Of a DNA stretch of 64,000 bases, positions 1 to 64,000 are shown one piece after another. Origin of the DNA: Planctomycetota bacterium (GTDB lineage Bacteria > Planctomycetota > Planctomycetia > Pirellulales > Pirellulaceae). The position numbers and the translations under genes are program-made. The notes beneath the pieces were generated by a model. The model was not told the DNA's origin and made no database searches. It saw only the letters and a program-made list of their open reading frames with translations. Where the stretch lies: assembly GCA_027622275.1 (NCBI GenBank), contig JAQBZB010000010.1:2598-66597 (forward strand). The letters are read 5' to 3'. Every line of letters starts with the position of its first letter. Within the stretch, counting starts at the first letter, position 1.

Positions 1-1056
1 CTGAACAAGCCCGATGAAGCCAGCCGCGCGATCAGCCAGTTGCTGTTGGGGGTGCGGATCGAGTGTGCTCAATGTCACCATCATCCCTCGGAGCGTTGGA
101 GCCAGACGGACTACGTCGGACTGGCCGGCTTCTTTACCGGGGTGAAGCTCAAGAAGCTTCCCAACGGCAACGAGGCCGTTGTCTCGCTTGGCGGCACGGA
201 TCTGCCGCATCCTCGCAGCGGTGAAACGATCGCCGCGCGACCACTCGGCGGCGAGCCCGCTGACTTTACTTCGATCAGCGATCGACGGATCGCCTTGGCG
301 GCTTGGATGACGTCCGATTCGAATCCTTTCTTCGCCAAAGCCATCGCGAATCGGCTGTGGGCCCATTACTTCGGGCGCGGGCTCGTTGAACCGATCGATG
401 ATATGCGGGATACGAATCCGGCGTCGAACGAACCGCTCCTCGACGCCTTGGCCGGGCACTTGCACGAGGTCAAGTACGACCTGAAGGCGTTCACGCGGAC
501 ACTGCTGCAGTCACGCGTTTACCAACTCAGCTCGCAGTCGAACGCCTCGAACGAGAGCGACCTTCAGAACTTCTCCCACGCCGCCTACAAAACGCTGCCC
601 GCCGAAGTTTTGCTCGATGCGATCAGCCAATGCACCGAGATCCCCGAGAAGTTCAACGGCTGGCCGGATGGTTATCGTGCGATTCAGGTCTGGGACAACC
701 GGATGCCGTCGTATTTCTTTCGCATCTTTGGCCGACCGGTGCGGGCCAGCGTTTGCGAGTGCGAGCGAAGCGGTGAGCCAAGCATTGCCCAATCGCTGCA
801 TTTGTTGAATTCGCCCGAAATCATGGTCAAGGTGCAGGATCGGCACGGAAAAGCTCGCAAATTAGCCAGTTCCGATTTGACGGCCGATGCGATTATCGAC
901 GAACTATATCTAAGCATGTTATCGCGGCTGCCGAGTAGCGAAGAGCGGTCGCTGATGCGGCAACCGTTTGGCGACCCCGATTCTGATCGCCGCGCGGCAG
1001 TCGAAGATATACAATGGGCGTTGCTCAACTCGAAGGATTTCATGTTCAATCATTAG
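1..1056 (+). CDS. DUF1553/PSD1-type planctomycete protein, C-terminal part (5' end lies outside the window)
   Basis: Frame 1 is open from base 1. Motifs IECAQCHHHP and the C-terminal WALLNSKDFMFNH are typical of DUF1549/DUF1553 proteins. It is followed by its usual partner, a DUF1501 gene. Confidence 0.85.
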   Translation: MNKPDEASRAISQLLLGVRIECAQCHHHPSERWSQTDYVGLAGFFTGVKLKKLPNGNEAVVSLGGTDLPHPRSGETIAARPLGGEPADFTSISDRRIALAAWMTSDSNPFFAKAIANRLWAHYFGRGLVEPIDDMRDTNPASNEPLLDALAGHLHEVKYDLKAFTRTLLQSRVYQLSSQSNASNESDLQNFSHAAYKTLPAEVLLDAISQCTEIPEKFNGWPDGYRAIQVWDNRMPSYFFRIFGRPVRASVCECERSGEPSIAQSLHLLNSPEIMVKVQDRHGKARKLASSDLTADAIIDELYLSMLSRLPSSEERSLMRQPFGDPDSDRRAAVEDIQWALLNSKDFMFNH

Positions 1057-1064
1057 GCGCTGAC

Positions 1065-1125
1065 GTACGATGGCCTTCCAAGGCCGTCGGCTCTGGTGTT
1101 CGATGGCCCTGGAAGGCCATCGTAC
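1065..1125. repeat. Family-A extragenic palindrome (copy 1, 2 arm mismatches)
   Basis: GTACGATGGCCTTCCAAGGCCGTCG ... CGATGGCCCTGGAAGGCCATCGTAC. It matches the 59-bp elements at 28565 and 55140, and ends 27 nt before the ATG at 1153. Confidence 0.9.
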
Positions 1126-1152
1126 AAAGGAACAAACGCAAAGGCACGAACG

Positions 1153-2493
1153 ATGTGGAAGATCAATGTTGGTTCACGGCAGGAGAACTTCTGTGACGGA
1201 ATCTCTCGTCGTCACGCGCTACGGCTCGGTGCGACCGGCTTGTTCGGCAGCTTGACGCTGCCGCGGCTGCTGGAATTGGAAGCCAAAGCCGCGACGCCCG
1301 GTGGAGCGAAGGCCAAATCTTGCATATTTCTCTTTTTAGAAGGCGGCCCTCCACATCAAGATATGTGGGACCCCAAGCCGGACGCACCGGAAGAGATTCG
1401 TGGCCCCTTCCGGCCCATCAACACGAACGTCCCCGGCACCGTTGTCACCGATCAACTGCCGCTGTGTGCCCAGATCGCCGACAAGTACACGATCCTCCGC
1501 AGCCACAGTCATCGCGATAACGGACATTCGACGGGTTATCACTATGTCATGACGGGACGTCGCGCCAACTTCGCCGACGGCGACAATCCAGTTCCGAACA
1601 ACGATTACTTTCCGTCCGTCGGTTCGATCGTCGCGCGAGAACTGGGCGCAAGAAGTACCGTTCCGCCGTACATCAACTTGCCGCATCCAATGGCTGGTGG
1701 CGGACCGGGCTTCTACGGAGCCGAGTACGCTCCGTTTGTCATCGAGTCGGACCCGACTCAGCCGGACTTCGAGGTGAAAGATCTTCAGCCCATTACCGGA
1801 TTGTCGCCAAGCCGGATCGCGAGGCGGCGCAAGTTGTTGGACGGCATCGACGCGTTGGAGCGCGGCGTTCAGGGACGCGCGAAGACGATGTCGACCTACT
1901 ACGAGAAAGCACAAAGCCTGATCACGTCGCCCGACGCGAAGAAGGCGTTCGACATTCATGCCGAACCGGAAGCCGTGCGGGAACGGTATGGCTACACCCA
2001 GATTGGCCAGTGCGCGCTGCTCGCCAGACGCCTGGTCGAAGGTGGTTGCCGGTTCGTCGGAGTGGATGCGCCGGGCTGGGATGTCCATTTCAATTGCTTC
2101 CCCAGTTTGCAGACCGATCTGATTCCGTACGCCGACCGTGCCTTCAGTGCCTTGGTCACCGACCTTGAAGAGCGCGGCCTGCTCGACGAGACACTCGTTG
2201 TCATGATGGGCGAGATGGGACGCACGCCGCGCGTCAACGCGCAAGCTGGCCGCGATCATTGGTCGATGGCCCAGGCGGTCATCTTTGCCGGAGGTGGCAC
2301 GAAACCGGGACAAGTGATCGGCGCGACCGACGCACAAGCCGCGGCTCCGACGACGGAGCCGATCGGCGTCAACGACGTTCTGCGAACCATCCACACACTG
2401 TTGGGAATCAACCCCGACCGGCAGTATTACGGTCCCCTCGGCCGTCCCGTCCCGCTGGTGGACGGCGGCAAGACGATTCGTGAATTGGTTTGA
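1153..2493 (+). CDS. DUF1501 (sulfatase-fold) protein with twin-arginine signal
   Basis: MWKINVGSRQENFCDGISRRHALRLGATG is Tat-like. FLEGGPPHQDMWDPKP and GEMGRTPRVN...GRDHW are DUF1501 hallmarks. The ORF track starts at 1096, inside the palindrome; ATG 1153 is preferred. Confidence 0.9.
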   Translation: MWKINVGSRQENFCDGISRRHALRLGATGLFGSLTLPRLLELEAKAATPGGAKAKSCIFLFLEGGPPHQDMWDPKPDAPEEIRGPFRPINTNVPGTVVTDQLPLCAQIADKYTILRSHSHRDNGHSTGYHYVMTGRRANFADGDNPVPNNDYFPSVGSIVARELGARSTVPPYINLPHPMAGGGPGFYGAEYAPFVIESDPTQPDFEVKDLQPITGLSPSRIARRRKLLDGIDALERGVQGRAKTMSTYYEKAQSLITSPDAKKAFDIHAEPEAVRERYGYTQIGQCALLARRLVEGGCRFVGVDAPGWDVHFNCFPSLQTDLIPYADRAFSALVTDLEERGLLDETLVVMMGEMGRTPRVNAQAGRDHWSMAQAVIFAGGGTKPGQVIGATDAQAAAPTTEPIGVNDVLRTIHTLLGINPDRQYYGPLGRPVPLVDGGKTIRELV

Positions 2494-2514
2494 TTCCAGC
2501 TCGGAGTTCGCCGC

Positions 2515-4896
2515 ATGACGCTTCGCTCAGGCGTGAAGAGATCGCTCGCAACTCGTCTCGTTGGAACCATCGCACTTGGCCTTCTGTTTGGCGCATCGGC
2601 ACCCGCGCAGCAGCAAGCGCCTGCGATCGGTTACATGTACCCGTCGGGTGGGCAAGCCGGAACCACAGTCGATGTCGTGCTGGGAGGATACGACTGGACG
2701 CCGGACATCGAGTTGTTTGTCCATGATCCTCGGATCGGCCTTGAATTCACTGGATCGCCGGGCCCGGTCATCGTTCCCGAGCCGCCCTACTGGTTCGAGA
2801 AGAAAGCACGCCGCGGCCCATTCCCCTTGCCTCGCGAGACACCGGCCAAGCTGACGATCCCCGCCGATGTGAAGCCGGGCGTTTATCGCTGGCAAGCCGC
2901 GAACGCGAATGGCGCGACTGCCACCGGCCGGTTGATGGTCTCGGCACACCGCGAGGTTCGGGAGCAAGCGGAGCGGACGGAGCCACAAATGTTAGACTCG
3001 CTCCCCGTTATCGTTTGCGGCCAGATCATCAAGATCGAGGAGGTCGATCGCTTTCGTTTCGTCGCGCCGCACGATGGTCCGATCACGTTGTCGCTCGAAG
3101 CGGCCGCAATCGGTTCGCCGCTGACGGCAGGTGTTGAAGTGCGAAACGCAAGTGGGCAACTCGTGGCGGAAGCGACCGACACGGCGGGGGACGATCTTCG
3201 CGTCACCTTCGCCGCCAAACTTGACCAACCCTACGTCGTCAGCATTTTCGACATCGACTTTCGCGGCAACCGGTCGTTTGTCTACCGGATGGCTTTCACG
3301 CCGGGTCCGCAAGTCGTCGCGACGATCCCCGCCGCGGGAAGACGCGGTGAAACTCGCGACGTCGAATTCGTCGGCTACGGAGTTGCCACCGGCGGCGCGA
3401 AGCTTGAATCCCTAACTCGCTCGGTGACGTTTCCCGATGGACCGGCGGACTCGTTCGCCATGCGCCTCGAAACGCCGTTCGGAGTCAGTGAGCCTGTCGC
3501 GCTGTTGCTCAGTGATATCCCAGAAGTCGTCGAGGCGGCGCGTCGCGGTGACGAAGCCATTCCACTTTCGATTCCATCGGCGGTGACGGGCGTGCTCGAT
3601 CAACGCTATGGTGCTGATCGGTATGTTGTTGAGGGCAAGCAGGGCGAGACCTGGGCGATCGAGCTGCGGGCGGAAGCGGTCGGCTCGAAGCTGGATGTCG
3701 CGCTGAGCGTGCTTGATGGACAGGGCAAAGAGCTGAAGCGATCCGACGATCTGACGGGCACGACCGACGCGGGATTGGAGTTTGTCGTACCGGCCGATGG
3801 GAGCTACGAGTTCATCGTCAGCGATTCATCCTTGCAAAGCGGCAACCGTGCCGCGGTCTATCGGCTGGCCGTGCGTCCGGCGGAACTGGGCTTCACGTTG
3901 AGCGGCCCCGAGTTCGTCACGTTACCGCTTGGCGGCAAGGCTTCGTTGGCGATCACGGCAACTCGCGCCGCTGGATTCGCGGAGCCGATCCGCCTGCGGA
4001 TTGAAGGCTTGCCGGTGAGTGTGAGCATTCCGGATGAAACAGTCATCGCCGCCGGGCAGAGCGATGTGAAGATCGAACTTTCCACCGCGGCCGAGGCCGG
4101 AACGGTGGCCGCCAAGCTGCAAGTGGCGGGGCAAGCCCGGATCGGCGAGCGGGATGTGGTGAAGCGACTGGAGCCGGTCTTGTTGGCCGTCACCATGAAT
4201 CCGCCGTTCTCCGTCGATGCGGAAGGCAAGGACGACGTGACCAAGTGGCCGCGCGGCACGACGTTTCCCGGTCCCGTCTTGATTCAGCGGGACGAGGGAT
4301 TCGCCGGCAACATCGTGCTGGAGATGGCTGCCCGGCAGGGGCGTCATCGGCAGGGAATCCGTGGCCCCGAATTGACCGTCCCGCCCGATGTCGATCGCAT
4401 CTTGTACCCGGTCTTTCTCCCCGAGTGGCTCGAGACGACACGCACATCGCGAATGGTCGTCAACGGCGTCGCTCAGGTCGCGGATCCGAAAGGGCGAGTC
4501 CGCTACTTGTCGAGCAAGCTGAAAACCCGCATCGGCTTTCTGCCCACCGGCGCGTTGCTCAAGATCGATTGCGAGGTGCCGGAGATCGAAGCTGCGTCGA
4601 ATCAACCCTTCGACATCCCGTTGACGATCAATCGCGCCAAGAACCTCTTCGAACCGGCACATATCGAACTTGTCGACGACCGCGAGAGCCAGGGACTTCA
4701 CGCTGCCGAGGGACTGACAGTTGCGGGAAGCCAATCGCACGCAGTGCTCTCCGTGACGCCGCTGTTGGCAACCGGCTTCGTTGGCGAGAGGAAGATCACG
4801 ATTCGCGCGACGGTGCTGCAAAACGAACAGTATCCCGTCGTTTCCGAGACGCAAGTGCTGGTGGTGTTCGGCGGCGTGACCGTCGCCGGTCGCTGA
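2515..4896 (+). CDS. Secreted protein with repeated pre-peptidase-C-terminal (PPC)-like beta domains
   Basis: 793-aa ORF with N-terminal signal-like LVGTIALGLLFGASAPAQQ. Repeated segments are of the form ...G(Q/E).....DRF/Y.F/V......L.....(DSSLQSGNRAAVYRL / DFRGNRSFVYRM). Third gene of the DUF1553/DUF1501 cluster. Confidence 0.6.
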   Translation: MTLRSGVKRSLATRLVGTIALGLLFGASAPAQQQAPAIGYMYPSGGQAGTTVDVVLGGYDWTPDIELFVHDPRIGLEFTGSPGPVIVPEPPYWFEKKARRGPFPLPRETPAKLTIPADVKPGVYRWQAANANGATATGRLMVSAHREVREQAERTEPQMLDSLPVIVCGQIIKIEEVDRFRFVAPHDGPITLSLEAAAIGSPLTAGVEVRNASGQLVAEATDTAGDDLRVTFAAKLDQPYVVSIFDIDFRGNRSFVYRMAFTPGPQVVATIPAAGRRGETRDVEFVGYGVATGGAKLESLTRSVTFPDGPADSFAMRLETPFGVSEPVALLLSDIPEVVEAARRGDEAIPLSIPSAVTGVLDQRYGADRYVVEGKQGETWAIELRAEAVGSKLDVALSVLDGQGKELKRSDDLTGTTDAGLEFVVPADGSYEFIVSDSSLQSGNRAAVYRLAVRPAELGFTLSGPEFVTLPLGGKASLAITATRAAGFAEPIRLRIEGLPVSVSIPDETVIAAGQSDVKIELSTAAEAGTVAAKLQVAGQARIGERDVVKRLEPVLLAVTMNPPFSVDAEGKDDVTKWPRGTTFPGPVLIQRDEGFAGNIVLEMAARQGRHRQGIRGPELTVPPDVDRILYPVFLPEWLETTRTSRMVVNGVAQVADPKGRVRYLSSKLKTRIGFLPTGALLKIDCEVPEIEAASNQPFDIPLTINRAKNLFEPAHIELVDDRESQGLHAAEGLTVAGSQSHAVLSVTPLLATGFVGERKITIRATVLQNEQYPVVSETQVLVVFGGVTVAGR

Positions 4897-5044
4897 GCCT
4901 CCGGTGACGCCGTCGTCCGTCCGGTGTTTCAAGCGGTTTTCTGGTCGGACGAGGGCGTCCAACCTACAAACGGTATCATTTCTAACATGACAGAATTGAT
5001 CCACCCGGTTGTCCGAGTTGTTACAATGAGATCGTACCTACTTC

Positions 5045-5632
5045 ATGCCGCGAATTGAGGCCCAGGTGAGAATGAGTACCGTTCTGAAACTGACGACTGC
5101 CGAATACGACGAGATGGTCGCCAAAGGCGCGTTCGATGGACTACAGAAGCGGATTGAATTGATCAACGGAGTCATCGTCGAAATGAATCCCGCAGGACCG
5201 GTGCATGATGATCTTATCGAATTCCTGAACCAATGGTCGGTAAGGAATACAGATCCCGAGGAAGTTCGCGTTCGTATCCAGAGCGGGTTGAGCCTGCCTG
5301 AACTTGACAGCCGCCCGGAGCCGGATGTGCTGTGGGTCAAGGGACGTCGCTATCGCGACCGGCACCCTGTCGGTGGCGATGTTCTTCTGCTGATCGAAGT
5401 TGCCGACAGCAGCTTGAAGTCGGATCGTGACACGAAGGCGGCGTTGTACGCCAAAGCCGGTATCATCGAATACTGGATTGCGAACGTCGCCGACGAAGTG
5501 ATCCACGTCTACCGGGAACCGGCGGAATACGGATACAAGATGCAGTTCACGGTGGGCAGCGACAACGACCTGACCCCGTTGGCTCAGCCGGCTGCCGTCC
5601 TGAGACCCGCCGAGTTGTTCGCCGACGAATGA
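5045..5632 (+). CDS. Uma2-family (DUF820) putative endonuclease
   Basis: TTAEYDEMVAKGAF...RIELINGVIVEMNPAGPVH...PDVLWV...LLLIEVADSSLKSDRDTKAALYAKAGIIEYWI is the canonical Uma2 pattern. The start may instead be the internal ATG at 5072. Confidence 0.85.
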   Translation: MPRIEAQVRMSTVLKLTTAEYDEMVAKGAFDGLQKRIELINGVIVEMNPAGPVHDDLIEFLNQWSVRNTDPEEVRVRIQSGLSLPELDSRPEPDVLWVKGRRYRDRHPVGGDVLLLIEVADSSLKSDRDTKAALYAKAGIIEYWIANVADEVIHVYREPAEYGYKMQFTVGSDNDLTPLAQPAAVLRPAELFADE

Positions 5633-5800
5633 CAATCACTCCGGTCGTGCCGCCGCTGTCTAAGAACGTGTTTTGGAATTCGGTAGCGGCACGTCGCGAG
5701 CCGTCCGGTAGGAGTGCAAACGCTTGAAAACCCGAGACCGGTGGGCTTGCGCCCAGCCGCTACATCGGTCCAATGGCCCTTTGCAAAACACCTTCTAACG

Positions 5801-7639
5801 TCAGTTGACAACCTGGCGGTACGAATTCGGCACGATGTAATAGGTGGGGGCGGCTTGAAACCCTGGCGGCGCGTTGCGCTCGAAGTAGAGCGCGTTGTAT
5901 TTCAAGGTCACGGTCGCGTTTTTCGAGTTGATGTCTTCGTGGCCGACCAGCACTCCGGTGATGGAGGGGCTGTTTTGAATCTCAATCTTCTTCTCGGTAT
6001 AGATCACACCGCGGATCTCCGAAGGGTACGTGTCACTCTTGTCGCTGTCCTGCGACTCGTTGTACGGGATGCCGTTCGGATTGAAGTTGGCATTCACCAG
6101 GCTTTCGTTCAACGCCGTGTTTGTGAAAAACAGATTAAGCTGCTTGTTGCTGATCAAAGCGGGCAGGTTCGTGACCGCCGGGTCGGCGCTCGCGACGGCC
6201 GGCGCCCAGTGAATCGACCCTGCGATCTCCGAGCCGCCCTCGTTCTGGTTCAGCAGGACGAGCGTGCCCACGATCCGTGAGTTCTTGATGCTGATCTTTT
6301 GGCCGCCGCAATCGATGACGTAGATCCCCTTGGAATTCGTCATCATGGAACCGAAGGGGTTGCGGGCCGGGCTGAGCACCTGGCGGTGGAGCACTTTCAC
6401 GTCGCTGGGCGCGCCTTCCTCCTGCATGATCACGTCATCGACGTACGGACGTTCATCGTAGTCATCGCAAAAGATGTATAATTCAGCCTGAGTCAACGTC
6501 CCGGTCCAAGTGACGGTTTGCGTTCCAGAGATTTTCTTCCAACTGGTGCCCGCAGTGCCCGTCTCCGTCATATCGAAATACTGTGTGCCACTGCCGGACG
6601 AGACAACCTTGAGCTTGACGGTAAAGTCATCGGTGTTGTTCTCGCTTGTGCGAACCTGGGCCTCCGTATAGTACGTGACGCCGCTCTGCAGCTTGGCGGT
6701 GACGTCCTGAGCCAGGTAATCGCCAGTGCTATTGCGGTTGTAGCAATAGAACGATCGTAAGCCGGTTTTCTTAATCACGGTGCTGATCGAAGCGGAGCAA
6801 CTGACGGCGTACCACGGTGAGATACTGGTCGCGCTGGATTCCGCTCCGGGATTGGCGATCAGATTGGCATTCCAAGCTGGCAGGTCGTTGTAGTTGATCG
6901 TGGTGCCGTTAAAGGTGTAGTAACCATAGACGGTACTCACGTTGGGCATTTGCCGCGGCCAGTTTCCGCTGGTGGTCGTGGTTCCGTGCCAGACCCCGCC
7001 ACTGCTGGTCTTGATCTGGTTGCCCGCTTCCGCATCGGTGTAAGCCTGCGCGTTGTTCTTCACCTTTGCGTCCTTGTTGGCGCTGACCATGCGGTTGCTC
7101 GTCACCGTACCGCCGTCGAACGTGAGGCTGCCCTCCGCTTGAACCATCGGTTCCAGGCAACGGATGCCCGGTTGCAGGGCGCGGATCTCCATTTGCAGTT
7201 TCTGTGTGAAGTTGCCGCTCTTGCCCACACCCACGATCACCACCGGATCCACCGCCGAATCATTTAGATCGCCGTCGAGGGGATCGGTGGCGGTGAAGCT
7301 GTAGAATCCATCGCCGATCACCTGGTCCGTCGCCCACGTTCCAACCGCCATCTTAGACCGCCAACTGGCATCGTTCTGGACCCGGTACCAGGCCATATCG
7401 ACCGCGACCTTGGCATAGGACTGAGCATTCCGCATGTCGTTGCCGCTGTCGACTTGCCGGCGCTGCACACGAACTAGCGTCAACCCCGCCACGGCCAGCA
7501 CCGCGACGATCATCGTCGTGACCAGCGTCAAGATATAGATAGAACCACGCCGTTGGACGGCACTGGCAGAGCCAGTGGCACACAATCGGCTGCGGTTGCA
7601 ATGATTGACTGGGATTCTCATGCGGTTATCTTGTTTCAC
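5801..7639 (-). CDS. GspK-like minor pseudopilin with large C-terminal extension containing a CBM4/9-like (CenC-type) module
   Basis: N-terminus QRRGSIYILTLVTTMIVAVLAVAG is pseudopilin-like and lacks Glu+5, as in GspK. The middle region NPGAESSATSISPWY...GLRSFYCYNRNSTGDYLAQDV...SWKKISGT...AELYIF resembles carbohydrate-binding modules. The GTG start overlaps the upstream stop (GTGA). Confidence 0.6.
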   Translation of the reverse strand: MKQDNRMRIPVNHCNRSRLCATGSASAVQRRGSIYILTLVTTMIVAVLAVAGLTLVRVQRRQVDSGNDMRNAQSYAKVAVDMAWYRVQNDASWRSKMAVGTWATDQVIGDGFYSFTATDPLDGDLNDSAVDPVVIVGVGKSGNFTQKLQMEIRALQPGIRCLEPMVQAEGSLTFDGGTVTSNRMVSANKDAKVKNNAQAYTDAEAGNQIKTSSGGVWHGTTTTSGNWPRQMPNVSTVYGYYTFNGTTINYNDLPAWNANLIANPGAESSATSISPWYAVSCSASISTVIKKTGLRSFYCYNRNSTGDYLAQDVTAKLQSGVTYYTEAQVRTSENNTDDFTVKLKVVSSGSGTQYFDMTETGTAGTSWKKISGTQTVTWTGTLTQAELYIFCDDYDERPYVDDVIMQEEGAPSDVKVLHRQVLSPARNPFGSMMTNSKGIYVIDCGGQKISIKNSRIVGTLVLLNQNEGGSEIAGSIHWAPAVASADPAVTNLPALISNKQLNLFFTNTALNESLVNANFNPNGIPYNESQDSDKSDTYPSEIRGVIYTEKKIEIQNSPSITGVLVGHEDINSKNATVTLKYNALYFERNAPPGFQAAPTYYIVPNSYRQVVN

Positions 7640-8157
7640 TTGACGACGACTGCGGTCACCTGCGCCAAATTCGAGCCGTTGCCTGTGACAGTCACGGTGA
7701 TGCGCTTGACGCCCTTGTCCGTGACCGCGGTTTGCGAGAAGTTGTCCGGTTCCGCGAAGTTCACGGTGACGGAGCGCGTCAATTGGGAGCCGCCTGCGAG
7801 TGCGGTGCCTTGCTTGTCGACCGGCGGAGCATCCGACAGGTTGTGATAGTCGTCCACGTCATCGAACGTCGCCCGCGTCTCGCCGCTCTCGGGCCCAAAC
7901 ACCGGCGTCCCGTCGGGATTCAGATACGGCAACTCGACGATCTCGGCGAGCATGGCGTTGGCGATCATCTTGGCCCGCGCCCGGTCCTTGTTCGCCAACT
8001 GGCTGCGCGTGGCATAGCCGGCGGTATTCATCGACGTCACCAACAGGAGCCCGATGATCAGCGTCGACATGCTGACTTCCACCAGCGTATATCCGGCCCT
8101 TGGTAACGCGGCCGAGCCGCGTATCGCAATCCGACGCGGACGTTTTGACGATGCCAA
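7636..8157 (-). CDS. Prepilin-type N-terminal cleavage/methylation domain protein (pseudopilin)
   Basis: LPRAG|YTLVEVSMSTLIIGLLLV matches the G|(F/Y)TLxE motif. The ORF-track start at 8601 runs through hairpin repeats; TTG at 8157 is the nearest plausible start, so the start is uncertain. Confidence 0.7.
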   Translation of the reverse strand: MASSKRPRRIAIRGSAALPRAGYTLVEVSMSTLIIGLLLVTSMNTAGYATRSQLANKDRARAKMIANAMLAEIVELPYLNPDGTPVFGPESGETRATFDDVDDYHNLSDAPPVDKQGTALAGGSQLTRSVTVNFAEPDNFSQTAVTDKGVKRITVTVTGNGSNLAQVTAVVVK

Positions 8158-8181
8158 CTCACTGTCCCGAAGGGATGGTGG

Positions 8182-8570
8182 GTAGTAGCCCTGGGCTTCA
8201 GCCCAGGGGTTTGCAGGATGAACGGCACTGAGCCCCGAAGGTGGCGACACAATGAGTTCGCTTTCCCTGGTGTCGCCGCCTTCGGGGCTTCGGAGTACTT
8301 CGTGACACGCTTCCCCGGCCTGAAGGCCGGGGCTACTAGCCCCCGTCGCTTCGCGACTTTGTAAACTGCCTGACGCTGCGGTGTTGCCGGTGCGGCAAGG
8401 TCGCGCTCGGCGAGCGAGACCTACTTTCGAAACAAAGCCTAGTTGGACAGCGCCACTTTCGCACGAACGGCAACAAATACAAGCTCGAAGCGCAAGCGAG
8501 TGTGTTTGCTGTAAGACACCCACTCGCTTGCGCTTCGAGCTTGTATTCCCGGAAAAGTGGCGCTGTCCAA
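8182..8570. repeat. Hairpin-rich intercistronic repeat block (nested palindromes)
   Basis: CCCTGGGCTTCAGCCCAGGG (8189-8208). AGCCCCGAAGGTGGCGACAC / GTGTCGCCGCCTTCGGGGCT (8231-8250 / 8270-8289). CCCCGGCCTGAAGGCCGGGG (8313-8332). A degenerate family-B copy lies at 8398-8424. A long hairpin has perfect 27-bp (8475-8501 / 8521-8547) and 17-bp (8443-8459 / 8554-8570) arms. Confidence 0.9.
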
Positions 8571-8593
8571 TTAGTTTCATCAAAGTCACTCCG

Positions 8594-9733
8594 TCACGCA
8601 CGAGGCCGGCTGAATACTTCCGTACGCGTCTGCACGGCGGAGGACGTATCGTTGCCGGTCTGCAGCTTGATCCCGACGCTGGTCACGACATATTTGCGGG
8701 CCGCCCAGTCCAAGGCGCGTTGCAGCAAAGTCAGACCGTTGCTGTGCAAAGCGGAAAACGTAAAGTCGTTGCCCATCGACAACGTGATCCGCGGGCCGGC
8801 AGCGGCCGTGCCGTCTTGGAGGGCTCCGCCCGTTCCAATCACCGTCAGACTCGGAGTCGTGCCGCTGGAATCCTGCGTAAGAACTTGCAAGTCCGGTGCC
8901 AATGTCCCGCTCATCGTGACGATGGGTTGCGCTGACGTTGCCATCTGGACCGCACCTATCGCAAAGGCAGACGTTACATAATGAGTGTTGTCCGCGATCC
9001 TGATTTGCGTGCCCGTATACGCTCCGCCGCCAGCCGATGACAATTTCAAGTCATCGTGCAACGCTGCTTCCTCATTGACGATGCCCGCCGTGGCGTCGTT
9101 GAGCTTTGTGTTGAGATCGCTGGAGAGAATGTTCTCGGAGATGTAGATCGCATCCACGAGAGCCGCCATCGTATCCAGCTCGTTGTTGTCGCGTTTTGGC
9201 GAGACGGGCGTCACCGTATAACCCCAGCCTTCCATCGCCGATTTTTTGCCCGTGTCGTCCGTGTCCAAGTTGTATTCGTCCGGCACCACCATCAGCACGC
9301 GGCCCGAGATCGGATTCACCTGGGTCTTGTAATCCAGCGCAAAGCCGTAAACATTCTCGACCACGGCGATGGCCGTGCCGCCGTTATAGGTGCGCATCAG
9401 CGAACCGCCCGCGATCCCGGACCAGGAATAGCGGATCGATTCCACGTCTCCGTCGCCGTCCCGATCGGGCACGGTGAAACTAACGACGGTCGCGGTCCGC
9501 TGTTTGAAGTAAACCGCATCGCGCAGCTCGGCCACAATGTCTTCGAGCACAAAACTGCCTTCGACGGCGAGGGCCGTATCCGCATTCGTGTCCGCGGAAC
9601 GGATGGCCAAGAAGATGGCCGACATCATCCCCGCCAGCAGCAGACTTGCCGACGCCACACTGACGATCAATTCCGCCAGAGTGAATCCGCGACGCCTTGT
9701 TCTTGCCGGTACTAGCACCCTGCAGCTGCTCAT
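8594..9733 (-). CDS. Large pseudopilin (GspJ-like), prepilin-type N-terminal domain
   Basis: RRRG|FTLAELIVSVASASLLLAGMM. ATGA overlap with the upstream gene at 9730-9733. Confidence 0.75.
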   Translation of the reverse strand: MSSCRVLVPARTRRRGFTLAELIVSVASASLLLAGMMSAIFLAIRSADTNADTALAVEGSFVLEDIVAELRDAVYFKQRTATVVSFTVPDRDGDGDVESIRYSWSGIAGGSLMRTYNGGTAIAVVENVYGFALDYKTQVNPISGRVLMVVPDEYNLDTDDTGKKSAMEGWGYTVTPVSPKRDNNELDTMAALVDAIYISENILSSDLNTKLNDATAGIVNEEAALHDDLKLSSAGGGAYTGTQIRIADNTHYVTSAFAIGAVQMATSAQPIVTMSGTLAPDLQVLTQDSSGTTPSLTVIGTGGALQDGTAAAGPRITLSMGNDFTFSALHSNGLTLLQRALDWAARKYVVTSVGIKLQTGNDTSSAVQTRTEVFSRPRA

Positions 9734-10212
9734 TGGATGGTCACCTTACCGGTCGTCGCTTCCACCGAAATGATCCGCCGGTACGAACCTGCCCGGACTT
9801 CGATCGTCCCTGCGTTGTCCGGCACACCGTAGCCGTCGAACGTCACATCATCGCCGCCGTTGAAGTTCACCACCGCCAGCGACGACGCATAGGGCGCGAC
9901 GGTCAAGTCGACCGTGTAGTTGGACCCGGCGTGCTTGAGATCGGGAACGCCTGGCAGGGTGTACGAATGGTTAACCGTGTCGAAATCAATCAACTGTGCC
10001 GCGCTGTTCGATTTCGCGACGCGGCGAGCCATCTCGATATCGATCTTGATGCGTTTCGCGGCAGCCTCGGCATGGTACAACTCCACCGAATCCAGCAGCT
10101 TCGGAACCGTGGCGGCTGACAGGATCCCAATGATCAGCACCACGATCACCAGCTCGGCGAGCGTAAACCCATCGGGTTGATGAAACCGCCCGTGACCTCT
10201 CGTTGGTTTCAT
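9730..10212 (-). CDS. GspG/PulG-like major pseudopilin
   Basis: MKPTRGHGRFHQPDG|FTLAELVIVVLIIGILSAATVPKLL. ATG at 10212 is preferred over the ORF-track start at 10494. Confidence 0.8.
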   Translation of the reverse strand: MKPTRGHGRFHQPDGFTLAELVIVVLIIGILSAATVPKLLDSVELYHAEAAAKRIKIDIEMARRVAKSNSAAQLIDFDTVNHSYTLPGVPDLKHAGSNYTVDLTVAPYASSLAVVNFNGGDDVTFDGYGVPDNAGTIEVRAGSYRRIISVEATTGKVTIQ

Positions 10213-10614
10213 TGTCGCGCGCTCTCTGACCTCGGTCACCGATCGTTTCGTAGTCGCCGTATGAAACCTAGCTCGTGGCTGTCGCAACGCAAATCGGCAA
10301 TCGTCATAATGGTCACAGCCGGCAAGACGCGAACACTCGGGTCGTGTCACCGAACTAGCACATTCAAGACCCATTTGGCGTTTGTCAGAGTAGCCGTTTC
10401 GACGACGCTGGCTGGTGTCAGCAGATTCGGAACATCCGATACAGCTCACCCGCGACACTCTGTTGGTCGGTGAAATTGTTGTCCCCGAGACCATCTTTCC
10501 CCATCCAATGACCTAATGTTCAATTGGCATCTCTTCTAGTTCGCTCGATCAATGCAAGGCTCGGCGAACAGACGTTCGTAACATGTGTCGTCTTCATTGG
10601 TGGTCGAGGTAATC

Positions 10615-11760
10615 ATGGGCAGAGGCTCTACACATCGTGTTCTTCAATCTCGGCCTCGCCAACGACGTGGAGCAATGGCCGTCCTGTTCGCGATGCTTCT
10701 CGTCGTCGTACTTGGTATGATCGCACTGGGTGTCGATACAGGCGTCGTGATGGTCCGGCGTGCTGAGTTGCAGCGATCTGCGGACGCGGCAACACTGGCT
10801 GCGGCGAGCGTTCTGGCACAAGGAGATCTCACCGAAGCAGAAGTTGTCGCTGAAGCAATATCCTTCCTGTCGGCGAACGGAATGGACCCGGATGAGCTCG
10901 ACGAAGACGAGTTGACGATACAGTTCGGAGCCTGGGACGCAGACACCCACTCATTCTCAAACGACGGCTTCGCGAATGCGTCCGCGGTTCGCATTGCCGT
11001 CGAAATGAGCGGCAACGAATTGTTCTTTAGCAGGGTGTTTGGTGCCAATACGCACGACGTGTCGGCGGAGGCGATTGCCGTGACGAATTCAACAGGCGTA
11101 CCGCGCGACATCATGGTTGTGATCGACTGTTCGGGTTCGATGGACAGCGACGACGATGATCCTGAGCAACCCATGACGGCGGTCAAAGACGCTGCTCAAC
11201 TGCTCTGCGATGTCGTCAGAAGCGACGACCGCGTTGGCTTAACCGTTTACAACTGTGAAGATCCGGAGTTGGGATACGACACCGGCAAGGTCGAGATCGC
11301 TCCAACTTCGACCGTCCAGTTTGTGAAGACTCGGATCAACGATCTGACAGCGGCGTTTTACACGGGCGGGACGAATATCGCTGGTGGAATCCGAGTTGGC
11401 GGCCAAACCCTGGACGCGACAGCACGCGCCGATGTCGAAAAGTTGTTAGTCGTCTTGACGGATGGCAAGGCGAACCGCAAGGAACCGCCTTATCAAAGTG
11501 GGTATTCGGCAAAAGCATCAGCGATAGCTTGGGCGAACGACATTCGAGCTTTGGGAATTCGGATCGATGCGATCAGCCTCGGTGACAACGCGGATCATAA
11601 CACGATGGCACAAGTTGCCGGCACCGCATTGAGTGACGACGACCCTGTGAAGGGGAAGCACTACGCGATTGAAGGCGACATCCAACAGTACACCGATGCA
11701 CTCCAAGAGGCTTTCCAGGAGATTGGACAAGGAACTCGCCGCGTCGCTTTGGTCCGGTAA
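10615..11760 (+). CDS. TadG/TadE-like N-terminal domain + von Willebrand A domain protein
   Basis: RRGAMAVLFAMLLVVVLGMIALGVDTGVVMVRRAELQRSADAATLAAA is TadE/G-like. The MIDAS motif is VVIDCSGSMD. GAGG lies upstream of ATG 10615. Confidence 0.8.
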   Translation: MGRGSTHRVLQSRPRQRRGAMAVLFAMLLVVVLGMIALGVDTGVVMVRRAELQRSADAATLAAASVLAQGDLTEAEVVAEAISFLSANGMDPDELDEDELTIQFGAWDADTHSFSNDGFANASAVRIAVEMSGNELFFSRVFGANTHDVSAEAIAVTNSTGVPRDIMVVIDCSGSMDSDDDDPEQPMTAVKDAAQLLCDVVRSDDRVGLTVYNCEDPELGYDTGKVEIAPTSTVQFVKTRINDLTAAFYTGGTNIAGGIRVGGQTLDATARADVEKLLVVLTDGKANRKEPPYQSGYSAKASAIAWANDIRALGIRIDAISLGDNADHNTMAQVAGTALSDDDPVKGKHYAIEGDIQQYTDALQEAFQEIGQGTRRVALVR

Positions 11761-12107
11761 AGTCAGGCGCCGGTCGCCGGAACTTGCTAGCAGCGATGGC
11801 ACCTGGCCGAGAGCAATACAAGCCGCTCTTGGTGAATTCGAGTCGCGTACGCTACTCTTTGAAGAAGTTACACGCGGGAAAAATCTCAATCACACAAGTG
11901 CAAGGATTCGCGCAGATTGTGAGACGCCCGTCACGGACGACGAAAACAAGGTTTTGCAGGACGCACGATCAGTTTCCTCGGACGATGTAGCAACGTCAGA
12001 TTCGATTGGCCCGCCTTTTGCGTTTTCCCAAATGCAATCGATTCTGAGCGGTGATCGCAAGAAGTGATCGCCTCCGCACCATCCTAGTCAATGGAGTGAC
12101 CCAGAGC

Positions 12108-13280
12108 ATGGAAGCTCGCATCTCTGCCGCCGCGCTGCTCGCGGCTGCGTTCTTGTCGTTGGGTGCGGGCTATCGCACCGAGAACTTTATCGTCACCGCG
12201 CCAACGCAAGATGTTGCCCGTGATGTTGCCGAAACCGCCGAGCAAATGCGGCATGATCTGGCAATCGAATGGTTGGGCCACGAGATTGCGCCGTGGCAAG
12301 ACAAGTGTCCGATCACGGTGCATGTCGGTGCGCACTTGGGGGCCGGAGGCGCGACGAGCTTTATGTTCGAGAACGGTCATCCGTTCGGCTGGACGATGAC
12401 GATTCAAGGCTCGCGCGCGCGAATCCTCGACAGCGTCTTGCCGCATGAGGTGACGCACACGATCTTCGCGACGCACTTCGGACGTCCATTGCCTCGCTGG
12501 GCCGATGAAGGTGCCTGTACGACGGTCGAAGACGTCAGCGAACGTCAAAAGCAACACGACATGCTGTACGAATTCCTGACCACGCACCGCGGCATTGCGT
12601 TCAATGAAATGTTCGCGATGTCGGAGTACCCGAATGACGTGTTGCCGCTGTATTCGCAAGGCTACTCACTGGCGCGTTACTTCATTGCGCAGGGTGGCAA
12701 ACGCAAGTTCATCGATTACGTCGGCGATGGCATGAAGTGGAACAATTGGACCAAGGCGACGCAGCGGCATTACGGCTACGGCAGCTTGTCGGACTTGCAA
12801 GTGACGTGGCTGGACTGGGTCCGCCGAGGCAGCCCGGCTCTGCCGCCACCACAAACGCTCGTGGATCAGCAAGAACCTCCCGCCGAAACAGCGCTCGTCC
12901 CGGTCGTCGCAACAGATTTACAGCAGCCATCGCCGCCGGTCACTCGACTGGCCAGTTTGACAACGGCTGACGAGGACGTATCGTCGACGTCGCGGGGTTG
13001 GTACTCGCGAGTGCGCGACGAAACGATCGCCAGCCGTAACAACGTCAAACAATCGTCATTTTCTACAGATGCCGTCGCCACCAAGCCTGTCAGCGAAACC
13101 ACATCGGTCAGCCAAACCCTGTCACGTCCACAGCCAGTCGGTCGTCCGGGACAAATCATTCTCGAATGGTCTCGCCCGGAAACTGTTCCGTCGAGTCAGC
13201 CGGCTGTGGTGCCGGGTCCCGCCGCTCCAAATCCACAACACCGCCTGATTCCAGGGTTTCGTGGAACTTTGTGGCGGTAG
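12108..13280 (+). CDS. Secreted HExxH (peptidase-MA-like) protein with Pro/Ser-rich C-terminus
   Basis: Signal-like ISAAALLAAAFLSLGAG, LPHEVTHTIFATHFG, and a downstream WADEGACT. No closer family assignment is possible by eye. Confidence 0.55.
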   Translation: MEARISAAALLAAAFLSLGAGYRTENFIVTAPTQDVARDVAETAEQMRHDLAIEWLGHEIAPWQDKCPITVHVGAHLGAGGATSFMFENGHPFGWTMTIQGSRARILDSVLPHEVTHTIFATHFGRPLPRWADEGACTTVEDVSERQKQHDMLYEFLTTHRGIAFNEMFAMSEYPNDVLPLYSQGYSLARYFIAQGGKRKFIDYVGDGMKWNNWTKATQRHYGYGSLSDLQVTWLDWVRRGSPALPPPQTLVDQQEPPAETALVPVVATDLQQPSPPVTRLASLTTADEDVSSTSRGWYSRVRDETIASRNNVKQSSFSTDAVATKPVSETTSVSQTLSRPQPVGRPGQIILEWSRPETVPSSQPAVVPGPAAPNPQHRLIPGFRGTLWR

Positions 13281-13309
13281 GTCAACAGATGCGTTGAGAG
13301 CCTTTGAAC

Positions 13310-14155
13310 TCAGATCGACGCGCGAATTTCCTTCAGTCCATCGGCGAGCGTCTTCTGATAGAGCCACAAGTCTCCGCCGTACGCGAGGCAGCGGAAGCCT
13401 TGGTTGATCCGAAGTCGAGACTCTTCCACGCTCAGCGGCATGAAGCCAGCGACTTTACCGTGCGCGTTGGCCGCGGCGATCACGCGCCCGATGGCTGACA
13501 CAAAGTCGGGATGCTCGAACTGGCCGGGAATGCCGAGCGAACTGCTCAAGTCGTACTGGCCAATCCACAAGACATCGATCCCGTCGACTTGGGCGATCCG
13601 TTCGACCTCGTCGAGACCTCTCGCTGTTTCGATCTGGGCGATGAGCAGTGTATGCTCGTTGGCCTCGCGAATCTTCGTGGCCACATCGCCGCCGGTATAG
13701 TCGTCGTGCGAGATCGTGAACGCCGCCCCCCGTCTGCCCATCGGCGGGTACTTGCACGAGTCGACAATCAACTGTGCCTGCTCGACACTTTCCACCATTG
13801 GCAGCATGATCCCCATCGCTCCCATGTCGAGAACGCGAGCCATAAAGTGATACTGCGTCGCTGGGACGCGAACGATCGGTACGGCATCGGTCGAGCGGCT
13901 GGAAGCGATCAACATGCGAATCGTTTCAACGCTCCAACCCGTGTGTTCCATGTCAAAAATCAGAAACTCGGCACCCGCTTCGGCCGCAATTCGCCCAATG
14001 CCGGTCGTGCTGAACTCGAAGATGAATGTGCCTAGCGAGACTTGCCCAGCCTGGATTGCCTGTTTGACTTGGTTCGTTCGCACTTGGTGAACTCCACGGT
14101 TATCGTTAAGTTGAGAAAGCTCATTCGAGATCGCAGCATGGCCGAGGAATCGCAA
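13310..14155 (-). CDS. HpcH/HpaI-family aldolase
   Basis: IFDMEHTGWSVETIRMLIA...VRVPA...ARVLDMGAMGIMLPMVES...CKYPPMGRRG...IAQIETARGL...IDVLWIGQYDLSSSLG. The start is uncertain; an alternative GTG lies at 14083. Confidence 0.85.
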   Translation of the reverse strand: MRFLGHAAISNELSQLNDNRGVHQVRTNQVKQAIQAGQVSLGTFIFEFSTTGIGRIAAEAGAEFLIFDMEHTGWSVETIRMLIASSRSTDAVPIVRVPATQYHFMARVLDMGAMGIMLPMVESVEQAQLIVDSCKYPPMGRRGAAFTISHDDYTGGDVATKIREANEHTLLIAQIETARGLDEVERIAQVDGIDVLWIGQYDLSSSLGIPGQFEHPDFVSAIGRVIAAANAHGKVAGFMPLSVEESRLRINQGFRCLAYGGDLWLYQKTLADGLKEIRASI

Positions 14156-15508
14156 TTCGACAAGCCGTCACGCGCGGCAATTCTCGCGGTCGCGGTTTGC
14201 GCTTTGCTGATCCGCGTGGCATTCGTCGTGGCGATGGCAGACTCCTTGGACGACGACCCCGACGCTTACCGCAGGATTGCCGAGAATCTGCGACGAACCG
14301 GCGTTTACGGTTCGACTTTCACCCCGACCGCCTTTCGACCGCCGTTGTATCCCGTGCTGCTCGCCGGTCTGGCAGTCAATGGAGACGTGACACCATCTGT
14401 CGTGGGCGGATTGCATGTGCTGTGTGGCGTCGCGACGGTCGTGCTCACATTCCTGCTCGGTTGCCGCTGGCGACTTGGCCGGTGGGCGTTCGTGGCGGCG
14501 GCGCTGGTCGCGATCGATCCGATTCTGCTCAACCAATCCGCGCTGGTGATGACCGAGACACTGGCGACGTTGTTAGCCGCGGCCGGATTGTTTGCATTGT
14601 CGTTGTGGAGTGCGAAGCCCTCGTTGGGCCGGGCGTTGGTTGCGGGTGTTGTGTTCGGTCTGGCCTGCCTCTGTCGGCCAACGTTCATTCCGTGGCTGGC
14701 GCTTTCGGCGCTGGCGATGATCGTTCCGCAATACCGGGTTCGTGAGCCAGTCGGCGTGTCGCCGCTACGGCGAGCGATTGGCTTCATGCTCGCGTTCCTT
14801 CTGTCCGCAGCGCTCGTTATCTCGCCTTGGGTGCTCCGCAACTACTGCGTCTTCGGAGTGCCGAAAGCAACGACAACGCACGGCGGCTATACGGTTTTAC
14901 TGGGCAATAATCCGAGCTTCTATCGCTACCTGCGTGAGGCACCGCGCGGGACAACTTGGGATGCGGCCGAGCTAGCGGACGCCTGGGAGCTGCGGCCGTT
15001 TTCGACTTCGCCGCGGGACGCCATCTGGGAGCTCTCGTCGCCGCCGAACCAGCTTATCGGTGCCGATGCCATCGGCCGTTCCGAGTTTGAAGACGACGCG
15101 TTCGCCTACTCGCTAGCACGGCGTTACATCGCAGACGAGCCGGAAATGTTTGTGTACTCTTGTTTGGTGAGAGTAAGCCGGCTCTGGCAGATCGTGCCGT
15201 ATCGGACTAGCGAGAACGAATCCACGGCTCGAATGCTGTTGCGCGGCGCAACGGGTTGCTGGTACAGCGTCTTGTTCGTGCTAGCGATGGTTGCGATCGT
15301 CGCCTTTCGCTCCGCGAGAGGAAGTTTGTTCGCACAGCGATCAACGACACTTGTCTGGGGGTTGCTGCTTTGCATCACCTTCTCGGGCGTGCATGCAATG
15401 TACTGGAGCAACATGCGGATGCGGGCCCCGTTGACGCCGTTTCTGTGTCTGTTAGCAGCCTCCGGTGCCGCCTGGATCTCGACTCGCCTGGGCGACCGCA
15501 AGCCGTGA
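14138..15508 (+). CDS. Polytopic membrane glycosyltransferase (GT39/GT83, ArnT/PMT-like)
   Basis: Many TM segments. DDPDAYRRIAENLRRTGVYG...FRPPLYPVLLA is the typical first periplasmic loop. ATG 14138 is preferred over 14042. Confidence 0.7.
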   Translation: MAEESQFDKPSRAAILAVAVCALLIRVAFVVAMADSLDDDPDAYRRIAENLRRTGVYGSTFTPTAFRPPLYPVLLAGLAVNGDVTPSVVGGLHVLCGVATVVLTFLLGCRWRLGRWAFVAAALVAIDPILLNQSALVMTETLATLLAAAGLFALSLWSAKPSLGRALVAGVVFGLACLCRPTFIPWLALSALAMIVPQYRVREPVGVSPLRRAIGFMLAFLLSAALVISPWVLRNYCVFGVPKATTTHGGYTVLLGNNPSFYRYLREAPRGTTWDAAELADAWELRPFSTSPRDAIWELSSPPNQLIGADAIGRSEFEDDAFAYSLARRYIADEPEMFVYSCLVRVSRLWQIVPYRTSENESTARMLLRGATGCWYSVLFVLAMVAIVAFRSARGSLFAQRSTTLVWGLLLCITFSGVHAMYWSNMRMRAPLTPFLCLLAASGAAWISTRLGDRKP

Positions 15509-15658
15509 CAGTTCCGCAACTTAGCATCGCATCGCGACAGTGAACTCGCCTTGTGTGGGGCATGGCGGCTGCGTATACTCCCGCCGCCGCTAAATCACCT
15601 TTTCTCCGGCGGCGTAAATCTTTTCTAGGTTCATCGTCGGTGTCGGCACGTCCATGAT

Positions 15659-18600
15659 TTGCAGAACCGTTTGCGCCTCGTGCGCGTAATGGACTGCACG
15701 GGATTCACGGGCACACATCACCGGCACTCACGTTCCATGTTTGGCAAGGATGCCGAGATTCTGAAACAAAGCGACGACGATCGTCGAGTGATTCGCCTGT
15801 GCGCGCGGCTCTTGCCGAATGCGTCGTGTCGGCGTGCGCTCGCACGCCAAGTCGTCACGTTGCTCGTCATCGCAGCCGCGCTGGTGGTCCCTGGGATCGC
15901 ATCGGCCGAGATCACACCGCCGCTCGTGTCGCCAAACGCACCGATCTTGATTCGTGCCACGCAAGGAAGTCGCTGGTACGAGGGCGAGTACGAAGTCTGG
16001 TCGCTCGAAGGTGATTGCTCGATCGTGCAAGGCAATGTTACCGGCAAGAGCCGATCCGCAGTCGTGTGGATCAATCGCGCCGACTCGTCAACGGACGAAC
16101 TGCATAAAGTCATCGCGTATCTGGAAGCGGGAGCGGTCGTCGACTTTGCTCATCAGCAACCGGCTCATCGCATCAGCGGCAAACCGACAGACACGTTTCA
16201 AGGCGACTCGTGGATGGGACATTTCCATTCTTCGCTGCGCGTCGATGTTCAAGTTGGTTCAGCGATGCCGGCCTCCGCCACGAAGCCGAACTTCGTCGGG
16301 CGCGGCAATCAAGCCTGGGACCGCGACATCGATCGCCGCGTCCGGCGTGCTCAGTTTATCGAGCCACCCGAGAGATTACCGCCGACCCAATACGTACCGC
16401 CGACCCAATATGTACCGCCAACACAGCTCACGCCGGAAACCGTTCCGGCCTTTCCAGCCGCCCAGCCGCAGCCAACGGCCAGAAGCCTGCAACTTCGATC
16501 GCGCAGCAATGTTCCGCCCCAGTGGAAGAGCTATCCCGGACGCGATCCTGACGAGCAGGTCTGGGCGATCTCCGGTGGCGTGCGGCTGATCGTCAGCGGC
16601 ATTCAGAATATTGAAGGACTCGCGAGCGACACCGTCTCGCTCGAAGCTGACCGTGTCGTCGTGTGGACCAACTCGCTCGCCGGTCTCTCGACGGGCGAGT
16701 CGACCCAGGCCGTCGACGGCCGCTGGGAGTTCTATCTCGAGGGGAACATCATCTACCGCGAAGGCAATCGGTTGATCTACGCGGATCGCATGTACTACGA
16801 CGTGAACGGAAACCAGGGCACGATTCTGAACGCCGAGATGCTGACGCCGGTCAAGGATTACGAAGGGTTGATGCGGCTCAAGGCAGACGTCCTTCAGCAA
16901 CTGAACCAGCACACGTTCTTGGCTCACGGCGCGGCACTCACTTCGAGCCGATTGGGGGTTCCGCGCTACTGGCTGCAGTCGGGCGAAGTCACACTGAACA
17001 TTGTCCAGACTCCCGCCGTCGACGGCTTCACCGGACTACCGTACATCGATCCGCAAACACAAGAGCCGGCGGTCGAGAATCAGATGCTCGCGACCAGCCG
17101 CAACAACTTCCTGTACGTGGGCGGCTTCCCGCTGTTGTACTGGCCGACGATTGCGACCGATTTGAAAAAGCCGACTTACTACGTCGACGGCATGAAGGTG
17201 AAAAACGACAGCGTTTACGGGACGCAAGTTCTTGTTGACTGGGACGCTTATCAGTTGCTAGGAATCGGCAACAAGATCGACGGCACCCAGTGGACGGTCT
17301 CGACAGATTATCTCAGCCAACGTGGTCCGGCCTTGGGAACGAATTTCAACTACGACCGTCCTGGCTTCGTCTGGTTCCCCGGCCCCGCTCACGGCAACCT
17401 CGACATTTGGGGAATCAAAGACAACGGGCGCGACAATCTTGGAGCCGATCGCCGGTCGCTGGCCCCCGAGGAAGAGTTTCGCGGCCGCGGGTTGTGGCAG
17501 CATCGTCAGTATCTGGGGAGCGGCTACCAACTGACCGCTGAAGTTGGATACATCACGGATCGAAACTTCCTCGAATCGTACTACGAGAGCGAGTGGGATC
17601 AACTGAAGGACCAGGCGACGGGCGTCGAGCTAAAGCGCTATTACGGCAACAGTTCGTATAGCGTCAACGCCGATGTGCGGCTCAATGACTTCTTCACACA
17701 AACCGAATGGCTGCCGCGCATCGATCACACGCTGATCGGGCAATCGCTGCTGTTCGATCGGCTCACCTGGCACGAACACTCACATGCCGGTTACGCGCGA
17801 TTGCGGACGGCGGATGCTCCAAGCCCGATCAATCCGACCGAAGTCGCATCGTTCGCACCGCTCGCTTGGGAAGTTCCTGCCGCGGGACTGCATGCAGCGA
17901 CGCGACAAGAACTCGACTTGCCGTTCAATCTTGGTCCAACCAAGATTGTCCCGTACGCGCTCGGCGAATTGTTCCACGTCAGCGAAGACATCACCGCGCA
18001 GGAGCGGACCCGCGCGTTCGGCCAACTCGGCGTGCGAGCCAGCCTGCCGATTTGGAACAGCACTCCGGAAGTGCAGAGCGAACTGTTCAATCTCAACGGT
18101 CTCGCGCACAAGGTGGTGTTCGAGTCGGAGTTTTTGTGGGCCGACGCGGAAGAAGATCTCAGCAACTTCCCCTTGTACGAACAGCTCGATGATGACTCCG
18201 TCGAGTTCTTCCGCCGGCGATTTCTTTCGACGGCAGGCGGCTACCCGTTCCCAGGACAAGCGTTCATTCCGTTGAAGTTTGATGAGCGATACTTTGCGCT
18301 GCGAAACGGTATGCAAAGCTGGGTCACCGCGCCGAGTACGGAGATCGCCGACGACTTGATGAAAGTCAATCTCGGCGTCCGCCAACGATGGCAAACCAAA
18401 CGCGGGCTGCCGGGGCAGGAACGGATCGTCGATTGGATCACGCTCGACGTTCAAGGGAGCTACTTTCCGAAGGCGGATCGAGACAACTTTGGTCAAGAGA
18501 TCGGCTTGTTGGATTACGACTTCCGTTGGCATCTTGGTGATCGCGTCACGCTGTTGTCAGACGGTTTCGCCGATCTTTTCGGCGACGGGCTGCGAACGTT

Positions 18601-18961
18601 TTCACTCGGCGGCGTCGTGACTCGACCTTCCAGAGGGAGCGTCTATCTCGGCGTCCGCTCCATCGAAGGCCCGATCAGCAGCAGCATTCTCAGCGGCTCA
18701 CTCAGTTACCGAATGAGCGAGAAATGGATTCTCACGGGCAGCGCCGCCATCGACTTTGGCCAAACGGGCAACATCGGCCAGACGTTTGGATTGACTCGGA
18801 TCGGCGAATCGACATTGGTTCGGGTCGGCTTCAACGTCGATGAGAGCCGAGGCAACGTTGGCGTTAACATCCAGATCGAACCCCGGTTCCTATCGAGCCG
18901 CCGTCTTGGATATGTTGGCGGCGTGCAGATTCCGCCCGCCGGGGCTTACGGACTCGAATAG
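15659..18961 (+). CDS. LptD/OstA-like outer-membrane protein
   Basis: Signal LLVIAAALVVPGIASAE. OstA-like segments (GDCSIVQGNVTGKSRSAVVW; LEADRVVVWT...FYLEGNIIYREGNRLIYADRMYYD). Long beta-rich C-terminus ending in an aromatic-rich strand. The start codon is uncertain. Confidence 0.55.
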   Translation: MQNRLRLVRVMDCTGFTGTHHRHSRSMFGKDAEILKQSDDDRRVIRLCARLLPNASCRRALARQVVTLLVIAAALVVPGIASAEITPPLVSPNAPILIRATQGSRWYEGEYEVWSLEGDCSIVQGNVTGKSRSAVVWINRADSSTDELHKVIAYLEAGAVVDFAHQQPAHRISGKPTDTFQGDSWMGHFHSSLRVDVQVGSAMPASATKPNFVGRGNQAWDRDIDRRVRRAQFIEPPERLPPTQYVPPTQYVPPTQLTPETVPAFPAAQPQPTARSLQLRSRSNVPPQWKSYPGRDPDEQVWAISGGVRLIVSGIQNIEGLASDTVSLEADRVVVWTNSLAGLSTGESTQAVDGRWEFYLEGNIIYREGNRLIYADRMYYDVNGNQGTILNAEMLTPVKDYEGLMRLKADVLQQLNQHTFLAHGAALTSSRLGVPRYWLQSGEVTLNIVQTPAVDGFTGLPYIDPQTQEPAVENQMLATSRNNFLYVGGFPLLYWPTIATDLKKPTYYVDGMKVKNDSVYGTQVLVDWDAYQLLGIGNKIDGTQWTVSTDYLSQRGPALGTNFNYDRPGFVWFPGPAHGNLDIWGIKDNGRDNLGADRRSLAPEEEFRGRGLWQHRQYLGSGYQLTAEVGYITDRNFLESYYESEWDQLKDQATGVELKRYYGNSSYSVNADVRLNDFFTQTEWLPRIDHTLIGQSLLFDRLTWHEHSHAGYARLRTADAPSPINPTEVASFAPLAWEVPAAGLHAATRQELDLPFNLGPTKIVPYALGELFHVSEDITAQERTRAFGQLGVRASLPIWNSTPEVQSELFNLNGLAHKVVFESEFLWADAEEDLSNFPLYEQLDDDSVEFFRRRFLSTAGGYPFPGQAFIPLKFDERYFALRNGMQSWVTAPSTEIADDLMKVNLGVRQRWQTKRGLPGQERIVDWITLDVQGSYFPKADRDNFGQEIGLLDYDFRWHLGDRVTLLSDGFADLFGDGLRTFSLGGVVTRPSRGSVYLGVRSIEGPISSSILSGSLSYRMSEKWILTGSAAIDFGQTGNIGQTFGLTRIGESTLVRVGFNVDESRGNVGVNIQIEPRFLSSRRLGYVGGVQIPPAGAYGLE
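16379..16432 (+). repeat. 3 x 18-nt in-frame tandem repeat (PPTQYV PPTQYV PPTQLT)
   Basis: CCGCCGACCCAATACGTA / CCGCCGACCCAATATGTA / CCGCCAACACAGCTCACG read directly. Confidence 0.9.
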
Positions 18962-18975
18962 GGGCTACGAAAACG

Positions 18976-19359
18976 ATGAGCGAAGAGTTCGAACCGCCGC
19001 CGCACAGCTTTGTCAACAAATTCAAGTGTGCCTTTCGTGGCATTGCCGTTGGCTCGCGGAGTCAAAGCAGTCTGCTCGTGCATCTGGTCGCCGCCGCGCT
19101 GGTGATCGGAGTTGGTGCGTGGCTTAAAGTAAGTGCCGTTGAGTGGTGCTTGCTCGCGCTTTGCATTGCGGTCGTCTTGGCGCTTGAACTCTTCAACAGC
19201 TCGATCGAGTCACTTGCTCGGGCGATCGATCGACGACACAACGAACAACTTCGCGACGCCCTCGACATCGCCAGCGGCGCGGTCCTTGTCGGTGCGATCG
19301 GCGCGGCGGTTGTTGGGATAGTCATCCTGCTGCCGCGTTTTCTACAGACGCTCGGCTAG
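18976..19359 (+). CDS. dgkA: Diacylglycerol kinase (prokaryotic DAGK family)
   Basis: FKCAFRGI...EWCLLALCIAVVLALELFNSSIESLARAID...DIASGAVLV, with three TM helices and ~127 aa. Confidence 0.85.
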   Translation: MSEEFEPPPHSFVNKFKCAFRGIAVGSRSQSSLLVHLVAAALVIGVGAWLKVSAVEWCLLALCIAVVLALELFNSSIESLARAIDRRHNEQLRDALDIASGAVLVGAIGAAVVGIVILLPRFLQTLG

Positions 19360-19362
19360 CGT

Positions 19363-21159
19363 TCAACAAGCATCCGCAAACGCCTGCACGTCCGCAGCCA
19401 TCTTGTCCATCCGCTGTTCCATCTGCTGTGCGGTCATCTCCAGATCGGCGAGTTGCTCGGCGGGGACGAACGTGAACATATAGAACTTCACTTTCGGCTC
19501 GGTCCCCGAGGGCCGGACGGCGATGTAGTTACCGTCTTGCACCAAGTCGAGAATCACCATGTTGGCAGCCGAACATTCGAGCGGCTCTCTTGTTCCGTCA
19601 GGCTTGGTGATCGTCAGGCCCTGATAGTCACGGATTTGCGCGATGTCGATGCCGCCGAAGTGCTGCGGAGGCGTTGTGCGGAAGGCCGCCATTAACGCCT
19701 TCATGCGGCTCATCCCTTCCGAGCCTTCCATGAAGACATTGATCGTCCGTTCGGCGTGATAGCCGTGCTGCCACCAGAGCGATTCGAGTTTCTCGTGCAG
19801 CGACTTGCCTTCCGCCTTCACGCACGCCGCCAACTCGGCCAGCAACATGCAAGCGACTCCGCCATCCTTGTCGCGGACATAAGTGCCCGCCATATACCCG
19901 TGCGACTCTTCCGTCCCGAAGACAAATCTCTCCGGGCCAACTTCATCGATCAATCCGGCGATCCATTTGAAACCAACGTGCAAGTTGCCGTACGTTGTGA
20001 CGTTGTAGGAATCCGCGATCCGCCGCCCCATCTCGGTCGTGACCAAGGTCTTCACGACATAATGCTCGGGGGTCAGCGTCCCGGCACGGCTGCGGCGTTC
20101 CAGCACGTAATCGATCAGCAACGCGCCGAGTTGATTACCGGTGAATGTTCGCCACTCGCCTTGCGGATCGGTCGTGACGGGCGCGGCGACTCCCATCCGG
20201 TCGCAATCGGGATCAGTCGCGAGAATCAAATCGGCGCCCGCTTCCTTGGCTCGCATGATGATCGAATCAAAGACGGCGGGGTTCTCCGGATTGGAGACGT
20301 GCCCTGGAACATTGGGGAAGTCGCCGTCTGGTGTCGCGTGGTCGGCGAAGACTTCGACGTCGGTGAATCCGTCGGCGGCGAGCGCCGGACAGACGGCCGA
20401 ACTGCCGACGCCATGCAGCGGCGAAAAGATGATTTTCAAGTTGCGCGGCCCTTCGAGCCGTTGGCCTTTCACTTGCGCGATGTACGCCGCGTCGATCTCC
20501 TCGGTGCAGATGACCACCTGGCCGTCGGCAAGCGCCTGGTCGAACGGCGATTGCTTGATCTCCTGCACATTCATCACGCGGTCGATGATCGCTTTGTCGT
20601 GCGGAGGCAGGATCTGAGCGCCGGTCGACCAATACACTTTCACCGCGTTGTCGCTAGGCGGATTGTGGCTCGCGGTGACCATGATGCCGCACGAACATTT
20701 CTTATGGCGGACGAGATACGACAGCTCCGGCGTGCTGCGATAGTCGTCCAGGAAATGCACTTTGAAGCCGGCCGCGACCATGATCCCCGCACACAGCTCG
20801 GCGAAGTGCCTCGAGTTGTGTCGCGTGTCGTAGGCCAGCGCGCAAGATAACTCGTCTCCATCGTGATGTTCCTTCACGTACTCCGCCAACCCTTGCGCGC
20901 TCTCGCCGATCGTGCGGTCGTTGATGGCGTTGCTGCCGATTGGGTACATCCGTCCGCGGCGGCCGCCGGTGCCGAACGGGATGATCGTCCAAAACGCGTC
21001 GTCCAACTGCTGCCACTTCTCGGCGGCGATATGTTCGATCACTTGCGGCACATAGGCGGCGTAGCGGGATTCGGTGAGCCATTTGCGGATGTTGCCCTTC
21101 GCTCCTTCGGAGAGAGTTGAAGGAGCCGAGTTGAGCTTGTCGAGTGACGAGGTCGTCAT
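19363..21159 (-). CDS. Alpha-D-phosphohexomutase (phosphoglucomutase/phosphomannomutase type)
   Basis: GIMVTASHNPPSDNAVKVY (active-site Ser loop) and ATDPDCDRMG (metal loop). ATG 21159 is preferred over 21303. Confidence 0.9.
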   Translation of the reverse strand: MTTSSLDKLNSAPSTLSEGAKGNIRKWLTESRYAAYVPQVIEHIAAEKWQQLDDAFWTIIPFGTGGRRGRMYPIGSNAINDRTIGESAQGLAEYVKEHHDGDELSCALAYDTRHNSRHFAELCAGIMVAAGFKVHFLDDYRSTPELSYLVRHKKCSCGIMVTASHNPPSDNAVKVYWSTGAQILPPHDKAIIDRVMNVQEIKQSPFDQALADGQVVICTEEIDAAYIAQVKGQRLEGPRNLKIIFSPLHGVGSSAVCPALAADGFTDVEVFADHATPDGDFPNVPGHVSNPENPAVFDSIIMRAKEAGADLILATDPDCDRMGVAAPVTTDPQGEWRTFTGNQLGALLIDYVLERRSRAGTLTPEHYVVKTLVTTEMGRRIADSYNVTTYGNLHVGFKWIAGLIDEVGPERFVFGTEESHGYMAGTYVRDKDGGVACMLLAELAACVKAEGKSLHEKLESLWWQHGYHAERTINVFMEGSEGMSRMKALMAAFRTTPPQHFGGIDIAQIRDYQGLTITKPDGTREPLECSAANMVILDLVQDGNYIAVRPSGTEPKVKFYMFTFVPAEQLADLEMTAQQMEQRMDKMAADVQAFADAC

Positions 21160-21329
21160 GAGCGAAGTTCTTTCGTGATGCAGGCTGCCGAACAGATTCA
21201 AGCCGGATTCTACGAATGATTGCGGCTGCTCGAAAGGCGGCGATCGCAGCGTTGCGGTTTCTCGAAATGCCGCCAGTCGATAGAATCGCTGCGACCGTTG
21301 CACGGACTAGGATTCAGGCCGTTTGTCAT

Positions 21330-21454
21330 TTGGAGTGCGGTGACTCGTCACCGCTTTGGAATTCTCCGACGCGACGCGACTTTCAATGAAGCGAGATAGG
21401 CGAAATCGCCTCGCCCCAAAAATGAGAAAGCGGCGACGAGTCGCCGCACTCCAA
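21330..21454. repeat. Long-range inverted repeat in the divergent mutase intergenic region
   Basis: TTGGAGTGCGGTGACTCGTCACCGC (21330-21354) versus GCGGCGACGAGTCGCCGCACTCCAA (21430-21454), with 23/25 complementary. Each arm is itself a palindrome. It ends 11 nt before ATG 21466. Confidence 0.85.
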
Positions 21455-21465
21455 ACGGAGACCCA

Positions 21466-22809
21466 ATGAAAGAACTGATCATCAGTGTCTCGGGACTGCG
21501 AGGAATCATCGGCGAGAGTCTTTCGCCCGAATTGGCGATGCGGTTTGCGTGTGCGTTTGCGAGCGGTCTCGACGAAGGCCCGATCGTCGTGACGCGAGAC
21601 GGCCGACACACGGGGCGAATGCTGGCGGATGCGATTCGTTCGGGCTTGTGTGCCGTGGGCCGCGATGTGATCGACGCCGACGTCGCGGCAACCCCGACCA
21701 CCGGCATTCTCGTTCGTCAGACGAAGGCCGCAGGTGGCATTCAGATCTCCGCCAGCCATAATCCAGCGGCCTACAACGGCATCAAGTTGTTCGGCCCGAC
21801 GGGACGCGTGCTGACGGCCGAACTGGGCGAGCGAGTTGTCGCGGCGTATCGCGGCGGAGAGGTCGAGTGGGTCGAGCATGATCGAATTGGCGCGGTGCGG
21901 ACTTGCGACGGCACAACATCGAAACACCTGGCGTTAGTTCTCGCGAATGTCGATGTCGAGCGGATTCGCGGACGGCGCTTCAAAGTGCTGCTCGATTCAA
22001 ATCACGGAGCTGGAAGCATCTTGGGACGCAATCTGCTGGATACGCTTGGTTGTCAGATCACCTTGCTCGGTGGCGAACCGGACGGGCAGTTCGAGCATAC
22101 TCCCGAACCGACCGCCGAGAACCTGGCCGGCGTGCGAGCAAGCATCGTGGAAGCGGGCGCTGCAGTCGGTTTCTGTCAAGATCCGGACGCGGATCGCTTG
22201 GCGGTGATCGATGAAACCGGCCGCTACATCGGCGAGGAGTATACGCTGGTCCTGTGCCTGGATCACGTACTCGGTCAAACCGCTGGCCCGGTGGTTACGA
22301 ATTGCGCCACGAGCCGCATGTCGGAAGACATCGCCAACAAGCACGGCGTCGAGTTTTATCGCAGCGCGGTCGGCGAAGCGAATGTCTGCACGATGATGCA
22401 AGAACAGAAAGCCGTCTTTGGCGGCGAAGGGAACGGCGGCCCGATCGATCCGCGGGTGGGTTACGTCCGCGACAGCTTCGTCGGCATGGCCTTGATCCTC
22501 GACGCAATGGCCGCGACCGGAAACAAAGTCAGCGAACTCGCCGACGCCTTGCCTCACTACGACATTCACAAAACAAAGATCACGCTCGATCGCGATCGGA
22601 TTTCCGCAGCTCTCGACGCCCTGGAAATACATTTCGCCGACGCCACTGCTAGCCGGCTCGACGGCCTTCGACTCGACTGGCCCGATCGTTGGCTGCTGAT
22701 TCGCGCCAGCAACACAGAACCGATCGTCCGCATCATCGCCGAAGCACCCGATGAGGCCAGTTCGCGAAAACTGTGCGCCGATGTTGCCAACGAGATCGAC
22801 GCTGCTTAG
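21466..22809 (+). CDS. Phosphoglucosamine mutase / phosphomannomutase-family enzyme
   Basis: ISASHNPAAYNGIKLF, CQDPDADRL, GGEGNGG; 447 aa. Confidence 0.85.
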   Translation: MKELIISVSGLRGIIGESLSPELAMRFACAFASGLDEGPIVVTRDGRHTGRMLADAIRSGLCAVGRDVIDADVAATPTTGILVRQTKAAGGIQISASHNPAAYNGIKLFGPTGRVLTAELGERVVAAYRGGEVEWVEHDRIGAVRTCDGTTSKHLALVLANVDVERIRGRRFKVLLDSNHGAGSILGRNLLDTLGCQITLLGGEPDGQFEHTPEPTAENLAGVRASIVEAGAAVGFCQDPDADRLAVIDETGRYIGEEYTLVLCLDHVLGQTAGPVVTNCATSRMSEDIANKHGVEFYRSAVGEANVCTMMQEQKAVFGGEGNGGPIDPRVGYVRDSFVGMALILDAMAATGNKVSELADALPHYDIHKTKITLDRDRISAALDALEIHFADATASRLDGLRLDWPDRWLLIRASNTEPIVRIIAEAPDEASSRKLCADVANEIDAA

Positions 22810-22948
22810 CCGAAAACAACCTGAGAAGCGGGAGGAGGGTCAATTACCCATCCGATTGCCCGATCGGCCGAGTGACCAACTGGTAGTGTCTTAAAGTTGA
22901 GGGGAGACTTTTAGAGAGCCTCACTTGCGGAGCAATGGCCAACAATCG

Positions 22949-23761
22949 TTAAGGCCTTTTCTTCTTTTTGTCGATCGCCTTCATTTGCTTGTTGGTGCCC
23001 TTCAGTTTCTTTTTGACCTGCCCAAGATTCTCTGCCGCCGGTAAGTCTTCTGGGCTTACTCCGCCAAGTTCCTGCATCGTCTTTCGGACCTTTTTTCCAA
23101 CTTCATGCGCGGCACTCTCCAAGTTTCGCTGTCCTCGAATGGCCTCGCGATCGATCTTTTCGGCAGTCTGTGTTATGCGAAACAAGTGTGCAGCGAGTTC
23201 TGCCTTTCCCATGCGATCAATCAGCTTATCGCTCTTACTAAGGCCCTTGTAAGTCATGAGCCGCTGTAGGGTCATGTTGTACATTCCCATGTAGCCCTTG
23301 TTCTGAAAGAAAGCATAGTTTGTGACCCCATGCGATTTTGCAGTGCTGGCCAATGTCTTCTGGCCGTCCGTGACTTCGTCTCGAATCAAGAGCCTATCGA
23401 TCGCGTCGGCATGTTCCAGCGAGTTCTCAAACGTCTGGGCGAGCGTGGCGAAGTAGGCTTGCGCTGACGCCACTTCAGGTTTCTTTGTGTCGCCATTCAT
23501 CGCGACGAGATAGCAACCGAAGCGGGTAATAAAATGCTTCCCGTCGGTTTGCCTTAGAAAGTGATCCTCGCAGGGGATGTTTAACGAAAGGCACGCTTGC
23601 TTTGCTCGATTGATTGCCTTCTTGAACGACTGCTCCGTCTCGTATCCGAGCGATTGCATCACAACATCTTCGTGCCAATGCGTAGCCCCATTTTCGGTGG
23701 CGAGATCCTCGAAGCTCTTTTTGTCGTCGTCAAAATGGAAAAGTGTATCCGTCATTTCCAT
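22949..23761 (-). CDS. dinD: DNA-damage-inducible protein D homologue
   Basis: Collinear similarity to E. coli DinD as recalled: ...RFGCYLVAMNGD..KP.VA.AQ.YFA...; YAFFQNKGYMGMY; DRMG.AELAAHLFRITQTAEK; VGKKVRKTMQELGG..PEDLP. Confidence 0.85.
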   Translation of the reverse strand: MEMTDTLFHFDDDKKSFEDLATENGATHWHEDVVMQSLGYETEQSFKKAINRAKQACLSLNIPCEDHFLRQTDGKHFITRFGCYLVAMNGDTKKPEVASAQAYFATLAQTFENSLEHADAIDRLLIRDEVTDGQKTLASTAKSHGVTNYAFFQNKGYMGMYNMTLQRLMTYKGLSKSDKLIDRMGKAELAAHLFRITQTAEKIDREAIRGQRNLESAAHEVGKKVRKTMQELGGVSPEDLPAAENLGQVKKKLKGTNKQMKAIDKKKKRP

Positions 23762-23799
23762 GCTCTCCCGTGATGCGAATAACGGGAGATTGTAGCAGA

Positions 23800-24834
23800 T
23801 TATCCGGGTTGATTCAGGACGGATTCAAACAGCTCGTCAAAGCTCCAGACGTGGCCCGCCAATTTCGCCATCATAGCCGCGCTGGGCCGCTTCTCACCAG
23901 ACTTTCCCGGCTTCCGGGTCTGCCAGCAGAAGTTGTAGTAGGCGGCGAACATACCGAAGGCGGCTTCCAGGTTCTCCAGTTTCTTCGAGAAGCACAGCGT
24001 TAGCCGATTCAGCCGCTTCATAAAGACTCGCTGAGTTCCGTTCAATCGTTCGACGTGGCTAGTTCCTATCGTGTAAAGCTCCCGGCCCTCTATGCCTCGG
24101 ATGCCTTCCCGCTTGGTGCCCACCATTTCGTTTGGATCGTACTTCATGGTGGCGTTCTTGTATTCCTTGATGATCGTCCCGTACTTGGCGTAGGGGCCAA
24201 ACGCGAGGTCAACGGCTTCTGGGTACCCAGCCCAACCATCGGTGCTGATTTGAACGATGGCCCGGTAGCCGCCTTTGGCAAATGCGTGGGCATCGCTGGA
24301 ATGCGGAGCCGGTCGGGCCAGCCGCTTTGACACGTCCATTAGAAACCGGCGTGCGTTGTCGGCAGACCGCTTGCCGATCAGGAACGATGGCATCAGCTTG
24401 GTTTGCTGGTCGATGCACGTCCACAAATAAACGTCGCCGATGTCATGACAAGTCGCCTTCTCTTCGATGGTCAACCGAGCTTGCTTCTTAGCCACAAACG
24501 TCCATTGCTCATCGAACTGCAAGTGGGTGAGCTTAAGTCCGTGCATCCGATCGTCAAGGAACTTCCGGCAGGCCGTTCCGAACAGGACGATCAACTTGCA
24601 AAGCGTGTTGCGGTTGATGCCAGTTGTCCGTTCGGTCGCGCGGATCGACATTCCTTCTGTCAACATCCGCAGGGCCAGTTTTGCCTTGGACAGATCAACC
24701 GTCATTTCTCCAAGCGGCTTGGGATCGAAGTCGGTGAAGCAAACTCCGCAGTCCTTGCACGTCCACCGTTGCTGGCCCTTACGATCCTTGCCCTTGCTGG
24801 TCTTTCTCTTGTGCTGGCATGTTGGAGCGATCAT
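23800..24834 (-). CDS. IS1-family DDE transposase (single ORF, N-terminal zinc-finger/HTH)
   Basis: WTCKDCGVCF zinc ribbon. FDEQWTFVAKK, ISTDGWAGYPEA and ERLNGTQRVFMKRLNRLTLCFSKKLENL parallel IS1 InsB motifs (DEqW.fV, TDGW..Y, ER.N...R....RL.RK.L.FSK). Confidence 0.8.
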   Translation of the reverse strand: MIAPTCQHKRKTSKGKDRKGQQRWTCKDCGVCFTDFDPKPLGEMTVDLSKAKLALRMLTEGMSIRATERTTGINRNTLCKLIVLFGTACRKFLDDRMHGLKLTHLQFDEQWTFVAKKQARLTIEEKATCHDIGDVYLWTCIDQQTKLMPSFLIGKRSADNARRFLMDVSKRLARPAPHSSDAHAFAKGGYRAIVQISTDGWAGYPEAVDLAFGPYAKYGTIIKEYKNATMKYDPNEMVGTKREGIRGIEGRELYTIGTSHVERLNGTQRVFMKRLNRLTLCFSKKLENLEAAFGMFAAYYNFCWQTRKPGKSGEKRPSAAMMAKLAGHVWSFDELFESVLNQPG

Positions 24835-24968
24835 TTAAGCGAACCTTCCCAAGTTGGGGCGTTTCGCTTAGAATGCAATTGCTAGGTCGCATCTTGGCGA
24901 AAGCCGAGTGTGATTGATTCCCTGGGGCCGTTGACGCGGCCTCAGGGAACGCTTTTGACGAGGATAAA

Positions 24969-25052
24969 CGGAAGGTAGGGGAATCGAACCCATCCCTGGC
25001 AGGACTCTGGCGTTTATAAGACGCCCCGCTGCACCAGCAGCAACTACCTCCC
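24969..25052 (-). tRNA. Non-canonical tRNA-like gene, 9/3 acceptor/T-stem architecture (allo-tRNA-like), anticodon UAU, long variable arm
   Basis: Fold done by hand on the minus strand. Acceptor stem is 9 bp (1-9/75-83, one G-U), followed by a 1-nt linker. D stem is 6 bp (TGCTGC/GCAGCG) with the 4-nt loop TGGT. Anticodon stem is GGCGT/ACGCC with loop CTTATAA. The variable arm is 17 nt with a 4-bp stem. T stem is GGG/CCC with loop TTCGATT. The discriminator is G and there is no encoded CCA. The 7/5 canonical fold leaves a T-C mismatch and extra linker bases. Confidence 0.7.
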
Positions 25053-25354
25053 GGTTCTAAAGAGGTCGCCTTGCCCCAGTCGGGCCGCTCGGTTGCAAGT
25101 ATGCGAGCCCGCTGGGACTGACCTTCTGCGCTCTGCCTAACGGCGACCACTTCGACAGAGCTTGAACTTCTTCTCATTTCCTCAGCCTCCAGTACGATTA
25201 CTTACTTCCGACGTCAGGCATTATCGCCGCCTAGGCAAAGCCGGTATCTACGCATTTTTTTACCACTTGTCCTTGTAGTGTAATGCTGGTGCAGTATTAA
25301 AGTAGAAGTAGAGTAGCAGTAAAACAGAAATAGATTAACTAAGGAGATTGCAAG

Positions 25355-26188
25355 ATGGCCAAAAGTGGTGCGCAAGCGAAAGGCCCCAAGCCAACGAGGC
25401 AACGAAGTCCCAATTATCCAGCCATAGGATTAAGGACAGCGGTTGAAAAGGTGAAGTTGCTCTACGACAAGTATGGCCGGGAGAAGGTGCCATTGAAGCT
25501 GGCGTGCGAAGCAATGGGACACAAAACACTGAATAGCTTGTCTCAACAGTATGTGGCGGCATTAAAGGCGTACTCACTGATTCTGACTTATGGCACTGGA
25601 GATGAGAGGAGGGCGGCTGTCAGTGAAGCTGCCGAGCGGATTGTCAGGAATGCACCAAATCGTGCCGAACTCCTGAAAACTGCTGCTGTGGCACCGACAA
25701 TTCATGCCGAAGTCTGGGACCACTACGAAGGTCGTGGATTGCCACACGATGACCTCCTAAAGCAGTATCTTGTGTGGGATCGTCCCGATGGCTCTCGATT
25801 CACTGAAGATGCTGTAGACGGATTTATTGAGCGGTTTAGGGACACTTTGGACTTCTCAGAAGTGGCTCCAGGTGATAAACTTTCAGATAATGAGCAAGTT
25901 GATTCAGGCGATGAGAATGGTAATGGCTGCGATAGTGGTGGTGAAGATGAAGAAACAAACCAACACATTGGTGCTCCAAAGAACAAACGTCAGGAGCGAC
26001 GGCAAGTGATAGAAGGCGTAAAAGAAGCGACGTATCCAATGGCAACCGGGGAGATTTTCCTTCAGTGGCCATGTCGGATTTCGGCTGAAGAGGCCGAAGA
26101 TATTGTTGACTGGCTCGCGATCATGACTCGCAAGATCAAACGCTCGGTTGTGTCTGACGAGCCGGAAGAGCCGGAAGGCGACAGTTAG
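25355..26188 (+). CDS. Hypothetical protein (acidic C-terminal half), transposon passenger
   Basis: AAGGAG lies 7 nt upstream of the ATG and an AT-rich leader precedes it. 277-aa ORF with no antisense competitor of comparable quality. No family recognised. Confidence 0.6.
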   Translation: MAKSGAQAKGPKPTRQRSPNYPAIGLRTAVEKVKLLYDKYGREKVPLKLACEAMGHKTLNSLSQQYVAALKAYSLILTYGTGDERRAAVSEAAERIVRNAPNRAELLKTAAVAPTIHAEVWDHYEGRGLPHDDLLKQYLVWDRPDGSRFTEDAVDGFIERFRDTLDFSEVAPGDKLSDNEQVDSGDENGNGCDSGGEDEETNQHIGAPKNKRQERRQVIEGVKEATYPMATGEIFLQWPCRISAEEAEDIVDWLAIMTRKIKRSVVSDEPEEPEGDS

Positions 26189-26344
26189 TCTGCTGTCCAC
26201 TTGCCGTCCGCACCCTTAAACCGCTTCCGGTTTTTCCGCATTCCCCACACCAACGAATCGAGCGCCCCGCTTCGACCCTTGCTACAATGCCCCCATGCCC
26301 AGCGAGCGATGGCTGAGCATGTCGCTTCAAACAAGAGGTCTCAA

Positions 26345-26581
26345 ATGATCGAGGTGCGTAGATTTGACGTTTGTGCGTCTGACGGCACGCGATATGAGCT
26401 GGTCGAATTTGAAGAACGCATAATCACGAGTATCGGCGATTTTCCTCCACAATTCGGCACGCGGTCGCATTTTGCACTTAGTGATGGGACGCCCGCCAGT
26501 CGCAATACAATGTACGACGGCGATGCTGCAACCTATTCGATTCAACTTGAGCACGGAGAGATCATTTTGCGTCCGTGTTGA
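26345..26581 (+). CDS. Small hypothetical protein, transposon passenger
   Basis: AAGAGG lies 8 nt upstream of ATG 26345. The ORF-track start 26201 and ATG 26309 are also possible. No family recognised. Confidence 0.4.
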   Translation: MIEVRRFDVCASDGTRYELVEFEERIITSIGDFPPQFGTRSHFALSDGTPASRNTMYDGDAATYSIQLEHGEIILRPC

Positions 26582-26710
26582 CTCCGAGCGTCTCGCCAAA
26601 TAGCCCCTCAACTGTCTCCCCTCAACTTTAAGACACTACCGACCAACTTGCTCGCTCGGTTGCTGCTGGTTTTCCGTGTACAATTGGTGGTGAGTTGCCA
26701 GGAGATCGGC

Positions 26711-26914
26711 ATGCCCAAGAAGATCCGTGAATTGAAGAGTATGCTTCAGCGAGCGGGCTTCGTAATGCGTGCGGGAAAGGGCAGCCACACGGTCTGGTCA
26801 CATGCCAAGTTGGAAGAGTCGATTACCGTCTCTGGCCGCGATGGCGATGACGCCAAGCCCTATCAGGAAAAGGATGTCCGCCAGATCATCAGGAAAGCGG
26901 AGGAATCCCCATGA
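26711..26914 (+). CDS. hicA: HicA-family mRNA-interferase toxin
   Basis: MPKKIRELKSMLQRAGFVMRAGKGSHTVWSH is the YcfA/HicA signature (KGSH). GGAGA SD. Overlaps hicB by ATGA. Confidence 0.85.
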   Translation: MPKKIRELKSMLQRAGFVMRAGKGSHTVWSHAKLEESITVSGRDGDDAKPYQEKDVRQIIRKAEESP

Positions 26915-27132
26915 CGTCCCGATATCGCATGCTCATCGAGTGGTCTGAGGAAGACCAAGTCTTTGTCGTCACGCTGCCGGAGTTTCCGTGCAATCGAACG
27001 CACGGAGCAACGTACGAAGAAGCGGCCAAGAACGGCAAAGAAGTACTCGAACTGCTGATCGAAACGTGGGAGCAGGATGGCCGCCCGCTGCCTCCGCCCC
27101 AGTTCTTCGTGTCCGACTCCGTTTCGGCATGA
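26911..27132 (+). CDS. hicB: HicB-family antitoxin (UPF0150 fold only, no obvious DNA-binding tail)
   Basis: YRMLIEWSEEDQVFVVTLPEFPCNRTHGATYEEAAKNGKEVLELLIE is typical of the HicB N-domain. Confidence 0.8.
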   Translation: MTSRYRMLIEWSEEDQVFVVTLPEFPCNRTHGATYEEAAKNGKEVLELLIETWEQDGRPLPPPQFFVSDSVSA

Positions 27133-27149
27133 GCGTGCGAGCCGCGAAA

Positions 27150-28553
27150 CTAAGCGAGAATGTTCGTGATTGGATCGCCGAGCGCCACGGAATGTGGGCG
27201 GTTGAGTTGGTCGTAGATGCGAGTTTCCGGGGCGATGCCGAGGATGTGGTAGATCGTGGCGGCGATGTCTTCGGGAGTGCAGGGGTCGAGGGCCGGGTAG
27301 GCGGCGTATTGGTCGGAGGCTCCGTGCAACGTGCCTGGTTTGATTCCTGCACCGGCCATTAGCACGCTGTAACAGTAGGGCCAATGGTCGCGGCCGGCGG
27401 GGGTCGCGCCGGCTCCGCTGGTGATCTGGCCCATCCGCGGCGTGCGGCCGAACTCACCCATCGCGACGACCAACGTTTCGTCCAGCATCCCACGCTCGCC
27501 CAGGTCTTCCAGCAAGGCCGAGAAGGCGCGGTCGGTGTAAGGGAGCAGTGACCGCTTGAGCAACGGAAAATGTTCGCGATGCGTGTCCCATGATTGGTCG
27601 ATGCGCCGTCCGGTGCAGACGGTGACCAGACGGACGCCGGCCTCGATCAATCGCCTGGCCGTCAACATGCACTGGCCGAGATGCGGTAGCCCGCCGAACT
27701 TGCGGGCTTCGACGCTGCGGTCCTCGCGATCGGGCAAGCCGTAACGCTCGCGGGTCTGCGGTGATTCCCCGGACAACTGAAAGGCATGGTCCGCCGCCGA
27801 TGAAGAGAGCAAGTCGAAAGCCTGCTCTTGAAACTTCTGCATCCTCGGCGCGGCAAGACCGCCGGCTGCGGAGCGATTGACCTCCGCCAGCAACTCGCGC
27901 CGCTGCTGCAAACGACCTTGGTTCATGCCGCGTTGGAAGCTCAAGCCCGGCAGCCGATAGTTCTTCGCGCTCGGATCACCCGCCACGAGCGGGTCGAACG
28001 CGCCGCCCAGGAAGCCGGCGTTCTGGCCCGGCAAGTTGCTGCCGTTGTTGAACATCAGATCGGGCAAGTGTACGAACGGCGGCAAGGCTTTGTCGATCGG
28101 CCGCAGCTGCGCGAGCACCGAGCCATACGGCGGGAAGTTGTCTGGCTCGGGAGCGACGATCAGCCCGCCCGCTTTGATTGGCTCGCGACCGGTCAGCATG
28201 TAGTAGGCACCGGCGTTGTGATCGTTAATCTTGTGATGCACCGAGCGAATCAAGGCGAAGCGGTGCATCTGTTTCGAGAGCAGCGGCAAGTGTTCGCAAA
28301 CGGGAACGCCCGTGAAGGTCGATGCGATCGGCTTGAACTCGCCCCGATATTCAACCGGCGCGTCCGGTTTCATATCCCAGAGATCTTGATGCGCCGGACC
28401 TCCTTCCATGAAAAACAGGATGCAGGATTTCGCGCGAGGCTGGATCGACGGAGTGTCAGCTTGAAGCAATCGCGGCAACGACAAGCCGACCAAGCCTAAC
28501 GATCCTGCTTGGACCAGTTCCCGACGCGAGAGTGGAATGCCTGAATGAGTCAT
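27150..28553 (-). CDS. DUF1501 protein, second paralogue, Tat signal
   Basis: SRRELVQAGSLGLVGLSL; FMEGGPAHQDLWDMKPDAP; GEFGRTPRMG...GRDHWP. Confidence 0.9.
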   Translation of the reverse strand: MTHSGIPLSRRELVQAGSLGLVGLSLPRLLQADTPSIQPRAKSCILFFMEGGPAHQDLWDMKPDAPVEYRGEFKPIASTFTGVPVCEHLPLLSKQMHRFALIRSVHHKINDHNAGAYYMLTGREPIKAGGLIVAPEPDNFPPYGSVLAQLRPIDKALPPFVHLPDLMFNNGSNLPGQNAGFLGGAFDPLVAGDPSAKNYRLPGLSFQRGMNQGRLQQRRELLAEVNRSAAGGLAAPRMQKFQEQAFDLLSSSAADHAFQLSGESPQTRERYGLPDREDRSVEARKFGGLPHLGQCMLTARRLIEAGVRLVTVCTGRRIDQSWDTHREHFPLLKRSLLPYTDRAFSALLEDLGERGMLDETLVVAMGEFGRTPRMGQITSGAGATPAGRDHWPYCYSVLMAGAGIKPGTLHGASDQYAAYPALDPCTPEDIAATIYHILGIAPETRIYDQLNRPHSVALGDPITNILA

Positions 28554-28564
28554 GAACGGTTTAT

Positions 28565-28623
28565 GTACGATGGCCTTCCAAGGCCGTCGATTGCTTCACG
28601 ACGGCCTTGGAAGGCCATCGTAC
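28565..28623. repeat. Family-A extragenic palindrome (copy 2, perfect)
   Basis: GTACGATGGCCTTCCAAGGCCGTCGATTGCTTCACGACGGCCTTGGAAGGCCATCGTAC is identical to 55140-55198. It lies 11 nt upstream of the DUF1501 ATG (28553). Confidence 0.95.
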
Positions 28624-28646
28624 TGGGCACCGCCGCACGTCTACAA

Positions 28647-29750
28647 CTAGCCGCCAACCTTGGTCGGTTTATACTCGTGATCGCGTTTGCGAAGCACTTC
28701 GGCCTTGACGATCTTATCGGGTTCCGGCAGTTTGCCTCGGTCGTTCGGGTCGCGACGCTGAAGTTTGGCCAGCACGTCCAGCCCTTCGATGACACGCCCA
28801 AATACGGTGTGCTTACCATCCAGGTGCGCCGTCCGCTTGAATGTCAGAAAGAATTGCGAACCGCCCGTGTCACGACGACTGGTGTGAGCCATGCTTAAGG
28901 TGCCCCGGAAATGCTTGCGATGATCATCCTGATAGCACTCGCAGGCGATGTTGTATCCAGGTCCGCCGGCACCGGTTCCATCGGGACAACCGCCTTGGGC
29001 CATGAACCCTGACAAGACACGATGAAATGTCAAACCGTCGTAGTATCCCGATTCGACCAGGCTGACGAAATTGCCGACGGCTTGTGGTGCCTCGTTCTCG
29101 TACAGCTCGATAACCACAGTGCCTTTACTCGTTTCGAATTTGACGCGGGGCAGGTCATCGGCTTCGGCTTCCTTGGCTCGCGTCGCCTGTTCCGCGGCCC
29201 AGGCTTTCTTCGCCGTTGGCAGATCGCCTAGCGCGTTGCCAGCTTGTGGGGTAAGTGCCTCGGCCGCTTCAGCTTTCTTCAGATGCGTTTCCGCCGTGTC
29301 GAAGTCGTCCGTGCAGTAAGCGGCGACGCCGATGAAGGAGTCGAGCGCCGGCTCTTGGCAGCCGTTTTCAACGAGCAACTCTCCCAACTCCAACGCGCCT
29401 TCGTACTCGTCCCGCCGAACGTCGTTCGCCATTAAGCCGATCAGGCTTTTCTCGACGCGAGGATCGGCTTTTGGATCGGCCTTGTAGGCGGCGACCGAGG
29501 CTTTCCGGAGACGCGGGACGAGCTCCCGGCTCTGCTGGACAAGGACTTCGTATTCGGCGACGAGTGCGTCTTTCTCTCCCGCGGGAGCTGCCTGATACCG
29601 TGCGATCAATTTTTCGATCTGGGCGTTGGCGTCCGCCCACTCGGCATCGACGGCGTTGTATTCAGCCAGCGGGCCTTCCTGTGCGGCGACACCACGAGCG
29701 AGCAGACAGACGGCCAACAAAGCCACGATCGAAGTTACTCGAGTTCTCAT
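28647..29750 (-). CDS. Cyclophilin-type peptidyl-prolyl isomerase with N-terminal helical (TPR-like) domain, signal peptide
   Basis: FHRVLSGFMAQGGCPDGTGAGGPGY...FRGTLSMAH...GGSQFFLTF...LDGKHTVFGRV. Signal MRTRVTSIVALLAVCLLARGVAAQ (ATG 29750). Confidence 0.9.
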   Translation of the reverse strand: MRTRVTSIVALLAVCLLARGVAAQEGPLAEYNAVDAEWADANAQIEKLIARYQAAPAGEKDALVAEYEVLVQQSRELVPRLRKASVAAYKADPKADPRVEKSLIGLMANDVRRDEYEGALELGELLVENGCQEPALDSFIGVAAYCTDDFDTAETHLKKAEAAEALTPQAGNALGDLPTAKKAWAAEQATRAKEAEADDLPRVKFETSKGTVVIELYENEAPQAVGNFVSLVESGYYDGLTFHRVLSGFMAQGGCPDGTGAGGPGYNIACECYQDDHRKHFRGTLSMAHTSRRDTGGSQFFLTFKRTAHLDGKHTVFGRVIEGLDVLAKLQRRDPNDRGKLPEPDKIVKAEVLRKRDHEYKPTKVGG

Positions 29751-29763
29751 GACAAGCAGATTC

Positions 29764-31053
29764 CTATTGGACTTTGTTCGGTACGTAGTCGTGCTCCCGC
29801 TTCCGCAGCACTTCGATCTTCTCGATGCGGTCGGGCTGCGGCTGGTCTTTCGCTTCGGGGTTGACTCGTTCGAGCTTCGACAGCACGTCAAAGCCTTCGA
29901 TCACACGCCCGAAGGCGGTATGCACACCATTCAGGTGCGAGGTCGGCACAAAAGTTGTGAAAAACTGGGAGCCACCGGTATCCGGCTCGATCGTGTGAGC
30001 CATGCTGAGCGTACCGCGAAAGTGTTTGCGGTAGTTGTCTTGCTTGCACTCGCAATAGATGCTGTAGCCGGGGCCGCCGAGGCCCGTTCCAAGGGGACAA
30101 CCGCCCTGGGCCATGAAGTGTTCCAAGACGCGATGGAACGTCAGGTCATCATAGAAGCCTTTCTCGACCAGGCTGATAAAGTTTCCGACGGTTCCCGGGG
30201 CTTCGTTCTCGAACAATTCCACGATCAGTTCGCCTTTGGACGTCGTGATCTTGACGCGCGGCAAATCGTCCGCGGCAGCTTCTTTCTCGCGGATCTTTTG
30301 TTCTTCTTCCCAATAGGTTCGGTACTCGTCGAGCAAGCCGAGATACTTCTGTGCTTCCTTCGACAGGCCGCCGCGCTCGGTTGCTAACTTGAAATACTGT
30401 TCGGCTTTGTCAAAGTTGTTTGTGCAGAACGCCGCGACCGCGCCCTGCGAGAAAATTTCCGCGACGTCGCAGCCGTTGTCGATCAGCGCCTGCGAAACAA
30501 CAGCCGCCTCTTCGTAGGCGTCTCGCTCGGAGTCATCAGCCAGAATCTTGACTAAGAATCGGGTCAGTTCACGATCTTCGTTGGGTGCCGCGGCGAACGC
30601 CTTCGCGCCGAGATCGCCAAGTTCGCCGAGCAACTGTTCGCCTTTTGCCATCTGCTCGTTCCAGCGCTTGAGGATCGGCACGAGAGCATCCTCGTCGGCT
30701 TCTTCATATTCCGTCCGCAACTCGCGCAGATCCTTGAGCAGAGCTTTCCACTCGTTCAGCTTTGCGGCGAATGCAGCGGCAGCAGCGTCGGGCTGAGCAG
30801 CGAGTTCATCGGCGGTCTCGGGAGCTGCGGGCGGTGTCTCGGTTTTCGGTTCGGTGGTGGCTGTTGGTTCCGTCTTGGCGGGCTCGGGCGCAGTTTCGGC
30901 GGCAGCCTCTGCGGGTGCCGCTTCCGCCGGAGCGGACTCAGCCGCGGGAGTTGCTTCCGGTGCCGGAGCGTCCTGGCAGCGAGCCATCGAACCGAGTGAA
31001 ACAAGTACAAAAGAACACATTGAGGCCGTTAGAAGGTTAAATGGTCGCAACAT
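29764..31053 (-). CDS. Cyclophilin-type PPIase paralogue with longer Ala/Pro/Glu-rich + helical N-domain
   Basis: FHRVLEHFMAQGGCPLGTGLGGPGY...GGSQFFTTF...LNGVHTAFGRV. The start is uncertain (31053 or 31020). Confidence 0.88.
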   Translation of the reverse strand: MLRPFNLLTASMCSFVLVSLGSMARCQDAPAPEATPAAESAPAEAAPAEAAAETAPEPAKTEPTATTEPKTETPPAAPETADELAAQPDAAAAAFAAKLNEWKALLKDLRELRTEYEEADEDALVPILKRWNEQMAKGEQLLGELGDLGAKAFAAAPNEDRELTRFLVKILADDSERDAYEEAAVVSQALIDNGCDVAEIFSQGAVAAFCTNNFDKAEQYFKLATERGGLSKEAQKYLGLLDEYRTYWEEEQKIREKEAAADDLPRVKITTSKGELIVELFENEAPGTVGNFISLVEKGFYDDLTFHRVLEHFMAQGGCPLGTGLGGPGYSIYCECKQDNYRKHFRGTLSMAHTIEPDTGGSQFFTTFVPTSHLNGVHTAFGRVIEGFDVLSKLERVNPEAKDQPQPDRIEKIEVLRKREHDYVPNKVQ

Positions 31054-31167
31054 TCGTCGCACTCCTGCTGCTAATTGGGGACGGTGTAGGTCATTCGGAT
31101 CAGGGCCGATCGGCTGGGATTCAGCAAGCAAGTTATACGCTGCGGGTTCCGATCCGGTTCGTAAAGA

Positions 31168-31836
31168 TTAGATGCTTGCAACGCTGGAGTAAAGGCATCC
31201 GGCACCAATCACGCAGCCATTCAGGCTTTCACAGATTTCGACCAACATTTCCCACAGATACACGGCGTAACTTGGATCCACCCAAAACCGATAACGCGGA
31301 ACCTTCGTCGAGTCGTGCAAGATGCCGCAACTGACGCCGGCAACGCGAGTGAAGACGACTTGCCGTGCGGCGACTTCCCGGAAGTTGATGCCGCAGGTTT
31401 GCGCGAGGACTTCGTGCGCCCGAGCGCCAACCAGCAAAAAGGTTGCTTCTTCATGCACGACGCGAAACAACTCGCCCCGGTGTGAGTCTGCTTTTGCGAT
31501 CAGCTTGGGCACGACCGTATTCGCCATGCCGTCTTCGAGAAAGAATTCGTTCGCGCCCAGCCGTACAACCACGGCTCCTGGAGGCAGTGAGTTCGAATCG
31601 AAGATGCGCGCAGGAATTTCGATTCCCAGGCTATGCAGCCAACTTTCTGCGTCAGGCCCTTTCACGCCAAGCTTCTGTAACCCACTGACGTCACAGATTC
31701 CGAGCGATTCCCTGGCGCGAGTTTCCACGTCCGCGGATTGAACCCGCACGGCGAAGCAACTGCCGCCGAAGGCGCGCAACTCCGCTCCGCGTGCTTCTAG
31801 CAAGTGCTGAATCGGACTTCTTCTTGGTGTGTGCAT
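31168..31836 (-). CDS. mgdD: Sarcosine oxidase gamma / N-methylglutamate dehydrogenase subunit D family
   Basis: SoxG-like: ICDVSGLQKLGVKGPDAESWL...FLLVGARAHEVLAQTC. It is the last gene of the four-subunit set. Confidence 0.75.
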   Translation of the reverse strand: MHTPRRSPIQHLLEARGAELRAFGGSCFAVRVQSADVETRARESLGICDVSGLQKLGVKGPDAESWLHSLGIEIPARIFDSNSLPPGAVVVRLGANEFFLEDGMANTVVPKLIAKADSHRGELFRVVHEEATFLLVGARAHEVLAQTCGINFREVAARQVVFTRVAGVSCGILHDSTKVPRYRFWVDPSYAVYLWEMLVEICESLNGCVIGAGCLYSSVASI

Positions 31837-31861
31837 GTTAGTAGGTCACGTTCGCCAAAGT

Positions 31862-31885
31862 AGGTCACGTTCGCCGAACGTGACC
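31862..31885. repeat. Family-B hairpin (GGTCACGTTCG-C-CGAACGTGACC), preceded by a duplicated half-copy at 31842-31857
   Basis: Read directly; lies in the soxG/soxA-like spacer. Confidence 0.9.
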
Positions 31886-31921
31886 GGGTCGTAAAACAAG
31901 CGGTCGGGGCTTCTCGCGTTC

Positions 31922-31946
31922 AGGTCACTTTCGGCGAAAGTGACCT
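31922..31946. repeat. Family-B hairpin AGGTCACTTTCGGCGAAAGTGACCT
   Basis: Perfect 25-nt palindrome overlapping the TAG stop (31945-31947) of the alpha-subunit gene. Confidence 0.9.
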
Positions 31947-34845
31947 ACTGTCGTGTGTTTTCAGGGTCGTAAAAGGGCATGCTGGTGACGGTGGCTTCGA
32001 TGAGCGTGCCGTTGTCGATGCGAATCTTGACGATCGTGCCGACGTCCGCCAGATCGGGGCGGACCAGCGCCATCGCAATCGCGTGCCCAAGCGTCGAGCG
32101 CGGGGCGATGCTGGTGATCCGACCGGCGATCTCGCCGTTAGCGATGATCAAGTGACATTCCTCGGGCAGCGAGTTGATTTGGCCGGCCCGAAATACGAGC
32201 CCCACCAGTCGGCGCGTCAAAGGCTTCCGGCACATTATGTCCAAGCTGCGCGAACCGACGAAGAAGGATTTGTTCTTGCCAATCGCCCACGCGACGTCGG
32301 CTTCGAACGGGGTGGTGAGAGCATCCGTATCCTGGCCGATAATGAGATGGCCCTTTTCCAGACGGAGCAGGCGCTGTGCTTCGACACCGAACGCTCGAAT
32401 GCCGAACTGTGATCCCGCTTGCATGAGTGATGTCCACAAGTGATGCGTGAACGACGCCGGCACATGAATCTCGTATCCCAACTCGCCGACAAAGCCCACT
32501 CGCATTAAAGTCGCAGGTGCGCCGGCGACGGTCCCTTGGCGCAGGCCAAGATAGGGAAAGGCGTCCGCCGACAAGTCGACATCGGTCAACACACGCAACA
32601 CTTCGCGACAATTCGGGCCCGCGATGTTGATGGCCGCCAGATGGCCGGTTGCATTGACAAGCGTAACGTTCATGCTCCAGATCATCGCCCAACGCTGCAT
32701 CTCTCGATAAAACGCCCCCGCGCCGCTGCTCGTCGCCGTGACATAAAACCGGTTCTCCGCCACGCGCGCCACGACGCCGTCTTCGATGATGACTCCCGTC
32801 TCGTCGCAGGCCAATCCATATCGCACCCGACCGACTTGCTGCTTCGCGAACCGTCCGGTGTAAATCCGTTCGAGAAATCGCACGGCGTCCGGCCCATTGA
32901 TCCACAGCTTGCCTAACGTGCTGACGTCGATCAGACCAATGTTTTCGCGTACGTTCTTAGCTTCTTCAAAGATGCACTCTTCGCGACTGCGGCCTTCAAT
33001 CCGGTAATACTCGGGCCGTGACCAATCCCCGGCATGCATCATTTCCGCACTAGCCTTTCGGTGCCAGTCGTCGATCGGAGTGCGGCGCTGAGGATGGAAT
33101 CGGCGTCCGGCCAGGTGTCCGATCGAGACCGGCTGGTGAAAGGGCCGCGAGGTGGTTGTTCCCGTCTCGTTGATCGACGCCCCGTTCAACTTCGCCAGAA
33201 TTCGCACCGCGTTGATGTTCGACAGCTTGCCCTGGCTGGGCCCCATGCCGACGGTCGAGAATCGCTTCATCAACTCGATATTGTCGTAGCCTTCCTGGTG
33301 CGAGTTACTGAAGTCGACCAGATGCAAATCCTCGTCGAGATCGACGAAGTTCTTCTTGCCGCGGTGAGGAATGATCGGATAGGAATGGCTCGGCGGTTCA
33401 GCCTGATGGATCAGTTGATCAGGCACTTCGCCGTTGAAGCGCCCAAGGTGTGACGCGGCGGCCAGGCCTGCTCGATAGCCGTCGTCGATTTGTTGTTCCA
33501 GATCGAACACGCCGTTAGCTCGGCCCGCCGCGAACAGCCCGGCCGGCAACGATTGTGGCACGAGTTGTTCGACTCGTTCGTCATGCCTGAAACGCCCGCC
33601 GCCTTGATAGATCAGTCCGCCGTTGGGACTCCAGCCTACGCTCATGGCGATACCGTCGCAGTCGATGCGAGTGAGCGACCCGGTGCGAGGCGTGCCATCG
33701 CGATCCAGCGGGCAGATCGTGGCCGCTCGAATTCGTTTCTTTCCCGCCGCCGGCACCGCTTCGTAAACGCAATACCCTCGATGCACGGCGATTCCCGCGT
33801 CTTCCACGTCCCGCCCGAGCTTCGTCGGTTCGCCGTCGTGACGCAAGTCGACGATCGCCGCCACCTCGACTCCGGCGTCGTGCAAGTCGAGCGCGACACG
33901 ATAGCCGTCGCAATTCGCCGCGAGTACCACGGCGCGATCGAACGGCTTCACCGCATACAGATGAATCAGCCGTTGCGCTGCCGAACCGAGCATCACGCCG
34001 GGAAGATCGTTGTTCTGGAAAACGGCTGGTTGCTCGAAACAGCCTGCGGCAACCAGCATCGACTTGGCGCGGAGTTTCGTCAGCCGCTTGTCATCCACCA
34101 ACGCGATCCAATGATCGCCGTACCAACCGGCGGCCTGCGTACCGCAACGCAATTGGATGTTATCCATCGCGGCGACCTGTTCCAGGAGACCCTCCAGATG
34201 CTGCCCCGCGACGGCGTCTCTGGCCCATTGCCACCCGAGACTGCCGCCCGGTCGCGGCTGCTCGTCAACCATGAGCACTTGCAATCCCTGTTCCGCGGCC
34301 GCGATCGCGGCGGCCAATCCCGCTGGTCCGGAACCGACCACGAGCAAGTCGAAAAACGCGTAATTCTTCGGCGAGCAGGGAGGTTCGTTCGTCGGATTGA
34401 TTTTGCCAAGGCCCGCGACCTTGCGCATTTGATTCTCGTAGAACGGAAACAACCGCCGCGGGGTGTGAAACGCTTTGTAGTAGAAGCCGACGGGCAGAAA
34501 TCTAGCGAACTTTTCGGTGATGCTCAGCCGGTCCCTCTCGAGCCCGCCGATGGTGTTGACCGAACGGACATCGAGTCCCGCTGCGATGCGCAACAAGTCG
34601 CCGCGCAGGTTCGTCCGCTGGCCATCTTCGACCATCACGTTGGCGTCATGACCGGCCAGGCTGTAGATGCCCCGCGGCCGGTGATACTTGAAGCTGCGGC
34701 CGAGCAGCCGCACGTCGCTGGCCCACAGCGCGCTCGACAACACGTCGCCGGCAAAGCCGCGATACGTCGCACCTTCGAAGCGAAACTCGACCGGCCGGCT
34801 GCGATCGATCCATTCACCATTGCGGGGAGGCAATCTTCTATCCAT
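31945..34845 (-). CDS. mgdC: Sarcosine oxidase alpha / N-methylglutamate dehydrogenase subunit C family
   Basis: 966 aa. DLLVVGSGPAGLAAAIAAAEQG dinucleotide fold. C-terminal aminomethyltransferase (GcvT-like) folate domain (GLIDVSTLGKLWINGPDA...). Confidence 0.88.
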   Translation of the reverse strand: MDRRLPPRNGEWIDRSRPVEFRFEGATYRGFAGDVLSSALWASDVRLLGRSFKYHRPRGIYSLAGHDANVMVEDGQRTNLRGDLLRIAAGLDVRSVNTIGGLERDRLSITEKFARFLPVGFYYKAFHTPRRLFPFYENQMRKVAGLGKINPTNEPPCSPKNYAFFDLLVVGSGPAGLAAAIAAAEQGLQVLMVDEQPRPGGSLGWQWARDAVAGQHLEGLLEQVAAMDNIQLRCGTQAAGWYGDHWIALVDDKRLTKLRAKSMLVAAGCFEQPAVFQNNDLPGVMLGSAAQRLIHLYAVKPFDRAVVLAANCDGYRVALDLHDAGVEVAAIVDLRHDGEPTKLGRDVEDAGIAVHRGYCVYEAVPAAGKKRIRAATICPLDRDGTPRTGSLTRIDCDGIAMSVGWSPNGGLIYQGGGRFRHDERVEQLVPQSLPAGLFAAGRANGVFDLEQQIDDGYRAGLAAASHLGRFNGEVPDQLIHQAEPPSHSYPIIPHRGKKNFVDLDEDLHLVDFSNSHQEGYDNIELMKRFSTVGMGPSQGKLSNINAVRILAKLNGASINETGTTTSRPFHQPVSIGHLAGRRFHPQRRTPIDDWHRKASAEMMHAGDWSRPEYYRIEGRSREECIFEEAKNVRENIGLIDVSTLGKLWINGPDAVRFLERIYTGRFAKQQVGRVRYGLACDETGVIIEDGVVARVAENRFYVTATSSGAGAFYREMQRWAMIWSMNVTLVNATGHLAAINIAGPNCREVLRVLTDVDLSADAFPYLGLRQGTVAGAPATLMRVGFVGELGYEIHVPASFTHHLWTSLMQAGSQFGIRAFGVEAQRLLRLEKGHLIIGQDTDALTTPFEADVAWAIGKNKSFFVGSRSLDIMCRKPLTRRLVGLVFRAGQINSLPEECHLIIANGEIAGRITSIAPRSTLGHAIAMALVRPDLADVGTIVKIRIDNGTLIEATVTSMPFYDPENTRQ

Positions 34846-34860
34846 CGGGGCCTTCCTAGT

Positions 34861-34885
34861 AGGTCACTTTCGCCGAAAGTGACCT
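34861..34885. repeat. Family-B hairpin AGGTCACTTTCGCCGAAAGTGACCT
   Basis: Lies 15 nt upstream of the alpha-subunit ATG (34845). Confidence 0.9.
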
Positions 34886-34970
34886 CCGGAGCTATTCATG
34901 CTCCTGTTCACGGTCGAACGGTGTGCCACAAATCGAGTCGTCCGTTGTTCGGCGAATTCGTCGCGGTTCA

Positions 34971-34995
34971 AGGTCACGCTCGGCGAGCGTGACCT
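34971..34995. repeat. Family-B hairpin AGGTCACGCTCGGCGAGCGTGACCT
   Basis: Lies 16 nt after the delta-subunit stop (35012). The stem differs from other copies by paired changes. Confidence 0.9.
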
Positions 34996-35011
34996 ACTGG
35001 ATCGTGATCGT

Positions 35012-35278
35012 CTATCCATCGGTGCGCTCCGCGTTGTACAGGTACGTCCGCAGAAACTCGTCCGTGCGATTATCCCGTTCCGCGATGAACCATGTGCCAC
35101 TGGGCACGTGATACCACCACTCGCGTTTCACTCCGGGTTCACCGTCGCGATTGAAGACATAGTCGGCCCACTGCTGGTCGGTCAACTCCGCGGGATCGGG
35201 CATGGTGCGCACTTCGCCCCCGAAGTGAAACTCCTGCAACGGACGAGGGCCATTAATAGGACAGTTGATGATTTTCAT
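35012..35278 (-). CDS. mgdB: Sarcosine oxidase delta / N-methylglutamate dehydrogenase subunit B family
   Basis: MKIINCPINGPRPLQEFHFGGE...WWYHVPSGTWFIAERDNRTDE is the classic SoxD signature. Its ATG (35276-35278) overlaps the beta-subunit stop codon (35278-35280) by one base (ATTAATG). Confidence 0.9.
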   Translation of the reverse strand: MKIINCPINGPRPLQEFHFGGEVRTMPDPAELTDQQWADYVFNRDGEPGVKREWWYHVPSGTWFIAERDNRTDEFLRTYLYNAERTDG

Positions 35279-36522
35279 TAATGCCCGACCGACGCGGCTC
35301 CTTTTTCGCCGACCAGTTCCAGGCGATTGAATCGTGAGAGGTTAAACGCCGTGATCAATTCGTGGTCGCGATCCTCGGCCACCGTGAAGGCCATTGTCTT
35401 GCCGCTGATCGGAGTCGCCTTGAAGCCCCACGTTCCCCAACCGGCGTCGATGTAAAACCCGCTGATCGGCGTCGTGCCCATGATGGGCGAGAAGTCGGGC
35501 GTCATGTCGCATAGCCCGGCCCATTGCCGCAGTACTTTAATATCGCCCAGACAAGGAAACAGATCCAGCAGGCCGGCACTCATGCCTTCCGCAAAATCAA
35601 GCGTTGACCGCATCGAAATCAGCTCGTAGGGATCCAACGATGCGCCGGCCACCAATTCGCCGCGCGACGATTGACTGACGTACAGATGCAAGCTCGCCGA
35701 CACAACAATACTGTTCAGCCACGGCTTCAGTGGTTCGGTGACCAGTGCCTGGAGCGGATGGATCACCAGGGGAGTGCGGAGTCCAACCATCTTGGTGATG
35801 TGCGTGGTCCAGCCCGCGACGGCTGATAGCACTTTGCGAGTCTTGATAAACCCTTTGTCGGTGTGGACGCCCGCGACGGCACCGTCGCGAATCTCGATGT
35901 CGGTGACCGCCGTCTGTTGATGAATCTCGACTCCACGCCGGTCGGCTCCGCGAGCATAGCCCCAGGCCACCGCATCGTGCCGCGCGATGGCACCGGGCGG
36001 ATGATAAAGAGCCCCGCAGATCGGAGCCTGCTGCCCGCCGACGCTCAAGTCAATCTCGGGCACCGTTTCCTTGATGAAAGCGGGGGTAACGACGCGGCTG
36101 TTGATGCCCAGATGCTTGTTGACTTCGGCACGCCAGCGCTGTGTCCGCAGCGAAGCCGGTGAATGTGCGAGCGTAAAGTGCCCGCGCTCGGAATAAAACA
36201 GGTTGAGGTTCAATTCGCGCGAGAGATCTTGAAACAGCTCGACACTGCCTTGATAAAACCGGACTCCTTCGGGCGTGAGATAGTTCGAGCGGACAATCGC
36301 CGTGTTGCGTCCCGTGCCACCGCCGCCGAGGTAGCCCTTTTCCAGAACAGCCACGTTGGTGATACCGTGATCTTTGGCCAAATAATAAGCAGCAGCCAAA
36401 CCGTGTCCACCGCCGCCAATGATCACCGCGTCGTATTCGCTCTTCAACCCAGCCGGCGCGCGGAACATCCGCGGCTCGGGATGCTTCTTGCTGAGGGCGA
36501 ACTTTAGTAAGCGGTGAGGCAT
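35278..36522 (-). CDS. mgdA: Sarcosine oxidase beta / N-methylglutamate dehydrogenase subunit A family (FAD)
   Basis: YDAVIIGGGGHGLAAAYYLAK...GRNTAIVRSNY...; 414 aa. Confidence 0.9.
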   Translation of the reverse strand: MPHRLLKFALSKKHPEPRMFRAPAGLKSEYDAVIIGGGGHGLAAAYYLAKDHGITNVAVLEKGYLGGGGTGRNTAIVRSNYLTPEGVRFYQGSVELFQDLSRELNLNLFYSERGHFTLAHSPASLRTQRWRAEVNKHLGINSRVVTPAFIKETVPEIDLSVGGQQAPICGALYHPPGAIARHDAVAWGYARGADRRGVEIHQQTAVTDIEIRDGAVAGVHTDKGFIKTRKVLSAVAGWTTHITKMVGLRTPLVIHPLQALVTEPLKPWLNSIVVSASLHLYVSQSSRGELVAGASLDPYELISMRSTLDFAEGMSAGLLDLFPCLGDIKVLRQWAGLCDMTPDFSPIMGTTPISGFYIDAGWGTWGFKATPISGKTMAFTVAEDRDHELITAFNLSRFNRLELVGEKGAASVGH

Positions 36523-36529
36523 TATGAGT

Positions 36530-36554
36530 AGGTCACTTTCGCCGAAAGTGACCT
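36530..36554. repeat. Family-B hairpin AGGTCACTTTCGCCGAAAGTGACCT
   Basis: Lies 7 nt upstream of the beta-subunit ATG (36522). Confidence 0.9.
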
Positions 36555-36574
36555 CGCGGCATTGAGGGGGTTGC

Positions 36575-36599
36575 AGGTCACGCTCAGCGAGCGTGACCT
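36575..36599. repeat. Family-B hairpin AGGTCACGCTCAGCGAGCGTGACCT
   Basis: Lies 10 nt after the stop of the TIM-barrel gene (36610). Confidence 0.9.
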
Positions 36600-36609
36600 A
36601 CTAAAAAAA

Positions 36610-37500
36610 TCATTCGTCTTGCGTCTCCCGCATCCATTCGAGGTACCGTGCCGAATACGCGTCCAGGTTCTCGATCGCGCCGCCACCTCGCACGGGAGAA
36701 CACATCTCGAAGTTGGCAAGGCCGTCGAATCCGCCGTCTTTCAAACCCCGGAAGAACGCCGAATAGTCGATAAAGCCGTCGCCGAATTTCACCGCCCGCA
36801 CCATATCCGGTTGCGCACGTTCATAGTTGATCAAATCCGGCTGGTAATGGAAGCGGGGCAGCCGCACATAGTCGGCGTTCGTCGTGATGGCCGCGTGCGG
36901 CGCCATCTTTTTGGCCGACTCGTACAGGTCTTCACCGCGCAGCGCCGGCGACCAGGCGTCGAAACCGAGTTTGCAGTTTGGGCGGTCGATGTCGTGCAAG
37001 ACTTCCAGCAGCACGTCACTATGCACGCCAAGATCGTGATGATTCTGTACGGCCAAGGTGATGCCGTGCGCGGCCGCGCGGTCGCACATCTCCTGAAGTG
37101 TACGGACGACGTCCTTCCAGATGGCATGTGGGCTGTGACCGGCAACTTCGTACGCGGTGAAGACGCGGACGACGGATGCGTCGAGCGCTGCCGCGATCTT
37201 CGCCAGCGATTCGACGTAGGCGATCTGCATCTCCAAGTAGGGCACTTCAGCTGCGGCTGTCGGCGCGAGATCCGTGTAGCCGGCGATGACGCCGCACTCG
37301 ATCGAGTGTTCGGCGAGCGCAGCCTTGACCACCGCGATGGTGTCCGCGTCGGCGTCCAGTGGAGATAGATGCGGCCGCTTCCCGGCGATCATCACCGCGT
37401 CGTAGCCCAGCGCGGCGGCTTTGGCAATGAACGCCGGTAGGTCCAGCTTGTGCTGCCCCCAATAGCCGGCGTAACTGACGGAGAAGAGACTGAGTTTCAT
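36610..37500 (-). CDS. Xylose-isomerase-like TIM-barrel protein (sugar phosphate isomerase/epimerase family)
   Basis: MKLSLFSVSYAGYWGQ...GYDAVMIAGKRPH...VRVFT...ITLAVQNHHDLG...: family-level resemblance only. Confidence 0.7.
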   Translation of the reverse strand: MKLSLFSVSYAGYWGQHKLDLPAFIAKAAALGYDAVMIAGKRPHLSPLDADADTIAVVKAALAEHSIECGVIAGYTDLAPTAAAEVPYLEMQIAYVESLAKIAAALDASVVRVFTAYEVAGHSPHAIWKDVVRTLQEMCDRAAAHGITLAVQNHHDLGVHSDVLLEVLHDIDRPNCKLGFDAWSPALRGEDLYESAKKMAPHAAITTNADYVRLPRFHYQPDLINYERAQPDMVRAVKFGDGFIDYSAFFRGLKDGGFDGLANFEMCSPVRGGGAIENLDAYSARYLEWMRETQDE

Positions 37501-37513
37501 GGGTTACCTCGGT

Positions 37514-37538
37514 GGGTCACTTTCGGCGAAAGTGACCT
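37514..37538. repeat. Family-B hairpin GGGTCACTTTCGGCGAAAGTGACCT
   Basis: Fills the 39-nt spacer between the GS-like gene stop (37540) and the TIM-barrel start (37500). Confidence 0.9.
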
Positions 37539-37539
37539 A

Positions 37540-38898
37540 CTAGAAAAACGTCAGGTACTGGTCGATCTCCCACCGGGTCACTTGTGCGACGTAAGTTTCC
37601 CATTCCCGGGTCTTCAGTTCGATGAACTCGGGAGCAATGACGCCGAGCGCGCTTTGAATCACCTTGTCTTGGCGAAGTTCGCCGATCGCTTCGAGCAGCG
37701 ACTGCGGCAGGATCTTTGTTCCTTGTGCGAGGATTTCGCCCAGCGACTTGTCGTACATGTTCTCGAGATTGGGTGCGCCTGGATCGATCTTGTTTTCGAT
37801 TCCGTCAATCCCCGCGGCGACGTACGCCGCAAGTGCCAAATACGGATTGCAACCCGCCGAGACGGTGCGGTCTTCAAAGTGGCCCGGCCCGGCCGTGCGG
37901 ATCATCTGCGTGCGGTTGTTGTCGCCATACGTAATGAAGGCGGGTGTCCAGGTGAAACCGCTGCGCGTGGATTGCAAACCCGCTCCCAGTTTCAGACGCT
38001 TGTAACAGTTCACGGTCGGGCTGGTCACGGCACATAAGGCACGTGCATGCTTCAAGACGCCGCCGACAAAGTGATATCCCAGCTCGGAGCATCCCAGCCC
38101 ACGCCCGTCCGATGCATCATCAAACAGGCACTTGCCGCTGGCCGGATCGGCGAGATGGAAGTGAACGTGCAAGCCGCTGCCGGTCCGATCGCTGAACGGC
38201 TTTGGCATGTGTGTGGCGATGGCACCGTACTTCTTCGCGAGTTGCGACGTCGTCATCTTGAAGAAAGTAACGCGGTCGGCCGTTGTTAGCGAGTCTTTGT
38301 AGTCGAAGTTGACTTCGTATTGACCGTTCGCGTCCTCATGGTCGGTCTGGTAAACGCCCCAGCCAAGTTCATTCAAGGAACTGGTCAGTTCTTGCAGATA
38401 CGCCATCGCCGGTGCCATCGAGCGAAAGTCGTAACAAGGCTTGGCCAGATGATCGACGTTGTCCGGGCTCCAGGGAGCAATCGATCCATCCTCACGGCGA
38501 GTCACCAGAAAATGTTCGGGCTCCATGCCGACGTTGAAGACGTAGCCTTTGTCTCGCACCGACTGCAAGACCCGTTTGAGATTCGTTCGCGGGCAAAAGG
38601 CATAAGGCTGTTGGTCAACGAACAGATCGGCGGCGAAGCGGGCCGTATTGGGCATCCACGGCAGCGGCGTATAGCTGTCGAGGTCGATGCGCGCCATCAT
38701 GTCGTGGGAATGCGGTCCTTGTCCCATTCCCCACACCGCGGCTCCCGCAAAGCCCGCTCCGTCATCAATCACACTGTCCAAGCTCGACGCGGGAACCATC
38801 TTCACTTTGGCGGCACCATGAATGTCAACAAACTGTGCCAGGATGAAGTCGATACCATCCTGCTTCATCTGTTCGCGAATAGCTTCTCGATCAGTCAT
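37540..38898 (-). CDS. gmaS: Glutamine-synthetase-family ligase, gamma-glutamylmethylamide synthetase-like
   Basis: GS beta-grasp + catalytic domain (FVDIHGAAKVKMVP...; NVGMEPEHFLV; GSGLHVHFHL; NRTQMIRT). The functional name comes from clustering with mgsABC and the four-subunit oxidase. Confidence 0.7.
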   Translation of the reverse strand: MTDREAIREQMKQDGIDFILAQFVDIHGAAKVKMVPASSLDSVIDDGAGFAGAAVWGMGQGPHSHDMMARIDLDSYTPLPWMPNTARFAADLFVDQQPYAFCPRTNLKRVLQSVRDKGYVFNVGMEPEHFLVTRREDGSIAPWSPDNVDHLAKPCYDFRSMAPAMAYLQELTSSLNELGWGVYQTDHEDANGQYEVNFDYKDSLTTADRVTFFKMTTSQLAKKYGAIATHMPKPFSDRTGSGLHVHFHLADPASGKCLFDDASDGRGLGCSELGYHFVGGVLKHARALCAVTSPTVNCYKRLKLGAGLQSTRSGFTWTPAFITYGDNNRTQMIRTAGPGHFEDRTVSAGCNPYLALAAYVAAGIDGIENKIDPGAPNLENMYDKSLGEILAQGTKILPQSLLEAIGELRQDKVIQSALGVIAPEFIELKTREWETYVAQVTRWEIDQYLTFF

Positions 38899-39131
38899 GT
38901 TTTTTGATCTCGCGTTTCGTGTTCAATCAAGACGGCGGCTAATTCACCTGGCTGACGCAACTGCGCCGCCTTCGCAGTGTATTGCGAGGTTTCCAGTGCG
39001 AACTTCCAAATCATAAACGCTACACAGAATACCAAGCAGGCGAGGAACATTGGCACTTCCCAACCGGCGAGCGGGTAGATCGGACCGACTTCCATTGGAT
39101 TTGTCTGCCACGTTTCGATCGTCGGATTCAT
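38895..39131 (-). CDS. Small single-pass membrane protein, translationally coupled between amt and the GS-like gene
   Basis: ATGA overlaps at both ends (39128-39131 and 38895-38898). One hydrophobic helix, VPMFLACLVFCVAFMIW. Confidence 0.6.
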   Translation of the reverse strand: MNPTIETWQTNPMEVGPIYPLAGWEVPMFLACLVFCVAFMIWKFALETSQYTAKAAQLRQPGELAAVLIEHETRDQKT

Positions 39132-40540
39132 TTGTCACTTTCTTTTAGTCGCTGCTGCATTGCTTCGCGTTCGGCCTCGACGAGTTCGCGGCTGTGTGCC
39201 GTTTCGTCAGCCATGATATCGTGATCCAGCCCGGCCAATTCGACTTCCCACGGAATACGCAACAGGCCCGCCCGTTTCAACGCCCATGCCGCGGCGTAAC
39301 AGGGGACGAACCCCATCACGAAAAAGACGATGACGGCTCCGGCGATTTGGCCCCACGGAGTAATCGGTGCGTAGCCTGCATTGGGAGAACTCGGATACCC
39401 CCACAGCAAAAAGCCGGCAACGATCACACCGATCGAACCGCAGTAGCCGTGAATCGCCACGGCCCCCACCGCGTCGTCAATCTTGAACTTTCGCTCGACC
39501 CAGTAGTGCAGTTTATAGGCACACCACACTCCCAACACGGCGATGAAGAACGCTTGAAAGGGATGATACAAGTCGTTGCCGGCCGATGCGGTGATGACTC
39601 CGCCAAGTCCGCCTTGGAATGTCCAGAACGGGTCGCCTTTCGAGACGATGTACCCGATCAGCAGCCCGCCCGTCAGGGCCATCAGGAAGTTGACCGTGAT
39701 GGCGCTCAGCGTGGTCGGCGTGAGATAGATCGTTGTCGCGGAGAAAAACGTGCGGCTATCGTCGGGATCGATGTCGATGATCGGAACATTGCACGCTGCA
39801 TAGAAACCCCAGAAGCCCGTGAAGATCAGAAACATCCCGATGATGATCATCCAGGTGTTGTGAGCCGGGAACGCGCGTGGCGTGCCGTCGTCGCGGAAGC
39901 GGCCGATGCGCGGACCGAGATGAATCAGAATCGCCAGTGCCGAGCCGCCCGAAATGGCGTGAATGACTCCCGATGCGTAGGCATCGTGATAGCCGAGCTT
40001 TTGCACCATCCACCCAGTATCCGACCAACCCCACGCGGCAACGAGCACCCACGTGATGCTGCCAACCAAGATGGCGAGCAACCAGAACGCGCCCGAACGA
40101 ATTCGCTCGATGACCGCACCGGATAGAATCGAACCGGCCGTCCACGAAAACAACAAGAACGCGGCCCAAAACACGCCATTTAACCGCGACCACGTGGCAG
40201 TGTCGCCGCTGGTCAGCGTCGAGTCCGCCGGTTGGCCGCCCATGTGCGGACCCATGAGTTCGTTCCATGGCAGACTCCACGCAGCGCTCTTGAGGCCACC
40301 CGTGATACCCGGTCCATTCTGGCAGGCGAAGTACAGCCACCAGCCGACAAAGAAAAACGCGAACGTGATCACCGGGATCAACATCGAGTTCTTCATCAGC
40401 GTATTCAGCTTGTTCTTCTCGCGCGAGACGCCAACTTCGTACAGGCAGAACCCAACGTGAATCAGAAACATCATCACGACAGTCACCCAGTAGTAAAACT
40501 CGGTGAAGATGACGGTTAGTGCGCTGAGTTCGTTTTGCAT
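39128..40540 (-). CDS. amt: Ammonium/methylammonium transporter (Amt family)
   Basis: About 11 TM segments. N-terminal ...MMFLIHVGFCLYEVGVSREKNKLNTLMKNS matches the Amt signature (AGFA.LE.G.VR.KN..N...KN). ...AVAIHGYCGSIGVI... is the second conserved His region. Confidence 0.85.
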   Translation of the reverse strand: MQNELSALTVIFTEFYYWVTVVMMFLIHVGFCLYEVGVSREKNKLNTLMKNSMLIPVITFAFFFVGWWLYFACQNGPGITGGLKSAAWSLPWNELMGPHMGGQPADSTLTSGDTATWSRLNGVFWAAFLLFSWTAGSILSGAVIERIRSGAFWLLAILVGSITWVLVAAWGWSDTGWMVQKLGYHDAYASGVIHAISGGSALAILIHLGPRIGRFRDDGTPRAFPAHNTWMIIIGMFLIFTGFWGFYAACNVPIIDIDPDDSRTFFSATTIYLTPTTLSAITVNFLMALTGGLLIGYIVSKGDPFWTFQGGLGGVITASAGNDLYHPFQAFFIAVLGVWCAYKLHYWVERKFKIDDAVGAVAIHGYCGSIGVIVAGFLLWGYPSSPNAGYAPITPWGQIAGAVIVFFVMGFVPCYAAAWALKRAGLLRIPWEVELAGLDHDIMADETAHSRELVEAEREAMQQRLKESDK

Positions 40541-40691
40541 ACGATCGACTCGATTGGGTTAGCCGAATGGTATCAGCTAGCCGACCAAGCTCAAGCAGGA
40601 GCGTCATGTTCGCGCCCACAGTCTTCGCGCGCATCGCACTTGCGGCCAGACGGTGGAGTTGGGTTCGGGTAGCGGTATCGTTTGGCGAATC

Positions 40692-40725
40692 AGACTTCCG
40701 AAGTCTCGGAAGACTTCGGAAGTCT
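40692..40725. promoter_or_regulatory. Paired 15-nt palindromes AGACTTCCGAAGTCT-cgga-AGACTTCGGAAGTCT in the divergent intergenic region
   Basis: Read directly. It lies between the amt start (40540) and the CHAT gene start (40838). Function unknown. Confidence 0.5.
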
Positions 40726-40837
40726 CCCTGAAACCGCTCCACCACCCAGGTTCGTACCTTGCTGAACCGTGCGACGGAACCTGCTACAATGCCGCCCTGT
40801 CCGGCAACGCACATTTTCCAACCTTGGGCGATCCCTT

Positions 40838-43800
40838 ATGGCGGCAGACACCACGATACTTCACATCGAGCAGCAAACCCGCGAAGCCGGGAAACACACG
40901 ATTCAGCTCACGCTCGAGCGGCCCGGCGAATCGAGACTCACGGCCAAGGCGGACATCGAGTTCGCGCTCACCGCGCAGGAACACGCCGAGTTACGGTGGT
41001 ACCTCGAAGATTACCTCGTCCGGGCGGAATCCGTCACGGCGGAACACGTCCAGCAGATTGAACGCTGGATGAAGGAGCGGGGCGAGGAGCTGTATCGCAA
41101 GGTTCTGCGAGCCAATGACAACACGCAAGATCTGTGGTCCAGCGTGCGGAATCAGCTTCATGACCTGCGCGTCGAGATCACGACCGGGGTGGCCGATACG
41201 GCCGCGATTCCGTGGGAGTTGATGTACGAGCCGAAGTCGGACTCGGCGATCGCGCTGCGAGTAAAATCATTCGTCCGCGTGCAGTCGGAAGCCAACATCA
41301 GCTTCGTCAAGCCGCCAGACACCGACGAACTCGGACGCGTCCGGTTGCTGTACGTCGTGTGCCGGCCCAGTGGAACGAATGGCGTCGCGCTGCGGGCGGT
41401 CGTCAATCAACTGCTGCAGGCTCTGGAAAAGGAAAAAGACCTGGATCGCTTCGACATCACGGCGCTGCGGCCGCCGACTTACGAGCGATTGCAAAAGGAA
41501 CTCGCGAACGCGAAAGCCGCCGGACGGCCGTATCACATCGTGCATTTCGACGGGCACGGCGTGTATGCGGACCTTGAGAAAACAACGCTGGCCGACTGGG
41601 CGAAGGCATTGTCTCATCTGGTGCTGGGATCCGACACCAAAGGCAAGCACGGCTACCTGCTGTTCGAGCATCCCGACAGCGAGGACAAGATGCGGCCGGT
41701 CTCGGGCGATCAGCTCGGCAAGTTGCTGCACGACAACGGCGTGCCCGTGCTGGTGCTGAATGCCTGCCAGTCGGCCATGCACGAAGCGACCAGTAGCCGG
41801 AGTCGCCAGACTTCGGATGAAGAACACGTGGAAACCCCGAATTCTGGCGAATCCGGCTACGAAGACGTTCACGACGAAGTCCGCGCGATCGGCTCGCTGT
41901 CGCAGGCCGTGGTCGATCAGGGCATCCCGGCAGTGCTGGGGATGCGGTACAGCGTGTTTGTTGTCACGGCCGCGCAATACATCGGACGAGTGTACTCGGC
42001 GCTGGCCGCAGGCCGGAGCTTCGGACAAGCGGCGACCGAGGGCCGCAAAGATCTGCACGCCAACCCCGAACGCTGGGTCGGCCTGCAGCCTCGGCCGTTG
42101 CAAGACTGGTCCGTGCCGGTCGTGTTCGAGGCCGCACCGTTGCAGTTGTTCCCGGACATCACGGCCTCGAAAGCGAAGACACTGCGCGAGCAATCCCGCG
42201 CCGCCGCGGCGCAGCTCGATCCGATTCAAAACGGCTCGATCGATGTGAAGTACGTCCCCGACACCGGCTTCGTCGGCCGGGACGAGACGCTGTTGCTGCT
42301 GGATCGGGCGTTCGATACGCAGCGGGTCGTGCTGCTGCACGCTTACGCCGGGCAGGGCAAGACGACGACCGCCGTCGAGTTCGCTCGCTGGTACGCGACG
42401 ACCGGCGGACTGGGTGCCCGCCCGAACGTGCTGCTGACGTCGTTCGAAACCACGACCACGCTGCGCGACGTGCTGGACACGATCGGCCAGGCGGCGGTCG
42501 AGGACTGGGCGGCCATCAACCGGCTCGAAGAGAAGCAGCAGCGTGTGCTGGCCGTGCTGCGGAGCGTGCCGCTGCTGTGGATCTGGGACAATGTCGAGCC
42601 GGTTCAGGGGTTCCCCGCCGGCACCGAATCAAGCTGGACGGACCAGGAGCAGCGTGAGCTGGCGGACTTTCTGAAGCGGATCAAGCTGGATTCGCAATCC
42701 AAGGCGAAGGTGCTGCTGACCTCGCGGCGCGACGAGCAGGCGTGGCTGGGCGGGATTCCGTACCGCGTGCCGATGCCCAAGATGCGGCCCAGCGACGCGG
42801 CCCGGCTGGCTCAGCAACTGGGTGCCGAGCGGAAGCTGACGCGCGTCGAGATCAACAGTTGGCAGCCGCTGCTGGACTACTGCGCCGGCAACCCGCTGAC
42901 GCTGCGCGTGATCGTGGGCCAGGCCGTGCGGATGGGACTGCGGGGCGAGGACCAGATCGCGACCTTTGTACAGGCGGTCCGCGACGGCGAGCAGCAGATT
43001 GAAGACGCCGACGAAGCCCAGGGCCGCGACGTCTCGCTGGGCGCCTCGCTGGACTACGGCTTCAAGAACGCCTTCAACGAGGACGAACTGCCCGTCGTCG
43101 CCCTGCTGCACCTGTTCCAGGGTGTGGTGGATGTGCGCGTGTTGGAGTTGATGAGTGTTGGCGAGTACGCGTTGCCGGAATTGGCCGTGGGGCAAGCTTC
43201 CAGCTTGCCATCCGACACGCAAGCTGGAAGCTTACGCCACGTCAAGCTCACGGCGTTGCTCGAGCGTTGCAGCGAGACGGGCCTGCTGACGCATCTGGAC
43301 GGCACATGGTACACGATCCACCCGGCGCTGCCGTGGTTCCTGCGTCAGCTCTTCGCCCGGCATTATCCAGCAACAAGTAGCATGGGCCCCCGGCCCGTGT
43401 CCCCCGCACAGCCGACGCCTTCGGAAGCCGGCACAACCAACGAAGTCCACGGGCCGGGGGCTCATGCTACGACCGCCACAGCCGCGCTCCGCGCGTGGGT
43501 CGAGGCCGTCGGCGCACTGAGCAATCACTACCACGACCAATTCGGCGACGGCAACCGGGACGTGATCCAGCCGCTGGTCCTGGAAGAGTCGAACCTGCTG
43601 CACGCCCGCCGCGTGAGCCGCCGCCACGGCTGGTGGTCGCCAGTCATCAGCGCCATGCAGGGCCTGCGGACGCTGTACCAGTACCAGGGCCGCCTGGCGG
43701 AATGGTCGCGGCTGGTCACCGAAATCGTGCCCGACTACTGCACCGACGCCGACGACCCCGTCCCCGGCCGCGAAGACCGTTACAGCCTCGTCATGGGCTA

Positions 43801-44779
43801 CCGGGTCGGTCTGGCCCGCGATCACCAGCGCGACCTGCCCCAGGCCGCCCGCTTACAGGAAAAGGCAGTCGACTGGGACCGCCAGCAGGCCGCCGCCGCG
43901 CTGGCCCTGCCGCCCAACGCCCCGCTGGATGCCGACCAGCGAAACCGCATCCGCACGCTCGGCGTCGGCGTGTTCACTCTGGGCCAGATTCTCAGGGAGC
44001 AGGGCAGCGGCGATTGCATCCCGGCCTACGAGGAGACCGTCCGCTACACGCAACGCATCGGCGACACCGCCGCCGAAGCCACCGCCCACTTCAACATCGG
44101 CCACGCGTACATGCAGCTTCCCGAGATCCGCGATCTGGATGCCGCCGAGGCCGCCTACCAGCGTAGCCTGGACTTACGCGAAAAGGTCGACGCGGTGGGC
44201 CGCTCCCGGTGCATCAAGCAGATCGGCATGGTGCATCACGAGCGGTTCAACGAATCGCGAGCCGCGCTCGTAGGACGGACGCCGTCGTCCGTCCAGTCAG
44301 AGGCGACGGGCAAGAGTGCCCATCCTACGGATACGACGGACTCGGAAGTCCGTCGTACGGAAGAGGAGGAGGTGCTGCGTCACGCCCAGGCCTCCGAGTC
44401 GCACTACCACCAGGCACTGGCCCTCTGCCCCGCCACCGCCATCACCGACCTGGCCCCAATCCACAACGCATTAGGCAATCTTTACTTCGAAGTTGGCCGG
44501 ACCGAACGGGCTCGCGAGCACTATGAGAAAGACGCACACTACGAAGAACAAGCCGGCAACCATTACGGTGCGGGCCAGACGCGTTTCAACATGGCCCTGA
44601 TGTATCTTTCCTCCGCGTCGCGCGAGTCCACGCCGTCCGGTCGCGAGACGCTGTTACGCCGCGCGCAGACCTACGCCGCCGCCGCGCTGCGCGACTTCCA
44701 GCACTACGAAGGCCGCGCCGCCGCCGATGAAGCCCAAGCCCAACAACTGATCGACCTCATCCAGCAGCAACTCCCGTAG
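40838..44779 (+). CDS. CHAT (caspase-like) protease domain + STAND P-loop NTPase (NB-ARC-like) + TPR repeats
   Basis: CHAT His/Cys dyad context HIVHFDGHGVY ... VLVLNACQSA. Walker A is LLHAYAGQGKTTTAVEFA and Walker B-like is LLWIWDNVE. The C-terminal TPR-like repeats include AHFNIGHAYMQL, ALGNLYFEVGRTERAREHYEK and NHYGAGQTRFNMALMY. ATG 40838 is preferred. Confidence 0.85.
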   Translation: MAADTTILHIEQQTREAGKHTIQLTLERPGESRLTAKADIEFALTAQEHAELRWYLEDYLVRAESVTAEHVQQIERWMKERGEELYRKVLRANDNTQDLWSSVRNQLHDLRVEITTGVADTAAIPWELMYEPKSDSAIALRVKSFVRVQSEANISFVKPPDTDELGRVRLLYVVCRPSGTNGVALRAVVNQLLQALEKEKDLDRFDITALRPPTYERLQKELANAKAAGRPYHIVHFDGHGVYADLEKTTLADWAKALSHLVLGSDTKGKHGYLLFEHPDSEDKMRPVSGDQLGKLLHDNGVPVLVLNACQSAMHEATSSRSRQTSDEEHVETPNSGESGYEDVHDEVRAIGSLSQAVVDQGIPAVLGMRYSVFVVTAAQYIGRVYSALAAGRSFGQAATEGRKDLHANPERWVGLQPRPLQDWSVPVVFEAAPLQLFPDITASKAKTLREQSRAAAAQLDPIQNGSIDVKYVPDTGFVGRDETLLLLDRAFDTQRVVLLHAYAGQGKTTTAVEFARWYATTGGLGARPNVLLTSFETTTTLRDVLDTIGQAAVEDWAAINRLEEKQQRVLAVLRSVPLLWIWDNVEPVQGFPAGTESSWTDQEQRELADFLKRIKLDSQSKAKVLLTSRRDEQAWLGGIPYRVPMPKMRPSDAARLAQQLGAERKLTRVEINSWQPLLDYCAGNPLTLRVIVGQAVRMGLRGEDQIATFVQAVRDGEQQIEDADEAQGRDVSLGASLDYGFKNAFNEDELPVVALLHLFQGVVDVRVLELMSVGEYALPELAVGQASSLPSDTQAGSLRHVKLTALLERCSETGLLTHLDGTWYTIHPALPWFLRQLFARHYPATSSMGPRPVSPAQPTPSEAGTTNEVHGPGAHATTATAALRAWVEAVGALSNHYHDQFGDGNRDVIQPLVLEESNLLHARRVSRRHGWWSPVISAMQGLRTLYQYQGRLAEWSRLVTEIVPDYCTDADDPVPGREDRYSLVMGYRVGLARDHQRDLPQAARLQEKAVDWDRQQAAAALALPPNAPLDADQRNRIRTLGVGVFTLGQILREQGSGDCIPAYEETVRYTQRIGDTAAEATAHFNIGHAYMQLPEIRDLDAAEAAYQRSLDLREKVDAVGRSRCIKQIGMVHHERFNESRAALVGRTPSSVQSEATGKSAHPTDTTDSEVRRTEEEEVLRHAQASESHYHQALALCPATAITDLAPIHNALGNLYFEVGRTERAREHYEKDAHYEEQAGNHYGAGQTRFNMALMYLSSASRESTPSGRETLLRRAQTYAAAALRDFQHYEGRAAADEAQAQQLIDLIQQQLP

Positions 44780-44845
44780 GCCGGATCAAGGCTTTGCGCA
44801 GTTCCGGCACCGGTACGGCGTTCCGTTCGTGCCATCGAGTGGCTG

Positions 44846-45301
44846 CGGTCGAGTCTTCGAGCCCCCAGAAAAACCCGCTCGCCCCGATCATTCACGAAGC
44901 CTAAAACACCGGTGTATTGAAGCCTGAAGCGCCAGCGAAGAAAAACGCCGTGCGAGGCTTCGCTCGCGATTTTCGAAGTTGCGATTTTCAGCGTCCTATG
45001 GCCTGAAGGGCCTGAACATATCAGCCCAGGGCAACGCCCTGGGGATCTTGATGCGCGCCACGACGAAAGCCCTGAAGGGGCGAAACACATGGCGTAGTCG
45101 AATGGTGTGTCGCCCTTTCAGGGCTCAAACGCGTTTCTGCAATCACAACCCAGGGCGTTGCCCTGGGCTGATATGTCCAGGCCTTTCAGGCCAAAGCAAA
45201 GAGCGCTGAGAAACGCAACTTCAACACTTGCGCTTCAGGCTCGAATACTCCACGATAACGAGCCCTCAGCGCCCTTTTTCTGGGGGCTCGAAGACTCGAC
45301 C
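44846..45301. repeat. ~455-bp compound (nested) imperfect palindrome
   Basis: The outermost 26 nt, GTCGAGTCTTCGAGCCCCCAGAAAAA (44849-44874), is perfectly complementary to 45275-45300. Inner arms are GGCCTGAAGGGCCTGAACATATCAGCCCAGGGCAACGCCCTGGG versus CCCAGGGCGTTGCCCTGGGCTGATATGTCCAGGCCTTTCAGGCC. The central hairpin is GCCCTGAAGGGGCGAAACAC...GTGTGTCGCCCTTTCAGGGC. It lies between the convergent CHAT gene and mgsC. Confidence 0.9.
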
Positions 45302-45335
45302 CCAGCCACCCTCAACTTCAGCGGAGAAAATAAAC

Positions 45336-46682
45336 TTACGGATCCCTGCGTCCGGGAATCCAATCCGTCCCCGCCAGCGGCACCTTCGCCATCGCGGCGG
45401 CTTCGACCGTCAATGCAACCAGATCCTCCGGTTCCAAGTGATGAACGTTCGACTTGCCGCAGGCCCGGGCGAGGGTGGTGAGTTCCATGTTGAGGACTTG
45501 CAGGTAGTTCTTCAATCGCTCGGCACCCACGTCCGGCGTCAATCGACGTTCGAGAACGGAATCTTGCGTTGTGATCCCAACGGGGCATTGGCCAGTGTGG
45601 CAGTGATGGCAATAGCCGGGCGCAGTACCAAGTTTCGCGTAATCCTCCGTGGCGTCGATGTTCGCGCCATCTTGGACATACGAATCGTGGTTGCAGCCCA
45701 AGGCCACCAGCACGCCTTGCCCGATCGCGACCGCGTCGGCTCCCAACGCCAATGCTTTGGCAACGTCCGCTCCCGTACGAATTCCACCTGAGATGATCAA
45801 CTGGACTTCGCCCACGACGTTCATGTCGTCCAGCGCTTCGACGGCCAATGGCAACGCGGCGAGCGTGGGAATTCCGGTGTGTTCGATGAAGACCTGTTGC
45901 GTCGCGGCGGTTCCGCCTTGCATGCCGTCGATGACGACCACGTCGGCACCCGCTTTGACCGCCAGCTTCACATCATCTCGGACACGCGTGGCTCCCATCT
46001 TCACATAGATCGGAACTTGCCAGTCCGTGATCTCGCGTAGTTCCTCGAGCTTGATCTTCAAATCGTCGGGACCGGTCCAGTCCGGATGCCGGCACGCGGA
46101 GCGTTGATCGATACCCTCGGGCAAGGTTCGCATCTTGGCAACTCGCGGGCTGACCTTTTGACCCAGCAGCATTCCGCCGCCACCGGGCTTTGCGCCTTGA
46201 CCGAGAACCATCTCGATCGCGTCGGCCTTGCGCAAGTCGTCGGGGTTGAACCCGTACCGCGACGGCAAACATTGATACACGAGCGTCTTGGACGACTGGC
46301 GTTCTTCCGACGTCATGCCGCCGTCGCCAGTGGTCGTCGAAGTCCCCATCGCGGTCGCGGCTCGGCCGAGCGCTTCCTTCACATTCGCCGACAAAGCTCC
46401 AAAGCTCATGCCGGCGATCGTGATCGGGATCTCGAGTTCGATCGGCTTCTTCGCGTAGCGAGTCCCGAGCACCGTCTTCGATTCACACTTCTCGCGATAG
46501 CCTTCCAGCGGATATCGCGACGCCGACGCGGTGAGAAAGACCAGATCGTCGAACGAAGGGACCGCGCGCTTGGCACCCATGCCGCGGATCTCGTACAGCC
46601 CGTGCTGTGCCGCTTCGCGGATGTAGCGGATCGCGAGGCGATCGATCGATGCGCTTTCTTCACGATGAATCGGGCGGGACAA
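45336..46682 (-). CDS. mgsC: FMN-dependent glutamate-synthase-domain protein (GltB domain 2), N-methylglutamate synthase subunit C-like
   Basis: ...GQGAKPGGGGMLLG.KV... and ...ISGGIRTGADVAKALALGADAV... The TTG start at 46682 lies 1 nt after the mgsB TGA and is preceded by AGGAG. The ORF-track start 46922 would overlap mgsB by 239 nt. Confidence 0.8.
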   Translation of the reverse strand: MSRPIHREESASIDRLAIRYIREAAQHGLYEIRGMGAKRAVPSFDDLVFLTASASRYPLEGYREKCESKTVLGTRYAKKPIELEIPITIAGMSFGALSANVKEALGRAATAMGTSTTTGDGGMTSEERQSSKTLVYQCLPSRYGFNPDDLRKADAIEMVLGQGAKPGGGGMLLGQKVSPRVAKMRTLPEGIDQRSACRHPDWTGPDDLKIKLEELREITDWQVPIYVKMGATRVRDDVKLAVKAGADVVVIDGMQGGTAATQQVFIEHTGIPTLAALPLAVEALDDMNVVGEVQLIISGGIRTGADVAKALALGADAVAIGQGVLVALGCNHDSYVQDGANIDATEDYAKLGTAPGYCHHCHTGQCPVGITTQDSVLERRLTPDVGAERLKNYLQVLNMELTTLARACGKSNVHHLEPEDLVALTVEAAAMAKVPLAGTDWIPGRRDP

Positions 46683-46683
46683 A

Positions 46684-47376
46684 TCAATACTCCTGATGCG
46701 CGTCGGCGTTCCAATGGTAAAGACTGCGGGCCGAGGCGATTCGCTTGAACTGGCTGGCGTCGCAATCGATCTCAGCCGCGGCGAGCAGATGCGAAACTCG
46801 TTCGATATCGGCGGCCTGCAATTCCTCTTCCCGCGCGTCGGCACCGAGGCTGTGGATCTTGCCCCGCACATAGATCGTCGCCTCGTACAACGAATCGCCG
46901 AGGTTCGGCCCCGCGTCGCCACACACGACGAGCGTCCCGGCTTGGGCCATGAAAGCGGAAAAATGCCCGACGCTGCCGCCGACGACGATGTCGCACCCTT
47001 TCATCGAGATTCCGCACCGCGAGGAGGCGTCGCCTTCGATCACGACCAGTCCGCCATGCCCCGAAGCCGCGGCACTTTCCGACGCATGTCCCTTCACGCG
47101 CACGAGGCCCGACATGATATTCTCGGCGACGCTCCAACCGACGTTGCCATGCACGGTGACCGACGCCCGTTTGTTCATGCCCGCGATGAAGTATCCCGCG
47201 TGTCCGAGGATGTCGACGGCGACATCGGCGTCCATGCCGACCGCGATGCTATGGTTGCCGTCGGGATGGAGAATCTCGATTCGATCGACGCCACTGCCCG
47301 ACAGCTGATGATGCAAGAACTGATTGATCTCTCGGACACTCAGCTTTGCCAGGTCAAATTGCATCGCGTGAGTCAT
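46684..47376 (-). CDS. mgsB: GXGXG-motif protein (GltB C-terminal domain), N-methylglutamate synthase subunit B-like
   Basis: Repeated G.G..G beta-helix pattern (GHAGYFIAGMNKRASVTVHGNVGWSVAENIMSGLVRVKGHAS...GGLVVIEGDASSRCGISMKGCDIVVGGSVGHFSAFMAQAGTLVVCGDAG). Confidence 0.8.
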   Translation of the reverse strand: MTHAMQFDLAKLSVREINQFLHHQLSGSGVDRIEILHPDGNHSIAVGMDADVAVDILGHAGYFIAGMNKRASVTVHGNVGWSVAENIMSGLVRVKGHASESAAASGHGGLVVIEGDASSRCGISMKGCDIVVGGSVGHFSAFMAQAGTLVVCGDAGPNLGDSLYEATIYVRGKIHSLGADAREEELQAADIERVSHLLAAAEIDCDASQFKRIASARSLYHWNADAHQEY

Positions 47377-47379
47377 CGT

Positions 47380-48276
47380 TTACAGCGTCCACGAGTAAAT
47401 CTGTTCCGGCGCGGGCTCAAAGACATTCGCCGATTGAATGTCGGGAAGATGTGCCAGGGCCCGGAACTCGGACGAGACAGCGACATAGTCATCCGTCTCG
47501 GCCGCAACCGCCGGCTTGCACGCGAACGCATCGCGGACCAGCACCATCCGGTCAGCGGTTGCCATCAGAAACGTAAAGAATCCGTCAAGTTCGCTGAACG
47601 ACGTCTCAATGGCTTGTTCGAGCGTGTCGCCTTCGCGCATCCGCCATTCCAAAAATCGGCAGCCGGCCTCCGTGTCGTTGTCGGTCTCGAAAGTGATGCC
47701 GCGGCGTTCGAGCTTGCGGCGGATGCTGAACGGATTCGAGAGCGAGCCGTTATGAACGAGGCAAAAATCTTCGCCGGCCGTGTACGGATGGGCATGCGCC
47801 GGCGAGACGGCGGATTCGGTGGCCATTCGCGTGTGGCCGACCGCGTGCGTGCCTTGGAGTTCTCGAAAATGAAACCGTTCCGCGATCTCACCCGGATGCC
47901 CTTCGTCCTTGTACATCTCGATGGCCCGGCCGACGGAGATCAAATGCACCGCGGGATAGGCCCGCTTCAGCCAGATCTTGAAATCGTTCACCGCGATCGA
48001 CGAAACCTTGGATGCGTGACTCGCAACGCAACGCAGTGAGCCCTCGCAACCGGTGCTGCTCGTGAAATCCGTATGAAACGCCTGCCAATCGAAACCGACC
48101 TGTGCCGTGAACAGGCCGAAGCGACGTTGTGCTGATTCGAGCGGTTCGTGGAACACCGCAAGTCCAGCAGAGTCCGGACCACGCGTTCCCATGCAATCGA
48201 GCATTGGGGTAACGAGTTGGCCGAGACGTTCCCGAAAGTCTTCTCGCTTCACCAAGAGTCCAACGATCCCGCACAC
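47380..48276 (-). CDS. mgsA: Class-II (Ntn) glutamine amidotransferase, N-methylglutamate synthase subunit A-like
   Basis: CGIVGLL must be N-terminal in Ntn amidotransferases. GTG at 48276 immediately precedes the Cys codon, so it is preferred over ATG 48315. Confidence 0.8.
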   Translation of the reverse strand: MCGIVGLLVKREDFRERLGQLVTPMLDCMGTRGPDSAGLAVFHEPLESAQRRFGLFTAQVGFDWQAFHTDFTSSTGCEGSLRCVASHASKVSSIAVNDFKIWLKRAYPAVHLISVGRAIEMYKDEGHPGEIAERFHFRELQGTHAVGHTRMATESAVSPAHAHPYTAGEDFCLVHNGSLSNPFSIRRKLERRGITFETDNDTEAGCRFLEWRMREGDTLEQAIETSFSELDGFFTFLMATADRMVLVRDAFACKPAVAAETDDYVAVSSEFRALAHLPDIQSANVFEPAPEQIYSWTL

Positions 48277-48405
48277 GATGACGCTCCGAAGGCTCGGCGT
48301 TTGGTCAGTAGACAATCCGCAACCTACAATAACCGCACCTTTATACCTGAGCCGGGCCGCACGGTACAGGACGACGAGTCACGGACGACCTCACAACGCC
48401 GTGAT

Positions 48406-49041
48406 TCACACCGGCGATTCCCGTTTCTCGTACAGGCCGATCACGGCCGGAGCATAGGTGCGGACGTCCCACTCAATTGCATTTGGTAACAAGTTTGGAT
48501 CGAACCGGCCGTCCGATTCGACGATGATCAGACTGGCGATTGGAGCGATCTCGCACATTTTCGAGATGAGTGCCAAGGTTTCCTCGGTTCGCTCGACATA
48601 GAAATCGTAGGGCGGGCAACAGAAGATCAGTGCGGGACAAGTTGGCGTCGCGATCCGTTTATAGGCGATGAAGGTGTCGCCCGCTTGGACCTCGATTCGG
48701 TTTGCGATCCCCAGCGATGTGGCGTTCTCTTCGATCATCTTGGCGTTGGGAAAACGCCGCTCGAAAACTCGTGCCGAGATGGCTCCCCGGCTGATTGCTT
48801 CAAACGCCATGGCTCCGGTCCCGCCAAACAAATCGAGCACTACTTTGCCTTTCGCCGCGGGTCCGATCAGATTGAAGACCGCTTCACGAACTCGGTCTTT
48901 CATCGGCCGCAAGCCAGCGTCGCCGTTGTAGCGGAACCCCCTCCCCCGCATGTCGCCGCCGATCACGCGCAGCATTGTCGCTGATATCGGCTGCTGCCGC
49001 GGGCTGCCGCCGCCATGCTGACTGGGTCGTTTTCGCGCCAT
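48406..49041 (-). CDS. rsmD: 16S rRNA (guanine966-N2)-methyltransferase RsmD family
   Basis: RVIGGDMRGRGF...RPMKDRVREAVFNLIG...VLDLFGGTGAMAFEAISRGA...FCCPPYD. The start may be the internal ATG at 48975. Confidence 0.85.
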   Translation of the reverse strand: MARKRPSQHGGGSPRQQPISATMLRVIGGDMRGRGFRYNGDAGLRPMKDRVREAVFNLIGPAAKGKVVLDLFGGTGAMAFEAISRGAISARVFERRFPNAKMIEENATSLGIANRIEVQAGDTFIAYKRIATPTCPALIFCCPPYDFYVERTEETLALISKMCEIAPIASLIIVESDGRFDPNLLPNAIEWDVRTYAPAVIGLYEKRESPV

Positions 49042-49277
49042 TTCGTCACAAATCCTCTCTGGAGGTAGTATCTTCTTTTGCGGTCGTGTTGCAAGCGTTT
49101 ACCGTCGTCATGACCGTACGACATGGATTCGTATAACGTCCAGCCACCCAATTCGAAGGTTTCGACGCCCCGCTCGCGAAGAACTCGTCTTTCGTCGAAT
49201 GAAAACGTACGATATACCAACAAGGCGGCTCGATTCGGGACCTCCTTCTCCTACTCAAAAGTACACAGCACACCAGC

Positions 49278-50177
49278 ATGGGTATTCACGACCGACAGTA
49301 TTACCGCGATGAAGAGACGGCTCGCGGCGGCTTTGACGCCAGCGGCTCGACGATGATTACGAAGATCGTCGTGGTGACGGTCGCGGTGTTTTTTCTCGAC
49401 CTCTTCATTCCTGGACCCAAACACTGGTTGCTGCGTCAGATGGCGTCCGGACCTCAAGACCTTACTCATCCGTGGTTGTGGTGGCGGTATCTGACTTCCG
49501 GCTTTGCGCACGACCCGGAAGGCTATCAGCATATCCTCTTCAACATGTTGAGCCTGTGGTTCCTCGGCCGAATCGTCGAGGCGGTCTACGGCTCGAGAGA
49601 GATTCTTCGTTTCTACCTCGTGGCGATTGTCTTGGGTTCCGTCGTACAAGCGCTCCGGCAATTCGCGATGGTTCCCGAACCGGAATGGGCTCGATGCTGG
49701 GGAGCCTCGGGCGCGGTCGTCGGCATCGTCATGCTGTTTGTGTGCCACTTTCCCAAGCAAAAACTATTGCTGTTCATGATAATTCCCGTTCCGGCGTGGC
49801 TCGTCGGTGTGTTGTTAATCGGCATGAATCTGCTAGGAGCGGGCGGTGTCGAAGTGTCACTGCCGGGAGGCAGCGATCGCATTGGGCGTGTCGCGTACGA
49901 TGTCCATTTGGTCGGCGTCGTGTTTGCCCTCGCCTATTTCAAGTTCAAGTGGAACCTGGGCCGATTCGTACCGCGTAATCTCTCAAGTGTCACGAAGTCG
50001 CTGAAGCCGAAGCCGCAATTGCGAGTCCATGATCCGGATGATGACCACAGCGGCTCCGATACCGAGGGGGACGCGTTGCTTGAGAAAGTCAATCAGCACG
50101 GCATCGAGAGCTTGACCTCGCGCGAGCGGAAGATCCTCGAAGACTACAGTCGTCGGATGCGGCAGAAGCATCGCTGA
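49278..50177 (+). CDS. Rhomboid-family intramembrane serine protease with C-terminal cytosolic tail
   Basis: FAHDPEGYQHILFNMLSLWFLG, WGASGAVVGIV (GxSG), HLVGVVFALAYF (catalytic His helix). Confidence 0.85.
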   Translation: MGIHDRQYYRDEETARGGFDASGSTMITKIVVVTVAVFFLDLFIPGPKHWLLRQMASGPQDLTHPWLWWRYLTSGFAHDPEGYQHILFNMLSLWFLGRIVEAVYGSREILRFYLVAIVLGSVVQALRQFAMVPEPEWARCWGASGAVVGIVMLFVCHFPKQKLLLFMIIPVPAWLVGVLLIGMNLLGAGGVEVSLPGGSDRIGRVAYDVHLVGVVFALAYFKFKWNLGRFVPRNLSSVTKSLKPKPQLRVHDPDDDHSGSDTEGDALLEKVNQHGIESLTSRERKILEDYSRRMRQKHR

Positions 50178-50227
50178 CGCTTGCGCCGGGAGTATTCAAA
50201 GGAGCGCCGCTCCGGCCATTTAAGACC

Positions 50228-50875
50228 ATGAGCGATCGTGTGCATGTTGGTGGGATCGTGCTGTGCGGCGGCAGCAGCAACCGCATGGGGCGGCCGAAGG
50301 CCACGTTGCCCTTCGGGCCAGAATTGATGCTGCCGCGAGTTGTGCGTCTGCTTGCGGAAGTCGTCGCGCCGATTGTCGTGGTGGCCGCCGCCGACCAGCA
50401 GCTGCCTGATCTTCCGCCAGACATCCTTGTGACACGCGACGAACGAGATGGCCGCGGACCGCTGGAGGGACTTCGAGTTGGACTCACGGCGCTCGCCAGC
50501 CACGTTGATGCGGCTTTCGCCACCAGCTGCGACGTGCCGCTGCTCGCGCCGGAGTTTGTGCGCCGGATGATCGCTGAGCTTGGTGAGCATGATGCGGCTG
50601 TTCCGGTTGACGGCGAGTTCCATCACCCGCTGGCGGCTGTCTATCGGACGAATACGGTCGCCACGATGGAACAGCTTCTCGCTCAGGAGAAGCTACGGAC
50701 GTCGGATCTCTTTGCAACGCTGCTCACGAGTCGCGTTCCCATTCGAGAACTTCGCGGCATCGATCCGGAATTGCTGACGTTGATGAATGTGAATACGCCG
50801 TCGGACTACGCGAACGCGTTGCAGCTGGCCGGGTTTCCGATCGACTCGACGGTGAAGACGCAATTGGGGCTATGA
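50228..50875 (+). CDS. mobA: Molybdenum cofactor guanylyltransferase
   Basis: GIVLCGGSSNRMGRPKATLPFG ... DGRGPLEGL ... SCDVPLL. Confidence 0.85.
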   Translation: MSDRVHVGGIVLCGGSSNRMGRPKATLPFGPELMLPRVVRLLAEVVAPIVVVAAADQQLPDLPPDILVTRDERDGRGPLEGLRVGLTALASHVDAAFATSCDVPLLAPEFVRRMIAELGEHDAAVPVDGEFHHPLAAVYRTNTVATMEQLLAQEKLRTSDLFATLLTSRVPIRELRGIDPELLTLMNVNTPSDYANALQLAGFPIDSTVKTQLGL

Positions 50876-50901
50876 CGAGCCCAGTGGTGCCTGATAATGT
50901 A

Positions 50902-50956
50902 ACGTGGCCGTTCGCTCCGCGAACGAGCACGCATTTTCGCGGAGCGAAAAGCCACG
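50902..50956. repeat. Family-C palindrome ACGTGGCCGTTCGCTCCGCGAA...TTCGCGGAGCGAAAAGCCACGT
   Basis: Read directly. Lies between mobA and the DinB-family gene. The second copy is at 52978-53031. Confidence 0.9.
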
Positions 50957-50988
50957 TACTTGTCCAACTAACCAACGTCGATACCATC

Positions 50989-51498
50989 ATGTCCGACGAT
51001 ACACAACTAGACCTTGCCCGTAAGCAGATCGAGTTTGCGCGCTCTTACACCAAGACGCTGCTCGCCGACATCGAGCCGGACGAGTGGTTCACGATTCCGG
51101 CGGGCTGCGTCTCGCACCTCGCTTGGCAAGTCGGCCACTTGGCGATGGCGCAGTATGGCTTGTGTCTGTTCCGAATCCGTGGCAGGCAGCCGATCGACAC
51201 GCAGCTGATGTCTTCGGGGTTTCGAAAGAAGTTCAGCAAGGGAACAACGCCCGATCCCGACCCAGCGAATAACCCGTCGATCGACGAGATTCGACAAGTC
51301 TTCGAGCACGTCTATGAACAGACGATGGCAGAGATGGCAGGGTACGACGAAGCAACACTCAGCGAACCAGTCGACATGCCATATACGGCTTATGCGGCGA
51401 AGCTCGGGGCGTTGCTGTTCTGTTCGCACCACGAAATGATCCACGCCGGCCAGATCGGACTGCTCCGAAGATTGCTTGGCAAGCCACCGGTAAGGTAG
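50989..51498 (+). CDS. DinB-family (four-helix-bundle) protein
   Basis: ...CVSHLAWQVGHLAMAQY ... FCSHHEMIHAGQIGLLRRLLG carries the His triad typical of DinB_2. ATG 50989 avoids translating the palindrome. Confidence 0.75.
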   Translation: MSDDTQLDLARKQIEFARSYTKTLLADIEPDEWFTIPAGCVSHLAWQVGHLAMAQYGLCLFRIRGRQPIDTQLMSSGFRKKFSKGTTPDPDPANNPSIDEIRQVFEHVYEQTMAEMAGYDEATLSEPVDMPYTAYAAKLGALLFCSHHEMIHAGQIGLLRRLLGKPPVR

Positions 51499-51525
51499 GC
51501 GCAGGGCGCGCCGCGAGATATTTCG

Positions 51526-52635
51526 CTAGTCCGTGGCGGTCTCCCCGCGGGTGCGAACGACGGCACGTGATCCATGAGGATTGATCCACACCCAAGGGAG
51601 TGGCCACAGGGCGAGCAACACGAACACACCCAGACGAATGCAGTTATCGATCCGCAGTCGCCGCGTGTCCAAGACGGTGCCGCGAATGTCGCCGAAGTCG
51701 AGCGGCGCACCGTCGTTTATGGTCAGTAGCCGCCTGGCATCGTCCGCTTCGATTCCATAAATGAGGAAGTGAACGCTCCCGTCCGCGAGAGCGACATTGC
51801 GTCCGTGTGACCATTCGTAGAAGAATGTCCGCGAGATGTGTCCCGAACACCGGTTCGGATCACGCGAGGTCAGCAGCTCAATCGCATCGGCGTAATCGAT
51901 ATCGGTCGGCTCCATCCACGAGACTTGCGGATCTGACGTTTCGCAAACGAGGAGCGACGAAGACGAGCCATCGAGGATGTCGCTGAAGCCGATTGCCCGC
52001 TGCCCGGGCCATGCCGTATTATTCCCAACAACTGCGAGATAGCTGGTGTGTGTTTGAGCGAACGAGCTGGGTTGGTGGCTTGAACAGGAGTACGCCCGCG
52101 ACATGTGCGTCAGGAGCTTGCGGTTGTTGGGGCCGTCCCACGGTTCGTCGAAGCGGTACGCGTCATACAGAGGCTGCTGTTCCAGGAACGGCAGAATCAG
52201 GACTCGCCAGCTGTGCATCCGTCGTCCATTCTCATCGGCGATATACGCTGGCGGGAAGGACTTGTAGACGTCGTGATAATTATGAAGTGCGATTGCAATC
52301 TGCTTGAGATTGTTGGAGCATTGCATTCGCCCAGCCCCTGCTCGAGCCGCTTGCGTCGCAGGCAGGATTAGCCCCAGCAGGCAGCCGATTAGCGGCAACA
52401 ACAACGAAGCGATCGCAAACGCCCGCGGTCTCGATTCACTCCAGAACACCCAGCCCCATGCTGCACACAAAATGGCCGCCAGCAAAACCCCACTTGTTCC
52501 AAACGTCTCCTTTGCCGACCAAAGGAACGCCAATCCATACATCAAGTGGACGATCCGAAAGCGATTCCGAAACGTCCAGGCGGGGCGTCTATCTTGCTCA
52601 ATCGTCATAACCGGAATCTCTCTAAGCCCATCCAA
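51526..52635 (-). CDS. DUF1559 (H-X9-DG) protein with atypical polytopic N-terminus instead of a prepilin leader
   Basis: RMQCSNNLKQIAIALHNYHDVYKSFPPAY and HGRNVALADGSVHF are DUF1559 hallmarks. No G|FTLxE motif is present, and extra hydrophobic segments occur at both termini. Confidence 0.75.
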   Translation of the reverse strand: MDGLREIPVMTIEQDRRPAWTFRNRFRIVHLMYGLAFLWSAKETFGTSGVLLAAILCAAWGWVFWSESRPRAFAIASLLLPLIGCLLGLILPATQAARAGAGRMQCSNNLKQIAIALHNYHDVYKSFPPAYIADENGRRMHSWRVLILPFLEQQPLYDAYRFDEPWDGPNNRKLLTHMSRAYSCSSHQPSSFAQTHTSYLAVVGNNTAWPGQRAIGFSDILDGSSSSLLVCETSDPQVSWMEPTDIDYADAIELLTSRDPNRCSGHISRTFFYEWSHGRNVALADGSVHFLIYGIEADDARRLLTINDGAPLDFGDIRGTVLDTRRLRIDNCIRLGVFVLLALWPLPWVWINPHGSRAVVRTRGETATD

Positions 52636-52776
52636 ACAATCTCAGCGACCAGCATGAGCAGATTACCCAGAATTCTTGCAGTTTGCATTCCCAACTCACC
52701 CCGTCGCGCCGATAAGTAGAAGATACACGGTTTTTAGCAAGCGGTCACCGCAACGCGAATTTGAAGGGGCCACACC

Positions 52777-52977
52777 ATGAGTTCGATCGACAGTTCCATC
52801 ACCGGCCTAATCGCGGCACAACAAGCGTCGCTCAGCTCGAACATCAGCATCGCCATCGCAGCGAAGCAGCTCGACGCGTACAAGCAGCAGGGCGAAGCGG
52901 TTGTCTCGTTGCTCGATACAGCCCTCCAGCTGAGCAAAGAAGCAGGCAAAGGCGGCAAGATCGACTCGGTGGCGTAG
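52777..52977 (+). CDS. YjfB-like small 'putative motility' protein
   Basis: 66 aa. ISIAIAAKQLDAYKQQGEAVVSLLD resembles the YjfB family core (S.AVLKKALD.Q...G.A...L.). Weak, by-eye assignment. Confidence 0.45.
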   Translation: MSSIDSSITGLIAAQQASLSSNISIAIAAKQLDAYKQQGEAVVSLLDTALQLSKEAGKGGKIDSVA

Positions 52978-53031
52978 TACGTGGCCTTTCGCTCCGCGAA
53001 AGTGCGTCTGTTCGCGGAGCGAACAGCCACG
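52978..53031. repeat. Family-C palindrome ACGTGGCCTTTCGCTCCGCGAA...TTCGCGGAGCGAACAGCCACGT
   Basis: Read directly. Lies between convergent genes. Confidence 0.9.
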
Positions 53032-53035
53032 TATG

Positions 53036-54913
53036 TCAGTCGTCCTGATCCGTTGTCGGCATGCCCAGCTGCTTCATCTTGCGATAGAGATTCGAGCGGT
53101 GCAGGCCCAAGCGTTCGGCCGCATCGGTCATGCTGCCACGCGCACGCTCGATCTGCTTCTTGATGTATTCAATTTGAAATCGCTTCGTGGCGTCGGGCAG
53201 CGGTAATTCGAGCGAGAACATCGCACTGTCGTCACCTGACGGCGAGAGAATGAACGCCAGTTCGTCGATGTCGACCTTGTCGCCTTGCGACAGATAGGCG
53301 ATTCGCTCCATCAGGTTCCGCAACTCGCGGACATTGCCGGGCCAGTTGTGCTTCAAGAGCCGTTTGGAGGCGGCCGCGGTGAATGTTGGCGCACTTCGAC
53401 GAGCCTTGACACAGAACTCGCGCAGAAAATGTTCCGCCAGCATGACAATGTCTTCGCCACGATCGCGCAGCGGAGCGAGTTCCAGGGTGACCACATTCAG
53501 CCGGAAATAGAGGTCTTCGCGAAACTTCTTGTGGCGCACGAGTTCCGCCAGCTTTTGGTTAGTCGCCGCAATCACTCGTGCGTCCGTGTGGATCGGCAAC
53601 GATCCGCCCACACGGACGACGACTTTCTCTTCGAGGACTCGCAGTAACTTGGCTTGGCCGCTCAGGCTCAGATCGCCGATCTCGTCGAGAAACAGCGTTC
53701 CGCCGGAAGCCAGTTCGAACTTGCCAGGCCGCGTTTGGTAGGCATCCGTGAAAGCGCCTTTCTCGTGACCAAACAGCTCACTCTCCAGCAAAGTCTCGGT
53801 CAAGGCGGCACAGTTCACGGCGATAAACGGTTCGTTGCGGCGGGCGCTCAAGTAGTGAATTCGTTTGCTGACAACTTCTTTGCCGGTGCCGTTCTCGCCG
53901 AGAATCAGCACCGCCAAATCGGTGTTGGAGACTCGCGCGACGGTCGATCTCAAGGCTTCGATCGCGGGGCAATTGCCAATCAATTGCGAGCCTTGCGTTC
54001 CCTCGTCGGCGGCCTGATCGCGGACCTTCACAAGTTGTTCGTGCTCGTGCGTGTTTTCCAAGGCGATCGCAGCGTGACCGGCCAGTTCGATCAGCGCTTC
54101 CTCGTCTTCATCGGTGAACTCGCCGTCGCGTTTGTTGATCAGCTCGAACGCGCCGAGCATCGTCCCTTTCCCGCCGACCAGCGGCACACACAGCAGCGTG
54201 CGTGTATGAAAGCCGAGCTGCTTGTCGACACGGCGATCGATTTCATCTTGCTCGTGGCGATCAACACGTGCTGGCCGGCCACTGTGGATGACTTGCCCGA
54301 CGATGCCCGTTGTATCGGCAATCCGCAACTCGCCCCCCTCGACTCCCAACGCCGGCCGTCCGACGAGCATCTTATGGGATCGATCCCACAGGAAGATGCT
54401 CGCACGCTCGACGTTCAGCAATTGCGTCGACGTTTCGGCCATCGTTTGCAACAGCTGCTCCATCTTCAGCGTTTGATTCCACTGCGCGGCGATGCCGAGA
54501 ATCGCCTGCAGGCGTTGGATTCGCGAGCGAGCCCGCTCGCGCTCTTCGACTAGGCTTCGAGCTAGCGCGACTTCTTCGATCTGCGATTTGAAGAGCGCGG
54601 TCGTCTGGGGATTCGGAGATTGATCGAAATGACCGATGAGCAGCAAATCGGCGTGTTGCGGAATCGCGCATGCCAGCCAACTTCCCGACACCGTGACGCC
54701 ACCCCGGTCCAATGCCTCGGCCAGCAAATCGTTCGGGAGCGTCTTTCTCGATCCTGAGAACGACTCCAGCGCCCATTCGCCCTTGTCGCTGCGTACCACG
54801 GCGAGAAAATCGCTATGAAGCTCGCTGGCGATGAGCGGCAGAACGATCGCCGACAATTCGGATACATTGATCGAATCGATTACGGCTCGGAGAAAGACCG
54901 GATTTGCTGACAT
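53036..54913 (-). CDS. Sigma-54-dependent transcriptional activator (GAF sensor + AAA+ + Fis-type HTH)
   Basis: GAF: ERASIFLWDRSHKMLVG...GIVGQVIHSGRPARV. AAA+: VLILGENGTGKEVVSKRIH...ESELFGHEKGAFTDA...RVIAATN. HTH: AAERLGLHRSNLYRKMKQLGM. ATG 54913 is the real start; the 1162-aa ORF in the track is an artefact. Confidence 0.9.
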   Translation of the reverse strand: MSANPVFLRAVIDSINVSELSAIVLPLIASELHSDFLAVVRSDKGEWALESFSGSRKTLPNDLLAEALDRGGVTVSGSWLACAIPQHADLLLIGHFDQSPNPQTTALFKSQIEEVALARSLVEERERARSRIQRLQAILGIAAQWNQTLKMEQLLQTMAETSTQLLNVERASIFLWDRSHKMLVGRPALGVEGGELRIADTTGIVGQVIHSGRPARVDRHEQDEIDRRVDKQLGFHTRTLLCVPLVGGKGTMLGAFELINKRDGEFTDEDEEALIELAGHAAIALENTHEHEQLVKVRDQAADEGTQGSQLIGNCPAIEALRSTVARVSNTDLAVLILGENGTGKEVVSKRIHYLSARRNEPFIAVNCAALTETLLESELFGHEKGAFTDAYQTRPGKFELASGGTLFLDEIGDLSLSGQAKLLRVLEEKVVVRVGGSLPIHTDARVIAATNQKLAELVRHKKFREDLYFRLNVVTLELAPLRDRGEDIVMLAEHFLREFCVKARRSAPTFTAAASKRLLKHNWPGNVRELRNLMERIAYLSQGDKVDIDELAFILSPSGDDSAMFSLELPLPDATKRFQIEYIKKQIERARGSMTDAAERLGLHRSNLYRKMKQLGMPTTDQDD

Positions 54914-55139
54914 TTCGTCACTTGCTCTGGGTGGCTTGCCGGATGGTTCTGGAAATGGTGGCGGATGCCGATTCGTTGATAGTATCAGAATGACGACGCA
55001 GTGACAGCTTGTCGTCAGATCGACAATAGAGGTGGCGACTACGGGATTTCGGCGGTTGGCGCATGGTTGAATTGCAATGGAGCCGATATCCTGGGGCCTG
55101 CGGCGTGTAATCCCGCGACTCGATGGCGTTGGCGCGTTA

Positions 55140-55198
55140 GTACGATGGCCTTCCAAGGCCGTCGATTGCTTCACGACGGCCTTGGAAGGCCATCGTAC
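55140..55198. repeat. Family-A extragenic palindrome (copy 3, perfect)
   Basis: Identical 59-mer to 28565-28623. Ends 27 nt before the fabI ATG. Confidence 0.95.
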
Positions 55199-55225
55199 AA
55201 GTCTTAGCAACCAAGGAGTTAGACG

Positions 55226-56050
55226 ATGGGTCTGTTTGACGGCAAAAAGGGTTTGATTCTCGGGGTCGCCAACGACCGCTCCATCGCCTGGGCGATCGCC
55301 AAAGAGATTATGGAGCAAGGGGGCGAATGCGGCTTCACACATCTTCCCGACAAGCCGGATGACGCTAAGAAAAAAAGCCGTGGCCGTGTTGCTAAGTGTA
55401 CGGATGGCTATGCCGCCGCGAAGTTTCTTGTTCCCTTGGATGTTCGCAGCGACGAAAACATTGCGGAAGTCATGAAGACCGCTGCGGAGACGTTTGGCAA
55501 GATCGACTTTCTGTTGCATTCGATTGCCTTCGCCACCCTGGAAGATCTCCGCAAGGACACTGTCGAGACGAGCCGCGAGGGCTTCAAACTCGCGATGGAG
55601 ATCAGCGCCTACAGCCTGCTCGCCGTTGCCAATGCCGCGAAGGAGATCATGAGCGGCCGCTCGTCGATCCTCACGATGACTTACTTCGGCGGCGAGCGAT
55701 GCGTGCCGGGCTATAACGTGATGGGCGTTTGCAAGGCAGCGCTGGACGCCTCGATGCGTTACGCCGCGCATGACCTGGGGCCGCGCGGTATTCGCGTGAA
55801 TGCGTTGAGCGCGGGGCCGCTGAAGACGCTTGCCAGCTCGGCTGTTGGTGCGAAGGGGATGGAGTCGCTTTATGAGTCCATGTCGCCCATCGGTAGGAAT
55901 ATCACCCACGAGGAAGTCGGCCGGACCGGTGCGTTTCTGCTTTCGGATATGTCGGACGGCATCACGGGCGAGATCCTGCACATCGACGGCGGCTACAACA
56001 TGATGGGCTCGCCCGGTCGATTGCTCGATAAGATCGAAGCCGCGAAGTGA
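55226..56050 (+). CDS. fabI: Enoyl-[acyl-carrier-protein] reductase (NADH)
   Basis: GKKGLILGVANDRSIAWAIAK... ; ...SYSL... ; MGVCKAALDASMRYAAHDLGPRGIRVNALSAGP (Tyr/Lys catalytic region). Confidence 0.9.
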   Translation: MGLFDGKKGLILGVANDRSIAWAIAKEIMEQGGECGFTHLPDKPDDAKKKSRGRVAKCTDGYAAAKFLVPLDVRSDENIAEVMKTAAETFGKIDFLLHSIAFATLEDLRKDTVETSREGFKLAMEISAYSLLAVANAAKEIMSGRSSILTMTYFGGERCVPGYNVMGVCKAALDASMRYAAHDLGPRGIRVNALSAGPLKTLASSAVGAKGMESLYESMSPIGRNITHEEVGRTGAFLLSDMSDGITGEILHIDGGYNMMGSPGRLLDKIEAAK

Positions 56051-56068
56051 AGCCGACCGAAGAGCCGT

Positions 56069-56470
56069 ATGATGCCAAATGCCCCGACGCGAATCGCCAT
56101 CGCCGTGGTCGAGCGAAATGGCCAATTCCTGGTGGGAGAACGTCCGCCAGGAAAGCCGCTCGCTGGGTGTGCTGAGTTCCCTGGTGGGCGCGTCGAAGTC
56201 GGTGAGACGCCCGAGGAGGCAGCGGTTCGCGAGTGCTTCGAAGAAACGGGCCTGAACGTCTCGGTCGTCCGTCGTTATGACGAATCCCGACATGACTACG
56301 CGCACGACCGCGTGCATTTGCATTTCTTCGCCTGCCGGACGATCGGCGCTGACATCGAGCCACGAACGCCGTTCCGTTGGGTGCCGCGAGGGGACTTGAG
56401 ATCGCTCGATTTCCCCGCGGCGAACCGCGAACTGCTGAGCGTGCTGGCCGACGCGGAAGACTCGGATTAG
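56069..56470 (+). CDS. Nudix hydrolase (MutT-like)
   Basis: Nudix box GGRVEVGETPEEAAVRECFEETG. Confidence 0.85.
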   Translation: MMPNAPTRIAIAVVERNGQFLVGERPPGKPLAGCAEFPGGRVEVGETPEEAAVRECFEETGLNVSVVRRYDESRHDYAHDRVHLHFFACRTIGADIEPRTPFRWVPRGDLRSLDFPAANRELLSVLADAEDSD

Positions 56471-56474
56471 CAGC

Positions 56475-56756
56475 TCAAAAGATGGTATCAGGCGCTGTAT
56501 TGCCAAGGTCCATCGTCGCGCCAAGCGACATCGTCGCCAGAGTCACTCCGTTCATCATCCACGAGCCGATTCCAGTCCAGGTCGCCAGCAGGCAGATCGC
56601 GGCGACGAGCGCCAGGCAGGCAAAAAAGAAACGCTCGTAGCGAACTTGGTTTTCCGCGCGTTGTCCCAGGCGAGCGATCACGACGCTGAGGATCGCGGCC
56701 GCTTGAACGACCAGCGCAACACAAAAGAAAACGCTGTCTTGATTGTTAGCCCACAT
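56475..56756 (-). CDS. Small membrane protein (three hydrophobic helices), hypothetical
   Basis: VFFCVALVVQAAAILSVVIA, FFFACLALVAAICLLATW, WMMNGVTLATMSLG. No family recognised. Confidence 0.4.
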   Translation of the reverse strand: MWANNQDSVFFCVALVVQAAAILSVVIARLGQRAENQVRYERFFFACLALVAAICLLATWTGIGSWMMNGVTLATMSLGATMDLGNTAPDTIF

Positions 56757-56980
56757 CCTTGTTGGCTCCTGATGACGTTGAACGCGGCGAGAGTGTACCC
56801 GGATTCATGCCATCAAGGGAATGCGAACTTTGTGCCAATGCCGCTCCGACGATCGAAAATATGCGGCGATGGCACGAATACACGACGTTTGTGCCAGTTT
56901 TTTCGCCGCGATGTCGAAGCCGGCGCGTTGCAAATCTTACAACTCGATCGGACCCGCATTGCTAGCGGCAACAGCAAATG

Positions 56981-58858
56981 TCACTTCAACAATCGCTGCA
57001 ACTCAGTGTCGAGTTCCGCAGAGTGGATGTTGCGACGGACGACTTGGCCGGACTTGTCGATCAACAACATCGTGGGCAGCGTCATGATGCCAAGTTCGTT
57101 GGCGAGACGGCTGTCGAGCCCGCCCGGTTCGTAAAGCTGAGGCCAGGGAAGTGAAGTCGCTTGGAGGTACTCGGTCAGCGACTTGGCCTCGCCATCGAGA
57201 TTGATGCCGAGGGGGGCGAAACCTTTTGTCGCGTAACGTGCCTGAAGAGCCTTGATGGTTTTCAAGTCCTCCTTGCATGGTTCGCACCAAGTTGCCCAGT
57301 AGTGAATCAGGACCACCCTGCCTTGATACGCGGTTAGATCGATCGAGCGACCATCGTGCGTCTTGCCTTGGAGCTGGATGCTGTGCCCCACGGATTCCAG
57401 TCGTCGCTTGGCTCCGGCGGCCTTCGTCGCCATCGGGCTGGCCGAGAAGTCGCTCACCACTTGGCTGTACCATTTCGCCGCGTCAGCTTCCTGCCCGGCG
57501 AATTCGTGAGCGACGGCGAGTTGGAGCATCGCTTCCGGTGCCGAGTCGCTCTTTGGAAAGTCCTTGGAAAAATCTTCGAGGTCCTTCAACCATTGCTCTT
57601 GGATCTTCGCGAAATCAGCGTTTGGCGATTGTAGTTTCTGGCTATAGTCAGCGGTCAGGTACTGAAACTTGACGTAGGGCACAAGCTCCGCCATGTCCCT
57701 GTCGCTCGCCAAGTCTTGGACGACCTTCTTCAGGCGATCGATGCCGTCCGGGTAATCACCTGCCTGGATCGCCGCGCTGACACTGTCCGCAAACTGCCGC
57801 GTCCAAGTGGATCGTTCTTCGACGGAGGAAGCTTGCGCGGCGATCTTTTCGAGGATGTCCGCCCGGCTTCGATTCAGTTTCGCAAGCGATGCCGAATCGG
57901 CGGTTTCGGCCAGTTGCTTGTCGATCTTTTCGAGATCGCCCAGCAGCGATTGCATGGCCCCATTCACGTTTCCGGTATCGCCTTCGATGACGTCCGGCGC
58001 CCGCTCCACCGATGTGTAGAAGAACCCCGCCGAAGCTTCGCTTTTCGGGAGGTCAACGACTCGCCAGCCATCACCGACGCGAACCAGCGTGCCGACCGAA
58101 ACTTGACCGTGCTTTCCGTCTGTGTCGATGATCGCGGCGGCGTTGTCATACGCCACGAGATCCTTGGTCGCACCATCCGCTCCGATGGGAATCACGCCCG
58201 GGCGAGTACCACCAAAGTGCAGCCACTTGGCCTGACTCATCACCATCGTTTGTGATTTAGCGAGTGGCGCGATGCCATCTTCGGCGGACTTGATTCGGCT
58301 CGCGAGATCGGTTTCCAGGCTCTTGCCGACGCCGAGTTGTGCCAGTTCCGTCTTGGTGAGCAAGAGCCGCTTGAACCGTTCGACATCTCGCTCACGCAGC
58401 GCGGCGATCACCTCGGCGGTTGTCTCTTCCGGCGAGATCATTTTCCAATTATCGATAAGGCCATCTTCGTTCTTGTCGAGACCCCACCGTGTGCCGCTCG
58501 TCCCCAGCCAGCGATACTGATCCGCCTTGCCGTTGAAGTTGGCATCGACGTCTCGATAGACCTCGATGCCATCTTTGAAGTAGCTCCATTGATCGAGCTT
58601 CTTGTCGTTGTTCGTGTCGAGAAATCGACGTAGCATCTGACCGGATTCGTCGCGCACGATCCACCCCGAACCGAGTTCCCGCGCCGCCTCGATCTGGCAC
58701 TTCGCTGCCTTCTCGGCAGTCGGAATGTCGTACTCGGCGTCCGTTTGAATCGGCTTCAACTCGAGGGCCTGTTCCACGGTCGGCGAGGCCGACAGGTTTA
58801 GGGGCGAGAAGGCGAGTACGGCGGCTGCCACGGCGAAGCGAAGATCATTCGTGAGCAT
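56981..58858 (-). CDS. Secreted multidomain protein ending in a TlpA/ResA-like thioredoxin domain
   Basis: Signal AVAAAVLAFSPLNLSA. Asp-rich Ca-binding-like repeats (DTNNDKKLDQW, DANFNGKADQY, DKNEDGLIDNW). C-terminal VVLIHYWATWCEPCKEDL (CxxC). Confidence 0.8.
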   Translation of the reverse strand: MLTNDLRFAVAAAVLAFSPLNLSASPTVEQALELKPIQTDAEYDIPTAEKAAKCQIEAARELGSGWIVRDESGQMLRRFLDTNNDKKLDQWSYFKDGIEVYRDVDANFNGKADQYRWLGTSGTRWGLDKNEDGLIDNWKMISPEETTAEVIAALRERDVERFKRLLLTKTELAQLGVGKSLETDLASRIKSAEDGIAPLAKSQTMVMSQAKWLHFGGTRPGVIPIGADGATKDLVAYDNAAAIIDTDGKHGQVSVGTLVRVGDGWRVVDLPKSEASAGFFYTSVERAPDVIEGDTGNVNGAMQSLLGDLEKIDKQLAETADSASLAKLNRSRADILEKIAAQASSVEERSTWTRQFADSVSAAIQAGDYPDGIDRLKKVVQDLASDRDMAELVPYVKFQYLTADYSQKLQSPNADFAKIQEQWLKDLEDFSKDFPKSDSAPEAMLQLAVAHEFAGQEADAAKWYSQVVSDFSASPMATKAAGAKRRLESVGHSIQLQGKTHDGRSIDLTAYQGRVVLIHYWATWCEPCKEDLKTIKALQARYATKGFAPLGINLDGEAKSLTEYLQATSLPWPQLYEPGGLDSRLANELGIMTLPTMLLIDKSGQVVRRNIHSAELDTELQRLLK

Positions 58859-59025
58859 CGGGCTGTCTTTCGAGAGGATCGGGCAACGTATTTCGACAAC
58901 GGTGCTATATCGAGATTTCTCTTCGACCGATTCAGCCTTCCATCGCCAGTAAAAATAGGCAGAGTTTTCCGGTTGTAGTGAAGGTTGGCTACAATCAAGG
59001 GCAACAGTTCAACCTTCTGCCAACG

Positions 59026-60087
59026 TCAGTCGGCATTGGCCTCGATGGCGAATAGGTGCGTCTTGTTGGCGATGTAAAGCACGTTGTTGGCGACGATCGG
59101 CGTTTGGTACAGGGAGTTTCCCATGTTGATTTCGTGTTTCGGCGACAGCCCTTTATCAATCGATTCCGTCGAGTCAGGCGACAGATCAAAAATTGCCACG
59201 TCTCCATCCTCGTCACCCACATACACGAGCCCGTCGTAGATGACGGGAACGGCGATCAGGTTGTTGCGAGTCCCCCGTCCCCCCAGAATCCACTTTGATT
59301 CCTTTGCGTTAGCGTCGAATTTCCAAACCAGTTCCGGCTTGCTGTCTTTCCAGCGATCCGCTCGAAAGCTGTAGAGCCAGCCGTCACCACCGGGAAAAAT
59401 CACTTGCGGTACACCTTCAAACACACCTACTACGGGACTTGACCACTGGCCGTGCAAGATGTTCTGGCCGGGCGAGTTGTCTGTCCAAAGCACCTCGCCG
59501 TTGTTCTTGTCCATCGCCATGAAGCTGGGCGCATCCGGGGCCGGAATGTGGTTATGCGATTCATCAACGGCATTCGACGTGCAGATGAACAACGTGTTGC
59601 CCCAGATCGTGGGGCTGCAATTCGCCATGTTGTGTTGGGAGACGCCGAGTTCGGCCATCATGTCGAACTTCCACACAACATCGGCTTCCTCTCTGTCTGC
59701 TGGCGAGATCTTCACGTGGCATGTGAGCTTTTGTCCCTCGGCATCGAGGCGAAAGTTCTTTCGCACGCCGTCAATCATGGCGATGATGTCCCATTGTTTG
59801 TTGGGCTCGGCCACGCTGATTTCTACACGTTCCGGCAGTCCGATTCCCGAGGAAACAAACAGCGTTCTCAGCGCTGGCGAAAGCTTGCCGGCGCCGATAC
59901 CAGCGAGCACGTTTGTTTCAAGGTGAAGCACTTCCTTAGCCGAGTCTTCGGTGGCAGTGATACGAAGACGAGTTCCTTCAAGACGCATTTCATAAAGGGG
60001 AACGACGTGTTTGCCGTTTGTCGTCGTAACAATCCAACGGTCTGTGCCTTGGTCTCTCCGAGATGTAAGAAATGAACAGCCGGTCAC
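59026..60087 (-). CDS. PQQ-like beta-propeller repeat protein (no recognisable signal peptide; GTG start)
   Basis: Repeats such as GEVLWTDN, SSPVVGVFEGVPQVIF.GGDGWLYSF, AVPVIYDGLVYVG, QTPIVANNVLYIA. An in-frame TAG lies 11 codons upstream of the GTG. Confidence 0.7.
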   Translation of the reverse strand: MTGCSFLTSRRDQGTDRWIVTTTNGKHVVPLYEMRLEGTRLRITATEDSAKEVLHLETNVLAGIGAGKLSPALRTLFVSSGIGLPERVEISVAEPNKQWDIIAMIDGVRKNFRLDAEGQKLTCHVKISPADREEADVVWKFDMMAELGVSQHNMANCSPTIWGNTLFICTSNAVDESHNHIPAPDAPSFMAMDKNNGEVLWTDNSPGQNILHGQWSSPVVGVFEGVPQVIFPGGDGWLYSFRADRWKDSKPELVWKFDANAKESKWILGGRGTRNNLIAVPVIYDGLVYVGDEDGDVAIFDLSPDSTESIDKGLSPKHEINMGNSLYQTPIVANNVLYIANKTHLFAIEANAD

Positions 60088-60270
60088 ATTGATGCTGTAG
60101 CCACGGCGGGCATTCTACACCTCTGGCTGGTCAATTGCATTCTGACTTTATGTATCCCACGACCGCAGCTCCCATTTGTCGTCGGCCCGCTTCACGAACA
60201 GCGATAGCGGAGAAGAAGCAGGCGATGACACCGCGCCGATCGGCCGGCCGACCGCGGCAGCAAATGCCAG

Positions 60271-60651
60271 TTACTTCATACGCAGCACAAAGATCTTGTG
60301 CGGCGCGTCACCATCCACGACATAGAGTTCTCCGGAGGCTGCCTCCAGTCCCTTGGCCAGGCCCAGCTTCACTCCGGGCACGCCTTCGACGTCCCAAACG
60401 CCGGCGTCTGCCTTTGCGTTCCAAGCCACTTTCACGATCTGTTTCGTATCGGTCAACACCCATCGGTAGGGCGCAGCGTAGCCCAGCCCGACGATGTTGC
60501 CTTGTTGGGACGTATAAACCGGCCGTGGATTGTTCCTCGCATTCAGCACCGCGTAATCCTGCTTCTCAAAATCGTATCGAACCCTGCGGCTGCTGAGTCT
60601 TGCTGCACGGAGTGCAGGCCAACAGGCCGAACTCAACGAAAACGACAACAA
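60271..60651 (-). CDS. Hypothetical protein; probable lipoprotein whose signal peptide lies in another frame
   Basis: The 126-aa ORF looks coding from ...VRYDFEKQDYAVL onward. ATG 60661 in a different frame encodes MRLVVVVFVEFGLLAC (lipobox) and stops after 31 codons. Confidence 0.4.
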   Translation of the reverse strand: MLSFSLSSACWPALRAARLSSRRVRYDFEKQDYAVLNARNNPRPVYTSQQGNIVGLGYAAPYRWVLTDTKQIVKVAWNAKADAGVWDVEGVPGVKLGLAKGLEAASGELYVVDGDAPHKIFVLRMK

Positions 60652-60756
60652 CTAAACGCATCGCCCCTACCCCAATCGATGAATCAGGATGGCACGATAA
60701 ACAGCCTTACAGCAATTGGACGAGAGGGCGATTGCTATGTCGAACAAACGGCAACA

Positions 60757-61971
60757 TTAATCCAAACTCCGGAGAAGTTCTTCGATGGACATCCGGAGCG
60801 CTGCCCCACTTAGGGTCTTCTCATCCATTCCCAGTTGATGCATCCAGTGCGCGGGATTCGGCGGGCCATCGCCCCATTCGGCGGTGGCACCGAACGCGAA
60901 ATAGACGTCCCATGCTAGTTCTCGATCGCGAGGCAACTCCACGACCTTTCCTAGCGCGAGCCCCAAACTCTTATCAGCATCCCAGAAGTGCGTCGCCCGC
61001 TCATTTGGGACTTGTCTGACCGCTTTGACCGCTGCTTGGCGATCGTCCTCTCTCAGGACAGGCGTCCAGACGACGTAGACCTTGAGTTTGTCGTGATTCA
61101 CCGCTTCAAGAATCTCCTTCTGCACCGCACGGGCACCGTTTTGGCACGGGCCTCACGTGGGCGAGAGAACAAGGACAAGCCTCACGTTTCCCACGTCACG
61201 ATTGAATGCTTCTTTCAGTTTCAGTTCGCCTTCCGACAACGCGATCAACTCGTCGCCCGTCTCCTTGGAGGCGACTTCGGCAAGTACGTCGTCCAACGAT
61301 TGGGCGAATGCATCCGGGCCTTGGAAATCTCGAAATCGACGAAGCTCTTCGCCCTCGGGGGACAGCAAACGGACATCGGGAAGGCCGACCGCGCCGTACT
61401 TGTTCGCAAGGGCCGGATGCTCGTCTGTATCCACCTTGATCAGGACGCACCGTTCCAAGAGCCGTGCGACCTTCTCGTCGGGGAACGTCTCTCGCAGCAT
61501 CCGCTGGCAGGGCACGCACCATGACGCAGTGAAGTCCAAGACGATGGGCTTGTTCTCGCTGCGTGCCTTGGCCAATGCTTCGCGAAAGAACGCCGGATCT
61601 TCGACAGCTTGAGCCGTGGCCTCGACGCGAGCCGTGAATCCTTCCTGTTTGATGGTAGCAATCAGGTCTGCTTCCGCGGCTTGCGACGCATCGTAATTGA
61701 CGACAAACTCGTCTCGTTCGAGGTCCATGCGGATCTCTCGAACAGCCTCAAGCCCTTCCAGGGCTTGTTTGACCGCGTTCGGTCACGACATTCACGTGCC
61801 GCCGCTTTTGCTCTTCTTGAAGCCGTCGATGTGCAGCGTCACCAGCTTCCAATCGGGCTTCGTCGCCGAGACCTTCTCGACTGGCTCGACTCTCGGAACC
61901 GTGGACTGATTGCAACCGAGAAGCGCAAACGCCGCGCACAATGTGGCAGTGGTCAAGAAATTGGATCGCAT
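60757..61971 (-). CDS. Candidate selenoprotein: lipoprotein with HMA domain (UxxU) + thioredoxin domain (CxxC) + thioredoxin-like domain (UxxC); three in-frame TGA
   Basis: A single frame runs from ATG 61971 to TAA 60757, interrupted only by TGA at 61792-61794, 61783-61785 and 61153-61155. Each TGA sits at a CxxC cysteine column. Lipobox ALLGC. A SECIS-like hairpin lies at 61749-61767. Confidence 0.65.
61749..61767 (-). promoter_or_regulatory. Candidate bacterial SECIS hairpin
   Basis: mRNA CAAGCCC-UGGAA-GGGCUUG has a perfect 7-bp stem and a GG-containing loop. It starts 15 nt after the second TGA and 24 nt after the first. Confidence 0.55.
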
Positions 61972-62004
61972 CGGTCGTCGTTCCTGCTTCGTTCTGGAAA
62001 GGAC

Positions 62005-62292
62005 TCAGTTAATCGGCTGTCCCAAGCCTGCTCCACGCAGCGTCGCTTCGTCCGGCCCTCGCCCCGTACAGCAGTCAGCAAGTTTACCATCGATAACAAC
62101 GGCAGGCACAGAGCGAATGCCCAGGCTCTTCGCCCGACTGGCGACGCTGGGATCGTGCATGTCCAACACCGTCACGTCGCACGATGGGCAGGCGATGTCC
62201 TTGACCGTTGAAATCGCGTCGTCACACGCTGGGCATCCCGCACTGAAAACTTCGATGGTGCGTTTCGTAGTCATCGCTGAGTTCTCCTTCAA
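62005..62292 (-). CDS. Small thioredoxin/glutaredoxin-fold protein (Thioredoxin_3-like)
   Basis: IEVFSAGCPACDDAISTVKDIACPSCDVTVLDM...RSVPAVVIDGKL. The start is possibly ATG 62274. Confidence 0.7.
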   Translation of the reverse strand: MKENSAMTTKRTIEVFSAGCPACDDAISTVKDIACPSCDVTVLDMHDPSVASRAKSLGIRSVPAVVIDGKLADCCTGRGPDEATLRGAGLGQPIN

Positions 62293-62327
62293 ATGAAATC
62301 GATTTGTTGGTCGGTTCGTTCCGCAAT

Positions 62328-62732
62328 CTATCCCTCCCTATCAAGTGCTTCCAGGATCGGGCACTCGCACGTTCCACCGCGACCGCGACACGCCTTCGTC
62401 ACTTTCACGAGTGCCTTCTTCATTCTTTGTAATGTCCGGATCTTGGCCTCGATATCATCGATCTTCTCGGCGGACCGCTTCTTCACGTCGGCACAGGTCG
62501 TCGTCGGATCGAGCCGCAACGAGAGCAATTCCTTGATCTCGTTGAGTGTGAAACCGAGTTCCTTGGCTCGCTTGATGAAACGCAGCCGGTCGACGACTTC
62601 CTCGTCGTATTGCCGATAGCCGGACGGCTTACGCTCGGGCACCGCCAGGAGTCCCTTTCGTTCGTAGAAGCGTACGGTTTCTACGCCAACGCCTGCACGC
62701 TTTGCAAGTTGTCCAACCGTCCATGAAGCCAT
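62328..62732 (-). CDS. merR: MerR-family metal-responsive regulator, Hg(II)-MerR-like Cys pattern
   Basis: N-terminal wHTH: TVGQLAKRAGVGVETVRFYERKGLL. Cys residues in TTTCADV, KACRG and GTCECP are spaced as in mercury MerR (about positions 80, 114 and 122-124). Confidence 0.8.
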   Translation of the reverse strand: MASWTVGQLAKRAGVGVETVRFYERKGLLAVPERKPSGYRQYDEEVVDRLRFIKRAKELGFTLNEIKELLSLRLDPTTTCADVKKRSAEKIDDIEAKIRTLQRMKKALVKVTKACRGRGGTCECPILEALDREG

Positions 62733-62753
62733 TGCAATTTCTCCAACGACACG

Positions 62754-62785
62754 ATTCTACACTCCGTACCATACTACGGAGTCAA
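62754..62785 (-). promoter_or_regulatory. MerR-type promoter/operator: -35 TTGACT, 20-bp spacer containing the dyad ACTCCGTA-N6-TACGGAGT, -10 TAGAAT
   Basis: The coding strand reads TTGACTCCGTAGTATGGTACGGAGTGTAGAAT, about 20 nt upstream of the merR ATG. The over-long spacer and dyad overlapping -35 are MerR-family hallmarks. Confidence 0.75.
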
Positions 62786-63018
62786 GACTGTTACCGCGGA
62801 AGCGGATCGCGACGACGTAGCCGCGTCTCGGCTGAGCGTTGATGAGACAATGATCATGATCGCGGGCCGACGATCCCACGCCGGGAGGGTGCGGGCGAAG
62901 AGATTTCTCGCACAGAACTTCTGCCGCCGCATCTGGCGCAGTAGGATTCAGTAGCGACTTGGCGTCGAACTCGCTAGATTACAAGCTCCTTCATCCCAGC
63001 CGACTCGGAGTGTCTGCC

Positions 63019-64000
63019 ATGCGCCCGTTTCTGACCCTAAGTGTTGTCGCGATAACCGTGGTGCTGGCGTCTTGCAGCCGCACTGAACCACTCTCGAAAA
63101 ACGGTCAAGGAAGTGAGGCGGTTGCGATAGCAGACGAACAGCGTGCCGATGACGCTCACCACGGCGTCGAGACGGACGTTCATGCGGCTGGTCATGCGCA
63201 GCACGAAGCTGCCAGCCAACATCAGGCCGATGGACATCACGCACATGGCGACGGTCACAATGAGCACCACCAAAAGATTGAAGCTGGCCACGCGACGAAT
63301 CCCGATCAACATGCGGGACATAGCGAGCACACGCATGCTCCCCATGACGACACGCACAAGACGGATCAGTCGGCGGTGACTTCAACGTCTCCCGTCTCCA
63401 AAGACCGGACCGCCTTGCAACTCTTTAAGCAACGGATCACGCCGATCATGCAGGCGACGAATCCGTCGAGTTGCAGCGAGTGCCACCTGAGCGGCGTGGA
63501 CTTGAAGCAGTACATCGGGCCGGATCAAGAGGCGACCTTCGCATCGCTTCGTATGTCGGGCCTGATCGACGTGGATGATCCCGATGCCTCAAAGATTCTC
63601 ACCTTCATCAATCGCCGACCAGAGAAACCGAGCCTGATCACTGACAAGATCCGCAAGGAAGAGTATGCGGCCTTCCGAGCCTGGATTCACGCCGCCGTGA
63701 AAGATCCCCAGGTCGCCGCCGCCGAAACATCGGATGCGGCCCTCGGGCCGACGATCCCGGACGAGGTGATCCGTCATGCACGCAAGGATCGAGTGCTGGC
63801 TTCGTTTATCGACAACATCTGGTCGGAAGTCGGCCGTTGCGCCGCGTGTCATTCACCGGATCGCAACCAGAAGCAAGTCGAAGAAAACGGCGAACAGGTT
63901 TCCTGGATCAAGCTAGGCGATCCGCAAGCGACGCTCGACTATATGCTGGAAGCTGAACTCTTCGACCTGACGGCACCGGAAGAGAGTCTGCTGTTGGCGA
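63019..64000 (+). CDS. Lipoprotein with His-rich tract and two CxxCH motifs (planctomycete cytochrome-c-like), 3' end outside the window
   Basis: Not in the ORF track (no stop in the window). Frame 1 from ATG 63019 reads MRPFLTLSVVAITVVLASC (lipobox), then ~70 aa with about 20 His (HHGVETDVHAAGHAQHE...HHAHGDGHNEHH...HSEHTHAPHDDTH), then CSECH and CAACH. Confidence 0.7.
   Translation, partial: MRPFLTLSVVAITVVLASCSRTEPLSKNGQGSEAVAIADEQRADDAHHGVETDVHAAGHAQHEAASQHQADGHHAHGDGHNEHHQKIEAGHATNPDQHAGHSEHTHAPHDDTHKTDQSAVTSTSPVSKDRTALQLFKQRITPIMQATNPSSCSECHLSGVDLKQYIGPDQEATFASLRMSGLIDVDDPDASKILTFINRRPEKPSLITDKIRKEEYAAFRAWIHAAVKDPQVAAAETSDAALGPTIPDEVIRHARKDRVLASFIDNIWSEVGRCAACHSPDRNQKQVEENGEQVSWIKLGDPQATLDYMLEAELFDLTAPEESLLLA

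What the first reader, a model, noticed from the sequence alone, without database searches (positions are those of the whole stretch)
22874..26648. Intact 3.76-kb IS1-family transposon with 27-bp perfect IRs, 8-bp target duplication and four passenger genes
GGTAGTGTCTTAAAGTTGAGGGGAGAC (22882-22908) is exactly reverse-complemented at 26614-26640. Both ends are abutted by GACCAACT (22874-22881 and 26641-26648). The GGTAGTG terminus and 8-9-bp duplication fit IS1-type elements, and the only transposase inside (23800..24834) has IS1 InsB-like motifs. The element is about five times longer than a normal IS1. It carries dinD, the odd tRNA, a 277-aa acidic protein and a 78-aa protein, and its G+C looks lower than that of the flanks. 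Perfect IRs and an intact duplication suggest a recent insertion, between the phosphohexomutase gene and hicAB.
Basis: seen in the sequence. Interest (0 to 1): 0.7.

Follow-up and report, generated by a model that had tools for sequence, protein, structure and literature searches.

The report
Transposon carrying its own AUA-reading tRNA
This is a real 3.76-kb IS1-family jumping gene in a planctomycete genome, and its "odd tRNA" is not cargo: it is a conserved part of a large transposon family whose transposase genes keep the rare codon AUA, which that tRNA reads, at fixed positions.

Summary
There are 27/27-bp inverted repeats (22882-22908 and 26614-26640), an 8-bp duplication (GACCAACT), an IS1-type transposase, and the lowest G+C of any block this size in the window.

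The interpretation needs revision. Relatives (about 80 genome loci and 120 metagenome loci) form a planctomycete clade of 2.5-7-kb cargo-carrying IS1 elements. They have GGTAGTG termini and 8-bp duplications at different sites. The cargo varies and is mostly restriction-modification or toxin-antitoxin genes.

The conserved core is a tRNA-like gene with anticodon UAU (here a 9/3 "allo-tRNA"), then a small antisense ribbon-helix-helix (RHH) gene, then a promoter and leader, then the transposase.

The transposase genes fix the host's rarest Ile codon, ATA, at two positions: codon 256 (55 of 56 Ile codons) and codon 248 (45 of 46). Other conserved Ile columns have none.

An unrelated IS4-family transposase linked to the same cassette also fixes ATA (9/9). 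IS1 outgroups without the tRNA do not.

Best reading: a private tRNA-codon pair controls transposase synthesis. The amino acid delivered is unresolved.

The window copy lacks the RHH gene and the promoter. No empty site was found.

The parts
22874..22881 (.). Target-site duplication, copy 1 (GACCAACT)
   Evidence: Read directly. It is identical to 26641-26648. At least 27 relatives have different 8-bp duplications.
22882..22908 (+). Terminal inverted repeat at the end downstream of the transposase (GGTAGTGTCTTAAAGTTGAGGGGAGAC)
   Evidence: 27/27 complementary to 26614-26640. No other copy in the window, and none in 100 shuffles. The GGTAGTG terminus is shared by relatives.
22949..23761 (-). 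Passenger gene: 270-aa Bro-N / DinD-like protein, 38 nt downstream of the transposase on the same strand
   Evidence: Pfam Bro-N 2.3e-7. NCBIfam DNA damage-inducible protein D 1e-57, 195.7 bits, below the cut-off of 242. PHROG 8036 2e-81. Absent from the 79 related loci.
23800..24834 (-). IS1-family transposase, single 344-aa ORF (Zn-binding N-terminus, HTH, DDE-type C-terminal domain)
   Evidence: Pfam PF03400 26.9 bits, above the gathering cut-off of 24.1. NCBIfam IS1 72.4 bits, below the cut-off of 100. More than 1,449 homologues, many named IS1 family transposase. tblastn to annotated IS1-family genes at 24-37% identity.
24091..24093 (-). Fixed AUA codon, Ile248 of the transposase
   Evidence: ATA in 45 of 46 Ile codons at this column across 60 genes. 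The alternatives are Met and Leu.
24067..24069 (-). Fixed AUA codon, Ile256, six codons before the conserved TSHVERLN glutamate
   Evidence: ATA 55, ATC 1, ATT 0 and Val 2 across 60 genes. ATA in 25 of 36 metagenomic genes, down to about 35% identity. Outgroups without the tRNA have GTT, ATC or CTG.
24835..24956 (-). Conserved transposase leader (5' UTR) with a hairpin (about 24919-24946) and the blocks CGGCTTTCGCC and CATTCTAAGCGA
   Evidence: Aligns with the leader of 24 relatives. No Rfam family matches.
24957..24967 (-). Junction where relatives carry about 270 bp more (antisense RHH gene plus TTGAC-N17-TACAAT promoter). The tRNA-to-ATG distance is 133 nt here and 360-430 nt in relatives.
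   Evidence: The 91%-identical relative still has the 60-aa antisense gene.
24968..25053 (-). tRNA-like gene: 9/3 allo-tRNA with anticodon UAU (25016-25018), G3:U70, discriminator G, long variable arm, no encoded CCA
   Evidence: ARAGORN calls tRNA-Ile(tat), 86 nt. The best Rfam match is tRNA-Sec, 46.8 bits against a gathering score of 47, showing a 9-bp acceptor, a 6-bp D stem with a 4-nt loop and a 3-bp T stem. MFE -39.1 kcal/mol, z -3.3. Family covariation: 93% of cells paired against 75% in shuffles, and 19 of 22 pairs compensated.
25054..25354 (.). Divergent intergenic region between the tRNA and the 277-aa gene. It is partly conserved, including a hairpin, in the two other elements with a 277-aa homologue.
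   Evidence: Alignment with L054 and L062. No sigma-70-like promoter beyond chance.
25355..26188 (+). Passenger or accessory gene: 277-aa protein with an acidic C-terminal half, function unknown
   Evidence: No Pfam, NCBIfam or PHROG family. Only 8 homologues among 5.8 billion proteins. Homologues sit at the same position in L054 and L062.
26345..26581 (+). Passenger ORF: 78 aa, function unknown
   Evidence: Called as a gene in two public assemblies. No family match and no homologue in related loci.
26614..26640 (-). Terminal inverted repeat at the end upstream of the tRNA
26641..26648 (.). Target-site duplication, copy 2 (GACCAACT)

Best explanation
The element is a mobile, cargo-carrying member of a large planctomycete clade of IS1-family transposons. 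Its 'odd tRNA' belongs to the clade's conserved control cassette. The full cassette is a UAU-anticodon tRNA-like gene, then a small antisense RHH repressor-like gene, then a sigma-70-type promoter and structured leader, then the transposase.

The transposase mRNA keeps the host's rarest isoleucine codon, AUA, at two fixed positions (248 and 256) just upstream of the catalytic-glutamate motif. I propose that the element-borne tRNA decodes these AUA codons. The yield of active transposase would then depend on the supply of the element's own tRNA. This is a private codon-tRNA pair, working like bldA/UUA control in Streptomyces.

Shown: the anatomy, the mobility of the clade, the two-way tRNA-transposase linkage, and the position-specific ATA fixation, which is replicated in a second transposase family.

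Inferred: that the tRNA is expressed, charged and used on ribosomes, and the direction of control. I favour a positive gate or pause, with Ile-compatible decoding. The amino acid delivered (Ile through the anticodon, or Ser/Ala through the tRNA body) is unresolved.

In this window copy the RHH gene and the transposase promoter are deleted. The transposase could therefore only be transcribed together with the tRNA.
For: Mobility and family membership:
- IRs plus an 8-bp duplication here.
- At least 27 relatives have GGTAGTG termini and different 8-bp duplications, with lengths of 2.5-7 kb.
- IS1 family hits.

tRNA linkage, starting from the transposase:
- A covariance model built from 10 tRNA-like genes finds a strong match (57-97 bits) on the same strand in 44 of 79 related loci, about 400 nt upstream of the transposase in nearly all of them.
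- Weaker matches of other tRNA body types lie at the same place in about 10 more loci.
- UAU is kept in virtually all of them.

tRNA linkage, starting from the tRNA:
- A transposase-blind pattern search for the tRNA returned 120 metagenome loci, 84 of them allo-type.
- Of 59 allo-type loci with at least 700 nt downstream, 48 have an IS1-like transposase at the canonical distance. These share 30-77% identity with the window protein.

tRNA structure:
- 93% of cells paired against 75% in shuffles, and 19 of 22 pairs with compensatory changes.
- Canonical anticodon loop YU-UAU-AA and T loop.

Codon evidence:
- ATA makes up 23% of Ile codons in 60 transposase genes, against 6.4% in the window's long ORFs.
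- Column 256 has ATA 55, ATC 1, ATT 0. Column 248 has ATA 45, ATT 1, ATC 0.
- Ten other conserved Ile columns have 0 ATA.
- Neighbouring codons have 1.3-2.0 bits of synonymous entropy. All other low-entropy columns are fixed on the preferred C- or G-ending codons.
- The window gene has 13 ATC, 0 ATT and exactly 2 ATA, at these two positions.

Independent replicate:
- IS4-family transposases sit about 400 nt downstream of the same tRNA+RHH cassette in L131, L174, L206, L207 and L210.
- They fix ATA at one column in 9 of 9 genes and at a second column in 5 of 9. Eight other conserved Ile columns have 0 ATA.

Negative control:
- IS1-family transposases on Methylocapsa, Hoeflea and Meiothermus plasmids have no tRNA-like gene nearby. 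At the position of codon 256 they have GTT, ATC and CTG.

Literature:
Against: - There are no expression, processing or aminoacylation data.
- The tRNA bodies look like substrates of the anticodon-blind synthetases. Most have a Ser-like acceptor (GGAGAG...CUCUCC plus G73) and a long variable arm. The window copy and the short class-I forms have G3:U70. That argues for missense decoding, not plain Ile decoding.
- In the only experiment published, six allo-tRNA(UAU) converted to CUA did not insert Ser in E. coli, and two were toxic.
- About 10 intact relatives have no detectable tRNA yet keep the ATA codons. They would need supply in trans.
- A single synonymous change (ATA to ATC) would abolish any such control, so the selective reason for 98% conservation is not explained.
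- The host itself uses AUA (0.3% of codons), so it must already have a decoder.
- ACG precedes ATA at two columns in more than 90% of genes. A nucleotide-level motif is therefore not fully excluded.
- The related sequences are not phylogenetically independent.
Confidence: 0.6

Rival explanations
1. Deliberate missense decoding. The tRNA is charged with Ser or Ala by SerRS or AlaRS, which ignore the anticodon, and inserts a small residue at the fixed AUA codons. This would either poison the transposase in proportion to element copy number (multicopy inhibition) or produce a second, required protein form.
For: All tRNA body types found belong to the Ser or Ala identity classes. Most have G1-C72, G2-C71, A3-U70, G73 and a long variable arm. 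The class-II forms have a Ser-like D arm. The short forms have a GGGGC... acceptor, G3:U70 and A73. The window copy has G3:U70. Other allo-tRNAs do insert Ser or Ala at non-cognate codons in E. coli (PMC5389517). AUA is the codon whose reassignment would hurt a GC-rich host least.
Against: Where lineages have lost ATA at column 256 they use ATC, ATT or GTC (12 cases), Ala once, and never Ser. Outgroups have V, I or L there. ATA interchanges freely with ATC/ATT at the otherwise invariant Ile221, so AUA behaves as an Ile codon over evolution. Six allo-tRNA(UAU)-to-CUA variants did not insert Ser in E. coli. Proteome-wide AUA mistranslation would be costly.
Confidence: 0.25
2. The tRNA-like RNA has no role in decoding. 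It is a structural or processing element: an RNase P/Z cleavage site, a terminator or insulator between the convergent tRNA and RHH transcripts, or a regulatory non-coding RNA. On this view the ATA conservation has another cause.
For: The RHH stop codon abuts the tRNA 3' end in most relatives. In the window the tRNA is fused to the transposase leader. Mukai et al. suggested that most allo-tRNA(UAU) 'are not used for translation'. Some copies have destabilised stems.
Against: A processing signal would not need an invariant UAU anticodon in a canonical 7-nt loop across four different tRNA body types. It would not need a T loop whose 54-58 pair covaries. It would not predict fixation of exactly the cognate codon in two unrelated transposase families, nor its absence in outgroups.
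Confidence: 0.12
3. Plain codon-usage compensation, as with phage tRNA genes. The lower-G+C element uses more AUA than its host and brings a decoder along. There is no regulatory meaning.
For: The element's G+C is 0.527 against 0.59 for the host. ATA is 14-23% of Ile codons in element genes against 6.4% in host ORFs.
Against: This does not explain the position specificity: 98% ATA at two columns and 0% at ten other conserved Ile columns. It does not explain why the window transposase otherwise uses only ATC. The RHH gene and the cargo genes show no fixed ATA positions.
Confidence: 0.08
4. One reading: the tRNA is one of four accidental passenger genes picked up by an unusually long IS1.
For: It lies inside the IRs alongside genes that really are variable cargo.
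Against: The tRNA is conserved in position, strand and anticodon in most of about 200 related loci, while all the other passengers vary.
Confidence: 0.02

Closest known systems
IS1 family insertion sequences (classical IS1 of E. coli; single-ORF IS1 subgroups and cargo-carrying 'transporter IS' as catalogued in ISfinder, recalled from memory)
   Same: IS1-type DDE transposase with an N-terminal zinc-binding/HTH part. Terminal IRs starting GGT..TG. An 8-bp target duplication. tblastn similarity to annotated IS1-family transposases.
   Different: 3.76 kb rather than 0.77 kb. One ORF, with no insA/insB' frameshift. Carries cargo. The clade has a tRNA(UAU)+RHH cassette and fixed AUA codons, which are not described for any IS as far as I could find.
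allo-tRNA(UAU) of Mukai et al. 2017 (Nucleic Acids Res 45:2776; PMC5389517)
   Same: 12-bp acceptor branch in the 9/3 form (8/4 in some relatives). tRNA-Sec-like D arm, long variable arm and UAU anticodon. Found in soil and sediment metagenomes near transposon-related and toxin-antitoxin-like genes.
   Different: The paper left the function open and assigned the contigs to Acidobacteria. Here the genes are placed inside defined IS1- and IS4-family transposons of Planctomycetota and tied to fixed AUA codons. The window tRNA also has G3:U70.
bldA tRNA-Leu(UAA) / rare TTA codon control in Streptomyces (established knowledge)
   Same: A GC-rich host, a very rare A/U-rich codon, a dedicated tRNA, and target genes that keep the rare codon at conserved positions, so that translation depends on tRNA supply.
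   Different: bldA is a chromosomal developmental regulator that inserts the cognate amino acid. Here both the tRNA and the target sit on a mobile element, and the tRNA body is of the Ser/Ala type. This is an analogy of mechanism only. Nothing was tested experimentally.
Ty1 +1 frameshifting set by the scarce tRNA-Arg(CCU) (established knowledge)
   Same: Transposition depends on the abundance of one tRNA reading one rare codon in the transposon's own mRNA.
   Different: Ty1 uses a host tRNA and a frameshift. No frameshift site is evident here, since the transposase is a single ORF.
tRNA genes carried by phages, and natural mistranslating tRNAs (e.g. tRNA-ProX/ProRSx of Streptomyces; from memory)
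   Same: Mobile or accessory tRNA genes that alter decoding in the host.
   Different: None of these is known to sit inside an insertion sequence or to be paired with fixed codons in a transposase.

Membership tests
IS1 family (insertion sequences) | Transposase with the IS1-type DDE catalytic domain | tested here: met
   Pfam PF03400 26.9 bits, above the gathering cut-off of 24.1, though only residues 258-298 match. NCBIfam NF033558 is the best family hit at 72.4 bits, below its cut-off of 100. tblastn to annotated IS1-family transposases at 24-37% identity.
IS1 family (insertion sequences) | N-terminal zinc-binding motif followed by an HTH | tested here: inconclusive
   NF050000 IS1/IS1595 Zn domain scores 23.1 bits, below the cut-off of 28. 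C6, H8, C26 and C29 are invariant in 25 homologues. The AF2 model shows strands at 11-34 and helices at 48-97 with pLDDT around 80.
IS1 family (insertion sequences) | Terminal inverted repeats of about 20-30 bp beginning GGT..TG | tested here: met
   27/27 bp, GGTAGTG.... The same terminus occurs in at least 27 relatives.
IS1 family (insertion sequences) | Target duplication of 8-9 bp | tested here: met
   8 bp here. 8 bp, with different sequences, in relatives.
IS1 family (insertion sequences) | Classical organisation: insA plus insB' joined by a -1 frameshift, about 770 bp | tested here: not met
   A single 344-aa ORF in a 3,759-bp element. From memory, single-ORF and long IS1 subgroups are accepted by ISfinder. 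So this rules out 'classical IS1', not the family.
allo-tRNA (Mukai et al. 2017) | 12-bp acceptor branch split 9/3 or 8/4 instead of 7/5 | tested here: met
   9-bp acceptor plus 3-bp T stem in the Rfam alignment, the RNAalifold consensus and the MFE fold.
allo-tRNA (Mukai et al. 2017) | tRNA-Sec-like D arm (6-bp stem, 4-nt loop) and long variable arm | tested here: met
allo-tRNA (Mukai et al. 2017) | Anticodon that does not match the identity of the tRNA body (UAU is the commonest group) | tested here: met
   UAU anticodon on a body with G3:U70, G73 and a long variable arm.
allo-tRNA (Mukai et al. 2017) | Aminoacylation (Ser/Ala) and use in translation | not testable with these tools
   Needs biochemistry. 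The published test of six UAU-to-CUA variants in E. coli was negative for Ser.
tRNA-Sec (Rfam RF01852) | UCA anticodon and a score above the gathering threshold | tested here: not met
   The anticodon is UAU. The score is 46.8 bits against a gathering score of 47.
Cargo-carrying ('transporter') IS | Passenger genes unrelated to transposition lie between the IRs and vary among relatives | tested here: met
   The DinD-like and 78-aa genes are absent from the 79 related loci and the 277-aa gene has homologues in only two of them. Cargo in 26 relatives includes DNA methylases, Mrr nucleases, PIN, Fic, Gp49, SocA and kinases.
Rare-codon/tRNA translational control (bldA-like; analogy, not a family) | The codon is rare in the host and fixed at conserved positions of the target gene | tested here: met
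   ATA is 57 of 888 Ile codons and 0.3% of all codons in the window's long ORFs. It is fixed at columns 248 and 256.
Rare-codon/tRNA translational control (bldA-like; analogy, not a family) | Translation of the target depends on the dedicated tRNA | not testable with these tools
   Needs reporter or transposition assays with tRNA deletion and ATA-to-ATC recoding.

The most novel reading that the evidence does not exclude
Two unrelated transposase families (IS1-type and IS4-type) in Planctomycetota share a portable cassette. Its Ser/Ala-bodied tRNA carries a UAU anticodon and acts as a private decoder for AUA codons fixed in the transposase gene. This would be a natural, mobile codon-tRNA pair that either recodes (Ile to Ser/Ala) or gates the transposase. 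It would also explain what the most abundant class of allo-tRNAs is for.
Probability: 0.35. Interest if true: 0.9.

Novelty: new variant of a known kind. Interest (0 to 1): 0.8.

Why it matters
Insertion sequences are known to limit their transposase by frameshifting, antisense RNA, repressors or methylation. None is known to carry its own tRNA matched to codons fixed in its transposase.

If the link is functional, it is a new principle of transposition control and a natural example of a private codon-tRNA pair on a mobile element.

It would also give a concrete, testable function to allo-tRNA(UAU). This is the commonest of the non-canonical 8/4 and 9/3 tRNAs that are already used as chassis in genetic-code engineering, and its biology has been open since 2017.

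The cassette's presence with two transposase families suggests a module that could be transplanted. The cargo of the clade (restriction-modification, toxin-antitoxin, DinD-like genes) marks these elements as vehicles for defence-type genes in Planctomycetota.

Tried and rejected
- Empty site. The exact phosphohexomutase, HicB and transposase proteins occur only on two assemblies of this same locus. The Logan contigs simply break at the IR. An exact 27-nt empty-site string found nothing in the JGI metagenomes. Recency of insertion therefore stays unproven.
- Other copies. There is no second copy or solo IR in the window.
- Guide-RNA idea. The anticodon arm (GUCUUAUAAAC) resembles the IR (GTCTTAAAG), but the two do not co-vary in relatives. 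Rejected.
- tRNA-Sec. Rejected on the anticodon and the score.
- Fixed ATA in the RHH gene. Not found.
- Structure. The AlphaFold2 model of the transposase is too poor to place residues 248 and 256 (mean pLDDT 60, below 50 for residues 222-266). I therefore ran no fold search.
- Sigma-70 promoter scan. It found nothing above chance in front of the tRNA or the transposase in the window.
- Literature. Searches for 'ISMhu11', IS1 + tRNA + AUA codon, and tRNA-like + transposase found no prior description. The supplements of Mukai et al. are not held.
- 277-aa and 78-aa proteins. No family match. Only 8 homologues of the 277-aa protein.

Full report
OBSERVATION

The 27-nt sequence GGTAGTGTCTTAAAGTTGAGGGGAGAC at 22882-22908 is exactly reverse-complemented at 26614-26640. 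With up to three mismatches these are the only two occurrences in the 64-kb window, and 100 dinucleotide-preserving shuffles gave none. GACCAACT abuts both outer ends, at 22874-22881 and 26641-26648.

The 3,759-bp block has G+C 0.527, against 0.597 and 0.594 in the 5-kb flanks. It is the lowest-G+C block of its size in the window. It lies 65 nt after a PGM/PMM-type phosphohexomutase gene and about 70 nt before hicA/hicB.

CONTENT OF THE ELEMENT

Listed in the orientation of the transposase, which is on the window's minus strand:
- IR.
- 78-aa ORF (antisense).
- 277-aa ORF (antisense).
- A tRNA-like gene (24968-25053).
- A 133-nt leader.
- A 344-aa transposase (24834-23800).
- A 270-aa Bro-N protein, 38 nt further on.
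- IR.

The transposase passes Pfam's gathering threshold for DDE_Tnp_IS1 (26.9 bits against 24.1), although only over residues 258-298. NCBIfam's IS1 model is its best family hit (72.4 bits, below the cut-off of 100). The IS1/IS1595 zinc domain scores 23.1 bits, below its cut-off of 28. tblastn reaches genes annotated 'IS1 family transposase' in Hoeflea, Deinococcus and Salinibacter plasmids at 24-37% identity.

The Bro-N protein matches NCBIfam DinD at 1e-57 (below the equivalog cut-off) and PHROG 8036 at 2e-81. The 277-aa and 78-aa proteins match no family. The 277-aa protein has only eight homologues among 5.8 billion proteins.

THE ELEMENT BELONGS TO A LARGE MOBILE CLADE

The transposase has more than 1,449 homologues, almost all from Planctomycetota MAGs and metagenomes. 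I fetched 79 related genome loci. At least 27 of them have inverted repeats that start GGTAGTG and are flanked by 8-bp direct repeats of different sequence. Their element lengths run from 2.5 to 7.0 kb.

This shows that the clade transposes with 8-bp duplications. It also shows that a length of several kilobases is normal for it.

The cargo differs from element to element. The DinD-like and 78-aa genes occur in none of the 79 loci. The 277-aa gene occurs in two, at the same position. A Pfam scan of 93 cargo ORFs from 26 elements found DNA methylases, Mrr-type nucleases, PIN, Fic, Gp49 and SocA domains, and protein kinases. The 91%-identical relative carries a PemK toxin pair.

THE tRNA IS CORE, NOT CARGO

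ARAGORN calls the gene tRNA-Ile(UAU), 86 nt long. Rfam's best match is tRNA-Sec at 46.8 bits, just below the gathering score of 47. That alignment shows a 9-bp acceptor stem, a 6-bp D stem with a 4-nt loop, a long variable arm and a 3-bp T stem. This is the 9/3 'allo-tRNA' architecture of Mukai et al. 2017 (PMC5389517). The minimum-free-energy fold agrees.

ARAGORN found similar UAU genes in ten related loci. A covariance model built from them gave the following over the 79 loci:
- Strong matches (57-97 bits) in 44 loci, on the transposase strand, 360-430 nt upstream of its start codon in nearly all.
- Weaker matches at the same place in nine more loci.

The weaker matches, plus three more found by eye, are other tRNA body types. 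They include class-II tRNAs with a Ser-like D arm and 72-nt class-I tRNAs.

Across all types the anticodon loop is YU-UAU-AA. Base-pair counts support the cloverleaf: 93% of cells are paired against 75% in shuffles and at most 67% when partners are slid, and 19 of 22 pairs show compensatory changes. About ten genes have the T loop AUCGUAA instead of UUCGAUU, which swaps the 54-58 pair.

The reverse test did not use the transposase. Of the 59 allo-type loci with at least 700 nt downstream, 48 have an IS1-like transposase on the same strand at the canonical distance. Some of these share only 30-50% identity with the window protein. Three others are followed by an IS4-family transposase instead.

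THE REST OF THE CASSETTE, AND WHAT THE WINDOW COPY LACKS

In relatives, the roughly 400 nt between tRNA and transposase contain the following:
- A 52-71-aa antisense gene (M..RGRPPK...IRLT..E..L..AA..STWAR..LL.AA.R). It gives weak NikA-like, RHH_1 and TacA hits, which fit a ribbon-helix-helix DNA-binding protein. Its stop codon abuts the tRNA 3' end.
- A TTGAC-N17-TACAAT promoter.
- A conserved leader.

The window copy keeps the leader (24835-24956) but lacks the RHH gene and the promoter. Its closest relative still has the RHH gene. So the deletion is specific to this copy, and the transposase here can only be transcribed through the tRNA gene. 'Intact' therefore applies to the ends and to the transposase ORF, not to the control region.

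In 24 of 42 relatives an ECF-sigma-like motif (GAACC-N14-17-TGTC) lies 11-67 nt (mostly 40-65 nt) upstream of the tRNA. Only 1.9% of control windows have it. The window and the two other elements that carry the 277-aa gene have a different, mutually conserved upstream region.

FIXED AUA CODONS

ATA accounts for 195 of 859 Ile codons in 60 transposase genes. In the long ORFs of the window outside the element it accounts for 57 of 888. The excess is position-specific:

| Column (window numbering) | ATA | ATT | ATC | Other residues |
|---|---|---|---|---|
| 256 | 55 | 0 | 1 | 2 Val |
| 248 | 45 | 1 | 0 | 12 Met, 1 Leu |
| 221 | 25 | 4 | 28 | 1 Cys |
| 245 | 18 | 8 | 3 | variable column |
| Ten other conserved Ile columns | 0 | - | - | - |

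The two fixed columns have the lowest codon entropy in the gene together with columns fixed on preferred C- or G-ending codons. Their neighbours have 1.3-2.0 bits. The window gene has 13 ATC, 0 ATT and exactly two ATA, at 248 and 256. Both lie just before the conserved TSHVERLN motif.

In the independent metagenome set, column 256 is ATA in 25 of 36 genes, including genes of 35-55% identity. The replacements are ATC, ATT, GTC and one GCT.

Three IS1-family transposases on plasmids have no tRNA-like gene within 2.5 kb. At that position they have GTT, ATC and CTG.

The IS4-family transposases linked to the same cassette give an independent replicate. Nine genes of roughly 70-80% identity all have ATA at one column (REFx-I-x-I-E) and five of nine have it at the next Ile. 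Eight other conserved Ile columns have none. Three of seven loci that were chosen without regard to the tRNA carry the tRNA about 400 nt upstream.

The RHH genes show no fixed ATA position.

MECHANISM

A tRNA whose only invariant feature is the UAU anticodon is carried next to transposase genes of two unrelated families. Both families have fixed the cognate codon, which is otherwise avoided. The simplest account is that the tRNA decodes these codons, so transposase output is tied to the element's own tRNA. This resembles bldA/TTA control in Streptomyces.

The anatomy and statistics above are shown. Expression, charging and ribosomal use are inferred.

The amino acid is unresolved, because two lines of evidence disagree:
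- The bodies carry Ser-type features (GGAGAG/CUCUCC acceptor, G73, long variable arm) or Ala-type features (G3:U70, including the window copy). These are the two synthetases that ignore the anticodon, which points to missense decoding.
- ATA alternates only with ATC/ATT, Val, Met or Leu at these columns, and outgroups have V, I or L. This points to a hydrophobic residue in the active enzyme.

The published negative test changed the anticodon to CUA and required Ser. It says nothing about anticodon-dependent charging by IleRS.

I favour a positive gate or pause with Ile-compatible decoding. Missense self-inhibition or recoding is the main rival. A non-decoding RNA role and simple codon-usage compensation fit the position-specific data poorly.

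COMPARISON WITH WHAT IS KNOWN, AND NOVELTY

The element meets the tested IS1-family criteria except the classical two-ORF frameshift organisation and the small size. The tRNA meets the structural definition of an allo-tRNA and belongs to its most abundant, functionally unexplained UAU group.

[quoted passage not shown] The antitoxin-like RHH gene and the toxin-antitoxin cargo probably explain that remark.

Full-text searches found no description of a tRNA as a conserved part of an insertion sequence, or of fixed AUA codons in a transposase.

I rate the window element itself as a new variant of a known kind. The cassette, if functional, would be a new regulatory principle.

LIMITS

- No empty site was found.
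- About ten intact relatives lack a detectable tRNA.
- The related sequences are not independent samples.
- ACG precedes ATA at two columns in more than 90% of genes, which is unexplained.
- The structure model was too weak to use.

Noticed in passing
L131, L141, L174, L206, L207, L210 (IS4-family loci): The same tRNA(UAU)+RHH cassette sits about 400 nt upstream of IS4-family transposases. Those genes fix ATA at 'REFx-I-x-I-E' in 9 of 9 and 5 of 9 genes. The string ATA GAG GGC CGG is shared with the window's Ile248-EGR.
   Followed up: yes
relatives, 11-67 nt (mostly 40-65 nt) upstream of the tRNA (e.g. L021, L011, L058); not present in window 25054-25213: An ECF-sigma-like promoter motif, GAAC[CT]-N14-17-[TCG]GTC, occurs in 24 of 42 loci against 1.9% of control windows. 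This suggests the tRNA is transcribed by an alternative sigma factor, separately from the sigma-70-type transposase promoter.
   Followed up: partly
window 24835-24956 (minus strand) and the same region in 24 relatives: The transposase leader is conserved, with an A-run followed by a hairpin and the blocks CCAGGCTTTCGCC and CATTCTAGCGA. No Rfam family matches. It may be the RHH operator or a structured 5' UTR.
   Followed up: partly
L062, L050, L008, L025, L018, L056, L047, L057, L053, L059 (tRNA T loop): The T loop is AUCGUAA instead of UUCGAUU. The 54-58 reverse-Hoogsteen pair is swapped from U-A to A-U. This covariation argues that the tRNA's three-dimensional fold is under selection.
   Followed up: no
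window 24070-24072 plus 24067-24069; family columns 220/221 and 255/256: The codon before the ATA codon is ACG in 91-93% of genes at two columns, and Cys257 after it is always TGC. This is an unexplained codon-context or nucleotide motif (ACG-ATA-TGC).
   Followed up: partly
window about 25075-25125 (minus strand); L054, L062: The three elements that carry the 277-aa gene share a hairpin upstream of the tRNA (GTCCCAGCGGGC...GCCCGACTGGGGCAAGGCGA), with compensatory changes in L054.
   Followed up: partly
window 26711-27132: A hicA/hicB toxin-antitoxin pair lies directly outside the right end. The insertion sits about 70 nt upstream of hicA and may have displaced part of its promoter. The 88-aa TTG-start ORF from 26648 is probably spurious, since public gene calls start at 26711.
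   Followed up: no
L221-L223 (element 91% identical in transposase): The closest relative sits at a different site, between a prephenate dehydratase gene and rpmF. It carries DUF6941 and a PemK toxin pair as cargo, and it retains the 60-aa antisense RHH gene that the window copy lacks.
   Followed up: partly
L004 (record title: Solirubrobacterales MAG): One close relative (83% identity, near-identical IR) is on a contig binned as an actinobacterium. This is either mis-binning or transfer beyond Planctomycetota.
   Followed up: no
L107, L140, L148, L166, L191, L200 (metagenome loci): A different, recurrent UAU-anticodon tRNA-like sequence (…GCGCCAGCACUGGCGUGCGG…) turned up in the pattern search. 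It has no transposase downstream and its context is unknown.
   Followed up: no

What the first reader, a model, noticed from the sequence alone, without database searches (positions are those of the whole stretch)
24969..25052. Non-canonical 9/3 'allo-tRNA'-like gene with UAU anticodon carried on a transposon
The only tRNA-like sequence in the window does not fold as a 7/5 cloverleaf without a T-stem mismatch and surplus linker bases. It does fold perfectly with these elements. The acceptor stem is 9 bp (GGGAGGTAG / CTACCTTCC, one G-U) and the T stem is 3 bp (GGG/CCC, loop TTCGATT). The D stem is 6 bp with the 4-nt loop TGGT (tRNA-Sec-like). The variable arm is 17 nt and the discriminator is G. 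Together the long variable arm and G discriminator are the classic SerRS identity set. The anticodon loop CTTATAA gives UAU (reads AUA, an Ile codon), not UCA. tRNAs with 12-bp acceptor branches in 8/4 or 9/3 configuration have been described as rare 'allo-tRNAs' capable of Ser insertion at sense or stop codons (Mukai et al., NAR 2017, from memory). Here such a gene is a passenger of an IS1-family transposon, next to dinD and beside a hicAB module. It could be a mobile mistranslation or regulatory RNA.
Basis: partly seen in the sequence, partly recalled or inferred. Interest (0 to 1): 0.85.

Follow-up and report, generated by a model that had tools for sequence, protein, structure and literature searches.

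The report
Transposon-borne odd tRNA matching its transposase codons
A real, conserved, oddly shaped tRNA gene that reads the rare isoleucine codon AUA sits inside an IS1-type jumping gene of a planctomycete, and the jumping gene's own enzyme keeps that rare codon at two fixed positions, so the tRNA probably controls how the enzyme is made.

Summary
A 9/3 allo-tRNA-like gene with anticodon UAU lies on the minus strand at 25052..24969. It sits inside a 3,759-bp IS1-family transposon (22882-26640) that has perfect 27-bp inverted repeats and an 8-bp target duplication.

The kind is already published. Mukai et al. [quoted passage not shown]

Three results here go beyond that paper.
- The host is Planctomycota. 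Of 54 related loci, 29 carry a strong tRNA-like match about 400-500 nt upstream of the transposase on the same strand, and about 12 more carry other scaffolds at that position. Stems covary and 27 of 28 are 9/3.
- Four different scaffolds occur, and all keep UAU.
- The transposase keeps the host-rare codon ATA at two fixed sites near the catalytic Glu (60 ATA against 3 other Ile codons). Synonymous sites are otherwise saturated, and 8 outgroup elements without the tRNA have no ATA there.

Best reading: the tRNA is the element's own decoder of AUA codons that gate transposase synthesis. The amino acid it carries is unresolved. The site tolerates only Ile, Val or Ala across the family, which argues against a need for Ser.

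The parts
22874..22881 (.). Left copy of the 8-bp target-site duplication, GACCAACT
   Evidence: Identical 8-mer directly flanks both inverted repeats.
22882..22908 (+). Terminal inverted repeat (transposase-distal-gene end), GGTAGTGTCTTAAAGTTGAGGGGAGAC
   Evidence: 100% complementary to 26614-26640. The same sequence ends the elements in L002, L003 and L004.
22949..23761 (-). Cargo gene: DinD-like / Bro-N protein, 270 aa
   Evidence: Pfam Bro-N. NCBIfam DinD 195.7 bits against a cutoff of 242. PADLOC candidate defence family PDC-S13, 265 bits. Absent from relatives L003 and L004, where the repeat follows the transposase directly.
23800..24834 (-). IS1-family DDE transposase, single ORF, 344 aa, with N-terminal Zn finger
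   Evidence: Pfam PF03400. NCBIfam IS1 and the IS1/IS1595 Zn domain. 1,449 homologues at E<1e-5, and the sources name some of them IS1 family transposase.
24067..24069 (-). Conserved AUA codon, Ile256, five residues before the HVE(R) catalytic Glu motif
   Evidence: ATA in 32 of 33 Ile at this alignment column in 36 relatives. 0 of 7 in outgroup elements without the tRNA. Coordinates checked.
24091..24093 (-). Conserved AUA codon, Ile248 (R-G-I motif)
   Evidence: ATA in 28 of 30 Ile at this column. Coordinates checked.
24835..24968 (-). 133-nt spacer between tRNA and transposase start, with a hairpin at about 24909-24947. Relatives have about 400 nt here, holding a small convergent RHH/AT-hook gene that this copy lacks.
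   Evidence: (I5).
24969..25052 (-). 9/3 allo-tRNA-like gene, anticodon UAU, discriminator G, G3:U70, no encoded CCA
   Evidence: It matches covariance model R1, built only from relatives, at 52 bits, E 2.4e-9.
25355..26188 (+). Cargo ORF of 277 aa, unknown function, divergent from the tRNA
   Evidence: No Pfam, NCBIfam, PADLOC or PHROG hit. Homologues sit at the same relative position in L031, L033 and L093.
26201..26581 (+). Cargo ORF of 126 aa, unknown function
   Evidence: No family hit. No homologue in the fetched loci except the same locus, L001.
26614..26640 (-). Second terminal inverted repeat
26641..26648 (.). Right copy of the target-site duplication, GACCAACT

Best explanation
The gene encodes a functional, L-shaped, non-canonical (9/3) tRNA that belongs to an IS1-family transposon lineage of Planctomycetota. 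Its job is to read AUA. In the host, AUA makes up only about 3% of isoleucine codons. The element's transposase nevertheless keeps AUA at two fixed positions (residues 248 and 256 here, with a third nearby in many relatives), a few codons before the catalytic glutamate. Completing an active transposase therefore depends on, or is paced by, the supply of the element's own tRNA(UAU). This is rare-codon gating of the bldA/UUA type, built into a mobile element.

Shown:
- the tRNA-like fold
- its conservation and covariation
- the invariant anticodon
- the element's boundaries
- site-specific conservation of ATA, and its absence in tRNA-less outgroup elements

Inferred:
- that the RNA is expressed, given a CCA end and charged
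- that it decodes these codons
- that this limits or times transposase production. When the tRNA is scarce, stalling at the AUA cluster might give truncated products lacking the catalytic Glu, or might lengthen a co-translational window for binding in cis.

The amino acid carried is not resolved. The decoded site tolerates Ile, Val or Ala. This particular copy has G3:U70 (Ala rule) plus a long variable arm and G73 (Ser rule). Only the anticodon is common to all scaffolds, which would fit recognition by IleRS.
For: 1. It is an internal part of a recently moved transposon, with perfect 27-bp IRs and an 8-bp TSD.
2. Starting from the transposase, a scan of one genome per species gave 54 loci. Model R1 found a tRNA-like element in 29 sources above 50 bits (27 relative loci, the window and L003), always on the transposase strand. 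In loci that keep a full-length transposase it lies about 400-500 nt upstream of the start. Other scaffolds occupy the same spot in about 12 more loci.
3. Stems covary. On a MAFFT alignment, 16 of 25 pairs have changes on both sides, 93.7% of cells are paired against 47-60% in slid controls, and 0 of 500 shuffles reach the observed values. 27 of 28 are 9/3, with two G:C->U:A swaps at the ninth pair. The T-loop 54:58 pair swaps U:A->A:U in 7 loci.
4. Anticodon UAU, with A37 in all 29 strong matches and G37 in at least one degraded copy (L036), is kept across four scaffolds, while positions 32 and 38 vary, as in real tRNAs.
5. Codons. At the two columns, ATA 60 against other Ile codons 3. At 17 other Ile columns, ATA 40 against 316, and 13 of those columns have none. 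Fourfold sites are saturated (pairwise identity 0.449) and protein identity goes down to 57%. Every other highly conserved codon is a GC-preferred one.
6. Host usage of ATA is 22 of 699 Ile codons.
7. More distant tRNA-bearing elements found from the tRNA side keep ATA at both sites down to 42% protein identity.
8. Eight outgroup IS1-like elements without the tRNA have ATC x5, ATT x2 and ACC x1 at the equivalent site.
9. The one minimal in-group element with no tRNA (L019) has no ATA codon at all.
Against: - No expression, CCA or charging data exist.
- Mukai et al. found six UAU->CUA variants inactive in an E. coli Ser146 CAT assay. That assay could not detect an anticodon-dependent identity such as Ile.
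- The link is not one-to-one. L002, L026 and L042 keep ATA without a detectable tRNA nearby; L026 shares a genome with a tRNA-bearing copy. L014, L068, L101 and L083 have the tRNA but Val, Ile(ATT) or Ala at column 269.
- The Fisher test is not corrected for phylogeny.
- The preceding Thr codon ACG is also conserved (29 of 31), so a nucleotide-level constraint at that one site is not excluded.
- Why an element would keep both a handicap codon and its cure is explained only by analogy.
Confidence: 0.5

Rival explanations
1. Recoding or mistranslation tRNA. The tRNA is charged by SerRS, or in this copy by AlaRS through G3:U70. It inserts Ser or Ala at AUA, either across the proteome as a toxic or regulatory mistranslation device, or specifically to make a variant (active or inhibitory) form of the transposase.
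For: - The long variable arm plus G73 is the SerRS set.
- G3:U70 is present in the window copy.
- Other allo-tRNAs insert Ser or Ala in E. coli, and two UAU-derived variants were lethal (PMC5389517; PMC7609411).
- Type iii relatives look like ordinary class-II tRNA-Ser with a UAU anticodon.
- AUA is rare enough in the host (3% of Ile codons) for proteome-wide damage to be small.
- Ala is among the residues tolerated at the decoded site.
Against: - None of six UAU->CUA variants gave Ser insertion.
- At the column-269 site, 124 distant homologues have I 71, A 28, V 24, F 1 and never S or T.
- tRNA-less relatives replace ATA by ATC, ATT, GTC or ATG, not by Ser codons.
- Type iv scaffolds lack a variable arm and have A73.
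- G3:U70 is unique to this copy. Relatives have A3-U70.
Confidence: 0.2
2. General codon-usage helper, as with phage tRNAs. The element is less GC-rich than its host and carries a tRNA(UAU) simply to help translate all its AUA-containing genes, with no specific gating of the transposase.
For: - Element GC is 52.7% against 59% for the window.
- Every ORF of the element has one or two ATA codons.
- Deletion derivatives that keep the tRNA but not the transposase exist (L047, L054, L055).
Against: A helper tRNA would relax selection against ATA everywhere. It would not fix ATA at about 95% at two columns while leaving 13 other Ile columns without a single ATA. Cargo differs between copies while the tRNA-transposase pair persists.
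Confidence: 0.12
3. A structured cis element rather than a decoder. The tRNA-like fold would serve as an RNase P/Z processing signal, as a terminator for the convergent small RHH gene, or as a protein- or DNA-binding RNA partner of the transposase.
For: In most relatives the stop codon of a conserved small RHH/AT-hook ORF lies 1-3 nt from the tRNA's 3' end on the opposite strand. The tRNA sits at a fixed place relative to the transposase promoter region.
Against: - The window copy has lost the RHH gene but keeps an intact tRNA.
- A terminator or processing signal does not need an invariant U33-UAU-A37 loop, a G18G19/T-loop elbow, or a covarying 54:58 pair.
- It does not explain the matching codon conservation.
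Confidence: 0.1
4. Decaying tRNA pseudogene or captured fragment with no function.
For: Rfam scores fall just under the tRNA-Sec threshold. Mukai et al. describe a disrupted UAU pseudogene in Edaphobacter C40. Some copies here are damaged (L030 is 3'-truncated; L036 has G37 beside a frameshifted transposase).
Against: Compensatory changes occur in every helix, and the anticodon is invariant across transposases that differ by up to 43% in protein sequence and have saturated synonymous sites.
Confidence: 0.03

Closest known systems
allo-tRNA(UAU) group of Mukai et al., Nucleic Acids Res 2017 (PMC5389517)
   Same: - 12-bp acceptor branch split unconventionally
- long variable arm
- tRNA-Sec-like D arm
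- G73
- UAU anticodon
- five-helix variants
- neighbourhood of transposon genes and toxin-antitoxin modules
- detection as near-threshold hits of the tRNA-Sec covariance model
   Different: - The paper's text lists UAU among the predominant anticodons. It names only Arg, Leu and UAA anticodons for 9/3 species, and a later review counts UAU among the 8/4 species. Here 27 of 28 are 9/3.
- The paper assigns hosts mainly to Acidobacteria. Here 53 of 54 genome loci are Planctomycetota, some on megabase contigs.
- The paper left function open. Here the gene is placed inside a delimited IS1-family element and tied to conserved AUA codons in its transposase.
bldA tRNA-Leu(UAA) and TTA-codon control in Streptomyces (from established knowledge, not tested here)
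   Same: In a GC-rich genome, a very rare codon is kept at particular positions of particular genes. A dedicated tRNA's availability decides whether those genes are translated.
   Different: bldA is a chromosomal, canonical tRNA governing many developmental genes. Here the tRNA is non-canonical, travels with the single gene it appears to serve, and dependence has not been shown experimentally.
tRNA genes carried by phages and other mobile elements to offset codon-usage mismatch (established knowledge)
   Same: A mobile element supplies a decoder for a codon that is rare in the host.
   Different: Phage tRNAs are normally canonical and match overall codon usage. Here the codon is fixed at specific sites, the scaffold is unconventional and interchangeable, and the carrier is an insertion sequence.
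IS1 family insertion sequences (single-ORF subgroup)
   Same: DDE_Tnp_IS1 domain, N-terminal zinc finger, terminal repeats beginning GGT, 8-bp target duplication.
   Different: Classical IS1 controls transposase level by a programmed -1 frameshift between insA and insB. This lineage has one ORF, a small divergent RHH/AT-hook gene in most copies, variable cargo, and the tRNA gene. It scores below NCBIfam's IS1 equivalog cutoff (72 against 100).
Bacterial tRNA-Sec (Rfam RF01852)
   Same: Extended acceptor stem, 6-bp D stem with tetraloop, long variable arm. It is the best-scoring Rfam family (46.8 bits).
   Different: The anticodon is UAU, not UCA. The split is 9/3 rather than 8/5. The score is just under the gathering threshold. 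There is no selenoprotein context.

Membership tests
allo-tRNA (Mukai et al. 2017) | 12-bp acceptor branch in 9/3 or 8/4 configuration instead of 7/5 | tested here: met
   9-bp acceptor plus 3-bp T stem. 9/3 is 8 kcal/mol better than 7/5. 27 of 28 relatives are 9/3, with compensatory changes at pair 9.
allo-tRNA (Mukai et al. 2017) | Long variable arm and tRNA-Sec-like D arm (long stem, tetraloop) | tested here: met
   17-nt variable region with a 5-bp hairpin. D stem of 5-6 bp with loop UGGU.
allo-tRNA (Mukai et al. 2017) | Discriminator G73 or U73 with a non-serine anticodon | tested here: met
   G73 and anticodon UAU.
allo-tRNA (Mukai et al. 2017) | Aminoacylation by SerRS (or AlaRS) and use on the ribosome | not testable with these tools
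   Published tests of six UAU-type species were negative in E. coli after an anticodon change. No data exist for this copy.
Canonical bacterial tRNA-Ile(UAU) | 7/5 cloverleaf, short variable loop, A73 | tested here: not met
   9/3 fold, 17-nt variable arm, G73. ARAGORN's 'tRNA-Ile' label rests on the anticodon only.
tRNA-Sec (RF01852) | Score at or above the Rfam gathering threshold, and UCA anticodon | tested here: not met
   46.8 bits against 47. Anticodon UAU.
IS1 family transposon | DDE_Tnp_IS1 catalytic domain with N-terminal zinc finger | tested here: met
   PF03400 at 26.9 bits against 24.1. NCBIfam IS1 E 4.6e-20 but below the equivalog cutoff. IS1/IS1595 Zn domain at 23.1 bits against 28. 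CxxC...CxxC is visible in the sequence.
IS1 family transposon | Terminal inverted repeats and short target-site duplication | tested here: met
   27-bp perfect IRs starting GGTAGTG, and the 8-bp duplication GACCAACT.
IS1 family transposon | insA/insB organisation with programmed -1 frameshift (classical IS1) | tested here: not met
   A single uninterrupted 344-aa ORF here and in 36 relatives.
Rare-codon / dedicated-tRNA gating (bldA type) | The codon is rare in the host yet conserved at specific positions of the controlled gene | tested here: met
   ATA is 3.1% of host Ile codons. It makes up 60 of 63 Ile codons at two transposase columns against 40 of 356 elsewhere, and is absent at that site in 8 outgroup elements.
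Rare-codon / dedicated-tRNA gating (bldA type) | Expression of the gene depends on the tRNA | not testable with these tools
   Needs genetics or reporter assays.

The most novel reading that the evidence does not exclude
An insertion sequence runs a private piece of genetic code. It carries its own non-canonical tRNA, and the amino acid that tRNA delivers at AUA is not isoleucine (Ser, or Ala in this G3:U70 copy). The active (or the inhibitory) form of the transposase is then made only when the element's tRNA decodes two fixed AUA codons next to the catalytic glutamate. This would be a decoding-level switch that replaces the frameshift control of classical IS1. A class-II tRNA(UAC) sits in the same position in an acidobacterial IS1-like element (L180), which hints that the principle may recur with other codons.
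Probability: 0.15. Interest if true: 0.9.

Novelty: new variant of a known kind. Interest (0 to 1): 0.66.

Why it matters
Allo-tRNA(UAU) is the largest group of the non-canonical 'allo-tRNAs', and its function has been open since 2017. The only published functional test was negative, and the only lead was a vague association with mobile elements.

Three results turn that question into a concrete, testable hypothesis:
- the gene is placed inside a defined IS1-family transposon lineage
- the anticodon survives four changes of scaffold
- the partner transposase keeps the matching rare codon at fixed positions, and loses it where the tRNA is absent

The direct experiments are to delete the tRNA or to recode two codons. 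If the hypothesis is right, this is a new way for an insertion sequence to control its transposase. It would also be a natural example of a mobile element carrying a dedicated codon-tRNA pair, which is of interest for genetic-code engineering, where 9/3 allo-tRNAs are already used as chassis. The result also moves the main known host range of this tRNA group to Planctomycetota.

Tried and rejected
- The short inverted repeat I4 (23720-23735 / 24953-24968), which touches the tRNA's 3' end, was considered as an element boundary. I rejected it because one arm lies inside the DinD-like ORF and the true 27-bp repeats are elsewhere.
- The 132-aa ORF 24779-25177, which overlaps the tRNA and is called as a gene in a public assembly, has no family hit and no conserved homologue. 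I treat it as an annotation artefact.
- A partial Hammerhead_II match at 24850-24869 (13 bits, E 5.7) is noise.
- The tRNA as an integration target or att remnant is rejected. It lies 1.6-2.1 kb inside both ends.
- A full-sensitivity model search of 11 loci without a hit found nothing above chance. Three of them turned out by eye to hold a different, roughly 67-nt tRNA-like scaffold with a UUAUA loop at the expected place. These remain candidates only.
- I tested whether the L180 tRNA(UAC) is matched by conserved GUA codons. Its transposase has GTA at the Val before the catalytic Glu, but a tRNA-less relative (L192) does too, so the result is inconclusive.
- I looked for conserved ATA codons in the small RHH gene and found none.
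- The motif CGAACC was examined as a shared operator of tRNA and transposase. It occurs upstream of the tRNA in 13 loci but not consistently near the transposase start.
- Literature searches for allo-tRNA + transposase, for transposase + AUA codon + tRNA, and for IS1 family + tRNA-like returned nothing relevant.
- No supplementary files of the founding paper were available.
- PADLOC and PHROGs gave nothing for the two unknown cargo ORFs.
Full report
**1. What is in the sequence**

The window holds exactly one tRNA-like gene by ARAGORN: tRNA-Ile(tat) at 24968-25053 on the minus strand.

Read on that strand, it has these features:
- a 9-bp acceptor stem, GGGAGGUAG/CUACCUUCC, whose only wobble pair is G3.U70
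- a two-base linker
- a 5-bp D stem (6 bp with a U.G pair) closed by UGGU
- a 5-bp anticodon stem with loop CUUAUAA
- a 17-nt variable region forming a 5-bp hairpin
- a 3-bp T stem, GGG/CCC, with loop UUCGAUU
- discriminator G
- no encoded CCA

The unconstrained minimum-energy fold is this structure (-40.4 kcal/mol, z = -3.0). Scoring explicit alternatives gives 9/3 -38.8, 8/3 -36.2, 7/3 -34.3 and 7/5 with its U.C mismatch -30.6 kcal/mol.

At Rfam's gathering thresholds nothing is reported here. With E-value reporting, the best family is tRNA-Sec at 46.8 bits against a threshold of 47, aligned with a 9-bp acceptor and a 6-bp D stem. It omitted the strand and the position of the G.U pair.

**2. 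The element that carries it**

A perfect 27-bp inverted repeat, GGTAGTGTCTTAAAGTTGAGGGGAGAC, sits at 22882-22908 and 26614-26640. Both copies are flanked by the same 8-mer, GACCAACT. This delimits a 3,759-bp transposon with a fresh target-site duplication.

From one end to the other it contains:
- a DinD-like/Bro-N gene at 23761..22949. This gene also matches the candidate defence family PDC-S13.
- a single-ORF IS1-family transposase with a zinc finger at 24834..23800
- a 133-nt spacer
- the tRNA gene
- two divergent ORFs of unknown function at 25355-26188 and 26201-26581

The hicA/hicB pair (26648-27132) begins right at the duplication and lies outside the element.

The exact transposase protein is on record as a hypothetical protein of a Planctomycetota MAG. 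The DUF1501 neighbour is in keeping with that assignment, from my own knowledge of the family's distribution. The Acido-Lenti-1 RNAs first pointed me towards Acidobacteria and do not support it.

**3. What is already published**

Mukai et al. 2017 defined allo-tRNAs by the 8/4 or 9/3 acceptor branch. They state that the UAU anticodon is among the predominant ones and that allo-tRNA(UAU) is the most abundant group. They report cloverleaves 'slightly different' from standard allo-tRNA-Ser and possible five-stem junctions. They describe a UAU pseudogene overlapping a transposon-related ORF in Edaphobacter C40.

They also report that six UAU species converted to CUA did not rescue a Ser146TAG CAT reporter, and that two were lethal. 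[quoted passage not shown]

A 2020 review repeats this without adding function. Full-text searches linking allo-tRNA to transposases, or transposases to AUA codons and tRNAs, found nothing further. The object is therefore a member of a known kind, and its function is the open question.

**4. Relatives found from the transposase side**

A scan of one genome per species with the transposase returned 54 loci. All but one were labelled Planctomycetota (mostly Pirellulales), and several lie on contigs of 0.5-7 Mb.

ARAGORN recognised tRNA-Ile(tat) upstream of the transposase in five of them, and a simple motif search found more. I built a covariance model from 12 of these sequences, excluding the window. 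It matched 29 sources above 50 bits, every time on the transposase strand. In loci with a full-length transposase the match lies about 400-500 nt before the start. The window scored 52 bits.

Weaker matches, or none, at the same spot turned out to be different scaffolds:
- a canonical-looking 7/5 class-II tRNA with a very long variable arm (six loci)
- a ~67-nt form with a 9/3- or 7/5-type acceptor branch and no D or variable arm (three loci by the model, three more by eye)

These are documented.

Cargo between the left repeat and the tRNA differs from copy to copy. Examples are a PemK-type toxin in L004 and L015, and homologues of the 277-aa ORF in L031 and L033.

Most copies carry a ~60-aa AT-hook/ribbon-helix-helix-like gene between the tRNA and the transposase, on the opposite strand. 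Its stop codon lies 1-3 nt from the tRNA's 3' end. The window copy and L003 lack it. In L003 and L004 the right repeat follows the transposase directly.

The tRNA gene is thus the conserved companion of the transposase, not incidental cargo.

**5. Is the RNA under selection?**

Yes. I counted pairs on a MAFFT alignment, not one fitted to the structure. On it 93.7% of cells are paired, against 47-60% when partners are slid. Sixteen of 25 pairs have changes on both sides, against 1-6 in the slid controls. No shuffle of 500 reaches the observed values.

Twenty-seven of 28 sequences can only form the ninth acceptor pair (9/3). Two of them changed that pair from G:C to U:A. One sequence is 8/4.

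Seven loci have a T loop AUCGUAA in place of UUCGAUU. This swaps the 54:58 pair from U:A to A:U. Such a change makes sense only if the T-loop architecture of a real tRNA is maintained. D loops keep the GG needed for the elbow.

In the anticodon loop, the anticodon UAU is kept in every copy. U33 is kept in all but three copies, which have C33 (L006, L027, L038). A37 is present in all 29 strong matches, with G37 in at least one degraded copy. Positions 32 and 38 vary. That is how decoding tRNAs behave.

**6. The matching codons**

I aligned 36 full-length transposase ORFs (mean protein identity 71%, minimum 57%). ATA codons pile up at two columns:
- In the motif R-G-I (window residue 248), 28 of 30 Ile codons are ATA.
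- In R-T-I-C-T-S-H-V-E-R (window residue 256, five residues before the presumed catalytic Glu), 32 of 33 are ATA.

Together that is 60 ATA against 3 other Ile codons. The 17 other Ile columns have 40 ATA against 316, and 13 of them contain no ATA at all. The uncorrected Fisher p is about 1e-41.

Synonymous sites are saturated, with a pairwise identity of 0.449 at fourfold positions. Every other strongly conserved codon is a GC-preferred one. In 24 long host ORFs of the window, ATA is 22 of 699 Ile codons. The codon conservation holds whichever tRNA scaffold the element has.

**7. Independent checks**

First, a check from the tRNA side. One metagenome scan with a loop-plus-T-arm pattern gave 80 listed loci, of which 20 are this tRNA type by the model. 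Fifteen of those 20 have at least 700 nt of sequence downstream. Eleven of the 15 carry an IS1-like transposase (35-72% identical), and two more carry the small RHH gene. Transposases down to 42% identity keep ATA at both sites (L071, L067, L093, L082, L072). L101, L068 and L083 do not keep it at one or both sites.

Second, an outgroup. A profile of distant representatives led to a ~315-aa IS1-like clade whose named members are Pyrinomonadaceae (Acidobacteriota). DNA for eight distinct elements showed no tRNA(UAU). At the equivalent Ile they have ATC five times, ATT twice and ACC once, with no ATA.

Third, a natural control within the in-group. The minimal element L019 has no tRNA and no RHH gene, and it has no ATA codon anywhere in its transposase.

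Exceptions exist. L002, L026 and L042 keep ATA without a nearby tRNA; L026 shares its genome with a tRNA-bearing copy.

**8. Which amino acid?**

This is unresolved. Three rules point in different directions:
- The long variable arm and G73 suggest Ser.
- The window copy's G3:U70 suggests Ala. That pair is absent from relatives.
- The only feature shared by all scaffolds is the anticodon, which is what IleRS reads (established knowledge).

At the residue-256 site, 124 distant homologues have I 71, A 28, V 24 and F 1, never S or T. Elements that lost ATA use ATC, ATT, GTC or ATG. The enzyme therefore needs a small or hydrophobic residue there. This argues against a requirement for Ser, but it does not exclude Ser or Ala being inserted to make a variant protein.

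The published negative assay changed the anticodon and demanded Ser, so it could not have detected Ile identity.

**9. Interpretation**

The best-supported account is that this is a working tRNA that the transposon carries in order to read its own conserved AUA codons. Translation of the catalytic end of the transposase is then gated or paced by the element's tRNA. The logic is that of bldA and TTA codons in Streptomyces, and the role is comparable to the frameshift that limits transposase in classical IS1. Both comparisons are from established knowledge and are analogies, not tests.

What happens when the tRNA is scarce is inference. Possibilities are stalling, truncated inhibitor-like products, or a longer window for co-translational binding in cis.

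The rivals, in order of remaining plausibility, are:
1. a Ser/Ala recoder
2. a general codon-usage helper
3. a structural cis element
4. a dead pseudogene

**10. Verdict**

The object itself is a new member of a published class, with a new host phylum and a 9/3+UAU combination that the founding paper's text does not list among 9/3 species.

The system-level pattern has not, as far as the searchable literature shows, been described. It consists of a conserved place in an IS1-type element, interchangeable scaffolds with an invariant anticodon, and site-specific conservation of the cognate rare codon that is absent from tRNA-less relatives. It makes an open question experimentally tractable.

Noticed in passing
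window 8163-8208 (-) and 8313-8358 (+): Two Acido-Lenti-1 RNA matches (38.4 and 42.4 bits, both above the gathering score of 37) in inverted orientation about 100 nt apart, in what is a Planctomycetota contig.
   Followed up: no
window 22949-23761 (-): The DinD-like/Bro-N cargo gene of the transposon matches the PADLOC candidate anti-phage family PDC-S13 at 265 bits and PHROG 8036 at 274 bits. The element may therefore be moving a defence-related gene.
   Followed up: partly
L004 3614-3796 (-) and the same position in at least 22 other loci; absent from the window: A conserved ~60-aa ORF with an N-terminal RGRPPK AT-hook and an RHH-like core lies between the tRNA and the transposase on the opposite strand. 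Its stop codon is 1-3 nt from the tRNA's 3' end. It is probably the element's regulator. The window copy has lost it (spacer 133 nt against about 400 nt).
   Followed up: partly
L180 2778-2872 (+), identical in L184: An acidobacterial-type IS1-like element from peat metagenomes has a 95-nt class-II 7/5 tRNA-like gene about 130 nt upstream of its transposase, on the same strand. The anticodon is UAC (Val, GUA), with G73 and an encoded CCA. Its transposase has GTA at the Val before the catalytic Glu, but so does a tRNA-less relative.
   Followed up: partly
L054 682-773 and L055 3674-3765 (same MAG); L047 2332-2424: Deletion derivatives keep an intact tRNA(UAU) next to only the last 40-85 codons of the transposase. 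Two copies in one genome have an identical tRNA sequence and the same remnant, suggesting a non-autonomous element that still spreads the tRNA.
   Followed up: no
L006 5374-5449 (+) and L039 6800-6873 (+): A canonical tRNA-Thr(CGU) lies downstream of the transposase. In L006 it may fall before the right inverted repeat (about 6092). The Thr codon just before the conserved ATA is ACG in 29 of 31 relatives. This may be coincidence or a second matched pair.
   Followed up: no
55-90 nt upstream of the tRNA in 13 loci (e.g. L004, L009, L017, L041); window 24841-24846, opposite orientation, 11 nt before the transposase start: A recurrent CGAACC (often GCGAACC) motif. It could be an ECF-type -35 box or an operator.
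   Followed up: partly
window ~25070-25115 (-), L031 ~3400-3470: A hairpin plus the GGCAAGGCGA box just upstream of the tRNA is shared by the window and L031. The two copies carry homologues of the 277-aa ORF divergently upstream. L033, the third locus with that ORF, has a loosely similar upstream stretch, but the hairpin was not examined there.
   Followed up: no
window 24779-25177 (-): A 132-aa ORF that swallows the whole tRNA gene is called as a protein-coding gene in a public assembly of the same locus (L001 3414-3812). It has no homologues and is probably an annotation artefact. It recalls the 'ORF overlapping the pseudogene' reported for Edaphobacter C40.
   Followed up: yes
L007, L016, L027, L029, L033, L044, L046 (T loops): The T loop is AUCGUAA (UCGUAA in L016) in place of UUCGAUU, swapping the 54:58 pair from U:A to A:U. 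This is an unusual but compensated T-loop variant.
   Followed up: partly

What the first reader, a model, noticed from the sequence alone, without database searches (positions are those of the whole stretch)
60757..61971. Three in-frame TGA codons, all at CxxC cysteine positions: candidate multi-selenocysteine HMA-thioredoxin lipoprotein
The ORF track breaks this locus into 61153..61728 and 60757..61125 (same frame) and misses an upstream piece. From ATG 61971 one frame reads MRSNFLTTATLCAAFALLGC (lipobox) ... KLVTLHIDGFKKSKSGGT[TGA]MS[TGA]PNAVKQALEGLEAVREIRMDLERDEFVVNYDASQ...GFTARV. This is an HMA-type fold in which both Cys of the metal-binding CxxC loop are TGA. A normal thioredoxin site DFTASWCVPCQ follows. 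Next comes VRLVLVLSPT[TGA]GPCQNGARAVQKEILEAV..KLKVYVVW, the strand/CxxC/helix/strand of a second thioredoxin-like fold. Random decay would not place three nonsense codons exactly on redox/metal cysteine columns. A perfect hairpin CAAGCCC-UGGAA-GGGCUUG (61767..61749) starts 15 nt after the second TGA with GG in its loop, which is the geometry expected of a bacterial SECIS. After the third TGA only weaker hairpins are visible: 61135..61121 (bulged U, GUGC loop) and 61122..61107 (GGAGA loop). TGA is an ordinary stop elsewhere in the window, for example the ATGA overlaps at 9730, 38895 and 39128, so any recoding must be local. A UxxU metal-binding loop plus a UxxC site in one polypeptide would be an unusual selenoprotein architecture.
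Basis: partly seen in the sequence, partly recalled or inferred. Interest (0 to 1): 0.9.

Follow-up and report, generated by a model that had tools for sequence, protein, structure and literature searches.

The report
Triple-selenocysteine metal-binding lipoprotein gene
This is one real gene, split into three fragments by standard gene callers, for a secreted lipoprotein that most likely carries three selenocysteines (two in a metal-binding loop, one in a redox site) and sits in a mercury-type resistance cluster; it is a new fusion of selenoprotein types that are already known.

Summary
Observation confirmed. Window 61971..60757 (minus strand) is one 404-codon frame with in-frame TGAs at codons 60, 63 and 273. 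All three are conserved in every full-length relative found. The two HMA TGAs are also kept in Pirellulaceae and Acidobacteriota homologues of only 42-49% identity. TGA1 and TGA2 align with both Cys of the GMTCxxC loop of solved HMA proteins. TGA3 aligns with the first Cys of an SPTCxxC motif in a large, unannotated thioredoxin-fold family, in which 36 distinct genes carry TGA. Each site has a conserved downstream hairpin of SECIS geometry. For the first hairpin, codon identity at identical residues between clades is 97% in the hairpin core against 39% elsewhere. The second hairpin is present in Sec-form genes and absent from four Cys-form genes. TGA is a normal stop elsewhere in the window (11 of 25 long ORFs). 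Context: MerR with Hg-type Cys spacing here, and MerB, MerT-HMA and MerC-like genes beside close relatives. Best reading: a SelB/SECIS-recoded UxxU-HMA / CxxC-Trx / UxxC-Trx-like lipoprotein that handles Hg(II) or other soft metals. UxxU HMA selenoproteins are already catalogued (NF041115), so this is a new variant, not a new kind. Not tested: Sec machinery in the genome; Sec versus Cys (tRNA-ReC) insertion.

The parts
60757..61971 (-). Complete coding sequence of the three-TGA lipoprotein (404 codons plus TAA stop)
   Evidence: single frame; full-length orthologues L002, L003, L004 and L029 with the same three TGAs
61912..61971 (-). Lipoprotein signal peptide MRSNFLTTATLCAAFALLG|C (lipobox Cys20 at 61914..61912)
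   Evidence: An N-terminal hydrophobic segment ending in [G]C is conserved in all orthologues. No dedicated predictor was run.
61627..61848 (-). HMA (ferredoxin-like metal-binding) domain with a UxxU loop
   Evidence: Pfam PF00403 39.2 bits against a cut-off of 24.8; alignment to ATP7B, CopA and MerP GMTCxxC
61792..61794 (-). TGA1 (codon 60), first Cys column of the HMA CxxC loop
   Evidence: (TGA in 11 of 11 orthologues)
61783..61785 (-). TGA2 (codon 63), second Cys column of the HMA CxxC loop
61770..61785 (-). Invariant small helix UGACC / GGUCA (loop GAACGC) that includes TGA2; role unknown
   Evidence: 5 pairs, identical in 10 of 10 sequences. The closing G (61774) is a third codon position that stays G while the residue varies (A/R/G/Q/K/T).
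61749..61767 (-). SECIS-1 hairpin CAAGCCC-UGGAA-GGGCUUG; apical loop 22 nt after TGA2 and 31 nt after TGA1
   Evidence: -17.1 kcal/mol, z = -3.95; 1 compensatory CG>GC change, 3 GC>GU; 97% against 39% codon identity; fits the bSECIS consensus quoted
61312..61593 (-). Thioredoxin domain with an ordinary WCVPC site (Cys152/Cys155 at 61518..61507), DsbD-gamma/DsbH-like
   Evidence: Pfam PF00085 56.1 bits, PF03190 52.3 bits; PDB hits to thioredoxins and DsbD C-terminal domains
60760..61245 (-). C-terminal thioredoxin-superfamily domain of an unannotated family, motif SPT-U-GP-C
   Evidence: 1,254 representative homologues; Cys forms read SPTCxxC; model pLDDT 96.4 with a TlpA/ResA/GPx/Sco-like fold; no Pfam or NCBIfam model
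61153..61155 (-). TGA3 (codon 273), first Cys column of the C-terminal domain's CxxC
   Evidence: 36 distinct genes with TGA at this column
61122..61136 (-). SECIS-3 hairpin GUGCC-CGUGC-GGUGC; apical loop 21 nt after TGA3
   Evidence: across 32 genes the helix 20-24/30-34 is 95.6% paired, with Y21-R33 covarying (CG 22, UG 5, UA 3). It is absent from 4 Cys-form genes. In this window it is only -4.8 kcal/mol.
62005..62292 (-). Upstream small thioredoxin-like gene (CPAC; Thioredoxin_3 / MTH895-ArsE-like), ends in TGA
   Evidence: It is 83% identical to the C-terminal half of a MerC-like-TM-Trx_3 fusion in L002.
62328..62732 (-). MerR-family metal sensor with Cys80/Cys115/Cys124
   Evidence: TIGR02051 MerR 147.1 bits against a cut-off of 150.85, the best of the metal-sensor models. 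Cys spacing 35 and 9 read from the sequence. MerR-like genes are found next to the orthologue in 7 loci.

Best explanation
Window 61971..60757 (minus strand) is a single functional gene. Its three in-frame UGA codons are recoded locally, most likely to selenocysteine through SelB bound to hairpins in the coding sequence. One hairpin (61767..61749) lies at the right distance to serve both UGA60 and UGA63. A second (61136..61122) serves UGA273. The product is a lipid-anchored extracytoplasmic protein with three modules. The first is an HMA domain whose metal loop is U-M-S-U (a diselenolate site). The second is a DsbD-gamma-like thioredoxin domain with an ordinary CVPC site. The third is a TlpA/ResA/GPx-like thioredoxin-fold domain with a U-G-P-C site. 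The gene is probably co-transcribed with a small thioredoxin-like gene under a MerR-type sensor. Inferred function: capture of Hg(II), or another soft thiophilic metal such as Cu(I) or Ag(I), outside the cytoplasmic membrane on the two selenolates. The attached redox domains would keep the Sec/Cys pairs reduced or pass the metal on to a MerT-type importer. Shown here: one gene, conserved UGAs at Cys columns, conserved RNA hairpins, domain folds, mer-type neighbourhood. Inferred: Sec rather than Cys at the UGAs, one SECIS serving two UGAs, the metal identity and the division of labour between domains.
For: Conservation of the UGAs: all three are kept in L002, L003, L004 and L029 (77-83% identity). 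UGA60 and UGA63 are kept in L006, L007, L010, L011 (Planctomycetota) and L008, L009 (Acidobacteriota) at 42-49% identity, with the frame and flanks conserved (KSKSG[GA][TI]*M[SADE]*P). Cys columns: GMTCxxC of ATP7B, CopA, MerP; SPTCxxC. SECIS-1: -17.1 kcal/mol, z = -3.95. It has one compensatory and three GC>GU changes and no conserved break. Codon identity at identical residues between clades is 251/259 in the hairpin core against 1254/3189 in the rest of the gene. The loop U-G-G-A-A and spacings of 22 and 31 nt satisfy the published bSECIS consensus. SECIS-3: 32 distinct genes, 95.6% paired against 22-63% for slid controls, with Y21-R33 covariation. RNAalifold finds the same helix. Four Cys-form genes lack it, and two Sec-form outliers carry different hairpins at the same place. 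The loop starts 21-22 nt after the UGA in both SECIS elements. TGA is a normal stop in the window. Domains. Context: MerR. Next to orthologues there are a MerR-MerB fusion (PF03243, 113.9 bits), a CopZ-Zn-finger-MerT-HMA protein, a MerC-like-Trx_3 fusion, a DF-family-MerT-HMA protein, and CusB-like plus cupredoxin genes in Acidobacteriota. C-terminal-domain relatives are fused to MerT-like CC membrane segments and HMA domains (P0008, P0013, P0027, L061). Some Planctomycetes have selA, selB and selD (PMC4807772).
Against: No selA, selB, selC or selD gene and no tRNA-Sec was seen in the window or in any fetched locus, so the organism's capacity to insert Sec is unverified. No Rfam family matched. 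The hairpin after TGA3 is weak in this window: -4.8 kcal/mol, below the -7.5 kcal/mol consensus threshold, and the 60-nt fold is not better than shuffles. One SECIS serving two UGAs 9 nt apart has never been shown experimentally, and the purpose of the invariant UGACC/GGUCA helix is unexplained. The window's cluster lacks MerT, MerB and MerA, and the Acidobacteriota copies sit in Cu/Ag-type efflux clusters. The MerR scores just below its equivalog cut-off, with ZntR and CueR models close behind. The metal assignment is therefore soft.
Confidence: 0.8

Rival explanations
1. The UGAs are recoded through the same SelB/SECIS route, but one or more of them is read as cysteine by a tRNA-ReC (SelC*)-type tRNA. 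The mature protein would then carry CxxC, or a mix of Sec and Cys, at these sites.
For: PMC13582414 reports that tRNA-ReC-like genes are significantly enriched in genomes with UxxU-type hydrogenases. It notes that one or both UGAs may then be read as Cys. Nothing in the DNA distinguishes Sec from Cys insertion.
Against: No such tRNA was seen, but only the 64 kb window and short flanks could be searched. No orthologue of the HMA-Trx part with TGC/TGT was found. That would be odd if Cys were the intended residue, because a simple TGA>TGY change would remove the need for the recoding machinery.
Confidence: 0.12
2. The recoding is as in the best explanation, but the protein is mainly a periplasmic thiol/selenol oxidoreductase (for example a disulfide reductase or peroxide-detoxifying relay for envelope proteins), or a Cu(I)/Ag(I) chaperone for efflux systems, and not a mercury-handling component.
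For: Two of the three domains are thioredoxin folds. The nearest solved structures are DsbD-gamma, CcmG, ResA, TlpA, Sco and GPx7/8. L008 and L009 lie between a CusB-like adaptor and a cupredoxin-like protein, and L007 lies next to a TolC-like gene. The window's cluster has no MerT, MerA or MerB. Many stand-alone or protease-fused members of the C-terminal family have no metal gene nearby.
Against: The closest relatives (L002, L003, L012, L006, L010) carry MerB, MerT-HMA and MerC-like genes adjacent to the orthologue. The window's regulator scores best against the MerR (Hg) model and has the Cys spacing of Hg-MerR (spacing from my own knowledge of Tn501 MerR). An HMA loop is a metal site, not a redox site.
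Confidence: 0.3
3. The locus is a decaying pseudogene or three separate small genes, and the TGAs are genuine stops (or assembly errors).
For: Public annotation calls only fragments: the 59-aa 'hypothetical protein' O3C40_03115 and similar ones in other MAGs. One relative (L001) does look damaged, with frameshifts and an IS66 insertion.
Against: The same codons are TGA in independent assemblies from two phyla. Protein conservation continues in frame across every TGA. The HMA fold cannot be made from either fragment alone. Synonymous sites downstream are under RNA-level constraint. Thirty-six distinct genes of the C-terminal family carry TGA at the identical column.
Confidence: 0.02

Closest known systems
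[quoted passage not shown]
   Same: HMA-type fold in which both Cys of the metal loop are replaced by Sec (UxxU); two UGAs three codons apart; presumed soft-metal ligand.
   Different: The window's domain scores 44.4 bits against a 95-bit cut-off. That is lower than an ordinary CxxC HMA domain of a MerT-HMA neighbour, which scores 63.3 bits. NF041115 is a 74-residue stand-alone model. Here the domain is the N-terminal module of a 404-residue lipoprotein fused to two thioredoxin-fold domains.
MerP, periplasmic Hg(II)-binding protein of mer operons (TIGR02052; PDB 1afi); 'Mercuric transport protein MerP' selenoprotein noted in the GOS metagenome (PMC2398784)
   Same: Extracytoplasmic HMA domain in a MerR-controlled neighbourhood that, in close relatives, also holds MerT-like, MerC-like and MerB genes. 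Sequence match to 1afi at E = 8e-6.
   Different: 25.1 bits against a cut-off of 92.55. Lipid-anchored rather than soluble. Diselenolate instead of dithiolate. Carries two extra redox domains. No MerA or MerT in this window.
DsbD C-terminal (gamma) domain / DsbH / Thioredoxin_7 periplasmic reductases
   Same: The middle domain (WCVPC) matches PF03190, PF13899 and solved DsbD-gamma domains at about 1e-10.
   Different: There is no DsbD membrane (beta) or alpha domain. NF001419 scores 62.9 bits against a cut-off of 330. The electron source is unknown.
UxxC thioredoxin-fold selenoproteins of metagenome surveys (e.g. 'Prx-like 3, pfam08534 e>0.001, UxxC' and 'Redoxin family protein PF08534, UxxC'; PMC2398784, PMC13188914)
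   Same: The C-terminal domain is a Trx-superfamily fold with U at the first position of CxxC. It has many Sec and Cys forms and only a weak PF08534 similarity.
   Different: I could not obtain those reference sequences, so identity with either catalogued family is untested. No Pfam or NCBIfam model reaches its cut-off, and public names are 'hypothetical protein'.
UxxU-type Group 4 [NiFeSe] hydrogenases (PMC13582414)
   Same: Two UGAs three codons apart in a metal-ligand CxxC motif, with a single conserved downstream SECIS proposed to serve both.
   Different: Unrelated protein fold and function. Cytoplasmic/membrane complex versus exported lipoprotein.

Membership tests
Bacterial selenoprotein gene (SelB/SECIS-recoded UGA) | In-frame UGA conserved among orthologues, with coding conservation on both sides | tested here: met
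Bacterial selenoprotein gene (SelB/SECIS-recoded UGA) | UGA aligns with Cys in homologues (Sec/Cys pair) | tested here: met
   TGA1 and TGA2 against GMTCxxC of solved HMA proteins. TGA3 against SPTCxxC in P0006, P0008, P0013, P0019, P0020, P0026 and others. No Cys-form orthologue of the HMA-Trx part itself was found.
Bacterial selenoprotein gene (SelB/SECIS-recoded UGA) | [quoted passage not shown] | tested here: met
   For TGA1 and TGA2: 7-8 bp stem, loop UGGAA, spacing 31 and 22 nt, -17.1 kcal/mol, conserved with a compensatory change
Bacterial selenoprotein gene (SelB/SECIS-recoded UGA) | Same bSECIS criteria for TGA3 | tested here: inconclusive
   The geometry fits: 5 bp stem, loop CGUGC with G second, spacing 21 nt. 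The element is conserved and Sec-form-specific across the family. In this window the hairpin is only -4.8 kcal/mol and not better than shuffles.
Bacterial selenoprotein gene (SelB/SECIS-recoded UGA) | selA, selB, selC (tRNA-Sec) and selD present in the genome | not testable with these tools
   None was found in the 64 kb window or in the fetched loci, and the rest of the genome is not available. Some Planctomycetes do have the set (PMC4807772).
Bacterial selenoprotein gene (SelB/SECIS-recoded UGA) | Selenium actually incorporated (75Se labelling or MS) | not testable with these tools
   Requires an experiment
HMA domain (Pfam PF00403) | Score above the gathering threshold, with the metal loop at the beta1-alpha1 junction | tested here: met
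   39.2 bits against 24.8 with U written as C; residue-level alignment
NF041115 UxxU_metal_bind (seleno)protein | Score at or above the curated cut-off (95 bits) | tested here: not met
   44.4 bits. It works like this family (UxxU HMA) but is not a member by the curated threshold.
MerP (TIGR02052) | Score at or above the curated cut-off (92.55 bits) | tested here: not met
   25.1 bits
Thioredoxin (Pfam PF00085) | Score above the gathering threshold with a WCxxC active site | tested here: met
   56.1 bits against 23.5; WCVPC at residues 151-155
mer operon component | Genomic linkage to MerR plus Hg transport or transformation genes (MerT/P/C, MerA, MerB) | tested here: inconclusive
   The window has only a MerR-type regulator (147.1 against 150.85 bits) and a Trx_3 gene. 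Close relatives have MerR, MerC-like-Trx_3, MerR-MerB and MerT-HMA adjacent. Acidobacteriota copies are in Cus-like clusters. MerA was not seen in any locus.
Bacterial lipoprotein | Signal peptide ending in a lipobox [LVI][ASTVIL][GAS]C | tested here: met
   ALLG|C at residues 16-20, and an equivalent G-C in all orthologues. Pattern judged by eye; no dedicated predictor was run.

The most novel reading that the evidence does not exclude
The protein is a 'seleno-MerP with its own maintenance crew'. It would be a lipid-anchored diselenolate Hg(II) trap whose two fused redox domains (one also Sec-dependent) keep the selenols reduced and hand the metal to MerT-type importers. That would make it a previously unrecognised, selenium-dependent component of mer systems in Planctomycetota and Acidobacteriota. 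In addition, a single SECIS hairpin, perhaps helped by the invariant UGACC/GGUCA helix that contains the second UGA, would direct SelB to two UGAs 9 nt apart. This gives a natural test case for how strict UGA-SECIS spacing really is in bacteria.
Probability: 0.35. Interest if true: 0.7.

Novelty: new variant of a known kind. Interest (0 to 1): 0.55.

Why it matters
Public annotation splits this gene into 'hypothetical' fragments of about 59, 190 and 120 residues in every MAG examined, so a whole family of exported multi-Sec proteins is invisible in databases. If the reading is right, selenium is used here as a metal ligand outside the cytoplasm and not as a redox catalyst. It would link selenium availability to mercury or soft-metal resistance in marine and soil Planctomycetota and Acidobacteriota. 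The UxxU site with one conserved hairpin, and the well-sampled SPT-U-xx-C family with a short conserved SECIS, are clean systems for studying SECIS spacing rules. They could also improve selenoprotein gene callers.

Tried and rejected
- Rfam at gathering and at permissive thresholds found no SECIS or other cis-element in 60600..62400. This is uninformative, because the bacterial SECIS is poorly modelled there.
- The first protein search with the full-length query was swamped by thioredoxin words and gave only two hits.
- A blind scan of the window for other in-frame TGAs at Cys motifs gave only noise in this 59% GC DNA, so it provides no independent evidence of other selenoprotein genes.
- tRNA scans of the window and of 39 loci found no tRNA-Sec.
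- The extended lower stem CGGUC/GGCUG seen in the single-sequence fold is not conserved among orthologues.
- The small UGACC/GGUCA hairpin was considered as a separate SECIS for TGA1 and rejected. Its loop starts only 11 nt after TGA1 and has no conserved G.
- Genome-wide TGA reassignment was rejected.
- Pseudogene and sequencing-error readings were rejected on comparative grounds.
Full report
OBSERVATION. On the minus strand, the frame that starts at ATG 61971 and ends at TAA 60759..60757 is open for 404 codons. The only interruptions are three TGAs, at 61794..61792 (codon 60), 61785..61783 (codon 63) and 61155..61153 (codon 273). With U written as C, Pfam finds an HMA domain (residues 58-112, 39.2 bits) and a thioredoxin domain (127-220, 56.1 bits). 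It finds no confident family for residues ~235-404. The window is 59% GC. TGA ends 11 of its 25 long non-overlapping ORFs, including the gene immediately upstream, so there is no general reassignment of TGA.

COMPARATIVE TEST OF THE TGAs. A scan of one genome per species found 24 related loci, and the metagenome scan added 34 more. Four loci are full three-domain orthologues with all three TGAs: L002 and L003 (two paralogues in one Planctomycetaceae MAG), L004 and L029. L005+L012 is a fifth, split over two contigs. Six loci are two-domain (HMA+Trx) orthologues of 42-49% identity that keep TGA1 and TGA2 within the motif KSKSG[GA][TI]*M[SADE]*P. These are L006 and L007, L010, L011 (three paralogues in one Pirellulaceae genome) from Planctomycetota, and L008 and L009 from Acidobacteriota. 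In a codon alignment both columns are TGA in 11 of 11 sequences. Protein databases hold only fragments of this family. About 30 distinct ~59-residue N-terminal pieces stop at TGA1, and a few middle pieces are present, all named 'hypothetical protein'. No Cys-form orthologue of the HMA-Trx part was found. One fragment (P0182; NCBI MAG, Planctomycetota, locus tag O3C40_03115, contig 67,648 nt) is identical to the window's first 59 residues. It is therefore probably the source of the window.

WHAT THE TGAs REPLACE. A sequence search of solved structures aligns GGT-U-MS-U-PNAVKQAL with GMTCQSCV... of ATP7B and CopA metal-binding domains and with MerP (1afi, E = 8e-6). Both TGAs therefore sit on the two metal-ligand Cys. 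An exhaustive search with the 131 residues after TGA3 found 1,254 representative homologues. Intact members read SPTCxxC at the TGA3 column (P0006, P0008, P0013, P0019, P0020, P0026, P0030, P0032, P0045, P0048, P0062), and one has Ser. Many hits of ~125 residues begin just after that column. The DNA of three of them shows SPT-TGA-xx-TGY. In the metagenome loci, 36 distinct genes carry TGA there. A model of a Cys-form member is confident (pLDDT 96.4) and has a thioredoxin-superfamily fold with the CxxC at the beta1-alpha1 junction. The nearest solved structures are GPx7/8, CcmG, ResA, TlpA and Sco, at TM ~0.55 and no more than 16% identity. Neither Pfam nor NCBIfam has a model that reaches its cut-off for this domain, and sources call its members 'hypothetical protein'.

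RNA ELEMENTS. The hairpin CAAGCCC-UGGAA-GGGCUUG lies at 61767..61749, after TGA2.
- It folds at -17.1 kcal/mol with z = -3.95.
- Across ten orthologues it is kept with one compensatory C-G>G-C change and three G-C>G-U changes.
- Between clades, identical residues use the identical codon in 251/259 cases in the hairpin core, against 1254/3189 in the rest of the gene. The third base is invariant in 8 of 9 consecutive codons, including one whose residue is only 27% conserved.
- The loop U-G-G-A-A fits that consensus. The spacing is 22 nt from TGA2 and 31 nt from TGA1, so one element is within range of both codons. A recent paper proposes the same arrangement for UxxU hydrogenases (PMC13582414).

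A second, invariant 5-bp helix, UGACC/GGUCA (61785..61781 with 61774..61770), contains TGA2. Its closing G is a third codon position that stays G while the residue changes. Its role is unexplained. It does not fit the SECIS consensus for TGA1.

After TGA3 the single-sequence fold is unimpressive (z = -0.5). The family tells a different story.
- In 32 distinct Sec-form genes the block GGY-GCC-CGK-GUG-GUG-C forms a hairpin at +20..+34. It is 95.6% paired, against 22-63% when the partner strand is slid.
- Y21-R33 covaries (CG 22, UG 5, UA 3). RNAalifold finds the same helix.
- Four Cys-form genes lack it, including one that keeps the residues G-A-R-V with other codons. Two Sec-form outliers carry different hairpins at the same place, one of them with the same CGUG loop.
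- Its loop starts 21 nt after the UGA, essentially the same geometry as SECIS-1.
- In this window the element is 61136..61122 (GUGCC-CGUGC-GGUGC) at -4.8 kcal/mol, which misses the energy criterion.

CONTEXT. Upstream on the same strand lie a small Thioredoxin_3/MTH895-ArsE-like gene (62292..62005, CPAC) and a MerR-family regulator (62732..62328). The regulator scores best against the Hg-MerR model (147.1 bits, cut-off 150.85; ZntR 137.7, CueR 134.5). Its Cys80/115/124 spacing (35 and 9 residues) equals that of Tn501 MerR Cys82/117/126. That comparison is from my own knowledge.

In the closest relatives (L002, L003, L012) the orthologue is preceded by MerR, a MerC-like membrane protein fused to the same Trx_3 domain, a MerR-MerB fusion (PF03243, 113.9 bits) and a CopZ-zinc-finger-MerT-HMA protein. 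L006 and L010 have MerT-HMA and MerR-like genes. L007 has TolC-like and MerR-like genes. The Acidobacteriota copies lie between a CusB-like adaptor and a cupredoxin-like protein. The window has a reduced set, with no MerB, no MerT-HMA and no MerC part. Relatives of the C-terminal domain are fused to MerT-like CC membrane segments, HMA domains and DF-family domains (P0008, P0013, P0027, L061). A Cys form sits next to an HMA-AhpC/Redoxin protein (L063).

INTERPRETATION. What is shown:
- one gene;
- UGAs conserved at Cys columns in two phyla;
- RNA hairpins with SECIS geometry under selection, and specific to the TGA forms;
- three recognisable domains behind a conserved lipobox;
- a soft-metal, mostly mer-type, neighbourhood.

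What is inferred: the UGAs are read as Sec by SelB; one hairpin serves two UGAs; and the protein captures Hg(II), or Cu(I)/Ag(I) in some lineages, on a diselenolate outside the cytoplasmic membrane, with the two thioredoxin-fold modules keeping the site reduced or relaying the metal.

Not tested: the Sec machinery of the genome (none in the window or in any fetched locus), and Sec versus Cys insertion (the tRNA-ReC caveat).

COMPARISON WITH WHAT IS KNOWN. [quoted passage not shown] A MerP selenoprotein was noted in the GOS data (PMC2398784). MerT, MerT/CopZ and MerB-like selenoproteins exist. Bacterial proteins with three Sec are listed. The window's HMA domain is not a member of NF041115 by its cut-off (44.4 against 95 bits), nor of MerP (25.1 against 92.55). 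The C-terminal family may correspond to loosely defined 'Prx-like 3 / Redoxin family, UxxC' entries of earlier surveys. I could not check this, so I do not claim the family as new. What appears undescribed is the lipoprotein fusion UxxU-HMA + CxxC-Trx (+ UxxC-Trx-like), its exclusive occurrence as the Sec form, and its place in mer-like clusters of Planctomycetota and Acidobacteriota. Literature searches found no description of it.

VERDICT. It is a new variant of a known kind, of moderate interest. It would be higher if Sec insertion at both UxxU codons from one SECIS and Hg binding were demonstrated.

Noticed in passing
window 24968..25053 (-): The only tRNA in the window is tRNA-Ile with anticodon UAU. 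PMC4807772 remarks that a single-copy tRNA-Ile(UAU) is a recurring feature of planctomycete genomes.
   Followed up: partly
window 8313..8358 (+) and 8163..8208 (-): Two matches above the gathering score to the Rfam sRNA family Acido-Lenti-1 (RF01687; 42.4 and 38.4 bits). They lie about 100 nt apart on opposite strands.
   Followed up: no
L001 5848..6714 (ENA ERZ25074695 ctg340265): A homologue that keeps both HMA TGAs but has frame shifts, including a 1-nt deletion inside the SECIS-1 3' arm (GGG>GG). It also loses the C-terminal domain next to IS66 transposase genes. It is either a decaying copy or a case of low-coverage assembly errors.
   Followed up: partly
window 61770..61785 (-): An invariant 5-bp helix UGACC/GGUCA contains TGA2. 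It is maintained through an invariant third-position G over six different codons. No explanation so far. It might mask UGA2 from RF2 or form a lower SECIS stem.
   Followed up: partly
window 62959..64000 (+), running off the window end: A divergently oriented gene for a His-rich lipoprotein-like protein with two CxxCH motifs (CSECH, CAACH). It is 67% identical to a 519-aa gene in the same position next to MerR in L002 and L012. It has no Pfam hit.
   Followed up: partly
window 60587..60682 (-) and 62005..62313 (-): The window's cluster looks like a reduced version of that in L002 and L003. Only the Trx_3 half of the MerC-like-Trx_3 fusion is present. Only a 32-residue stretch resembling the signal peptide of the downstream His-rich TlpA-like lipoprotein remains.
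   Followed up: partly
L002/L003 (JACKHM01) and L007/L010/L011 (OZ244209.1): The UxxU-HMA-Trx gene is present in two and three paralogous copies per genome, each in its own metal-type cluster.
   Followed up: no
P0027 (708 aa) and L063 146..2776: Further architectures of the C-terminal family. P0027 has two copies of the domain plus a CxxC HMA domain and a DF-family (seleno)protein domain. In L063 an aspartyl-protease-like fusion (P0006) lies directly after an HMA-AhpC/Redoxin protein and before a thioredoxin.
   Followed up: partly
L002 7413..8486 and L003 7332..8513: A single polypeptide fuses a MerR-type DNA-binding/metal-sensor domain to a MerB organomercurial-lyase domain (PF03243 113.9 bits; NF009710 176.1 bits against a cut-off of 193).
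   Followed up: partly
window 61792..61971 (-): Public annotation (NCBI MAG, locus tag O3C40_03115) records only the first 59 residues of this gene, as a hypothetical protein. Equivalent stubs are annotated in other MAGs (H6822_24160, H6822_02425).
   Followed up: yes
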